A stretch of DNA of 63,899 nt, filler included, from Rhabdomonas costata (Eukaryota), in assembly GCA_019059605.1 (NCBI GenBank). It is 57 parts of 57 records of this genome, joined end to end, with 100 filler letters (N's around TTAATTAATTAA, not from the genome) between each part and the next. Parts side by side here need not be neighbours in the genome. Positions count along the whole stretch, not along the records: positions 50,532 to 51,554 come from JAHMHO010032960.1; 56 more parts are not named here. The stretch is one strand, 5' to 3'. The translations under genes were made by a program, and so were the position numbers. Each line of letters opens with the position of its first letter. Position 1 is the first letter of the stretch. Below the pieces are notes generated by a model. The model had not been told where the DNA came from, did not search any database, and saw nothing but the letters and a program-made list of their open reading frames with translations. This document shows, in pieces, positions 1 to 63,899 of the stretch.

Positions 1-12356: not shown

Positions 12357-13256
12357 TTTGTGGGGGGTGTCACAAATGCTGTGGTCCACCTCCTTGATCA
12401 GCTTCTCAACTTCTTTTCTAGGCGAGTTACGCAACTTTCTGCGCGTCTTCCACTTGGGCTCTTGCGCTCTTGCTAACGCACGCTGATCTTCTGCAGTCGG
12501 CACAACCTCCTCTACTGTCTGCAAGTCTTCCGCAATAACTGCAAGCTCCTCTTGCAACACCGACTTATCCGTCACACTGGCTTCCGCATCACATTCTGCT
12601 CCCATCTTAGCGGAATGCTCCACTGCTAAGCTGAACGAGGGCGTTTCTTTTAACAGGGCGGGGGGCGTGTCTTTTCTTGTCGCTCCCTCCCCCCCTTGCT
12701 TGCCTTCTTCCTCTACCCCCTCCAACTCAGCATGCAACACTCCCGTCGTGGGGCACGTTATTCGAAACGAGTCCACTGCAGGAAGCGCCTGGATCTCGTA
12801 CACTTTCCCTTTTCGCCACACTTTTACAATCCTTCGCTTCCAGTCGACTTGCGGCTGAACCCGCGTTAAGAACGGGTAGCCCAATACAACCGGAATGGAC
12901 GTCTTAATCACTCGTAAGTACAACTTCACAGGCATTTCTCCCAATCTCCCTGTCACACGAACAAAGTGAGTAACAGGCAACCCCTCTCCATTCGCTACTC
13001 TCACTGTCAGCCTCTGTCGCAGTGGGTACGTCTGCAAATGCAACTGATGGACCACGTCCTGACTAATGAAAGAGTCAGACGCACCGGAGTCCACCAAAGC
13101 TCTCACCTGCCTCATCCCAATCACAAGAGGTAAGAACAACAAAGACTGCGGGGTGGTGGATCTGGGAGATTTTCCAAGAAACCGTCCCCCCCTTGCTCCG
13201 CTTTCTGGAAAGGAAGTACAAACAACGGCACCCAACCACTCACTTTCACATCTCAA
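12357..13256 (-). mobile_element. Ty3/Gypsy LTR retrotransposon aspartic protease and protease-RT linker
   Basis: VRALVDSGASDSFIS, VRVANG, VVLGYPFLTRVQPQVDWK: retropepsin signature; intronless 300-codon frame. Confidence 0.92.
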
Positions 13257-13480
13257 ATGCTCACGGGTTGGGTTCTCTCACCACGCTGAAAAGCTTCTTC
13301 GTCAACTTCCAAATGATCCGCTGGTCCCATGTCCCCAAAAGCACTCCATTTGCACTCCACGGGCTCACTGAACCGCACTTNNNNNNNNNNNNNNNNNNNN
13401 NNNNNNNNNNNNNNNNNNNNNNNNTTAATTAATTAANNNNNNNNNNNNNNNNNNNNNNNNNNNNNNNNNNNNNNNNNNNN

Positions 13481-13525
13481 CGCATCTTCGGCAGGTTCTT
13501 TCAGAAAGAACCTGCCGAAGATGCG
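13481..13525. repeat. Perfect 22-bp inverted repeat at contig start (probable fold-back artefact)
   Basis: cgcatcttcggcaggttctttc-a-gaaagaacctgccgaagatgcg. Confidence 0.9.
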
Positions 13526-15725
13526 AAAGTAAATGTCCAGACCAATTTCAATGCCTCCGGATCACTACTTTGTTTCTATTTTAATTTATTTATTTCAAGA
13601 AGAAGACCACCTGAGCATTCCAGAAGCAAAAACAGGTGTCCGCTTGTTGTACACGTCGGATTTTGTTTCATAATTTTGTGTGATCTGTTCATGAAATCCA
13701 GAAATGGATGAAAAACAACTTCAAAGACTTTGCACCTTGGCGCTGAGTACAGGTTTGTTTATACTTGTGGTGTGATCTGGAATTTTATTCTGTCAGCAGT
13801 GTACGTACTTAGGACCCTGGGAACTTTTTTCCTCCTCTAGGAATGTAAAACTCCGTGATCGATATTTTGATTCATTGTTGGGATGCGTGGAAAACTACCT
13901 CGCAGTGAAAATCCCTATCGTTGTAACGTTGTGAAAATTCCGAATTGATGTTGGGGTTGTTGGTGATGTGAATGGAGGCTTCTCCGCTCGGGTCGCTTTT
14001 TTCATATTTGGTGTCTCCAATACTGAGCTAGAAGGGCGAGAGTTCTCTCCGAGCACGCCCATGAAATTACAGCAAGAGTGCGGTTGCAGAGGATGGGGAA
14101 GTAGCGAGCGCGAGCTTCCCACCAGTCTGCTTTAATAAGGGACCCTAAGTCAGAGAAGAGACGCTCACCGCTAACCTATCGCATGCAAGATCAAATACCT
14201 TCTCTCTCTATCTCCAGGGTTGCATTAAACTTTGAACTGCATTGAACTGTTGAACACGTCACATCTAACTTTGAACTCTGAACTTCGATGCTGAATTTTG
14301 GGCTGATTTTCAATAGCATCCTTGAATTTCTTCTTGTGCGTTTTGCTACGCTCACGACATGGACCTTTGAACTTTGAACTGGTCACATTTTTCCAAAAAC
14401 AAGCGTCATCTCAGTGCAGCAAGCAGTCCGCACGAGGTCCGCACGGTTCCAAAGGCAGGAGATAGCAAAAACAAACCAGAACAAACCATACGACGACACC
14501 ACNNNNNNNNNNNNNNNNNNNNNNNNNNNNNNNNNNNNNNNNNNNNTTAATTAATTAANNNNNNNNNNNNNNNNNNNNNNNNNNNNNNNNNNNNNNNNNN
14601 NNTGTTTTGGTGGTCCGAGGTCCGGCTGAACATCGGCGACGGGGAAAGCAGAACGGCTCGCTGGATGCCCTCCCCTTACAAGGCCTACAACGATGGACGA
14701 CTTCGAAGTGGACGAGAGGGCTGGCAGTGGGGATGGGGATCTCAGAAGTGGCAGCCCTTCAGCATTCAATGAGACAACAGACACTCAGAACAGGAAGGAA
14801 TGCAAAGGGTCAATAGAAAGCAAATAAAACCTGAAAAAAAAGGAAAGCCGAGAGATAAAGAAAGCACATTCACGAGAAACATGAAGGAAACGAAAGGCTC
14901 GATTGAAAGCGAGTAAAAAACCCATAAAAAACAAGCAGGGGCACTGTGCCGGCGCTGGTGCGAAGGGGTCCCGAAACGAAAAGAACCGATTCCCTTCGCC
15001 ACAAGGTCAGACTGAGGACACTGTTTGCTAGGGTGCAGAGAAATAAAACCTGCAGAAGACCTTGGTGTGTGCAGTTTTGGACTTCGGCACCGCTCTGACA
15101 AAACAGAAAATAAAGGCTATGACTGTGAAGACTGCCTTGGGTGGGATTTCGGAGGAAGCGGAGATTACCGCTGCCTGCCCCTCAGCCCCACCCACCCGGG
15201 GCTTGCCATTGACCAAGGAAGACGAGGACCATCGTTCGGCAACAGTGCAATGCACTTCTTCCCCGCAGTTTGCGGCATCAGTAGGGCCTCACGTCTAAAG
15301 GATTTTTTTGCCCCAGTATTGGGCGCGGGGTGGGGAATGACACAGAGATTCTCTTCCCTGAAAGGATCACTCTGATTATTGAACTCCGTCTTCTTATGGA
15401 CCATTTGAATGAGAATTGTGGAAATCCAATGTCAAAACATGGGAAGCGGGCAGGGTATAAAGGGATGATCTCACTTCGTGTTTTTTATATTTTTTGACAC
15501 CGGTCCGAAATGCTCTCAATTAATGAACAGTTTTCCCTTTTGAAGTTAAGCGGGCGATATCGCACTGTCCCCGGAATTGATCCACCACCCGAGCCTGTCC
15601 ACCACGACTTCCCCTAACCAAACCCNNNNNNNNNNNNNNNNNNNNNNNNNNNNNNNNNNNNNNNNNNNNTTAATTAATTAANNNNNNNNNNNNNNNNNNN
15701 NNNNNNNNNNNNNNNNNNNNNNNNN

Positions 15726-16648
15726 CTGCACGAGTTCGTGCCCCATGGTATGAGGGAGGGTGGGGTGGGCATTCCCAATGCCTTAAGGAAGTGCGTGATT
15801 GTTTTTCAACTGGATTCAGCTGGAGTGAATAACCAGAATTTAGGTTGCATGCTGTCTTTTTTCGTGTTTGTTCACTGTGAATACGCGGCAGATGCTTCTG
15901 GTCCCGAGGCCCAGGAGATCGCCAAGGCGCTGGGGCTGCCTCTGGACAAGGTGGCGCACCGCATTCAGTCCCTGAAGGAGAGCAACCCCATGCTGGGCCA
16001 CCGAGGGTGCCGCCTGGGGATCACGTATCCCGAGATCTACGACATGCAAGTCCGTGCCATCTTCGAGGCGGCCTGCGAGGCATGCGTCCTCCTCTCCCTC
16101 GCTCTGCCCACCTCACCCTAGAGAGATAAGGCCAAGCCCAGAGTCGTATCACCCCACATCCGCGTTCATCCTTTTCCGCCATCCTTCAGTCTCAATCCTT
16201 TAGGTCAAGAAGGCAGGCAAGCCGTGCGCTCCTCCGGAGGTGATGATCCCTCTGGTGGGCAAGGTGGAGGAGTTCAACATCCTCAAGGAGAACTGCCACA
16301 AGGTTGCAGCAGCCGTGATGAAGGAGCAGAAGATGAAGTTCAAGTACATGGTGGGGACGATGATTGAGGTGTGTCCTTTCGGAGAACAAGCGTAAGCATG
16401 AAGTCTCGGCCTCTTGTTGTTTTCGTGGTTTGCAGGAGCCCAGTAACCATCTGAGCACGCACACGCCTTCAATGCCTTAGGTCCCCCGTGCGGCTGTGAC
16501 CGCGGACACCATTGCCAAGGAGGCCGAGTTCTTCTCCTTCGGTACCAACGACCTCACCCAGATGGGCTGCGGGTTCTCTCGGGATGATGCAGGCTCCTTC
16601 CTGGGGCAGTACGTCGAGCTGGGCATCTTTGACAAGGACCCCTTCCAG
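15726..16648 (+). CDS. PPDK: Pyruvate phosphate dikinase, C-terminal region (exons 15726-15747, 15892-16079, 16204-16368, 16481-16648)
   Basis: [70 protein letters not shown]; all exon phases are compatible; intron 2 is GC-AG. Confidence 0.97.
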
Positions 16649-18330
16649 GTTGCCTTGGCACTTGGGGGTGACGGGGACAGTGTAAGCCCACCCACGAGAC
16701 TCTTCCATCTACTCCCCAGCCCCCCCTCCGTCCCCACTCTCTTCTCACNNNNNNNNNNNNNNNNNNNNNNNNNNNNNNNNNNNNNNNNNNNNTTAATTAA
16801 TTAANNNNNNNNNNNNNNNNNNNNNNNNNNNNNNNNNNNNNNNNNNNNGGGTTTGGGGTAGACACCGGCAAAAAAGAATTGCTCCCTTTTTTGCCTGATA
16901 AACTGCTCTCTGGTACAGCAGGCGCGGTTTTTGGCATGTATGCCGGTATTTGTGATCGGGCAGGAGGAAATTACTGTTGGAATCGTATTTCTCCCATGTG
17001 GGATTGCAAATGGCAGTGCAACTCTATAGGCATTGAAGAGTGGGGCTCTAACCGAGCAAAAGAAGGCCAGAGGACAAAGCAGTACAGTGAGGATGAGAAT
17101 CTCTAAATGATCAGCGGGAAAAACCGGAAAAGGAAGGTGCGGGGGGAATGGGAGGGGAGGACACACTTGAATTTCTGCTGAGTTTTGGGCAGCGGCAACC
17201 CGCCAGCGCAGGTTTGTGGATCGGTTTTCTGATCCGGAGGAAGAGGAGGAAGAGGGGATGGGCAGGATGGGTGGCCACATCCTCGCCCAGATCCAGGCGG
17301 AATGGAATTCGACAGACAATGACAGAAGAATGACAGAAGAAGACTGCGCGATCAGCTGGATGGGGGGGAGAGGACATGATGATGGGACCCAGCGGCGGCT
17401 CACCGGGGGATTGGATCTGGAGCGCAGGCGAGAAGGCAGGCGAAAGGGTGGACGCCACTCGACTGCAACTTGTTGGTTTTTTCTCTGGAGAACGAACATT
17501 GGTGTTCAGGAAAATCTGGTTGGACCCCGGGAGGAACCGAGGCAACGAGGGAATGGAAAAGACAGAGCAAAAGCCCGCGGAGAAGAGAAGCCTAGGGCTT
17601 CGCAGCAATGCATCCCCATGCATTCTCCCAACCTCTCTCCAACCTCCCCAACCCTACCCCTTCCCAACACACACATACACACACACACATACACACCTAC
17701 CCACACAATTCTGGAACAAGAGTTCTCCCTCTCTCATCATAGCTACTCTCCTTCTCTCCCTTCTGACTCACCCCTCCCAACACCCACTGTTTTGGCCCAT
17801 CATACGGACGACGAACTCAACAGCCCTCCTCCAGCACCAACCTCCCTCCCCTGACCCGTAACCCCACCACCNNNNNNNNNNNNNNNNNNNNNNNNNNNNN
17901 NNNNNNNNNNNNNNNTTAATTAATTAANNNNNNNNNNNNNNNNNNNNNNNNNNNNNNNNNNNNNNNNNNNNACGCTAAAAAAATGGATGCATATTATTTT
18001 GGGTTCATATGTAAGATGTCACACGGATAACTAGCCGTTAAGATTTTTGCAGAAGACACCTTCTTTCGCTAAGGCAAGTGAAGATCTCACACATTTCCGC
18101 AGGGCAAAATGTTCGTGCGGATGCCTTATATACACACACAGTGGACAAGGCGAATCCAAGTTTTGCAGATATGTAGTGTTTGCTGAGTTTTGAGACGTTG
18201 AGGTTGGATAGAACGCTCTGTAAACCTGTAATGGTGTCAGAAGCAGGTGAATATGAGGATTAGTGGGCCGGCTACTCACTTAACCCAGTAGTGCGGAAGA
18301 GGTACTACAAAGTGGCACCATGGTAGAATT

Positions 18331-18994
18331 TTGGAGCTGGTGAAGATTGCGGTACCATTCCGTAGTTATTTGCGGTACCAAGATTCTCACGCAGCAGGGC
18401 ATTGTGCAGTGTACCTGACGGACGCACTGATCACGAGAACTTACGCATTCAAGAACATCAATGGAAAGGTGAGAGATTATGTGAGTTCCTGTGATTTGTA
18501 TAAGAGCTGCAAAGCGTACCAAAATTTACAAGGAGGACATAAACAGGTGTTTGAGGTGCCAGTGATGAAATGTGAATTAATTTCAATGGACTTTGTTTCC
18601 ATGCCACAGGGCCTTTGGACGTTTTCGGAAAAAGTGCAGGTTGTGAATAATGTGTTGACCTTTACACACCAGGCTGCAAAGATGGTTATGGCGATACAGC
18701 GCCATTACAAAATGAATTCACACGACATTGCAGAGTTGTTCTGGTGGGACACCATAAGTTTGTGTATTTCCGTAGAGATAGTGGACCTATCAGATGACAT
18801 CTCGATCAGAATATTATTGCTGTATTATCAGCAGAAAAACTTGAAGACAAAAGACCAACCATACCATGAATCATGTGGTGAACAAGCTGATGTATTTGCA
18901 TCCATGCACAACTGGGATGGAGTTTTTGGTCTTGGTGGAGTTGCAATCAACGGTGAGCCTATTGCCAATACAGACTACAGACAATTCTACCTGA
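18331..18994 (+). mobile_element. Degenerate Ty3/Gypsy integrase (zinc-binding region and start of core)
   Basis: QDSHAAGH..VRDYVSSCDLYKSCK..ISMDFVSMP..KMVMAI: decayed HHCC domain plus the first catalytic Asp. Confidence 0.8.
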
Positions 18995-19346
18995 NNNNNN
19001 NNNNNNNNNNNNNNNNNNNNNNNNNNNNNNNNNNNNNNTTAATTAATTAANNNNNNNNNNNNNNNNNNNNNNNNNNNNNNNNNNNNNNNNNNNNGGTTTT
19101 TGGGTCTCACATCCTTTCTATCTTCGGTTTCTGCTCTTGCTGCAAAATTCCACCGCAGGTTTCCTTCCATCCAACCTGTGATCACAGTTGGGGCAAAATG
19201 CAATGCAAGCGCTGATATCCAATCCGTGTGTTCTCTCTCCACAGAAAGAAACTCTTCTGCTTGCGACAGTGCCAGCGTAGGTGTACCTTGAGCGCAGGTA
19301 AGGGGGAATAAAGGGAAGATGTCACGGAGGGCAGGAAGCCATCCAC

Positions 19347-20054
19347 CTTCTTCCTCAATGACGCGAGAGTCCGCGGGCATCGAGCCCGGCGAGATGCCCC
19401 CGACATCCGAGTGGTGGCCGCGGCTGCCCACCCAGAACAGCACGGTCCGGCCCTCGAGGTCGAAGACTGGAGTGATCACCGTCATGTCCGGGAGGTGGGT
19501 CCCACCGTGATAGGGGCTGTTTAGCAGAAAGCTGTCTCCAGGCTGCAGCGTTCCTTAATTGGAAAAAAAAAGAGCATCGGAAATAAACCACGAGCACGAC
19601 GACCAGGGTAATAAAACTCTCACACCAATCTCGCTACTTTCATTCGCATCAGCGTCTTCCTTGCCACGATCGACAGTCCATCTTAGAGTCGTCCATTCCT
19701 TCATCCATTCAGCTCAGAATTCACTTGTGATTGGACTTCCCCCTTCCCCTCCATGTTCGAGCGACCCCCTGAGGCTGCAGTTTCCCCAGCTTTTTTTTTC
19801 CTGACACAACGCAAGAGAGAGAATATCTCGCCCAAATCACAACGTTCCTTGCAGTTCAAGGTGTTTTGTGTACCCTATGCATTGAGAAACTTTCGCCCTC
19901 GCACAGAATGGGTACCCAGGCTGTCCTGGATCACGACCTTCACGGACTCGCTCATGGAACCGAGGTGGACGGGCATGTGCGGGGCGTTGGCGACGAGCTC
20001 CCCAGCAGGCGTGAACAGCGCACATGAGAAGTCCAGCCTTTCCTTAATGTTGAC
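19347..20054 (-). CDS. OPLAH: 5-oxoprolinase (hydantoinase B domain), partial (exons 20054-19916, 19553-19347)
   Basis: [65 protein letters not shown] intron in compatible phase. Confidence 0.96.
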
Positions 20055-23000
20055 CTGCGCGGTGTGGTGACAGGGCACGTGCAACAAAAACGAGCCAAAA
20101 CGCAACCAACCCCCCAAANNNNNNNNNNNNNNNNNNNNNNNNNNNNNNNNNNNNNNNNNNNNTTAATTAATTAANNNNNNNNNNNNNNNNNNNNNNNNNN
20201 NNNNNNNNNNNNNNNNNNGTTTGTGTGGATGGAGAACCACACGGACCACACGGACAGGGGACGGGGACCGACCTGCTCGCGGTGCTGCCCGTTTAGGGCA
20301 GCTGCCTTGGCCTTCTTCTGCCTCTCCTTCGCCCGCTCCAGCAAGGTCGCCGCACGCCACTGCTGATGCTGCGCCAGGGCCCAGGCCTTCTCCTCCTGAT
20401 GGTTTTTTCGAGCGGGGTCGGGGTGTCATTTTTTTCCGGACTCTTCACTTTCCCGTAACCTCAGGGTGAGGCGCCCTGCGGCATGGCTCGCAAAGGAGCT
20501 GTCGTGTGGCGACTCGCGACGTAGAGGAAATCAGATCATGGTTGCTCTAGTCTCACACTCAAGCACTCAAGCGCGCGTGCGCGAGGCGAGATCATGACAC
20601 TGAACTGAATTGACGTTTGAGCACCCCCCCCCCTCCTCTCTCTCTCATTGAACTCTGAGGTCTCTCGAGGCTACAACAATAGACCAAAGGGAATTTTTTC
20701 ATCGAAACACAGGACAAAGGCACAGGATGAGCAAGACGGTTTATGACCCCGATACAACCACTGAGGTCACCCCATTCTCCCGCCTTCAGCCATAAAGAGC
20801 CCTACTACTACTCACCGTTACCACGTCAAGGGGGAAGCTTCTACTCAGCTTTCCTACCAATGTGATGTCATGGGCCATGCTCCAAGCAAGAAAGAGTCAC
20901 ACATGAGGCCCCCTGCACAAGTACAAAAGCAAAACCCACAGCCAAGCTAATATGATGGGCAGATTGGGCATTGTCACTAAAACACTATGGATGCCTCACA
21001 CATGTGGCCCCCTACAAAAGGCACACGTGCACAAGGCACACCGCTTTGGCAGCTGCCTTGTCGGCCTCTCGCTGCTGGCGCTGCAGCTCCTGCTCATCCA
21101 GAATGGCTTGGCTGAGGCAAGGGTACCAACCCAACAAAGGGCGTGGGCACCACCAGAGCCAGCAGTGCGTCAAGTAACGCATAGATACATTGCAAACCAC
21201 GCTACCCCGTCCAAGAGAGGTAACCGTTACCACTCCCCCCCNNNNNNNNNNNNNNNNNNNNNNNNNNNNNNNNNNNNNNNNNNNNTTAATTAATTAANNN
21301 NNNNNNNNNNNNNNNNNNNNNNNNNNNNNNNNNNNNNNNNNGGTTTGTGTGGGGTGGAATTGGGTGGATTCCGGAACACAGAAAGAGAGATTTAATTGTG
21401 TGACTGTGGAGGAAAGGGAGGTGAACGTGCGTCTTAGGTAAAGATGTCGCGTAAACGAAGCAATTGTGGTCCATGAAACTGCCGCCAGTGAAGTTCCTGC
21501 AAAGTTGAAAAGTTCTCGGTGTTGTCCGGTTCAGGGAAGGGAAGAAAAGGAGGGACTGAGATAATGTCGAGGGAAAGAGCAGCAGCGGTCAGTGACAACT
21601 AAACCCCGTAACCAGAGGCTACTGCAAGCAGAACGTAATTCACAGCAGCTCAGCTCAGGAGAGGAACCTGCTGCGCAGCGTCCACCTGCGCCTGCACCTC
21701 TCGACTTTGGGCACACCCCATAGTTTTTACACTTCCGCAACACAACCCACCTCACAGGCGCAAGGAAAAGAGAGAAAAAAACGAAGAAATGCTGGAGCAA
21801 GAACATCGCAGGAGGGAGGCTTGCAAAACGTCCCAGTGCCATGGCAGAATCGTTCGAGAGACGAAGCAGCCACAAATGTGATTGCAGATGAAAAATGCTC
21901 TGACCAAGGTTGGATTTAAATGAAGTTTGAACTCGGTACCCAGAAAATAAGAGAAGCAAACCGAAGGAAAGGGCCAGAGTCCTATTCATCTGCTTCCATG
22001 GCTCGCTCTTTTCAAGCACGTTTTGGAAGTATCGTGAGAAGTATGCATGGAGACGGGGCTATTAACATATAGCACGTTTATTAGAACACGTGCTTTTCAG
22101 CCAGTGACTTGAAAACGTTTGACCCCATTGAAGCATTATACCGTTTCCAGGAAACTCGTTTCCATTGGAAACTCATGACATACTAAATTCTGAGTTTCGG
22201 GATGCAACTCACCTTGCATCTTCATAAGAACCGATCAGTGCCCTCCCAAAAAGTCATTGGTGGGTAATTCGTGTTCAGGTCAAGCTGTGTGCTAAGGACC
22301 GTCGCGCAAGGACTGCAACCAGGAGGGTGGGACTCCACCTAGCCTCCATTCCTCAATGCAGTGANNNNNNNNNNNNNNNNNNNNNNNNNNNNNNNNNNNN
22401 NNNNNNNNTTAATTAATTAANNNNNNNNNNNNNNNNNNNNNNNNNNNNNNNNNNNNNNNNNNNNTGTGGGGGTGTGTTTGGTTGGGGGAAAATGAGAAGA
22501 TGGACACCGGGAATGGGGCAAGTGTCGGATAGGGCAGTGTACAGTAGCAAAACGGGGTGTGGGAAGAACAAGAATTCGAAGAAAGGACACGACGGAAAAA
22601 GCGCAAGGCACAAGACTGGGCTTTTGGCTGTTCAAAAGGAAAGGAAAGGAAAGGTAAGGGTGGGGGCGGGGCAGAATGCAAGAAAAAATTAACATCTCAA
22701 CCACCGAATCATATTGAACATAGCAGCAGACTGCACAGTTTCCCTTGCACCCTCCGTTTCCACCCAGTAATCCAGAAATCTTCACCTCAACCGCACCGTT
22801 CTGATTTTGGACAGCGTAAGAAGAGGAACCCGCCTAAGGTTCATACGTTCGACACTCAACACCAACCGCGTGACATTGCGCAAGCACGACACCTTCAGGA
22901 ATCCATAGTGGCTGTGGTAAACCAATTGCCTTTAACCAAACCTCATATTATTACCAAAAAGAAATTCGACCAGATTGCCCCAATGAGGTCAACGTACACT

Positions 23001-24310
23001 CATACTCTTACCCACTCAGAAATCAACCACGAACTTTGGATTCAGGAACCTGACGCCCCCTATCCCCGATAGGCCGATGTTATCTCCCAGAAGCGAGTTC
23101 TCGGATCCGTTTTGCATAGAAATTGGCCTTTATGCCACCAAAAGTTCAGCTATCGATGACAAGAGATAATGGTTTCAGAAGCCAGGGAGGCCGAGACTTC
23201 TGAACAAGATGTTGGTACCTGGGGTTCATGAGAGGAGAGTATGTGTTGGCTTTTTCACTTGTGGAGGCGCAAAAAGCCAGTTCAAACAGCCACAACACTT
23301 GAGTCGACGGCCAACTTGACGCTTGACGACGAATGGGTTAACACGGCCGTTTCCCCGCAGAAATGCATGCCGACGGTAACACGCCACAATTGCCAATAGT
23401 GCAAATGCAAAAAACAAGTGGCAGGGCGTGCACAAAAAGACTGTGACATCGCCATTCTTCAGAATTGCATTCTCAATAATAACCCACNNNNNNNNNNNNN
23501 NNNNNNNNNNNNNNNNNNNNNNNNNNNNNNNTTAATTAATTAANNNNNNNNNNNNNNNNNNNNNNNNNNNNNNNNNNNNNNNNNNNNTGTTGTGGTTGGA
23601 ATAGTGCAGGGAGGCCCATTTGCTGCGATGGGGGAGCGGGAGCAGCACTTCATGCAAATGGATGAAGAATTTGCACGTGTGTGGATTTGAGGGATTTTGA
23701 GCATTTTGTGCTGTGCGAAGCGGAACCGGCCTCCGGGGGAGAGGAGGAGGAGTCTCCCGTTGGTGGGCTTTGCTTTTGTTTCTACTGCAGCCTAGTGTGC
23801 CATTAGTGGTAGTACGCATTTTCACGTCGTTGGTGTTGTATTTCCGCTCTTGCTACCAATAAGCCCACTTTTATACGGCAAGTTATAAACACACGCATAA
23901 GAGATGGCGTTGTGGCCATGAAAAGTTTCTGCATTTAAATGCGAAAGAACTGATTTGATGATGAAGAAGTGGAGCAGAGATAGAGAAGAGAAGGGCTTGT
24001 CGGAGGTGAACGTGGGTAAAATTTTCGTGGGTCACTATAACGTGTAGGCTGCGGGAAGGATGCGAGCGAAGATCAGGTGTCTCCAGGCTGTTCTATAGGA
24101 AACGTTAGCTATCCTCTGTTTCTTCTTTCTGTTATCTTTTTCGTCTCTTTCTCACGTTTTCACCAAACTGATTGGCACAACTCTGTGGTTTTGTGCTCAC
24201 AATTAAGGGCGAATACATAGACACACGCATACATTGAAAATCCCTGTTCTTTGCATCGCGCTGGAGGGCCTCTCTTTGGCTTCTTCTTTCGCTGCTGCTG
24301 TGCCCTGCGA

Positions 24311-24379
24311 ATGAACGTCGTGCAGGAGATTCGCAGGATCAACTCTAAGGAGCTCAACCTGGGCCTGGACGGATCCAGG
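24311..24379 (+). CDS. RBMX2: RBMX2/Snu17(Ist3)-like splicing factor, first exon
   Basis: MNVVQEIRRINSKELNLGLDGSR followed by a GT donor; resembles the conserved RBMX2 N-terminus; short match. Confidence 0.65.
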
Positions 24380-24899
24380 GTATCTGCGCACCCCACGTCC
24401 AAATGAGATGGCGTATCGGTGGACCCTTCCATTCCCAACGGCGCACTCTGCCTGAATACGCTAAAGGTCAGTGCCCCAAGGTGGCTTTTGGCCGAAACCA
24501 TCTCCCTTGCCCTCAGGAATTCTTGTCTAAGAAGTCCAAACTAGAGGGTTAAGGAAAAACATGGCACAGGCAAGGATGCTTCGATCAGCTCGGGAAAGAC
24601 GACAACCCCCNNNNNNNNNNNNNNNNNNNNNNNNNNNNNNNNNNNNNNNNNNNNTTAATTAATTAANNNNNNNNNNNNNNNNNNNNNNNNNNNNNNNNNN
24701 NNNNNNNNNNGACAGAGGAATACAGGCTTGTGTCCATTGCAAATATGTAATGGGAGAGCCTAGGCACTGACTCAAAGCATCTAACAATGGGATATATGAG
24801 TGCAGCTTACGTGAGCTTGCACGCTCCAAGACAAACACAGAAGAAGTGCGGTCTGGGGGCACTCCATGGTAGACAGGCGCTTTAGGATACCATCGAGGC

Positions 24900-25568
24900 A
24901 TGCAAGTTTTTGGAGAAATAAGATTCAAAATGCGTTGGGGGTCCCACATTCTTCAAAGGCACGTGCGTGAGGCGGTGAATCAGAGAGACGCATCACCCCA
25001 AATCCGTGATTTTTCCCAATTGAAAGAAAGGCCATGTTTTCCAAAACAGTGAGCATGGCACTCAACGCTTGAGAAGCTGATCTGAAGACCCCATGAGGTG
25101 ACAGTCGTCCAGAAACAACACGTCCCACTGGGCAAAGAGCTTCGCAACATCCACCACCTAGAGGGTACCGAAAGGGAAAAACTCATGTCCAATGGGGTCC
25201 CCTTGCTGCACACTGACTGGACGCAATAACTCCAAGACGGAAAAAAGTTGAGTTGGTGATCAATAACACCAATCAGCCCAATGTGCGAGTGCGGGAGCGC
25301 GTTTGTGAATTTTGGGCAGAACGATATCACGTCGGAGACCTTTGAAAGTGTTCAAAAAATCGAGCTGCATTATAGACAGCGACAACGAAATATTATTGTT
25401 CCACTGCTGCACAGCGTGTGCAATCATTTTGCAGGCAATTGGAACCACAACACCACACTGATGGAGGGACGGAATAGAAGTCAAATAAGAGGGTTTGTCA
25501 CTGAGGAGTGCCTTACCAGCCACTCCGCAGCGTCTCACCCACAGCAATCGGTAGGATTCATCCTCCAT
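24900..25568 (-). mobile_element. Degenerate non-LTR retrotransposon reverse transcriptase, CRE-like
   Basis: QCGVVVP..IAHAVQ..QLDFLNTFKGLRRD..WADWCY*SP..VQQGDPIG..LFLDDCHLMG, with in-frame stops. Confidence 0.8.
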
Positions 25569-28373
25569 CTTTTTGCAAGCAAATCAGGCGTACGCACGCG
25601 AATAAATGTGCCAGGGAAAGTGGAATATTCAAATTAGCGAACACATTCGCCACACACATGAGCCCCCAAATGAGGGGGTCTTGCACATGGGTGGGGACGC
25701 ATAGCATCAGCTCCACAGAGGAAGACGTGNNNNNNNNNNNNNNNNNNNNNNNNNNNNNNNNNNNNNNNNNNNNTTAATTAATTAANNNNNNNNNNNNNNN
25801 NNNNNNNNNNNNNNNNNNNNNNNNNNNNNGTGTTGGTTGTGTATCTTACATAACGTGGCAAGGCGGGATCCAAACGGCATAACAACGCCACGTTGCATAT
25901 AAGGTATTAAATCACTGCAATGTGGTAACGAGACCAGCGGTTTCGATCACATCACGCAACTTAGAATTGAACAGCATCCACATTCCCTTTGCTAAAAAAC
26001 AAGGTATGCAAATAAATTAACGGTTCGACGTGGCGTGCGCAGGATGGAGCAGAGGGACCTCTCCAAGAAAACAAACGACAGCTCGCACTTCGACAATTCC
26101 GTGAAATGCGAGCGGGACACCAGCAGGCTGCCGCCGCCCGCTCCTTCTTGGAACCTCAGCAGAGACTGCAAAAAGGAAAAACAAAACGGTTCCGCTGAGA
26201 AAATGAGCAAATCATACATTTCCTTCAAGCACAGCTGCATCTCAACAGTGAGACATATATCCTGGGACTCTGTTGCAAAACGTCCCCTGCATTCCCGAAC
26301 CTTACTTGCTGACGAGAAAGTTCTGACGGTCCCGAGGTCTTTAACCCTTCAACCCTTGAAAACCGCAGAGTACACGTTGATTTTGCAACAAAAAAGCGTT
26401 GGGAAGGGCAAAAACAACTTGAACTCTACCAACTGCCTTCAAATGGGCGAAAAACTGGTCATCCCCATTTTTACAACGCTTAATGAAGAATGTTTGTGGT
26501 CTTCACTGTGTAGATATAGTTGCTTTCGTCATGAAACACCCCCGGAAGAATGAGCGCCAGCAGGGCCACCAAGAGCGTCCTCGAGACGCAATGCTATTGT
26601 CCTTTGTCAATCCAACCGGTCTCTCCACAACCAACGCATTTTCCATATGCTCACCCTACCATTGTTCCTGTTGTCTTCCTGACGACTTTCCCAACTTTAC
26701 CCCCAGGTCTCTAAACACGCACACACGCACACACATAATTGGTGTGTGGCAAGAGAATTTTTCTGGTGAGGACAACTCCCCACTGGGCTCCAACTTTCGA
26801 TAGGGCATGGGCCCATCGGCAGCACACTCTTGCCGATCCACCGTACTTCGTCNNNNNNNNNNNNNNNNNNNNNNNNNNNNNNNNNNNNNNNNNNNNTTAA
26901 TTAATTAANNNNNNNNNNNNNNNNNNNNNNNNNNNNNNNNNNNNNNNNNNNNGTGTTGTGGTAGGCTGGGGCCTGGTCTGCTTCCCCGGAGGGGGAGGGG
27001 AGTGCTGGGCTGTAGGACGACCGGCGCTGCCATTCCCCTCCGCCCCCTGTATGAGAGTCAGAAAGAAAGCGTGTGTGTGTGTGTGTGGCCTGGCAGATTG
27101 ATGGCGGGCGTGTCCACCTCTCCCCCCCTCACTCCTTGTACGTGAAGCCTCTTTTGTCTTTCCGGGGGGGGGGACTTCCAAAAGAACCCGCCTGGTATTC
27201 TGCGGGCCTCCGGATCTGGGACTGGGATCTGGGCACCAATTACCCCATCAATGGTAGGGGTGGGGGGAAGGGCAGTACCAGTCACTTCGGCTCCCATCTT
27301 CAGTCTATTGGCTGGGTGCCTTCCCACATGGACCCCATAGGGCCGGAGTGGGATCTGGAGGATCTGGCATGGGTATCGAGACGTGAGCTAAACTGACCCT
27401 GTCAGTAGTTATCCTGAGTTGAGTTGGGTGGTTGTTTTTCAGCCTCTCTCTCTATATCGTATCACCAAGTTGCGATATCTTAAAGGATTCATCTTGAGGT
27501 CTTGTTTGGCTCCTGCACTGCTCTGAGTGGGACGGGGAGCGGGGAGGGAGGCGGGACACAAACCTCGATGCCACGGCGCCTCGCCCGCTCCTCCTCCCCT
27601 CCCTCTCTCGGCTCCTTCTGCTCCTTCTCGGGCTTGCCGCCCTTTCGCTCCAGCTGTTCGACACGCTGCTCCTGAAAACAAAAAGAGAAAAGGTCATCCA
27701 CATCCTCGGCACACTTGGCACCCCGGCCCTTCAGGAACCCGACACAGACACTCACCAGTTAAGCGCGACTAGCTCAGAAAAATGGGAGGCATCCGCTTTT
27801 CGATTCGTCTTTGGACACCCACAAACACACTGCATCGGCACAAAATGTGGTCCTTAATTTGCCTGCATTTCAGATTTCAAAAAGATCCATCACGCAAACT
27901 CACTCCATATTAAGCTCATTCACAGTTCAACTCCCACCGCCCCATATTCCATCCCTCTCCCTGCAACCACAAACANNNNNNNNNNNNNNNNNNNNNNNNN
28001 NNNNNNNNNNNNNNNNNNNTTAATTAATTAANNNNNNNNNNNNNNNNNNNNNNNNNNNNNNNNNNNNNNNNNNNNTTGTATTGGAGTCCCTGAGAAGCGT
28101 CACACATCGTCAGAGGGCTAGGTCGAAGCAGGCCTGGAGTCTTCGGTATATTCAGCAGGCCACTCGAAACTTTGCGTTGCCATTCCTTGGGGTCGTTTTG
28201 TTGGGTTTTCTGACTCTCTCTTCTTTCTCGGCTGGTGCCCTATGTGCCCCTTGGCCATTTGGTATCCCCTTCTTACGCCGCTTTTTACTCTACGCTGCGG
28301 AGGGTTTATGACACCACCCAAGCACACATGCATAATAGCTGCTCATTTTGGGGGGCCCACGTTACAGCCCAAC

Positions 28374-28574
28374 CTGGTGGAGGACAGGTTCAAGGCTGAG
28401 ATGCTGCTCCACCCTCTCGTCCAGCTCCAGCACCTGCCCGTTGTGCACCCCATACACCATGCGCACCACCGGAGGCAGCCGCGTCCCCAGGGCTTGCTCC
28501 GCAGAGAGAAAGTCTCTTGCTCGGGCCCCCGGGGCCAGCGACGCCAGCACATCGGGGCAGTGGTCGCCCAGCCA
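28374..28574 (-). CDS. SMI1/KNR4 (SUKH) domain exon, FBXO3/SKIP16-like
   Basis: 67-codon AG/GT-bounded exon WLGDHCPDVLASLAPGA..AEQALGTRLPPVVRMVYGVHNGQ. Confidence 0.75.
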
Positions 28575-29387
28575 CTGCTTCAGTGCGACCCAAACGGAGG
28601 CGGGGTATTATTCCAGTACGAGCCACTCTCCACTTGAAGGAGAAGCGATCGAAATTGGAGGCACCAGCGGATGTGCTCCGCTCGTCAAGACGGCATTATT
28701 TGTTTGGGGCGGACCGGAGAGACAAACCGGCGTGACGCTTAGCAAGGGGGAGGGGCAATCTGCTGCCACTCACCGTAACTTATAGCGTGTAAATGACTCC
28801 GGTCCCACACGCTTAGCATGCCCCAATCCCATCAACACAATTCAGCAGCGATCATAAGGGGCTAACCAAAGAATACCCATCCTCAAATCACTGGAACATT
28901 TGACACAACCAGTCTTCCAAGCCCCCCCCCCCAACATTGGTGGGTGCAAAAAAAATGGATGTTTCGTGTGCTAGTTGCCACCAGAGACAAGGCGGAGAAG
29001 GGGTCGTTTGTGGAAAATAATCCCCACTGCAGAGGCCACTCTGAGGTACATCGGGATGTCGAAATCCGGGACATCGAGCCCCAGCCCAACGCGAAGCCNN
29101 NNNNNNNNNNNNNNNNNNNNNNNNNNNNNNNNNNNNNNNNNNTTAATTAATTAANNNNNNNNNNNNNNNNNNNNNNNNNNNNNNNNNNNNNNNNNNNNGG
29201 TGTGTGTGTAATCTTTCGCGACTTCCTTCGACGTTCTGCTTCTGGCAGCACTTTGAAAGTGCGCCTATCACTCCTATCTTCTTCTTGTCACACGACGAAG
29301 CATGCTCCAGCCTTGCATTGGGCCAGATAGTGTCGTGTAGTGGAGATGATGGTGGTGATCGTGTGTGCGTGAGCAGCAGATGTCAAC

Positions 29388-30221
29388 CGGCCACGCAAAT
29401 TTTCGATGGTTTGAGACTGCTGCTGCACCAGCTCATCGTTCTTGGTCAGGATCTCCTGATTCTCCACGTACCTGCGCATTCGCAGCAGAGAGATTGGGGG
29501 AGGGGGAGAGCAAATAATAATAAATCAGAATACCGGTCCTGGTTGAACCGAAGGTTGAACCTTGAAAACGTGCCCAAGGCGATATACTGGGGGACTGGGT
29601 GTCCGAAAAATTCTCGAGGGATGGCGAGTGCGGTGACGCGCCGGGGGCTCTTCGGAAGCACCCACCCGGTCTCTTTAGTTAGCCTCAGATCATCATGCAA
29701 TTGAGAAGAGAAGAGTGGGTTGGACTTTAACGGTGGAGACAACAGCAGTTGGCAGCTGTCGGTCCCTCGTGCACCAAAACCCGTTGTCTTATGATTGTGC
29801 TTATGGGGGTTCCTTCTACCAGCGTATCTTGGCCTGCAGCGTGCTCAGCTCCTCGGAGTGATCTTGCTGGGCCTTCTTCAGCGCCGTCTCCAACTGCCGG
29901 ATTTGCAGGTCATCACTGGCCACCTTTTCCCAGTCTACCCCCGCAAGGCGGGACTCCAAGTCCTGCAAGAGAGAGAAAGAGAGAGACAGGGAGCATTTGG
30001 CCAACACAGCCCGCTTCCTCTTGCTAAACTTGTCTCCATCACATCCAACCCCAATTCCTGTCACCAAACATCTGATCCCGCCCTGCTGTGACAAGTGATT
30101 AATGAAGGGGTGGGCGCACGGGCCTTCTTCTGCTTCTTCACGGCGTCCAGCTGCAGCTGCCACTCCTCCTCGCGGACCTGCTGCTCGCGCTGCAACCGGT
30201 GCACCGTGGCCTGGAGATCGC
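29388..30221 (-). CDS. CEP162-like coiled-coil protein, partial (three exons)
   Basis: Splicing 29820 to 29471 gives LQAKIRWYVENQEILTKNDELVQQQSQTIENLR, similar to the WYAENQELL motif of CEP162. Confidence 0.55.
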
Positions 30222-30519
30222 NNNNNNNNNNNNNNNNNNNNNNNNNNNNNNNNNNNNNNNNNNNNTTAATTAATTAANNNNNNNNNNNNNNNNNNNNNNN
30301 NNNNNNNNNNNNNNNNNNNNNGAGAGGTCCAGAGGTTGCGAGGCAAGAGCTGAACATCCGCGTGAGAAAACAAAAATGAGTACGCGCGGGTCAGCAAGTG
30401 TGCCGTGGGAAGACCAGGGCACACAAGCCACTGGAGGGATCCGAGAAGGCGTTTAAAAGAACGAAATGAGTATTTACAACAACGGAGACACCACAAATGA
30501 AACATACAGTGCCCGGTGT

Positions 30520-31342
30520 GTCGGGGATCGTTGAGCAGTGTGCCTTCAGCGGCAGAAAGCATATTATCAAGTCAAGAGATAGCACGGGATGGGGTGAGCA
30601 CATATTTTGGACTTATGAGGAAGCCTTGAACTGAGAGAAGGTGAACCAGACATTCAACGCCAAACACGAGAAAATGAGGGTCTTCAGAGGCGAGAAGTAT
30701 GTCATCCATGAATTGCCAGCAAAGTACAGGAAACAGGCAATGAAGAGGTCCAATGATGCGATGGATGGTGAGTTGGGCAAGGAGAGGACTCCAGCGCCAG
30801 CCGAAAGGGAGACAACGGGAACCGTAAACGGCCATCAAACAAACCAAATGAAAACGCATACCCGAACCCACACAAACGGAGGCTGCTTGACTCGCCAAGA
30901 GGCTTGCCAAAATGAAATGGTTCCGAGCTGGGCTGAGCCCGTCGGCAACGGCAGATTCGACGCGGAACTGCGCCGCTTAGTCCTTGTCTTCAACCAGAGG
31001 GGCATATCCCGAAACAGGCCCCAAACAGCTCCCTTCTCGTCGGGAAGACTCCGGGCCGATCGAGCAGATCTCCGGGCTCACTCCTGCAACCACCCCGGGG
31101 GCGTCTGGACCTGATCCGAGATGAAACCCCTTTACAGTGGGTGGTAAAGACAGGGACCAAAAGCAGTTCAGTAAATCAACTTTGCAAACCAGAGAGTCCG
31201 AAAACGTTGCCGATGCAGCAGGGATGCAAATGAAGGAATGGAGAAGAAAGGTGGACGGTGGAAGCAAGTGTTGTATACGCGCATGTCGGAAATCAGGCGA
31301 GCTTTGGATTCCGACATGCGCGTATACAACACTTGCTCCCAC
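30520..31342 (-). mobile_element. Degenerate DIRS/Ngaro-type reverse transcriptase, interrupted by a 273-nt insertion
   Basis: CKVDLLNCFWSLSLP, CLPFGWRWSP, QFMDDILL, LSVQGFLISPKYVLTP; stop codon where the conserved WLG is expected. Confidence 0.8.
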
Positions 31343-32701
31343 CCNNNNNNNNNNNNNNNNNNNNNNNNNNNNNNNNNNNNNNNNNNNNTTAATTAATTAA
31401 NNNNNNNNNNNNNNNNNNNNNNNNNNNNNNNNNNNNNNNNNNNNGGGGGTGGTGCTCTTGCAAGCGTTGAACAGAGGCTATGAGCGGCCCGAAGAGCTGC
31501 TGCGCCCATGCAGGTGGGGGTTCAGACATAGCAAGGAGGGAAAATAGAAGGGGTGATGCGAAAGATATAAAGTGACCTGAGAGAGGGCGGTGAAATTTCA
31601 GTTTCCTGTGGTTGCTTCAACCACCAGAAGATTCATCTTCATTTCGTGTTTGCGGATGCGTTGAGATAACACCGCTCCGCTTTGGGCGGAGCTGAATTGG
31701 GCAGTGCGCAGTTGTGGGCATTGGTCGTCCAGCGCGGTGGGACCACGCTGACACGAAAAAGAAAAAGTGGAAACATACCGAGGCCAAGCATAACGGCGGA
31801 GGCGGAGGCATCGCCATTTCGTCAAACCTAAGAAAAGGACAAAAAGCACTCACCAGTCAGATTTGCCTGGTGGGCTCATACATGAACAGCATTGGCCACT
31901 TCCCCGGGGCTTGATCAGTTCCCCCCCCACACACTATTCAACCGCGTGCATAGCGAAGGTCGCTCAATCCCAGAAAAACGTGTCTGGCGCGTAGGTGTTT
32001 GGCTCAGACCGCGCGGCGTCTGCCTTCGCACAAAAATAACCTGTCCAGGGTTTCATCAGAGTAAAAAGAATCGTTTTTAGTCTCCCCGACATTTTGCACA
32101 GTAGTTGATACTCAACAGCAATGGCAACTCACGGCGTGTGAAAAGGTGTTGAGGGAGAGGGCGAAACAGACCAGGGCCCTTTCCCGCCGTCCGTTCTAGC
32201 TGTCGTTTTTGTACCCCAAAATTTGCAGCACATGGGCTTAAACTCTGTTCACTCATTGGTGTGGTGGCGCCATTAGCGCTGACTTGCAAAAACATTTGAA
32301 GAAAGATTAGGATAACTTCAAATAACTTCAATCCAAACCGCTCCTCGCAAGACCCTATACTTCCGCCCTCATACCACGTCGCCATGGGGCTGAGGCCGAC
32401 GTGAAGCCCGTTGGCGGAGGTCTGGACCATGGTGGGGGACTCGGGGTTCCCTGAGTCCCCCACCACANNNNNNNNNNNNNNNNNNNNNNNNNNNNNNNNN
32501 NNNNNNNNNNNTTAATTAATTAANNNNNNNNNNNNNNNNNNNNNNNNNNNNNNNNNNNNNNNNNNNNGTGGTTGTTTGTCACACTGGTGCGCAGTCCAGC
32601 GAGATAAAACGCCGCCTGCCTGTGTGCCTGCCTTCCTGTTTGGTGCCCCGCGGAGTGCAAGTTTCGTGTGAGTGCAGGTTTCGGTGGTGGGTCTGCCACA
32701 C

Positions 32702-32874
32702 CGGTAATCCAGGTAGATGGCGTTGTAGAGGTCCCCCTTCAGCAGCTGCAGGCCCACGGGGAGGAATGGAGAGGCCTCGCAGATCGTGTCCAGCAGCAGG
32801 CAGCACACCGCGACCCGCAAGCGGTCGGGGGAGCGCAGGCCGTGGGTCAGGCTGTAGAGCTGCTTCAGCACAAC
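32702..32874 (-). CDS. Hypothetical protein exon
   Basis: GC3-rich, AG/GT-bounded: VVLKQLYSLTHGLRSPDRLRVAVCCLLLDTICEASPFLPVGLQLLKGDLYNAIYLDY. Confidence 0.6.
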
Positions 32875-34881
32875 CTGGAGGATAAAAAAGCAAAGCGGGA
32901 GAGGAAGCGGCGCTTAAAAAAGCGCAGAACAGGAGAAACCACACAAGAGCCTCTGCATATTGTTTTCGCTTCCTTTCAGTGACCACTTGTGTTGGATGAA
33001 GTAGAGAATGTTAGCATATTAAGCCCCACGAGTTGGATTGGCGGCATGAGTGAGATACGTTGGTCGCGCGATGGCACGGAAGAGCAGCAAGCAGGGCAAG
33101 AAAGCGACACTTCGGCCCGTGTTGTCCACCACGGTGAGCTCCGTAAAACAGCGATCCTGTCGTCTATTGTCCTCGCGGGTTTCCCGTGGGTTTCTTTTGG
33201 ATGTGTGCCAGGCAGTTGCCACTTGCCACCCTCTCCGTCTCCCCCTATGGCTTGTCTTCTTTGCTTTTAGATGTGTACTTTTTATATGTGTACCGCACCC
33301 CAGCCCGCCAGTTTGACGCACCTCACTCCCTTGTGCCAAACTCCTCTGGCCTTTTCTTCGTTGTATCTAATTGGCTACACTGCCTTCAAACTCAGATAAC
33401 TTGTCCCGCTCTTGTGCGGTTCTATGGCATTTCCACTTCTGCAGCCCATCCCCAGATATGCAAAGCAAGAAAAATGAAACCTCGACCCAGAGAAGGACAT
33501 CTCCGGGCTTCTTGGTACGAGGCGCGGACTGGGCCCACCGCAGGAAAAGCCTGCGCTGCTCCCCCTCATCCCCGGTCGACACCCAAAAACNNNNNNNNNN
33601 NNNNNNNNNNNNNNNNNNNNNNNNNNNNNNNNNNTTAATTAATTAANNNNNNNNNNNNNNNNNNNNNNNNNNNNNNNNNNNNNNNNNNNNCCCAGGATGC
33701 AACTTTTTTTTGGGGGGGGGGGCGGGCAGAACATCGTTTCAGAATAACAAAGGCTGATAACTTAAAAACACATACTAATCCACGCACATCTTCTGCAGAT
33801 AACGACAGAAAATGCTTCCCGCAACACTACGACGTCACAGCAAAACGCAAAAATGTCGATAAAGGATACAACAACAACCAACTTGTTCAAAGTATGAGTG
33901 AAGAAACAAACACAAAAAGAGAACGAACGACTGGGGCAGAGGAGTCTTCGAAGGGAGCAGTAACAGCAAATGTTTTGAGAAAAGAACAAGAGAAAAAGGA
34001 GGCAAAGAAGGAGAGGAGAGGGTGGGCGAGCACCGGTCAAGGGCTTCTCCTGGGAGGGCATCATTCCTGGGAACATCATTTTTGGGGGCTTACCCACCCC
34101 TGCCGGATCACCAATACACTGAAGTGAACCCCTCCTCAAATGAAAAACGAAGCACAAAGAACGAAAACTCTGCAGAAAAGAAAACCCCCCCCCCCGCGAT
34201 AACGAGTGTGCAAGGTCCCCCAGGACTAAATCTCGAAGAACTCCTTCACGCCGTATTGTTCTCGAAAAGCCGCCTTCGCATTTGTCTTGTCTGAGAACAG
34301 TTGCACCATTAGCAGTGCAAAGCACACTTCTGCAGTGAACTCAGGCAAGAGCATTACAAAGGAAGCCCTTGCTGGGCCTTTGCTGCAGATGTGGAATACC
34401 ACAGGACAGTGTTCCGGTTCGTCGCCGTCAGCCAAGTGAAAGGTGAAAATCGCATTCGGACCCATTTCGAGCAAAAAAGCGGAAGCCATCAAAGCCCATT
34501 GGAAAATAATCGCATCAGCCTGAGTAATTGAGCATTGACCACCGCAGTGTCTGTTTCTGGACCACTACGATTGCATTGCCCGGACGGTGGGGGTCTCGGT
34601 TGTGAAGCACGGGGAAGGGCCTCCCCAATACAACCAATGCTTTCTATCCTCTGCCTCTCCTCTTCACTCAGGTGCAGGATTCAGCCTGAACGGTTCTCTT
34701 TTCTCACCAAACCNNNNNNNNNNNNNNNNNNNNNNNNNNNNNNNNNNNNNNNNNNNNTTAATTAATTAANNNNNNNNNNNNNNNNNNNNNNNNNNNNNNN
34801 NNNNNNNNNNNNNGGGTGTGGTGATTTTTGTAGTCGCAGTGTGTGGGCTTATCGGACTTCGTGTGAGGGTTCGTGGCACAG

Positions 34882-35694
34882 GTCTCTGGCACGCTGTTCC
34901 CCGGCACAGTGGCCTTTCTGGTGGTGATCCCCACGGGCTACCTCGTCGCCAGCTCTGTGGAGGGCCAGGCGTTGTTCACCACCGTCTTCACAACGAGCGG
35001 TACTCCGGATAGAGTGACTGCTGTGGAGGCGGACAACGCCGCGCTGCGGAGCATCAGTGCGGGCATCGTGGACCCCTCCACTGGGTGGAAGCGCTTCTTG
35101 GATACCGTTCCTGGGCAGGACACCGCGATCTCTGTGTCTGGGTACTTCGCCAACGTGCGCCGAGTAGATGTCCAGGTCAGCACGTCAGCATCGTTTGCTG
35201 CTCGATTTAAACCCTACACAAATGTGCAGCTTTTTTTGTGAGGTCTACTTTGTGTGCCCTCAGTCGCATTTTCCCTTGCCCGCTGTCGTTTTCTTATAGC
35301 TCTGGCATATCTGCGAACACCTGCATGCACACATACACGGACACAGATTCTCCACAAAGGACCTGTGAGACAAGAAGATGGGTTCCCGTATGCCCGGCAG
35401 TGAGTCAATACCCCCACGGCACGTGCGTTGCGTAGTTCTAAGTGAAATGTGTCTAATTTTAAATCTCTCCGGTCCGCACGCCAGCCCCTCGTTCACGCGT
35501 ACCGATCTGGAAAGCTTCATTCCCAATGTCGTCTTCGCGGTACTCACGCGGCAGGGTTCCAAACAAAAAACCCCTCACAAACACACAGGGCTTGCAGTGG
35601 GCTTTGGTGGTGGGCACGGACACCAACATTTGGCTGGCGAAGGTCAACTCGGGGGTCCCCTTTACCGTGGGCATGGTGGTGGTCTGCATCGTTG
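34882..35694 (+). CDS. Cache-like extracellular sensor C-terminus plus TM helix (exons 34882-35175, 35589-~35694)
   Basis: AFLVVIPTGYLVASS..GLQWALVVGTD followed by hydrophobic FTVGMVVVCIV; phase-0 GT-AG intron. Confidence 0.6.
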
Positions 35695-35831
35695 GGTGTG
35701 TAGCACGTGTGGCCCCATATTTCCATTGAATCCGGGTTTGTGACACTTTGTGGTAGCGGCGGTGGGGTGTAAACTGTATTCAATGGAAATATGGGGCCAC
35801 ACGTGCTACACACCCAACGATGCAGACCACC
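35678..35831. repeat. 54-bp perfect inverted duplication at contig end (probable fold-back chimera)
   Basis: 35678-35731 is the exact reverse complement of 35778-35831. Confidence 0.9.
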
Positions 35832-35936
35832 CCCACNNNNNNNNNNNNNNNNNNNNNNNNNNNNNNNNNNNNNNNNNNNNTTAATTAATTAANNNNNNNN
35901 NNNNNNNNNNNNNNNNNNNNNNNNNNNNNNNNNNNN

Positions 35937-36760
35937 CTATGGGTAAGAGGAATACACGCCGAAGAACCCCAACACCGACTACACCGACTCCATGAAATCC
36001 TCGACTCGGGAACACGAAACCCAAACGCATGAAACCACGAACCCAACACCAGCACTTCACAAGCACAGAACCCACGCACAGACCCCACCACCGAAACCTG
36101 ACCCCACGCACCACCACGAAATCCACGCAACACCTCCCATGAACACAATCCCAACACCGACACCTAGCCCCTGACCACCGGAATACCATCACCACAATAG
36201 AGAAGCTGCCCCAGAAACCCTGCCCAACACCGGCCCCTTCAACCCCGACTCAGAACCACCCATGAACGCAAGAAGAGACCATTCGTGAACGCAAGCCAAC
36301 TACCAGGAAGCCAATGCAGCTAGAAGATGCACCCAAGAACTCCAACCCCGACCTCGACACCGAAACCCCTCCACCCCAACGCAACGCATGAAGTCAACAC
36401 CTCCCATAGTTCCTGTCCCTAGATCGAATGCCTAGCCCCCAATGCACCACCCATGAACGCAAGGAAAGACCATACGTGAAAGCAAACCAACTACCTGGAG
36501 AGTGCATGCTAGAAGAAGCACTACCGAACCCGAAGACCTGACACCTGAAGGCCTCGAAACCCAACCCCTAACCCCGAAACCCAGACCCCGAACCCAGAAA
36601 CGCAAGAAGGACCCCAACCCCATATCCACGGGTTCAGCAGTGTAGCCTACCCCAGCACCCCGAATACCGACACCCAAGACCTGAAGCCGAAGACAGAAAT
36701 CCAACCCCTAACCCCGAACCCGAAACGCGAAAACCAAAAACCCCAAAGACCCACGCGGAT
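35937..36760 (+). repeat. C/A-rich degenerate repeat region
   Basis: A diverged block cacccatgaacgcaag..accaactacc..ctagaaga at ~36257 and ~36448, plus recurring aacccctaaccccgaa. Confidence 0.6.
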
Positions 36761-37703
36761 TTCTGACCCTCCTAAGAAATGAGAGAGAGGGTCCAGGTGT
36801 CCCGCACCCCCTCCCTACCCGTATGTGGGACTCGAGGGGCTACCTACCCTACCTGAGGTGAGTGTGGGGGTGCGGGTCCAGTCCACCAAGATGCACCTAC
36901 TCCGGAGGGCTCGCTGCGCACCCCTCCTACGTGACCTCCACCACCAAATACTCCGGGGAGNNNNNNNNNNNNNNNNNNNNNNNNNNNNNNNNNNNNNNNN
37001 NNNNTTAATTAATTAANNNNNNNNNNNNNNNNNNNNNNNNNNNNNNNNNNNNNNNNNNNNGAAACGCTGCGTGGCCGGGTTTTGGGGTCAGCATTTCCTG
37101 ACCTTTCACCGTCGGCGTTAACGGGGCTCCCTTGGCGGCTCTTTCATATCCCTTTTGCGCCGCTACTTGCCCATGCAGCGGAGGGTTTACGACAGCACCC
37201 ACACGTATTTACAAAGAAGAAATCAGTGCTGGCACCCGGCGTGCAGGTGGGTGGACGGTGTGCCAGCATACAATTCTTCCTCTTATCAAAACTCAGGTAA
37301 ACCGAGGTAAAGCAGGCGTATAAAAAACGACCCTTCCAAGGAGTAATACCATCCCACCACATATGAGCCCCACCCGGTCACCCTTGCTCGAGTTCTGAGG
37401 TCAATGCTAGGTCTCAGGTCCGGAAGGTACCATGGCGGATGTCACCCAGCGAATAGGGTGACGTTTTGGAAAGAAATAAGTAGTCCTATCCCCATTTCCG
37501 ATGAAGCCCAAGACGATTGGTGAGGTTCCGGAGGCCAGCTGAAGAGGATAGATAGGCCCACCTGGTAGAACCCCCAGAACAGAGAAAAAGAACTGTAAGG
37601 TTGCAGATCGAACTTCATCAATTAAATTTGATGGTGATGATTAATATTGTTTTGTATCCTGCTTGGGCCCACCGTTTTCTGCCTGGGAGTTGTCACACAG
37701 CCG

Positions 37704-37753
37704 CATCAGCATCAGCAACAGCAGCAGCAGCAGCAGCAGCAGCACAACAGCAG
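37704..37753 (+). repeat. (CAG)n-type microsatellite in the SLU7 intron
   Basis: CAG/CAT/CAA run next to the donor site. Confidence 0.9.
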
Positions 37754-37758
37754 CACAC

Positions 37759-37877
37759 CGACTCTGCGGGGCCTCTCCAGGCAGTCCTTCAGCTTGTGGG
37801 TCATCGCCCCGCAGTTCTCGCATGCCCCTTTGCGGTACTTCGTCGGTGCCGGGCCGGCACGCTCCCCTCGGTTGTAC
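37759..37877 (-). CDS. SLU7: Pre-mRNA splicing factor SLU7, zinc-knuckle exon
   Basis: [44 protein letters not shown]-bounded. Confidence 0.96.
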
Positions 37878-38447
37878 CTAAGCGCCAGCCGCGGCATGAA
37901 TGCATCGCAAGGTCACCAAATCAGAAAGATAAAGCAGTGACAGGTTCAGATACATAAAGATACATAAAGGCGATAAAGCCATATTAACCCCCACTGCCGT
38001 GTAATTTTGCCTCCGCTACCGCCACGTGTTCCAATAAGGTGCGCCTTTTCAAAACGGAAAGAGAGATACGAACTCTGGGAAAGNNNNNNNNNNNNNNNNN
38101 NNNNNNNNNNNNNNNNNNNNNNNNNNNTTAATTAATTAANNNNNNNNNNNNNNNNNNNNNNNNNNNNNNNNNNNNNNNNNNNNGTCTGACGGCGAGGGTG
38201 GATGGTAACCTGTTGGACTCAGGCAGGAAAAGCCGGAACATTTTTGTCACTGGAAACGTTTGTTTCGTGATTTAATTTGATGTTCTATGCCCAAGCGTGC
38301 GCGTGCCCCACCACTTCAAATGAAAGTAGTGTAAACATTTCCCGGAGTTGAAAGCCAAAAAACTCTCTTTTGATCCAAGGATTTTCTCTTTCTCTTCCGT
38401 TTTTCTGAATAAATTCAGTCCACTTCGGTCACTTGGGGATGTCGCAG

Positions 38448-38963
38448 ATATCAAGGGAGATAACATCTTGGCGGATGACGAGGGCACTGTGAAGCTGGCC
38501 GACTTTGGCTGCTCCAAGCAGCTCAATGGTCCCTGGCATGCCCGGTCCCTTCTGGTTTTGACGGTAGTGGGGTGGCAAACTCTCGCTTTTTTTATACCAA
38601 TGAGGAATCCCTAATCCTCCGTGGAAACATACGGCACTGCGGCGCAGACACGTGAGTTCTTGCAGCGGCTGGGGTGCTGCGTCAAGCAAGAAGCGAGAAG
38701 GTACGAGAGAGATCTGAAGAGGAATACAAAAGACAAAAAAACACATGGGGGTTGTTCCGTTATTTGGGCTGTCAACATTAGTCCCTTGCCAAACCAACCG
38801 CGGGGTGAAACACCCTAATTAGTGCACTGAAGAGTCTGTTCTCATGGCGGTTTTCTGACTCCTTGTTTCATTCTTCCTTTTCAAATGCTCTCATGACGCT
38901 GTGTTTTGTGCGCGCAGAGATCTGCAGCACGACCCATGGCTGCAAGACGATGGTCGGAACCCC
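38448..38963 (+). CDS. STE11/MAPKKK-type Ser/Thr kinase, partial (exons 38448-38528, 38918-38963)
   Basis: [43 protein letters not shown]. Confidence 0.92.
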
Positions 38964-39599
38964 GTATGACGCACCGACGCCCTCGTCCCTCTGTATTTTC
39001 GAGATTTTATGCTACTCTCAAGTTACCTGTCAACTCTAATCTCATGAGCAAGGGTGGTAAGCTCCAATCGGGAGGCAGGGTCTATTCTGTTCACGTGCCA
39101 AAAATCTGCACAACCAGAGGTCCCATTACTCGGTGAGTGTTCGTGGGTGCTCATTTTCCGCTCAACAACAAGCCCATGCCGTCTTTTCTGCTTCCAACAC
39201 CAAACCNNNNNNNNNNNNNNNNNNNNNNNNNNNNNNNNNNNNNNNNNNNNTTAATTAATTAANNNNNNNNNNNNNNNNNNNNNNNNNNNNNNNNNNNNNN
39301 NNNNNNAAAGCAATTGCGGTTTCTGGGAGGCAGGGGACCGGGGAGGGGTGGGAGGCGCAATGCAGTTATCCCCCATTGAAAGGTGAAGGTGCTCTTTTAG
39401 TACGTTCTTGGCACCGCAGAATCACAGTGTTCACTCTCGTCGCTCCTACTCGTCGCTCCTCTCACTCTTCACTTCTTACGTGGTGGTCGCTGCACCCTTC
39501 AACACTCTCACACCCTCACATCTTACTCCCTCTCACTTCCTACAATGCCTCCAACGTGTAGGTTGTCACCATAAACGCATCACTCTTACACACCTGGTT

Positions 39600-40329
39600 G
39601 GCAGCGGCCACATTCCAACTCACCTCTCAGCTCACCACCTTGAAGGCCTCCACTTCCAACATCACATCTTGCGTCAGGAATACCAGCATCAACATCAGCG
39701 TAAGGGTAACGGTAGCATCAAGAGTAGGAATCAGCGTAAGGTATCGCATCTCCGTAGCAGGGTTATGCTTTCCCTCTGACTTACGCTCCTGCTTACCCTC
39801 TGTCTCTGTAGGGGTAGGAATACGCGTAGGGTTATGCGTAGTTGTCAGTGTATCGGCATCAGGGTGACTCAGCTTGGCATCAGAGGTTCGCATCTTGGCA
39901 TCGGCATCAGAAACAGGGACCCTCACATCAGCAGCAGCAACAGCGGTAACATCAACAGCAGGAATCCTCACAGTAGCGCTAGACACAGAAGGCGTAGAAA
40001 CAGAGACATCAGCAGCAGCAACCCTCACAGCATCAGGAACCCTCACACACAACCCCTCAACCCTCACAGTAGCGTTAAACACAGGAAGCACGTCAGAAGC
40101 AGTAACATCAGCAGCAGGAACCACCACAGGAGACGGAGACAGAAACGGCATGGTTGACAGAGATGGCATGGATGAAGACGCGAACACCCCATTTGAGACA
40201 GAGCCAACACCGGAGACAGAACCAGACACAGAACCCGAACCCTGACACACACGAAGGCAACGACCCAGCACACGAACACCACCATCCACTGCACACCCAA
40301 CGCACCACTCTCCCCACCAAGGCCCAACG
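39600..40329. repeat. Low-complexity periodic region, possibly encoding a Thr/Ala/Ser-rich or Val-rich protein
   Basis: Recurring accctcaca and catcagcagcagca motifs; open frames on both strands (39874-40245 +, 39627-40289 -). Confidence 0.4.
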
Positions 40330-40664
40330 NNNNNNNNNNNNNNNNNNNNNNNNNNNNNNNNNNNNNNNNNNNNTTAATTAATTAANNNNNNNNNNNNNNN
40401 NNNNNNNNNNNNNNNNNNNNNNNNNNNNNGGTGTTGTGTGGAACCCCTGGAACAGCAGTGTGTCGGAGGGATTGCGAATGAGCGCATATGGCTGTCAAAG
40501 AGCATGTATGTGTCACACTGACCAGCTGAATCCGGGCACACGAGCCACGGCGCAGAACACCATGCATTGTTTGATGGTGCAGTCATCATTCAGCGCCATG
40601 CGCTTGAAAATCGCACAATATGCACACGTACGCGGGACACACATATCCGCCGGGGGGGGGTCAG

Positions 40665-40811
40665 GTTGGACCCAACGGCTCTGGGAAGTCGACCTTCCTG
40701 AACGTCGTGTGCGGGGAGCTGGAGCCCATCTCGGGGCGAGTGATTCGCAACGGAAAGATCCGCGTCGCCACGTTTGCGCAGCACCACGTCAACCAACTCA
40801 ACCTGCAAATG
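40665..40811 (+). CDS. ABC-F family ATPase (ABCF3/GCN20-like), second NBD exon
   Basis: VGPNGSGKSTFLNVVCGELEPISGRVIRNGKIRVATFAQHHVNQLNL; phase-0 AG/GT bounds. Confidence 0.9.
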
Positions 40812-43197
40812 GTGTGTGTGTGTGTGCGTGGCAAAGGCAAAAGAGGTGGAAAGCAATGTAGTTGCCATGGAGTCGAGGAGTCGGGGAAAGAGGCCACCGA
40901 AGGATGCTCCGTGTTTGTGAGAGTGAGAGTGAGAGACCTTTTTCTGTCATCGTCTCTGGTCTCGCGGCTGCTCGAGACTCGGGTCATTCAGGCAGCTCAT
41001 GTCCCCAACCAGACACCTACTGGCCCCCATATTCCACAGGGGAAGACCTGGTTGGGGTGGGGCCAGAGTTGCCTTCAGCCTAACGCCAAATCGAGACCAG
41101 CGTGTTAGACCGTGGTGTGGATTCGCGCCGACTTCGGTGCCTGACAGTATCCGAACCAGTGTTTACCCTTCACACCCAGCTCTGCGTGTGTATGTGCGCA
41201 TGTGCGTGTGTGCGCGCGCCAGACCGCCTGTATCGCCTCCACGTCACGGCGCAATTCACTTTTTTCTTTGTGGAGGGATGGGGGGGGATGTTAAACGTTA
41301 AATGGTTGAACAACGTTGGCAACGCACAACCGTAAAAGGTTGCTCAAGGATGAGCTACGAATTCAAGACGTTGACAGTAATTTCGTAGCCATTGGTGGCA
41401 GCGAAGTGTGCAGCAACCTTTTTCTCTTGTCACTCGCGCCTACCCCCCCACCNNNNNNNNNNNNNNNNNNNNNNNNNNNNNNNNNNNNNNNNNNNNTTAA
41501 TTAATTAANNNNNNNNNNNNNNNNNNNNNNNNNNNNNNNNNNNNNNNNNNNNGTGTGTGGGGAAGTGGCCACTGCTGGAAGCCCATGCCAAAGCGGGCTC
41601 TTTCAACCTTAGTTTCGTTTTTGTGCAGTCCGAACCTCGGAACCTTGTTCAGCTTCTGCAGCTGATTTTGTACGGATCCGTAGAAGCGGTCCACTGACGC
41701 ATTTTGATTTGTGTTTTGCCTTTGGTATGGGATTGCACTTCACTGGGACCCTGAGGTAGTAGGAAAGTCATTGCAACAGACGTGCCCGAAACGTGAGCGC
41801 CTTCCTACACTCCCCGCCTTGCTGAGAGAGCAGCTGATCAGCTGATCGAGTGTAATGACTGTCATTGTAGGTGCGTCGAGCGGGTGCCGCCTTGCTGTGT
41901 TTGTGGCGATCTTAAATGTGCACTTTCTTTCTTTCTGTTTTTTTGTTGGGCGTAGGGTGGCGAGCTGATGCGCACCCTTGGCTCTCATGGAAGTGCCCAG
42001 GTCGGTTCTGTGTGCCTTATGCAGAGTCTTGTGTCTTATGCAGAAACTTGAGATGTTGAGTTTCAGACGATTCAGCGACCCGGACGGGTTTTTCAATGTT
42101 GTGTTCGCCTGCCTGCATACTGCATGCGCTAATATTTTCTGGTGACCGACTTTTTGTCCACAGCTCTGCGTATTGTTCCTTACACGAACCTATTGTGGGC
42201 CGATGGTTCTGAGCGCGGTGAGCGAGTTCGCAAAACGAAATTCGCCCGGCCTTTCTGTGCCGTGGCGCGACATTCTTCCACTTCCCTACACATATACAAA
42301 CTTATACACTGTCCCACTCACCCAAACCAAAAACCTGTTTCGCAGTTGTGAGCATCCTTCGAACACAGAAGCCATCTTGCATTTATTATTTCCTCCTTCT
42401 TCGTGTTTTTTTTCATTTTGCCCCTGACACTTTGGGAGCCCTTGACGTGCTTTCTTCTCTTCCTTATTCTCTGCTCTCTATTTTCCCGCGTGAGTTGCGC
42501 TTCAGGCACGACCGCCCTAACCGACCTACCACCCCACCCGTCGATCACCAACAACCCCAACCACACCCAACACNNNNNNNNNNNNNNNNNNNNNNNNNNN
42601 NNNNNNNNNNNNNNNNNTTAATTAATTAANNNNNNNNNNNNNNNNNNNNNNNNNNNNNNNNNNNNNNNNNNNNGTGTGGGGGGAAAATTGGGGTCTGAAA
42701 GGCAGTTTTAGGGCAGTTTTGCTCCCCAGTTTCCCCCCCTCCCTGCGAGAGCGACATCCGCCTTGAGCGAGCCTATTGTATGGGCTGCCAGCAATACGCC
42801 ACAGGAAGAATAGAAGGAGCGGAAACAAAGTCACTCTGTGTGTGTGTGAAGGAGTGACACATTATTAAGGGATGGGCAAAAACTTGCCCTATGAAGTTTG
42901 ACATCACAGATAGCCAGGAGTATATCATGGAAGAATGACTGGAAAGGTGTTTCGGTCTAAATCGTCTTACATTGAAAAGGTGAGGGAGGGGGGCGGGTGG
43001 ACACATGGGAGCAGTGGGCTGCTCATATCGGATTTGAAACAGTTGCTTTGAGAGTCAGTGGAAGGTCATCTCTTTTTTCAGTTTAACGAAAATGGATCCC
43101 GACTGCCCAACCTTCCCACTCATTGTCAACCCTTGACCTTCCTTAGCCAGCCCAGAACCACGGCACATTGACCAACAACCCGAAAAATGCGAGGCAC

Positions 43198-43449
43198 CTT
43201 TTTGAAGTTTGTCAGGATGCCTAAATCATCATCATAGCACATCGGGAAGATCCTCCACTCAAAGATCGTCAGAAACGCCAGCACCATCACCACAGTCTGC
43301 ACCGCGATGAAGCCGTACAGCCACCGAGTGTCCCCGCTTAGCTTGCGGTGCATCACGGTGGCGACAAGCACCATCACGCTCTCCATGTATCGGGCTGCAA
43401 CCCAGAGCTGGATGGAGTGGTTCTGCTGGAGTGGGAACACACCCATTCC
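43198..43449 (-). CDS. MASE3 membrane-associated sensor domain exon
   Basis: 84-codon AG/GT-bounded exon GMGVFP..NHSIQLWVAARYMES..TIFEWRIFPMCYDDDLGILTNFKK. Confidence 0.8.
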
Positions 43450-44917
43450 CTGCGAAGACAGACGGAAGGCTACAAGTGGGGATGAATGAAAAAAGCATAC
43501 CCAGCCCGAAATAATTCACCGTCATCCTGAAGCCTGTGTGGGTCGAAAATGAGCAAAGGTGCAATTTACGTTGGAAGAGGGGGAGTAACGGTTGGTCCCA
43601 AGAAAAAATTGCCCCCACTCCCCTAAAAGTGAGAGTTTCACAGGTGCACTCCAAAAGAAGTTTTCACTCACAAGGCAATATTATCCCACCAAAAACNNNN
43701 NNNNNNNNNNNNNNNNNNNNNNNNNNNNNNNNNNNNNNNNTTAATTAATTAANNNNNNNNNNNNNNNNNNNNNNNNNNNNNNNNNNNNNNNNNNNNCTTG
43801 CAGATTTCCACATGAGGGGAAAGAAGCCGCGTTGGACAGTGAGGTTACCGAGGGAGTTAGCGTGGGCGTACAGAGTTCCAGAGTGAGGTAATGTTTACTT
43901 TGCCGTCTATGACGTGCACCCCCTGATCTGTCGGAAACATTACCTATCCAGCCTAATATTATAATACAACAAATTTTACTTTCAAAATGTCATAAGCGCG
44001 CTTTCCAAATCTTGCTAAATACATGTGTGTGGTCCGAAACAAAATGCCATGCAAGATTTCAAGAAAATGTCGTGCGCAATTCTTGCTTTACCGTTAGGAA
44101 CCACGCACCATGGCGAGCGCGCAGGGATGGAAGTTGGCGAACACTATAAGGAGTATGCAGGAGGAACACAATCTTGAAGATCCTCCTGCGTACACTCCTC
44201 TTCCTTGTGCTCTCGGAGCACTCTGTGCGGTATCGTTGACGGAGAAGCGTCCCTCTCCTCCTCAGGGTAATCGATCTGAAGCTGCTGCATATAAGATGCC
44301 ACATACCCTGAGTCTACTTCCCTTTCGCAGAGGAAAGGGGAAGGTGAGCGACGGCAAGCAGGTGTTTGTTTGTTTGTTTGGCCTTCCAGCTCAACGGGTT
44401 TGCGAAACTGTGCCCACGCATTCACGTCAACCTTGTCTCCTTCAGAGTTGGTCGCAGGTGGATTTTGAGTATCAGAACCTCAAGCAACCTACGGAATTCA
44501 CTTGCACATTTTCCTGAATGTGTGTGTGTGTGCGGGGGGGGGGGGAGCGTTGGGCAACCCAAGAGACGCAGTGCAAGCACATTCGCGAAGGAAAGAATGT
44601 TCTTTGCTCAGTTCCTGATGGTGGACAAATAGAAACACTACATGCGTGCAAGGCTCCGCAGACTCTTCTTTGTACTCGGTAACGGCAGGCTAAACATCAC
44701 AGAAGTACTCTTCATATTAAGCAAACTAATCGCAAAAGCGAGAACACAGAAAAGTACACCAGTGCCTCCACCCACCTTGAGCGGAGACAAGCCGCACTTG
44801 TTTTCTCCACACCCCCCNNNNNNNNNNNNNNNNNNNNNNNNNNNNNNNNNNNNNNNNNNNNTTAATTAATTAANNNNNNNNNNNNNNNNNNNNNNNNNNN
44901 NNNNNNNNNNNNNNNNN

Positions 44918-45404
44918 GGGGGAGCACCTTCTCAGAGTGCGCCAAGCTGCTGGACTATGGCGGGTGCCTCGTGTTCTTTGGGGCCACCACTGGGCCGGCG
45001 AAGGACCTGGATCTCTTCAACCTCTTCTGGAAACAAGCCCGAGTGCAGGAATGATGCTTTTCACTCCAAGAACATCTGGGCCTGAGATTAGTGCAGCTGG
45101 CAGCCTTTAACAGTTTACAGGGAACGCCTGTTGGGAATGTTGAAGGAAAGCTGCTGCCGGTGTCGATAGATGGAGGAGGTCCTATTGTGAGCTTTGCTTG
45201 TTTAGGATGCGTTGCAGGGGGTTGGGTATTTCTCAGGGTACGACGATGGGCTCAGACCAGGACTTTACGGAGATGCTAGGCTTTGTGGAGGAGCATAAGC
45301 TGGTCCCCACGGTGCACAGCGCAAGGCCCTTCACCGAGGTGCTGGCTGCGCTGGATGATCTTGGCCACGGCGACACCTTTGGGAAGCTCGTGGTGACATT
45401 TTGA
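44918..45404 (+). CDS. MDR-superfamily oxidoreductase (quinone reductase-like), C-terminus (exons to 45048, 45237-45404)
   Basis: GGCLVFFGATTG..LFWKQARVQ|GTTMGSDQDF..GDTFGKLVVTF*. Confidence 0.9.
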
Positions 45405-46980
45405 GAAAAAGACGAAGATGGGATGATCAGGGATGCGAGGGCGAATTCCTGCTGGTGAACAAGCCGGATGTCGTCCCTGCAAGAGAGGGTTCTGAAAGGG
45501 GTGGCTGTCTCTCTGGGGGGAAAACGTTACTTTTCCTCGAGCTTTCTGTACCATTGTGTTCACTACGCTTCGGTCGGTGTGTCTGTGTGTATGCGTCTGG
45601 GGACTGATTGTTTTCTGAAAGACGTTCGGGTTTGATTGTTTTTCGCAGCATTTGTCGACATGGGATTCCATAATCACCACTTCTGCTTCGCTTCATTTTG
45701 GTGCCTGTGTGTGTTCCCAACCGAAGTTCGCAAGACAACACCCCTTTCTGTTCCTCCGTAAATCGCAAGAAACCCTGGACCGGAAGGCCCGGGAAAGTGC
45801 GTGACATGTGCCCAAGAATGGTCATCGCCCCGGATTGCGGTTGCTTTACCGGCTATTATGGTTCGGTAGCGCTTGTTGCATGGGTTTCTGTCTGCCCCGT
45901 TGCCCCGTGATGGTGGGTAACGCAAGACATACAACAAAACNNNNNNNNNNNNNNNNNNNNNNNNNNNNNNNNNNNNNNNNNNNNTTAATTAATTAANNNN
46001 NNNNNNNNNNNNNNNNNNNNNNNNNNNNNNNNNNNNNNNNGGGGTGGTTTGGGCTCCAACTGTTTACTCAGTGCGTGACGCGTCAAAAATTTACTGTTTG
46101 AAAAATTGTAATCGCGTTTGGATTTCGGAGCTTCAAAAATCATTCAAAAACCTATACCAACACATTTCCCAAAAGGTTCGAAATGACGCACCGTGAACAT
46201 CGCGGCACCATGCGCTGATCAGTGGACTCTTCGCTGCCATTTCGAATTTTGGCCCATGCAACATCTCTCACAACTCTCACAACACTCGTGCAAAATGTCC
46301 AAGGAAAGGAAAGGTACGAGGCAGGAGGGAGGGGAGGGGCAGACGCAGACCCTTCTCTGGCGGCAAGGGACAGCGCCGGGTTGTACTGCAGAAGAGCAAA
46401 GATATATTGAGAGACAGGTTTCCTTTCCTCCGAGGTATGTCACATTGAAAAAGGTAGCCCGGTTTTCTGCGTCGCTTGCTGTCCTGTTTTATTTCCGCGC
46501 TTCCAGCATGGCAGCCTGCACCGCCACAAGAGCGAGGGGTAACCTGTGAACAGGGACATTTAGTGCAGGCAGTTCCATCGCCAAGGTGGAGACTGCGTAT
46601 TTTACAAAAAAAATGCTAATGCTCACCACAGATGAGTTTCCGGTTGCTGGCAATAAAGCTAAGCAAAGGGAGGCATACGTTCAGCCGAGGTAGCGGGGAC
46701 AACGAGGCCAGAACACCCACGCAGTCGTCGTAGGCGGCCCAACCTGAGTGTTCACGAAGCCGCCGCAACAACACGCACAGTGGAGGATGGAGCAACTCTG
46801 ATGCCAGGTGCTCCTCAGCCACTGCGTGCAGGTGCTCTTTTCAGGTGCTTTTGCAACAACAGAGAGAGGCAGAGAGGGGGAGAAAAGATCTTTCCGTACA
46901 TTGTTTTCTTTTTGGGTTCTACTTGGGTTCTACTTGGGTTCTAATCACTTGAGGGGTTGAGGCGATGGCGACGGCTTCCA

Positions 46981-46981
46981 A

Positions 46982-47053
<72 letters not shown>
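46981..47053 (+). repeat. (AAAG)n microsatellite
   Basis: About 18 tandem AAAG units. Confidence 0.97.
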
Positions 47054-48288
47054 ACAAACAAACNNNNNNNNNNNNNNNNNNNNNNNNNNNNNNNNNNNNN
47101 NNNNNNNTTAATTAATTAANNNNNNNNNNNNNNNNNNNNNNNNNNNNNNNNNNNNNNNNNNNNGGGGGTGTGGGAAGAGGACGATGTGGGTTTGTGGGAG
47201 GGTAAAGAAAGGTGCCGGATGGCTCGGAGAAGTGCCCTACCCTCCAGATTGTGTTGTGCCTGCAACTTTTCCCGTTCATCGTCATGCTCTCTTTGACGGG
47301 GCCGAGTGTCTGGACTTTGCCCATTTGTATTCCCTCCCCCCTCGAGTGGCTCTTTCGGTGCCTCTATTGCAACCCCTCTTCCTCTGCCGTGCCTTAGCTC
47401 ATCGATGCGTGTCTCTCTCTATCCCCTTTTTGTGAAAGCACCGCTGGGCTGCCTTACCTCGTTTTCCATGCTTTTCGTCCAGAAAACTTTTTACCCACAG
47501 CCCCCTTGCGTTTTCTTTGCGACGTTCCACTTGTTTCTGGTGGAGGTGGAGGTGGGGATGCCCTTCCTCCCGGCTTGCCGTACAGAAACTTTGCTCCCTT
47601 CGCAACGTTTCCTGTTTTCTGACCTTGGAAAGAGGAAATATGAGAGGGCAACAGGCGTTAGTGGGAGGCAGGGGCTTTGTGAAAATGAGACGGGGTGTAA
47701 TTGTACTTGTACTCGTACTTGGGAAAGATGAAAAAAGAATAGATGTCGTTTTATCACCCTTCGTAGCGGACACCGCTGATGAGTAAGGACTGATACACAA
47801 TACTTCAGGAAGGAAGACGGTTTTAGACTGTGGGAACTCTCGGAGAGATTATTTTCGGCCCAACTTGGATCCGTGAGGTGATGCAGATCTCTAGAACTCA
47901 CCCTGCATTGGAGTCTCTGCTCAACGAGGAGTAGCCTGCGCCCCTTGCGGGCTGAATGGCGGTAGTACCCTTTTGTTCGGATCCAGAAACAAGTGCACCA
48001 CAGCAGCACAACACAAAAGGCTAAAGTGTGCGGGTTGTGTAAGGTTACCCCTTATGTGTTCGCCCAAAAGAGTTGCATCGGCTCAGCAAGTGGGGACGGG
48101 TTGTAGAGTAGTGCCCCTGTGGGACGGTGAAGACTGGGCAAGATACGAACACTAGAGGCACCCTTTTATAAAAAAGCCAAAAAACCNNNNNNNNNNNNNN
48201 NNNNNNNNNNNNNNNNNNNNNNNNNNNNNNTTAATTAATTAANNNNNNNNNNNNNNNNNNNNNNNNNNNNNNNNNNNNNNNNNNNNTG

Positions 48289-48392
48289 TTGGAACGAACA
48301 CTGGACCCACCATATATTCATCACATGTTTATACTCCTCGAAAATGAGTCGAAAATTTTAAGAATATATGGTGGGTCCAGTGTTCGTTCCAA
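48289..48392. repeat. 31-bp perfect inverted repeat at contig start
   Basis: 48289-48319 is the reverse complement of 48362-48392. Confidence 0.9.
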
Positions 48393-50531
48393 ACAGCGGG
48401 CAAAAAATAACACAATATTTACCAATAATTTTTTTGTACGAAACCGAATGAATAATGGATAAAATGTACTTTAAAAAATTGTATGATGGTCAATTAAACA
48501 AACACTCTTTAATCCGACATTGCCACCACGATTAACCACTTCCCGCTTTCGTATTTGCTAGTTTCCTTCGTTTCCTGCGTTTCCCTTGCCTTCTAGGAAT
48601 TGAATCGTCCCCTTTTCCATTACTTAAACAACGAAATCATTCGTTTCCTATTAATTAATTAATTAATGGTTTAATTTTCAAACAACCGGAATGAAACGCA
48701 CAGATTTCTTTGTCATTGCACATCAATAGAACATGATTACATTCACGATGCTTCAAAATTGAGAAGTATTTAAAGTCCATTAAGGTCCATTAAGTTCGCG
48801 TTTTATTGAGCGTGTTCTGGACCTTCCCTTTGTGACTTCTTTTGACGAGCCTTTGTTGCTTCATTTTACACATGGCCAGTACCAGCAAGTCCATGATGTC
48901 CTGGCAGGGCTCCCTCCGATCCCTGGAAAGCCCAGGCCACAACACTGGGCCGATGCCTGTTTTGCCAAGTGTTGCAGCTGGGCCTGAAACTGCCTTCTTT
49001 TATGGCAACAAAGGGCAAGTTCAGTTGCGCGGAGCCCTAGTTTTAGTCAGCTCTGTTTCACGGCTTGCACGGGCCCCTTCTTTTCCTGGTGTGTCCGCTT
49101 CCTATTTTTGTTTTCGTTTTTGCCTTTGTAGCTGAACCGCAAAACTGGATGTAGATTTTGAATATTGGGCCCTATGGACACCCAGAAATATTTACATGGT
49201 CGTTTTCTGCTGCGAGCAATTGAGTTCGCATCCACTCTTCCTGCCTCAATCTCCAGCGCTCAAAAGTCCGGCACACACACAGTTTGGGGCAGCAACAGCC
49301 CCACAAAACNNNNNNNNNNNNNNNNNNNNNNNNNNNNNNNNNNNNNNNNNNNNTTAATTAATTAANNNNNNNNNNNNNNNNNNNNNNNNNNNNNNNNNNN
49401 NNNNNNNNNGGTTGGGGGGTTGATTCAGTCAAATTGGTGAACGACCCAGCTAGATCATAATTGTGCCGGTGCATCAGAGCGTCGGTGGGGAGGAGACATG
49501 GCATCTTTGGGGGGTGCAGCTGACTCGGCGGCCCTTCTTCGGAGAGCCCCGCCTTGTTCCGTGTTCTGGAGAGAGCTCTTCGCTGTGCAGTACAGCATCA
49601 CCCCGCAATACTTTGACCTCAGCTCGAACAACCAGAACGTGATGGCAATCAACACGGCGATGCAGAAGTTGTATGCTGTGCACCTCCTCTTCGCACTTTG
49701 ATGACTTTTCCGCAACAATGACATTGTTTTGTGTTTGCAGTGAACAGAGTGGGGGCTATACAACTGAGCAGAGCGCGGCTCGGATGGGCAAAACACATGC
49801 AGACAACAGCGGACAAGATCAGCACACCTGTTGCTTCCACATCTCCCAACGTCATAAAGCAACTGCGGACATGATGAGTACAAGTGTTGCTTCGAACATC
49901 ACAGAATTTGCGTAAGATCAAATTAATCTGTTGAGAAACAGAGTTAGACAGTGCACCGTGCTTTACTGGATGGAAACTGAGGAAGTCGAAGGCAATAACG
50001 AAGTGCCTGGGGTTGTCAACTACGAGATTTTCCTTCCCTTTCTGCACCCACGGGGCGATCACTGTTTTTCCGGCTTCCTCTGCAAATCTTCTTTTCCGGT
50101 AATGGCACGCAGCGAGGCAAAGGTCAATGTGCTGTTCTGCACATCAGATGACCGGACGACACACCCATGAGGAAACGACGAAGCACTGAGCACCTTACCG
50201 ACGAAGGCGATTTTAATCCCTGTGTCATTTGTCTTGACCTTGATATGTGCCCTTAAAATGTTCGTGAACCGGTAATAGAACACCTCGAAGTCCGAGCACC
50301 TCGAAGCTTTCCTTTCTTTTCGTGTTCCGCATGTAGGCTCGCAAAGGTGCCCAACGTGGGCACTATCCCGGGGTTTGGGTTCTCACTGCTGCCATGCTGC
50401 GGAACACCAAAACCCAAATACACCTAACACANNNNNNNNNNNNNNNNNNNNNNNNNNNNNNNNNNNNNNNNNNNNTTAATTAATTAANNNNNNNNNNNNN
50501 NNNNNNNNNNNNNNNNNNNNNNNNNNNNNNN

Positions 50532-51554
50532 TTTAGCATCAGCATTGTTGATAAAATCATAAAATGCTCGTCCAACATCTCGGCAGTCTTTACCAAGTAC
50601 AGATGAATCAAAGCATAAACTATAATCAGGGTTTGGATATGTTTTATCAAGTTGGAATCTAATCATTTGAAGTTTAGTTGTAGCATCAGTTGTATTTTTT
50701 GCCTCAGTTGCAGCATTTGTAAAACCAGAGCTGAAGTCATTAGATGATTTTTTTACAGTTCCGGACCTACCTGTTTGTAAAAAGCAAGCTAAAAGATGTG
50801 TAACATTCCTTCCACCATTTGGTAAAGATAGACTAAAAGACTCATTATTCGATGAAATTGTATGTACTTGAGAAAAGTACTGTTTAAGATGTATTTCGTG
50901 AACCATATTTACAGGCGTTACGTCTGTAACGTAATAAAGCCACAGACTCACATCGCTCACACCTATTGCGACGGAATTTACAGTGGAATTTGATCCAGAT
51001 GATGATAAAGCAACTACTCCACCAGCTGGGAATGTCCCAGCTACAGATAAGATCTCATTTATCCAATTTGTATTTACGTTAAAATCAATTTCAACTTTAG
51101 TATGTGGAGGAATCCATTCATTACTTTGAAATAATGGGAACGGTAAAGACCAAGTTAAAGTCTGCTCTTGAAACGTATTTAATAGAAGCTGACATTTATT
51201 GGCATAAGCAGTACGTGGTGCACCACTGACAGCATCAGCTATTGATTGCGGAATAATAGGATTCGTCGACTCTATAGTTTCTTGCATGCTCTTTGTGTCA
51301 TAAATAGTGCGAAACAATGTGTTTGTGGCAGGTAATTCGTTCATATTGGATATCATCTTATCGTTCACTAATACTTTCCCAGTGGAAAAGAGTAGAGATA
51401 CAGGATTTTTTGAAAAGTAAGGAGTACCAACACCAGAAATATTCTGTAATGGTGTATGGACACCTGCTCCGTCTACTTGATCAACTCGAAGTTTTACAGC
51501 TAAAAAGCATTCTCTAGGCTTGCACCATTTATTCGTTGGTGTTTTAAATGTGAA
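50532..51554 (-). CDS. Polinton/Polinton-like virus major capsid protein (double jelly-roll), partial
   Basis: Frame open over all 341 codons of the contig, AT-rich, intronless. FTFKT..ECFLAVKLRV..NPVSLLFSTGKVLVNDKMISN..LFQSNEWIPPHTKVEIDFNVN..DVSLWL..KTYPNPDYSLCF..GRAFYDF is collinear with the Polinton MCP pattern. Confidence 0.75.
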
Positions 51555-52609
51555 NNNNNNNNNNNNNNNNNNNNNNNNNNNNNNNNNNNNNNNNNNNNTT
51601 AATTAATTAANNNNNNNNNNNNNNNNNNNNNNNNNNNNNNNNNNNNNNNNNNNNGGTGTTTTTGCATCATGGTCAATAGATGGGTCTGGTTCTGAGCCAT
51701 TAGTGTTCTTCTCCCAGTAGTTCGGGGGTAAAGGGTCTGGTGACTGCGGGGGCTGCATGGGGCACGGTAGGGGACTGCGGGGGTGCACTCATTTTTATCT
51801 CGGTATGTGTGCGTGGGGGGTTCCCTCTTTCAGAAGAATTTCTTCTCCCTGGAAACCGGTAGTAAAAAAGCGGTTGAAATAGACAAAAACCTTCGAAATA
51901 AACCCCTTTTCTTTCAAAGTCGGTAGAAAAAATGGACACATGGTAGGAAGGACAAAAGAAACTCACACCGCCGAGGCTCTGAACCAGGTGATGGGGCTCG
52001 GTCTCCCGAACATCGTACTGGGCTCAGGGCCCGTTTGCTGATACTTACTTACTTACTTTAGAAAATACTTAACTGATTTCGGTAGGAATTTAGTTTAAAG
52101 TCCTCTCTTTCCCAAATCCCAAAACAAAAACGTTAGAAAGAACCAAAAAAACAAACACACAGGTTCCACGTTCCACTTCGGAATTAGAAAAATACGGGAT
52201 TGAGGAAGTGGAGAGTAGTGTGTAAAAAATTGGAAATGGAAAGCAAATGGGCATGAAAAGTATGGAAAATATTTACATCAATTCATTGGCCTACGTTTTC
52301 GGGTCAGATCCTGTAGTTTTGTGTGGTTGGGAGTTTTGGTCTAGCAAAAGGGGGTTTCCAATTAGATTCCTTTAGTTTTGGTCTAATGATGTCGTAAATT
52401 TCAAAACATGCCGGTAGGGTCAAGTCACCAAAAGGTCCGCGGGGGAAAAGCGGTACCAAAACAAAACCAAAAACATGAAGAAAAAAACAAAAAACACAAC
52501 GGGTGTTGGGCAGGGAAACGATCGTAGCAATGGTCAAGGGGAATGACCAGAAAGGTCATTTGGCCAAAAAGGGACCTTCGTTAGGAGTAAAACGTGGGTG
52601 AAAGTATGC

Positions 52610-52673
52610 GTTGTGGGAATATGTGTTTCCGGCCAAGGATCATTCCTTGCCCGGAAACACATATTCCCACAAC
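52610..52673. repeat. Hairpin with 23-bp perfect arms at contig end
   Basis: gttgtgggaatatgtgtttccgg..ccggaaacacatattcccacaac. Confidence 0.9.
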
Positions 52674-53511
52674 CCCCNNNNNNNNNNNNNNNNNNNNNNN
52701 NNNNNNNNNNNNNNNNNNNNNTTAATTAATTAANNNNNNNNNNNNNNNNNNNNNNNNNNNNNNNNNNNNNNNNNNNNGTTGTGTGGGGTGTTAATGGGAA
52801 GCTCACCCCCGACTGATTCATCGCTAAGAGGTGGCCCAAGAAGCCGAGAGCGGTGCTCGTCGTGTAGTGTATGCGGTGAAGTAGCCAGCTATCATCCATA
52901 TCCATAGTTCTCTTGGGGGGCGGGGGGATACCTAGAACCTGCTATATGAATGCTAGGAATACGTATCTCCCCGCCCCCTCCGAAGTGACCCTGGAAACTA
53001 GAACCAGGCATTGCTCGCGTACGCGTCGCCATAAAACGGTGAAAAGATCAGCAACACCTTCTGAATTGTACAAAACGAGACACTCGCAACGTAACATCAT
53101 ATTAATAATAGTTTCTATGCCTGTACCATGTGAATAGTGAGTGCGACAGAAAACATAAACACAGCCAGGATCCCCCAGACATCTGAAAAACGTCAGTAAT
53201 GTCAGTAACGTCAGTAAACGTCAGTAAAAGGAAAAGAAACTATGGTGCTCCGAAAGTAGAAGCTGCGCAGTCGAGGTTTACACTGGAAGGTCATTTTACT
53301 TTCCCGAAGCACTTCGTCAGTTCAAACCCTGAAGTTTGGTGAAACTTTTTCCCTCAAACATTTTGGGCAAGGCGGGCTCATTCTGCAGCACTTTTACTCC
53401 TTTATTCTCTCATTCAACAAAAAACAAGAATCGGGGGCAGAAAGCAGCCCATAAAATGGGTGAACCATCCCAAGAAAAAAGCAGAAAACGCGCAAGTTTG
53501 TCTCCACTCAC

Positions 53512-53759
53512 CTCCAGTTTGGCTCGCAATGACCGCACTTCGCAGGCGAACGTGAAAAGCCTCTCAAAGAACACGTTGTTGCCGCTCTGGCCGCGGTAGA
53601 GCTCTGGGCTGAACACAAACGTCCTCCAGATCCGGCGCTCCGGCACGCTGGCCTCGGACAGGGTGACATGGAGCCGCTCCAGGTGGTCGCTGCTGATCCA
53701 GTTGCGGTGCACCAAGTCCACCACCAGCTGGTTCACTACAGTGTCCTTGGCACTCATAC
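53512..53759 (-). CDS. Hypothetical protein exon
   Basis: GC3-rich frame ending at a strong GAG|GTGAGT donor: DTVVNQLVVDLVHRNWISSDHLERLHVTL..FFERLFTFACEVRSLRAKLE. Confidence 0.6.
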
Positions 53760-56700
53760 CTGCCCCCATTCTGGAGAGTTACTACTCAACCCCACCCCAC
53801 NNNNNNNNNNNNNNNNNNNNNNNNNNNNNNNNNNNNNNNNNNNNTTAATTAATTAANNNNNNNNNNNNNNNNNNNNNNNNNNNNNNNNNNNNNNNNNNNN
53901 GCTGATGGGGGATCCGTGGGGGAGGGTACGTGTACGGTTATTTGCACAGACGGTTCGCCGAACGTCAGACCATATGAACAAGACTGTACGAGACATAGTA
54001 CTTGCAGACAGGAAAGCAGGGAACGATGGAAAATCGACGTGTGAAGCATACTTGGGGCGGGAATGGTGGCACAAAAAAAATAGGTGCTGCGAAGAGGTGG
54101 GTCAGGCAGAAACAGAAAGGGGGCGAGGAGAGCGTATTTCAAATAGTGGTGGGGTAGACTCGGCCCCACCCCTCGCTTTACCACCCTCCTAACTATACAC
54201 AGCGCCCCTGTAATGGCGTGTCCTCCGGAAACAGAACGCGTCGTCATCAAAAATCGGTTAAAAGCCAACCATGGGCGATGGAGAGTGGCGCTTACTTTGT
54301 GGACCTGGAAGTTTGGATATCTGCGTACGGCTGCAAGTACTGCGAAGAATCCACGGGTTTTGTGGATGAAGCGCAAGGCAGAGGGCTTCTTAATTAGCAG
54401 AGCGGTGGGTCGACAAGAGACCATACAGAGGCAGACCTCATAAAGAGCATCAGGAAGTACATCACCCACAGCGTGTTGCACACGCTGGTGGTCTGGGTGA
54501 TACGGGTGTGCTGCCCCATGTCGTGCAAGGTGAGGCTGTTGTACCACACCTAGGACGGAGTGATCAGTGGGCCTGAGCGGGACACTGTGTGGACTGATGG
54601 CATTCTCAGAAGCTTCGTATTTGCTGCCGAAACATGAAGGGAAGGAAAGGCAACCCACACACCCATTCAGGCGCCGGGGAAAGCTCTTCTGTCGCTGGGA
54701 CCTTCATTTACATTTTTTTTTGGAAAATCCCGCTGATAGAGAGTTGTGAGTATGCGTCCGAGGGTTTGATGTGAAAACTTCCTAAATTTCACTGCCTCCG
54801 CTGTGTCACTGTAAAACTCGAGCACCTTGATCCGACATTCCAATGCTACAACTCCTTTGGTCTTCTTGTCTTCGCGCGCGCTCGCGTGTGTGGAAGCCCT
54901 CTGCCTTGCGCTTCACACAACACNNNNNNNNNNNNNNNNNNNNNNNNNNNNNNNNNNNNNNNNNNNNTTAATTAATTAANNNNNNNNNNNNNNNNNNNNN
55001 NNNNNNNNNNNNNNNNNNNNNNNTGAAATTTGCTCAGTGTGTCTCCATTTTTGAATAGATGGTGCCTTGAAAACTCGTCGAAATGGCAGCTGATACACCG
55101 ACTCATACCGGTCACGGCTTCCAACCTTCTTGTCTCATAGCGGGAGAAGTGTGGAAAAACAAATCCGAACGTGCCTCAACCCGATCCTGAACTTCAGAAG
55201 GTCTTGAAAATTGAGTTACATGAGGCAAAAAACAATTATTCGCAAGTTGGTGGAGGAAGCAAAGTAACGCCTGCTGTCTCTTTAATTCACCACGCGCGCC
55301 AATCTGGCTCACTGAATCAAACCTATTGGATTCTATGGCGCCCAGTCAGTTCCACGCAGCCATACTATCGCTGCTTGTACTCCTTGCATCGAAGAATTTA
55401 ATTGCTTCCACCATTGAGGATTTAATAGCGACAACAAATGGAATCACTTTTTGACAAAATGGTTGTGGAATAGAACACATGCACGCGGACACAGTGTGCT
55501 TAAAGAGACAATAATTTCAATCTGAGGATACGAGAACATCTCAGCACTCAAGTAAAAGTGCATCCCGCAGATTCATGAACTGGTGCAGACCTGCTGTTAC
55601 AACACCTGCTTCATAAGGCCCACACGATTTATACTTCACGGTTTACTTGCGGACCGGTATCGCCCAATGATAAGTATAAGGGGTACCTGCTTGAATGCAA
55701 TGACGCAGGAAGGAGAACCTCCGTGTGGACTGCGGAAAGTCATGGCTAATTACACAGTTAGGTCATTTATTTTACAAAAAAGATCATCAAGCAGCCGAAT
55801 ACTAGATGTACATATGCAAACAAGACGTCAGCTTACATGGACGCCAATGTGTGGAATGCGCTGTCAGCGTCAATGTGGATGATGGAGGAGACTCCACTGG
55901 CACAGCGCATCAAGATGCTGATAAGAGGCGTTGCAGACTATTCCACCGAAGACCACAAGATGAAAACATTAGGCATTTATCACTCCACTCCTGACCACAG
56001 GCCACCAATTGAGGTGGACTCCTGTGACCAACCGACACCCCCCCACNNNNNNNNNNNNNNNNNNNNNNNNNNNNNNNNNNNNNNNNNNNNTTAATTAATT
56101 AANNNNNNNNNNNNNNNNNNNNNNNNNNNNNNNNNNNNNNNNNNNNTTGTTGGGTGACGAATGTCTCGAAAATGGATCTGTGTCTGCCATTGTGTCGCGA
56201 GCGGTGCTGGTGTTACAACCCATGCTTCATACGCCAAAGCAGGCCGCAACACTTGGCTCTCTGCCACTTCCATCGCGGCCATTTGCAGGTTTTTTTCTTT
56301 CCTTGATGCTATTCGCCCTGAATTGGGCTGGAAAGACTCTTCTTAGCACCTTTCGACCCCCTCCCCCTGTTTTAGCTTACGTTTTCGGCCAGAGTTACTT
56401 AGCACCCCTATGACGGCAAAGCCCGAGAGTATGCAGGCTTGAGTTGGGGGGGGGCTTTTCTATTTTAGATGGCGATCAATTGCCATCCTCATTTCGTCTC
56501 TCTTCTTGAAGAGAAAGCCTTCATGACATGCCCTTTCATGGTACCCGCTACAGGAATCCAGCAGCAAGACCCTTATTCCTTTTCAATGTGGGACAGGAAA
56601 CACGTCCTCACTCCCTCGCTCCCTGCTACATCGTCCGACAGGGGGAGGTCACCTTCTCACAGTGGATGCAACCCAAAGGAAGGCCGACCCCGCATGTGCG

Positions 56701-59700
56701 GGCACGTCGGCCACCTCAAGCACCCACCCCACTTCGGAGAAGGCATCCCCTCCCCTACTCTGAAAGCCGTCCCTGGGGAAAGGACCTCCCCGAAAAAACG
56801 GTACTCCTGGCGGCAACCCAAGCACTCACACACTTGCAAGCGCATACAAACTGAGGAATGACAAAATGAGGCCACCAACACCAGAATGGGACAAGGAAAA
56901 GGAAGGGGGGGAGGAGCTGACGGTGAAGAGGTCGTGTGCACCGCCAGAGTCGGAGTGGAAGGTGTTGGGGTACAAAGTCCGCAACTTCGGGACCAATCGT
57001 AGCGAAGGTACTAATGAGAGGCGCATGGCCGTGGATCGGCCCCTACAAGCAGCAAAGAGAGGAGAGAGATGAAGGCAAGGTGGCGACAGAAGGCAGGCAA
57101 CAACTAATTACACGGAGCAAAGAAGCAGTGAGGCACACACACAACCAAACACACCCACCACNNNNNNNNNNNNNNNNNNNNNNNNNNNNNNNNNNNNNNN
57201 NNNNNTTAATTAATTAANNNNNNNNNNNNNNNNNNNNNNNNNNNNNNNNNNNNNNNNNNNNTGTGGGTTTTTCGAACGCCAGGCTCTTCGCCGCATGCAT
57301 GTGGGACCATTTACTGACCTGTTGTGACGGCTGCACCTGGTGCGGAAGCATCCAGATTTTAGAAACTAACAGAGGCACCTTAACTACACCGCCTCCAGCG
57401 GGTGTCGCGTGCAGCACATCTTTCGCACAGGGAACCCCACCACTAGCACTGCGCCGCCCGCCTCGCCTCCGAACGGCTGCGCCGTCGCAGTCCACCCATC
57501 TCGAGACGGCCACAGAAGAAGAGGAAGTTGTGGACGAGGACGAGCCCAAGGCTGAGGGCGCCATGGGGACACTGGCAGTCGCCAGCCGCCCAGCAAGGAC
57601 AGCCAGCGCGGCGCGCTCAACTTCCTCCCCAATCGCAAACCGAATGCCGTCCTGTTATATTTTTGGAGTGTTGAGCTTTGCACCAACAGCAGCACGTGTG
57701 GCGAAGAGATGAGGGCAGCCCGAGCCTCGTTTCCCGTGTTTCACAATAGCATCCCACGACATCAACTGCTGCTTTGCAAAGAAGAGCTAGACACAAGAAA
57801 GCCAAGAGAGAGTCAAGCAGGTCAGCAGTGTGTGGTCCTCTTCACTTGAACCCCGCAAACAGAAGCAACTATTTGGAAGAGAAAGTATGTAGAGATTGTG
57901 TTTAAGCCCTAAGGTTTCCGCATACCGCGGCTCTGGGCCTGTCCTCGAGCATGTCCCCGGATGCCGCCTCCAGCGGGGGACCCCCAACCGCGCCCAAGAC
58001 GCCAAACAGTGCACAGCTGTCTTCGTGGCTGGCCAGAAGGGCGTCGGGCCAGTAGTTCGCCGCCACGGCGCCCGGCATCACCGCCACAAGCTGCACGGCG
58101 GACAGCAGAATCCCCTGAGGGAGCAGGGCGCAGGGCAGAGGGGTGATGCCTTCTTCTTCTTCTTCGAAGGCAGTCAAAAGAAAGGAGGTTGCGTACAAAC
58201 TCTTGCTTCACTAAATCCTGTCAATTTGGCAAAGCTGCCTTTGCTTGCGAAGGAATGGTGGGGGCAGACAAAACCACCCCAACANNNNNNNNNNNNNNNN
58301 NNNNNNNNNNNNNNNNNNNNNNNNNNNNTTAATTAATTAANNNNNNNNNNNNNNNNNNNNNNNNNNNNNNNNNNNNNNNNNNNNCCTGGTGGTTCGCTCG
58401 AGAATGTGTATTTTTATTTGAAGTCGCTGAGAGAAATTTTGGATTTACTGTAGCTCCTAGCGCTTCCCGTCTGCATCAGCTGCCTCATGCTCGCTAGTTG
58501 TCGTGCTCGCGCAATCTCTCAACACTTACTCGCAACTCAGCCCGCAGGACTGTATATCAGGTGGTGGCTCTTCTTTGAATTTGGATGCTATATAGGTTAT
58601 GTATGTACTCTAGTCTGAGGGGAGTGGAGGGGAAGGGGGGGACTTACAGCTCCAGATCTGCCAACACCACATTGTTGGCCAGTTGTCGCCCCACCGCCTT
58701 CGCAAAACCCAACCCCGGCACCACAACGCCGAGTTACACTTCCCTAAGGAACCGGGGGTAGGCTCGGAAATGCTTAATACTTTATTTTTGAAGCAAGAAG
58801 GGCCTGCGCCAGTTCCCACTGGGGCTTAAGTCGAAGAACAGCTTACAAACAGCTTACAAACAGCAAACACCAATCAAAGGCGTCGTGGTGGTGAAGGGCA
58901 GAAAATTCATACGGCCGCAGAAGGGTCAAAACTTCCCACGCAAATCAAAACAATAGACGTGGCCGGCGGAAAGGAACCGAGACCTTATTTCACAGAGCCT
59001 CTGAAAGTAAGGCAATGGAGACAGGAAGGCAAAGCAGGACGTTTACATGGAACCCGTGATGAGAGCGTTCACAAACGAGCAAACACCATGAAGATGCCCC
59101 TGTTCACCTCTTTTCAGCCGTTTTTAGGTGTCATTTTCTGTGGTTGTTGTTCTTTCGTCTCACTCAAGCGTGCACGCGAGCGCAGACACACGAGCTGCAA
59201 AAGCTCCCATGCCGCAAGGCGCGCCTTCAGGGTTTCCATGGGGGAGTTGTTGTTGAGGACGCCAACAACGTGCAAGGGGTGCACAGGCAGCAAAAATTAG
59301 GAAGAATAAAATGCGAGGATTGGGAGGTTACGCAAGGTGGCTTGAGGAAGAGACGATCCGTTCCCAGAGAGCCACCTGAGCGGGGTTGGGAGCGAAGGAA
59401 GAGGTCANNNNNNNNNNNNNNNNNNNNNNNNNNNNNNNNNNNNNNNNNNNNTTAATTAATTAANNNNNNNNNNNNNNNNNNNNNNNNNNNNNNNNNNNNN
59501 NNNNNNNGGTTGGGTTTGATCATGAGAAACAGCAAGAGATAATAACAAGAATAACAAGAAAGCCTCCCACAACATAAAGGGAACCAAAAGGTTTCGGTAC
59601 CTTCACCGCGGAGAAGATGCTGACTATCGACGGGTTGTGGAGATCCGCTGGCGACACCTGGCGCAAAGAACAGACAATTGATCGGCAAGGCCGGAGCAAG

Positions 59701-59873
59701 CAAAAAAAACGGCAATAAAAAGGGGAACAACGCGTCGAATAAGTTTCTCTGAGTGCAGCAGAGTGAAGCCGTGAAGAAATTGCAACTCTTTCCAAACAGT
59801 CCACAGCCAAAACTCCATCCAGACAAAATGACATTAGACTGTAGAAAAGGTTCTGGATTTCGGAGCGTAAAAC

Positions 59874-60412
59874 CTTCTCCAGGGTCCCCCCGTCGCAGTC
59901 CGCCCCGGTGCCGCCGTTGCACTTAATGAGCTCCAGCGGGGGGTATGCCGCCACCACATTCTCCGCCTTGGCGTCCACTATGAAAATGCTGTAGCCCTTC
60001 TGTAGGTTCAGGCTCACCAGGATCTGGTTCAGGAAGCCCAGCTCCATGTCCACCCCGGCCACCCCAAGCAGAGTCCCCTCTGGGGAGTACACCGCTGAGA
60101 AAGTGACAGTAGTGGGAGCGCCATACTAACGCCAACAGCGAAGTGGGTTTCACACCACTCCGTCTTATTCCATTCGAAGCCGATGGCCAGCGGGGGAAAA
60201 ACCGCATGCAAAAAATGGCAACCTGAGGAGTGGGTCAGCCAGAACCGCCCGAACCACAGGTACTGGTCCGTCCAACCCACGAAGTTGGGGTCGCTGAAGT
60301 TCACCAGGATGTACCACGGCTGCTTTGTGTTATCCGTGTCGGGGGCGTACCAATACAACGAGGTGGGGCGCCCCGCGGCGTCAGTGTACCACTCGGTCTG
60401 GTTCTTCGTGGC
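59874..60412 (-). CDS. dCache-type extracellular sensor domain (exons 60412-60223, 60094-59874)
   Basis: QPWY..GWTDQYLWF..THSSAVYSPEGTLLGVAGVDMELGFLNQILVSLNL..IFIVD; phase-compatible GT-AG intron. Confidence 0.85.
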
Positions 60413-60630
60413 CTGAGATTAACCAAAGTAATACCCCGAAACTGAGAGTTTGGATTGCGACATTTCCACAGAAGTCATTTTAGCGTATATTTATGCCGCG
60501 AAGGGACCAGCGGCATAAATAAACACACACNNNNNNNNNNNNNNNNNNNNNNNNNNNNNNNNNNNNNNNNNNNNTTAATTAATTAANNNNNNNNNNNNNN
60601 NNNNNNNNNNNNNNNNNNNNNNNNNNNNNN

Positions 60631-61281
60631 GGTGGTGTTGATCAGTCCCTCACGGATGAACTGAAGCAGCTTTTCCGGGAGATGGAAGCCGCTGCAAAGA
60701 GTGGCTTCGAGGGCTCTGCGGTGGAAGGCGCCAGTCCGGGTCCAGATGAGCAAAAGCTTCTGCAGAACGCCCAGATCTCCGTGATGAATCAGATCGGGGA
60801 GCTTACCAAGGCCTTTCAGCAGGAGCAGCGCAAATACCTTGCCGAGATCACACGGCAGCGTGGGCGAGCCAAGAGGCTCGTTAGCCTGGGCACCTCCTCC
60901 GGGGACCCAGAGGAAGAGCAGCGAGAAAAACTGATGGCCAGATACCTGGAGAAGGGGTTCACTGCGGAACAAATCGAGGCTCTGACCTTTCATGAGGAAC
61001 TGATCAACTCCCGGGACGCCGAGCTCAGCCGGATCTACCAAAGCATTGTCGACCTCCACGAGATCTTTAAGGACATGAACGCGCTGGTGATCGACCAGGG
61101 CACGCTTTTGGACCGGATTGACTACAATGTGGAGGAGACTCGGACTCGGATCCTGAGCGCCAACCGGGAGATCAAGAAGACCGTTGAGTACTCCGAGAAG
61201 AACGTGTTCCTGAAGCTCGTGGTTGTTTTGACGATGCTGATTCTGTTGATGATCGGGCTGCTGATATTGAAGAAGATATGA
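60631..61281 (+). CDS. STX16: Syntaxin-16/Tlg2-type Qa-SNARE, C-terminal part
   Basis: FQQEQRKYL; SNARE motif RDAELSRIYQSIVDLHEIFKDMNALVIDQGTLLDRIDYNVE; C-terminal TM and stop. Confidence 0.92.
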   Translation, partial: GGVDQSLTDELKQLFREMEAAAKSGFEGSAVEGASPGPDEQKLLQNAQISVMNQIGELTKAFQQEQRKYLAEITRQRGRAKRLVSLGTSSGDPEEEQREKLMARYLEKGFTAEQIEALTFHEELINSRDAELSRIYQSIVDLHEIFKDMNALVIDQGTLLDRIDYNVEETRTRILSANREIKKTVEYSEKNVFLKLVVVLTMLILLMIGLLILKKI

Positions 61282-61947
61282 CCGAAATGCGGAAGGATCC
61301 TACGCGCTTTTCCTTGAAAGCTGTAGATTTTTTTGCTCTGTTTCTTTTTAACTTTGGGCTGCTTCCATAATGTTGATACTTTCTTCTTGTACTGTGGTGC
61401 TTTGGAGGTTCGTGCTGGTCCCGTGTGGTTACCCGTTGTTTTCACGCTTTGTTCTGGAAAGGAGTTTTTTGTGAGTACACTTCGCTCTCACTCCAAGTCG
61501 CCCAAGGTAATTGAACGTAAACTATTGCGCGTAAAAATTGTGGTTTGCTTGGTTGGCAACACAGCATGTAACGCTTGAGGGAGAAAGCAAGCAGGTGACG
61601 GTTTGACGGGCCTTTCTTTTTCAAATTTTGCGGTTTCTTCTGCCCAACAACCCNNNNNNNNNNNNNNNNNNNNNNNNNNNNNNNNNNNNNNNNNNNNTTA
61701 ATTAATTAANNNNNNNNNNNNNNNNNNNNNNNNNNNNNNNNNNNNNNNNNNNNTGTTTTTGTACCGATTTTTGCCTTCTAGCTAATCTTGGATGGATTCT
61801 TTTAAAAATTCCACGCTTAAGGGCGCGTTCTCCTTCTCAGTCGGCTGGCGCGCTGTCTGGCTTGGTACTGAATTGGTTCTGTATTCTTTGGATCGATTAA
61901 TTCACGCGAGCGCGAACCGTGGGCTACTGAGTTGTTGCAGTTCACAG

Positions 61948-62552
61948 GGTGGGGGGTATACGTGTGGATCTTGGGCCGATGGGGATGTGACGCAGGCCTG
62001 CCAAGTCGCGGCAGAGCTCCTCCGTGCGGCCAGGAGGCATGGCTTTGAGGCGCACATTGGGGTGGCCCACCGCCCGGCCTGGTACAGCCCGGTGGGGTGC
62101 GACACCATGAAGGCCTTCCAGGTGCGCTCTGCCGCTCCTACCGAGGGAAGTTGCCGCACCTTTTCTCATTCATCTCTGACGGTAAAACGTTAGCAGTCTT
62201 GTGAAGTATTGGGTGGTACCGTGGTACCACCCGTTTGTAGCCAAATATTAATCAGTTGCCGAGTGCCAGATTCCTAGGATCTTGGACCCTGCGCAGCAAT
62301 TAACCTCTGCTCGCCCAAGGGCGGTTTTTGCGACGACGACGCATCACCGTCCTCAGATCGGTTCGTTGCGGTTCGTTGCGTTTCTCTTGCTTGCTTCGAG
62401 AAATGGTTTGCATGCGCTGAGAGATGGACCCAGAGTCCTTCTTCATACACGCCAGCGTACCATGTGCCTCTGTGCCCGTGATGGGCCCGCGATGTGTGCA
62501 CAGGTGCTGGGCCCCCTGTTCAGTATCACGCAGCTCCTTACTGCCCTAAACG
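61948..62552 (+). CDS. Degenerate class III nucleotide cyclase-like domain (exons ~61948-62121, 62504-62552)
   Basis: AHIGVAHRPAWYSPVGCDTMKAFQ|VLGPLFSITQLLTALNE follows the cyclase IGxxxGxxxxGxxG..xxxG layout but lacks the catalytic N/R. Confidence 0.6.
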
Positions 62553-62876
62553 AGTCGTACAACACTTGCATCCTCACCGGTTCACCTTCTTTTGCGCGTC
62601 TCTTTGCTCGTTTGCTAAGTTCTCACCGATTGATCCCCAATTTTCCGGACACGCGCTTTGTCTATGCATGCCGTGAAACCTGCTCTTGCTTGGAAGGCTG
62701 GCGTGTCACACTTCACCAAGTGACACACACTCTTGCTCGAGCTTTCTCTTCGATGATGGTATACTTCACAAAACCCNNNNNNNNNNNNNNNNNNNNNNNN
62801 NNNNNNNNNNNNNNNNNNNNTTAATTAATTAANNNNNNNNNNNNNNNNNNNNNNNNNNNNNNNNNNNNNNNNNNNN

Positions 62877-63800
62877 TGTGGGGTTGGCCAAATGTGGACT
62901 GCTGCCAGTTTTTCTGGCATGGTGCGGACACCTTCGTGTCCCACGATGAAACCACAGTACTCAACTTCCGGTTGACAGAAGGAGCACTTTTCTGGGTTGG
63001 AAAAGAGATTATTCTTGTCAAGTCGTTCGTACACTTGTCGGATGGCGTGCAGGTGTTCCTCAAGCGCGTTAGTAAAGATTAGCACATCGTCAATGTACGC
63101 TACGGCAAACTCACGGAGATCTGACAGGACAAAGTCCATCGTCCGTTGGAAGGTAGAGGGGGCGTTACACAACCCAAATGGCATGAACCGGTAGTGAAAC
63201 GTGCCATACTTAGTCTTAACGTCAGTACTGTGGACGTGCTTCGGTTACACTTGGATTTTGTGAAAGCCAGAGTGGAGGTCAAGCTTGGTGAAGTAGCAAG
63301 CCTTCCCCACCTGATCAATCATTTCATCAATCCTCGGTAGGGGGTACGAGTCTACTGTAGTGATTGCGTTCAAATGTCGGTATTCAACACAAAGTCTAAG
63401 TTTTCCGTTAGCTTTGGGTGCAAAAAGGATGCCTGCTCCGTAAGGAGACACGGTAGGTTCAATGAATCCAAGATCCGTTAGTTCCTTCATCTGCTTGCGC
63501 AACTCCTGATCTTCAAGGGGACATGCGGTAGAGTCGTTGAGCTGGAACTTTGGCGTCCTTCACCAGGTCTATTTTGTGATCGGTAGGCCGGGAGGTAGGC
63601 AGACCTGGGGGCAGCTTGTATGGGAAGAGATGCGCGAACTCTTGGTTGAGTTCAAGGACCTCCTTCGGCACGGCGGCCTTGCGGCGCGGGGGACCACAGA
63701 TTTCGTGGTCGAGGTTTTTGAGGCCAAGCTGCATCTCAACGAGACGGCGTGGGGACAGCTTTCGTCTTCTCTTGGATTTTAGCTTCGGCTCTGCTAGGCT
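62877..63800 (-). mobile_element. Ty3/Gypsy reverse transcriptase, pseudogenised
   Basis: LPPGLP..DHKIDL..SPYGAGILF..YPLPRIDEM..KLDLHSGFH..MPFGLCNAPSTFQR..YIDDVLIF; frameshift near 63510 and TAA at 63245. Confidence 0.96.
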
Positions 63801-63899
63801 AGAGATCTGCTGGCGGTTTCGATCGGAGAGTTCCTCGGCGTCCTCTGAAGGGATGGCAAATAGCTCTGGTGGTAGCGAGGAACTCTCCGATCGAAACCC

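What the first reader, a model, noticed from the sequence alone, without database searches (positions are those of the whole stretch)
50532..51554. Intact Polinton-like virus major capsid gene
Seen: the frame extends 62 codons upstream of the listed ORF and is stop-free over the whole contig. It is AT-rich and intronless, unlike host genes, and beta-strand rich. Motif order matches my recollection of Polinton MCPs (xxYLxVKxKI; NNxxxSLFSxxxVxLNxxxIS; LFxQxxxLPPxxxxxIxL; YPxxPY..RAYxxL). Inference: a divergent endogenous or co-amplified Polinton/PLV, recent or active given no decay, in a host group where such viruses are little described. Integration cannot be shown from this contig.
Basis: partly seen in the sequence, partly recalled or inferred. 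Interest (0 to 1): 0.75.

Follow-up and report, generated by a model that had tools for sequence, protein, structure and literature searches.

The report
Polinton-type virus capsid gene fragment
A one-kilobase contig in a fragmented protist assembly carries about three quarters of the major capsid gene of a small Polinton-type DNA virus, a known kind of virus; whether it sits in the host genome or was merely sequenced along with it cannot be told.

Summary
The window is 57 unrelated ~1 kb contigs joined by artificial spacers. Contig 50532-51554 is open on the minus strand over all 341 codons (0 of 2000 shuffles reach this). It is AT-rich: GC 0.36 against 0.52 for the other contigs, and GC3 0.24 against 0.75-0.79 in host exons.

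It has no start and no stop. It matches residues 28-365 of 435-552-residue relatives, so it is a fragment, not an intact gene.

No Pfam, PHROG or PDB sequence match exists. An AlphaFold model of a 74%-identical full-length relative (pLDDT 89.9) is a double jelly-roll capsid protein (Z 23.7 PBCV-1, 20.7 Sputnik, 19.6 mavirus).

A relative of the same well-supported clade lies on a 19 kb AT-rich metagenome contig. That contig also carries an rve integrase, a protein-primed polymerase B, an adenain-like protease, a phospholipase A2-like protein and a probable packaging ATPase. This is a Polinton gene set, resembling the published Gossevirus and VC35 groups.

"Intact", "endogenous" and "recent or active" are not shown. 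The surrounding contigs look euglenid-like. No Polinton or Polinton-like virus report for euglenids turned up, but nothing links this contig to that host.

The parts
50532..51554 (-). Fragment of a double jelly-roll major capsid protein gene. It has 341 codons, is open from one contig end to the other, and has no start and no stop. It corresponds to residues 28-365 of a 448-residue homologue.
   Evidence: Translation; stop counts and shuffles; homologues; alignment; fold of the homologue.
50925..51554 (-). Approximate: the part encoding most of the first jelly roll (window residues about 1-210). The first N-terminal strand is missing because the contig ends.
   Evidence: Strand map of model mddf172977fd6, transferred through the alignment. 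The boundary is approximate and inferred.
50532..50924 (-). Approximate: the part encoding the first half of the second jelly roll (window residues about 211-341). The last four predicted strands (homologue residues 383-447) lie beyond the contig end.
   Evidence: The boundary is approximate and inferred.

Best explanation
The contig carries about three quarters of the major capsid protein (MCP) gene of a small eukaryotic dsDNA virus of the Polinton / Polinton-like virus supergroup. The protein is a vertical double jelly-roll MCP. By analogy with solved relatives, it should form trimeric pseudo-hexagonal capsomers that tile an icosahedral shell. This is inferred and not tested. The rest of the virus is inferred from a 19-kb metagenome contig (L005) that carries an MCP of the same clade, 67-70% identical over the two tblastn segments. 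On that contig, DNA would be replicated by a protein-primed polymerase B, inserted into host DNA by an rve integrase, packaged by an A32/FtsK-type ATPase, and the capsid matured by an adenain-like cysteine protease. A phospholipase A2-like protein probably helps entry. Shown: the open frame, the family, the fold, and the gene set of the relative. Inferred: that the window's virus has the same gene set, and that the gene is functional. Not resolved: whether the copy is integrated in the euglenid-like host genome, belongs to a virus replicating in that host, or comes from another organism or virus particle in the sequenced material.
For: Open frame: 0 stops in 341 codons, and 0 of 2000 shuffles reach this. 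Family: 49 proteins with E <= 0.01 among 1794 candidates, the best 71% identical over 100% of the query; 105 clusters at E <= 1e-3 in 1.84 billion representatives. Fold: the AF2 model of P0002 has pLDDT 89.9 and pTM 0.90. Foldseek PDB top hits are iridovirus, PBCV-1 and Sputnik MCPs at E 1e-16 to 5e-15. BFVD top hits are virophage, NCLDV, adintovirus and adomavirus capsid proteins. In VIA-align against 48,161 chains, ranks 1-15 are capsid or poxvirus scaffold proteins at Z 23.7-11.6, and nothing below rank 16 (Z 8.4, another phage capsid chain) exceeds Z 7.5. Context in L005: rve at Pfam E 2e-12, PLA2-like at 2e-8, papain C1 at 7e-8, HNH at 2e-13. The polymerase shows the protein-primed PolB motif set in its translation, and its nearest Atlas clusters carry PF03175 at score 0.97. 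The nearest Atlas clusters of the protease carry Peptidase_C5 at score 0.97. The ATPase has Walker A and B motifs plus a PHROG terminase hit at 9e-4. The tree places the window protein and L005's MCP in one clade of 18 with support 100/99. The same gene order (basic protein, MCP, small basic protein, protease) recurs in L001, L002 and L003. Purifying selection: pN 0.19-0.22 against pS 0.70-0.83.
Against: No sequence-level match to any annotated capsid family: Pfam 0 hits at E <= 1 for the fragment, and no capsid family among 50 family members; PDB sequence and profile searches gave only noise. Assignment to the capsid superfamily therefore rests on a predicted structure of a homologue, not of the window's own fragment. 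The window holds no other viral gene: of 19 L005 proteins searched by tblastn, only the MCP hits, and the other rows have E >= 0.10. L005 is 67-70% identical in its MCP, and gene content in these viruses is known to be plastic (PMC7805220, passages read), so the window's virus may differ. The minor capsid (penton) protein was not identified, because the single-sequence AF2 model of the candidate failed at pLDDT 32. No terminal inverted repeats were found in L005. No relatives were found in IMG/VR by two pattern-based scans, and none in the phage collection.
Confidence: 0.85

Rival explanations
1. Provenance reading A. The gene is part of an element integrated in the euglenid-like host genome, and the integration is recent or the element is still active.
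For: The frame is undecayed over 341 codons. The related L005 encodes an rve integrase. Integrated Polinton-like viruses are common in protist genomes and tend to sit in poorly assembled regions (PMC10120064, passages read). The host contigs are equally short, so a 1-kb contig is not in itself a sign of foreign DNA.
Against: The contig is coding from end to end, so there is no host flank and no junction. GC3 of 0.24 against 0.75-0.79 in two host exons shows no adaptation to the host. There is no second viral contig among the 57. Read depth and mate pairs could not be examined.
Confidence: 0.4
2. Provenance reading B. The contig comes from virus particles or from another eukaryote (prey, contaminant or co-cultured protist, or its integrated virus) present in the sequenced material. 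It says nothing about the euglenid-like host.
For: Composition is extreme relative to the other contigs (z = -3.5) and GC3 is 0.24. Composition matches the environmental relatives, whose MCP regions have GC 0.34-0.42. All relatives come from metagenome-type sources. The published groups with the most similar gene content are linked to stramenopile hosts or have no known host (PMC7805220 passages; preprint 10.64898/2026.06.19.733378, section 5).
Against: Integrated viruses of this supergroup usually keep their own low GC, so composition does not discriminate (general knowledge of the field, not tested here). No contig in the window was shown to come from a second eukaryote. One other AT-rich contig (2246-3269) was not identified.
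Confidence: 0.45
3. The gene belongs to a virophage in the biological sense: a mavirus-like element that depends on a giant virus. Mavirus has the same core gene set and almost the same genome size as L005.
For: Sputnik and mavirus MCPs are strong structural matches at Z 20.7 and 19.6, and virophage MCPs rank 2 and 9 in BFVD. L005 has pPolB, rve, a protease and an ATPase, is 19 kb long and has about 30% GC. Giant-virus insertions are reported for Euglena gracilis (PMC12455990, abstract and passages read).
Against: NCLDV MCPs score as high or higher (Z 23.7-21.1), so the fold does not single out virophages. There is no sequence-level link to any named virophage protein. Dependence on a giant virus cannot be read from sequence.
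Confidence: 0.15
4. The gene is the MCP of a giant virus (Nucleocytoviricota), or of a giant endogenous viral element such as those reported in Euglena.
For: The best structural matches are NCLDV MCPs. Giant endogenous viral elements exist in Euglena gracilis (PMC12455990).
Against: No match to the NCLDV capsid Pfam families at E <= 1 for the fragment, none for 7 full-length relatives, and none at E <= 0.01 among 50 members. The relative sits on a 19-kb contig with a Polinton gene set, and the protease-linked gene order recurs in three more loci.
Confidence: 0.03

Closest known systems
Gossevirus group of Polinton-like viruses, related to Polintoviricetes (Bellas & Sommaruga 2021, PMC7805220; 2026 preprint 10.64898/2026.06.19.733378; passages and section 5 read)
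   Same: Small AT-rich aquatic dsDNA viruses with a double jelly-roll MCP that has no BLASTP-level link to virophage MCPs. A cysteine protease is a core gene, about half encode a phospholipase, and some members have pPolB plus rve. L005 shows all of these.
   Different: Membership is defined by the MCP cluster or HMM (PC_0014 / GKS1). All published host links are to stramenopiles. None of the 49 homologues found here comes from an EukProt, MMETSP or UniRef source, although Gossevirus MCPs are reported from oomycete genomes and chrysophyte transcriptomes. This is a weak hint that the family is a different group.
VC35 cluster (same 2026 preprint, section 5 read)
   Same: Related to Maverick-Polintons, with cysteine protease and phospholipase in about half of members. 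Known only from lake viromes, with no endogenous copies and no known host. This matches the all-metagenome distribution of the family here.
   Different: No sequence or profile of VC35 was available, so this is a resemblance in description only.
Maverick/Polinton elements and adintoviruses of animals (Polintoviricetes)
   Same: The gene set of L005: pPolB, rve integrase, adenain-like protease, packaging ATPase and a double jelly-roll MCP. The nearest Atlas clusters of the polymerase are eukaryotic, commonly arthropod, and carry PF03175 plus Endonuclease_7. An adintovirus capsid protein ranks 7 in BFVD.
   Different: No sequence-level MCP similarity was demonstrated. No terminal inverted repeats were found in L005. 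The relatives come from environmental metagenomes, not animal genomes.
Mavirus-type virophages
   Same: About 19 kb and about 30% GC, with pPolB, rve, a protease, an ATPase and a double jelly-roll MCP. The mavirus MCP scores Z 19.6.
   Different: The MCP here is shorter (435-552 residues), and the link is at fold level only. L005 also has PLA2-like, papain-like and HNH genes and a 1245-residue repeat protein. Dependence on a giant virus is unknown.
NCLDV major capsid proteins (PBCV-1 Vp54, iridovirus MCP)
   Same: Best structural matches: Z 23.7, and Foldseek E 1e-16.
   Different: Only 9-11% identity, no Pfam NCLDV capsid match, and a small-virus gene neighbourhood.

Membership tests
Double jelly-roll major capsid proteins (kingdom Bamfordvirae) | Two consecutive eight-stranded jelly rolls in one chain, superposable on solved MCPs | tested here: met
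   The model of the 74%-identical homologue P0002 has pLDDT 89.9. VIA-align gives Z 23.7-11.6 over 242-363 aligned residues to 15 capsid or scaffold entries. Foldseek gives E down to 1.3e-16. The test used the homologue; the window fragment itself lacks the first strand and the last four strands.
Double jelly-roll major capsid proteins (kingdom Bamfordvirae) | Assembly into trimeric pseudo-hexagonal capsomers | not tested
   Three copies of 448 residues exceed the 1000-residue limit of complex prediction, so no job was sent.
Complete ('intact') gene | Start codon and stop codon of the family's full-length form present | tested here: not met
   The contig covers residues 28-365 of 448. Full-length relatives are 435-552 residues. 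The GTG at 51368 lies inside the conserved region, so it is not a start.
Endogenous (integrated) element | Junction with host DNA, or host-like read depth | tested here: not met
   The contig is coding from end to end and bounded by artificial spacers. This shows absence of evidence only.
Polinton/Maverick configuration (Polintoviricetes) | Protein-primed family B DNA polymerase | tested here: inconclusive
   Absent from the window. In relative L005 (13265-17395), the exonuclease and polymerase motif set is readable in the translation (motif names are recalled), and the nearest Atlas clusters carry PF03175 on 19-47% of members at score 0.95-0.97. Direct Pfam, PHROG and PDB searches found only an Endonuclease VII-like insert.
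Polinton/Maverick configuration (Polintoviricetes) | rve-family integrase | tested here: met
   Met in relative L005 only: PF00665 at E 2e-12 and 47.7 bits against a cutoff of 32.6. Not present in the window.
Polinton/Maverick configuration (Polintoviricetes) | Adenain-like (Peptidase C5) maturation protease | tested here: inconclusive
   L005 9684-10133: the nearest Atlas clusters carry PF00770 on 11-62% of members at score 0.95-0.97. The His...Asp...Gln...Cys order is visible and conserved in L002 and L003. Pfam gives no direct hit.
Polinton/Maverick configuration (Polintoviricetes) | A32/FtsK-type packaging ATPase | tested here: inconclusive
   L005 5862-6533(-): Walker A and B motifs are readable. 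PHROG terminase large subunit hit at E 8.9e-4 over residues 133-203 only. No Pfam hit.
Polinton/Maverick configuration (Polintoviricetes) | Minor capsid (penton) protein | tested here: inconclusive
   Candidate L005 3938-4732: no family hit, and the single-sequence AF2 model is unusable at pLDDT 32.2.
Polinton/Maverick configuration (Polintoviricetes) | Terminal inverted repeats | tested here: not met
   No terminal inverted repeat of 30 nt or more in L005. An ORF runs off one end, so the contig is probably incomplete and this result is weak.
Gossevirus group / VC35 (published PLV groups) | MCP detected by the group's HMM (GKS1) or MCP cluster | not testable with these tools
Gossevirus group / VC35 (published PLV groups) | [quoted passage not shown] | tested here: met
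   Met in relative L005: PLA2-like PF08398 at E 2.1e-8 and the protease as described above. The criterion is taken from section 5 of the preprint.
Nucleocytoviricota MCP | Match to the NCLDV capsid Pfam families | tested here: not met
   0 hits at E <= 1 for the fragment and for 7 full-length relatives. 0 of 50 members hit at E <= 0.01.
Virophages (Maveriviricetes) | Replication dependent on a giant virus; MCP of the virophage sequence cluster | not testable with these tools
   Only fold-level similarity: Sputnik Z 20.7 and mavirus Z 19.6, no higher than the NCLDV MCPs.

The most novel reading that the evidence does not exclude
The contig is a genuine resident, integrated or persistently replicating, of a euglenid-like protist. 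That would make it the first Polinton-type virus tied to Euglenida. It would also give a first host lead for a Polintoviricetes-related capsid lineage otherwise seen here only in metagenome-derived records with no eukaryote label (possibly the orphan VC35-like group).
Probability: 0.2. Interest if true: 0.6.

Novelty: new member of a known kind. Interest (0 to 1): 0.4.

Why it matters
Polinton-type viruses are thought to be ancestral to many eukaryotic dsDNA viruses, and they can act as defences against giant viruses. Their host range among protists is still being mapped. Two literature searches here ('Euglena' + 'Polinton': 9 papers, 5 listed; 'Euglenozoa' + 'Polinton-like': 5 papers, 2 listed) turned up no report of such an element in euglenids. 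Giant-virus insertions are reported in Euglena gracilis (PMC12455990). A confirmed host link would therefore fill a gap. As it stands, the finding is one more divergent capsid gene fragment of a known virus kind, of uncertain provenance.

Tried and rejected
- Pfam, PHROG and PDB sequence searches with the fragment gave nothing usable. The same was true for full-length relatives and a 50-sequence profile. Only noise appeared: YafQ at E 1.1, AcMNPV_P18 in 1 of 50 members, and Phage_fiber_2 and Serpentine receptor at E > 0.03.
- IMG/VR scans with one protein and with alignment A1 matched 5 and 78 pattern stretches, and none was confirmed. Alignment A2 was too divergent for the tool (error).
- tblastn against the phage collection found no match.
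Assembly-wide gene searches, depth and mate-pair tests were therefore impossible.
- The first host identification attempt used a 5-oxoprolinase exon. It returned only 67-79% identical, mostly bacterial-labelled proteins and was uninformative.
- The single-sequence AF2 model of the putative penton of L005 had pLDDT 32.2 and was not searched further.
- The inverted-repeat search in L005 found no terminal repeats.
- Earlier findings of this scan had nothing by place, sequence or words.
- Cluster look-up gave no organism names that would reveal a host.
- dN/dS could not be given as a ratio with confidence, because synonymous sites are saturated (pS 0.70-0.83). Only the contrast between pN and pS is used.
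- The giant-virus capsid reading was considered and rejected on the missing Pfam match and the small-virus neighbourhood.
- A cellular jelly-roll protein was considered and rejected, because all strong structural matches are capsid or scaffold proteins.

Full report
**What the window is.** The 63,899 bases are not one locus. They are 57 contigs of 1015-1026 bp joined by artificial spacers of N44 + TTAATTAATTAA + N44. The finding's coordinates, 50532-51554, are exactly one such contig of 1023 bp. Its neighbours in the window are therefore not its genomic neighbours.

**The observation.**
- On the minus strand the contig has 0 stops in 341 codons. The other five frames have 14-35 stops.
- 0 of 2000 shuffles of the contig give an open stretch of 341 codons in any frame (maximum 183). 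The composition-based probability is about 4e-11.
- It is the only one of the 57 contigs that is open from end to end; the next longest open frame is 307 codons.
- GC is 0.364, against 0.518 +/- 0.044 for the other 56 contigs (z = -3.5). One other contig, 2246-3269, has GC 0.357.
- GC at the three codon positions is 0.43, 0.42 and 0.24. Two recognisable host exons have GC3 of 0.75 and 0.79.
The gene is not shown to be intact, because the contig has neither the start nor the stop.

**The family.**
- The fragment (P0001) matches no Pfam family at E <= 1, only a meaningless PHROG at E 0.14, and no PDB chain at E <= 10.
- It is not an orphan. A word-indexed search found 49 proteins at E <= 0.01 among 1794 candidates; the best is 71% identical over the whole fragment.
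- The exhaustive HMMER search of 1.84 billion cluster representatives found 105 clusters at E <= 1e-3, 44 at <= 1e-10 and 11 at <= 1e-30.
- Full-length members are 435-552 residues long. A long form carries an insertion of about 110 residues after the conserved IPQS stretch. The window's protein is of the short form.
- The fragment aligns to residues 28-365 of the 448-residue P0002, with 73.7% identity over 334 columns. It therefore lacks 27 N-terminal and 83 C-terminal residues.
- All sources are metagenome-type collections. Only 2 of the 49 rows carry a name: 'hypothetical protein' and a MAG label of an alphaproteobacterium, presumably mis-binned.

**The fold.**
- An AlphaFold2 model of P0002, built with a 50-sequence alignment that includes the window's fragment, has mean pLDDT 89.9 and pTM 0.90 and is almost all beta.
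- Foldseek against the PDB gives iridovirus, PBCV-1 and Sputnik major capsid proteins at E 1.3e-16 to 5e-15, then poxvirus D13 and mavirus MCP at about 1e-12.
- Foldseek against BFVD gives virophage, giant-virus, adintovirus, adomavirus and MELD-virus capsid proteins.
- The Foldseek-independent VIA-align search of 48,161 chains gives Z 23.7 (PBCV-1), 22.4 (faustovirus), 21.1 (ASFV p72), 20.7 (Sputnik), 19.6 (mavirus), 15.6 (PRD1 P3), 14.0 (STIV) and 11.7 (adenovirus hexon). Rank 16 is another phage capsid chain at Z 8.4, and unrelated jelly-roll proteins follow at Z 7.5 or less.
The protein is a double jelly-roll major capsid protein.
- The fold does not say which branch it belongs to. Giant-virus and virophage proteins score alike, at 9-14% identity.

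**The kind of virus.**
- Nineteen metagenome loci encode relatives. One of them, L005, is a 19,042-bp contig with about 30% GC and dense coding.
- L005's MCP and the window's protein fall in one clade of 18 sequences with support 100/99. The window's protein is on its own branch of length 0.25.
- L005 carries the following genes.

| Gene in L005 | Coordinates | Evidence |
|---|---|---|
| rve integrase | 17396-18415 | Pfam E 2e-12 |
| Protein-primed family B polymerase, 1376 residues | 13265-17395 | Exonuclease and polymerase motifs readable in the translation (motif names recalled); nearest ESM-Atlas clusters are eukaryotic and carry PF03175 on 19-47% of members, score 0.95-0.97. Direct Pfam, PHROG and PDB searches saw only an Endonuclease VII-like insert |
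| Adenain-like protease, 149 residues | 9684-10133 | His/Asp/Gln/Cys order visible; nearest Atlas clusters carry Peptidase_C5, score 0.95-0.97 |
| Probable packaging ATPase | 5862-6533(-) | Walker A and B motifs; PHROG terminase hit at E 9e-4 |
| Phospholipase A2-like protein | 4754-5479 | Pfam E 2e-8 |
| Papain-family protease | 10379-11125 | Pfam E 7e-8 |
| HNH endonuclease | 12273-12869 | |
| Repeat-rich fibre-like protein, 1245 residues | 153-3890(-) | |

- The order basic protein, MCP, small basic protein, protease recurs in L001, L002 and L003. L001 carries a short-form MCP like the window's.
- This is a Polinton gene configuration rather than the typical configuration of Polinton-like viruses.
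- The penton protein was not identified: the single-sequence AF2 model of the candidate had pLDDT 32. No terminal inverted repeats were found in L005, which is probably incomplete.

**Comparison with the literature.**
- Bellas and Sommaruga (PMC7805220, passages read) described lake PLV groups with highly divergent MCPs. Some have pPolB plus rve. Their Gossevirus group has a cysteine protease and a phospholipase, and all its host links are to stramenopiles.
- Their 2026 preprint (10.64898/2026.06.19.733378; abstract, section 5 and passages read) places Gosseviruses, and a further cluster VC35 with no known host, next to Maverick-Polintons.
- L005 fits these descriptions by gene content. Membership is defined by MCP profiles held in supplements I could not open, so it is untested.
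- None of the 49 homologues comes from a eukaryote proteome or transcriptome source. This fits an orphan group better than the Gossevirus group, but the hint is weak.

**Selection and state of the gene.** Against four relatives, the proportion of non-synonymous differences is 0.19-0.22 and of synonymous differences 0.70-0.83, which is saturated. The lineage has evolved under strong purifying selection, and the fragment shows no decay. This does not date an insertion or show activity.

**Host and provenance.**
- The other contigs are eukaryotic. They hold exon-like pieces flanked by stops, an ABC transporter piece, fragments of an LTR-retrotransposon protease and integrase, and a SNARE ORF.
- The SNARE ORF is syntaxin-16-like. 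Its best matches are 48-56% identical. The only named ones among the top ten are Eutreptiella gymnastica, a euglenid, at 53% and 50%. Fungal proteins follow at 34% or less. The assembly therefore appears to be of a euglenid-like protist that is not itself in the protein database.
- Nothing links the capsid contig to that organism. There is no flank and no second viral contig: of 19 L005 proteins searched against the window, only the MCP hits. No genome is held and no reads were offered.
- Integrated copy, resident virus, and contaminant or prey-derived DNA all remain open. I put them at roughly 0.4 to 0.45 for host-associated and 0.45 for foreign.
- Two literature searches found no Polinton or PLV report in euglenids. 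A large protist screen has no occurrence of 'euglen' in its main text; its supplements were not seen (PMC10120064).

**Verdict.** The feature is real and correctly recognised as the major capsid gene of a virus of the Polinton/PLV supergroup. It is a fragment, not an intact gene. It is a new member of a known kind. Interest is moderate and rests on the unproven possibility of a euglenid host.

Noticed in passing
window 1-63899: The window is a concatenation of 57 unrelated contigs of 1015-1026 bp, separated by N44 + TTAATTAATTAA + N44 spacers. Adjacency within the window has no biological meaning.
   Followed up: yes
window 60631-61278 (+): Syntaxin-16-like SNARE ORF of 216 codons with a C-terminal membrane anchor. 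Its best matches are 48-56% identical, and the named ones are from the euglenid Eutreptiella gymnastica. This suggests the assembly is of a euglenid-like protist absent from the protein database.
   Followed up: partly
window 12357-13277 (-) and 18292-18993 (+): Fragments of LTR-retrotransposon genes on two separate contigs: a retroviral-type aspartyl protease (Pfam E 5e-9) and an integrase H2C2 zinc-binding domain (E 5e-6).
   Followed up: no
window 19345-19554 (-): A 70-codon exon-like piece of 5-oxoprolinase (hydantoinase B) with GC3 0.79. Among the 120 hits listed it is 67-79% identical, and the named ones are bacterial, mainly Burkholderiales. No closer eukaryotic match was listed. This could reflect high conservation, bacterial ancestry of the gene, or a bacterial contig, but stops flank the exon.
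   Followed up: partly
window 2246-3269: A second strongly AT-rich contig (GC 0.357) with no open frame longer than 64 codons. Its origin was not determined, and it shows no similarity to the L005 proteins.
   Followed up: no
L005 4754-5479 and 10379-11125: The related 19-kb virus contig encodes a parvovirus-type phospholipase A2-like domain protein. It also encodes a papain-family (C1) protease in addition to the adenain-like protease, so it has two unrelated cysteine proteases. The papain-like gene is also present in L003.
   Followed up: partly
L005 13265-17395: The polymerase is 1376 residues long. It has a long N-terminal coiled, basic extension and an Endonuclease VII-like zinc module (residues about 624-664) inserted before the exonuclease domain. 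The nearest Atlas clusters share this Endonuclease_7 + DNA_pol_B_2 combination.
   Followed up: partly
L005 153-3890 (-): A 1245-residue Ser/Thr/Asn-rich protein with many copies of a motif of about 35 residues. It matches five PHROG families of unknown function (best E 2.4e-20). It is probably a fibre or spike.
   Followed up: no
L001 1710-1937, L002 2262-2501, L003 2732-2947, L005 9356-9607: A conserved small protein of 71-83 residues begins MSTVIG and has a very basic tail. It always lies directly downstream of the MCP and may be a core or DNA-condensing protein. Upstream of the MCP lies a 282-328-residue charged protein with a conserved basic C-terminus.
   Followed up: no
alignment A1, columns about 150-260: The MCP family has a short form (435-458 residues, as in the window) and a long form (534-552 residues). 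The long form has an insertion of about 110 residues in a loop of the first jelly roll, likely a surface tower or decoration domain. The two forms are interleaved in the tree, not cleanly separated.
   Followed up: partly
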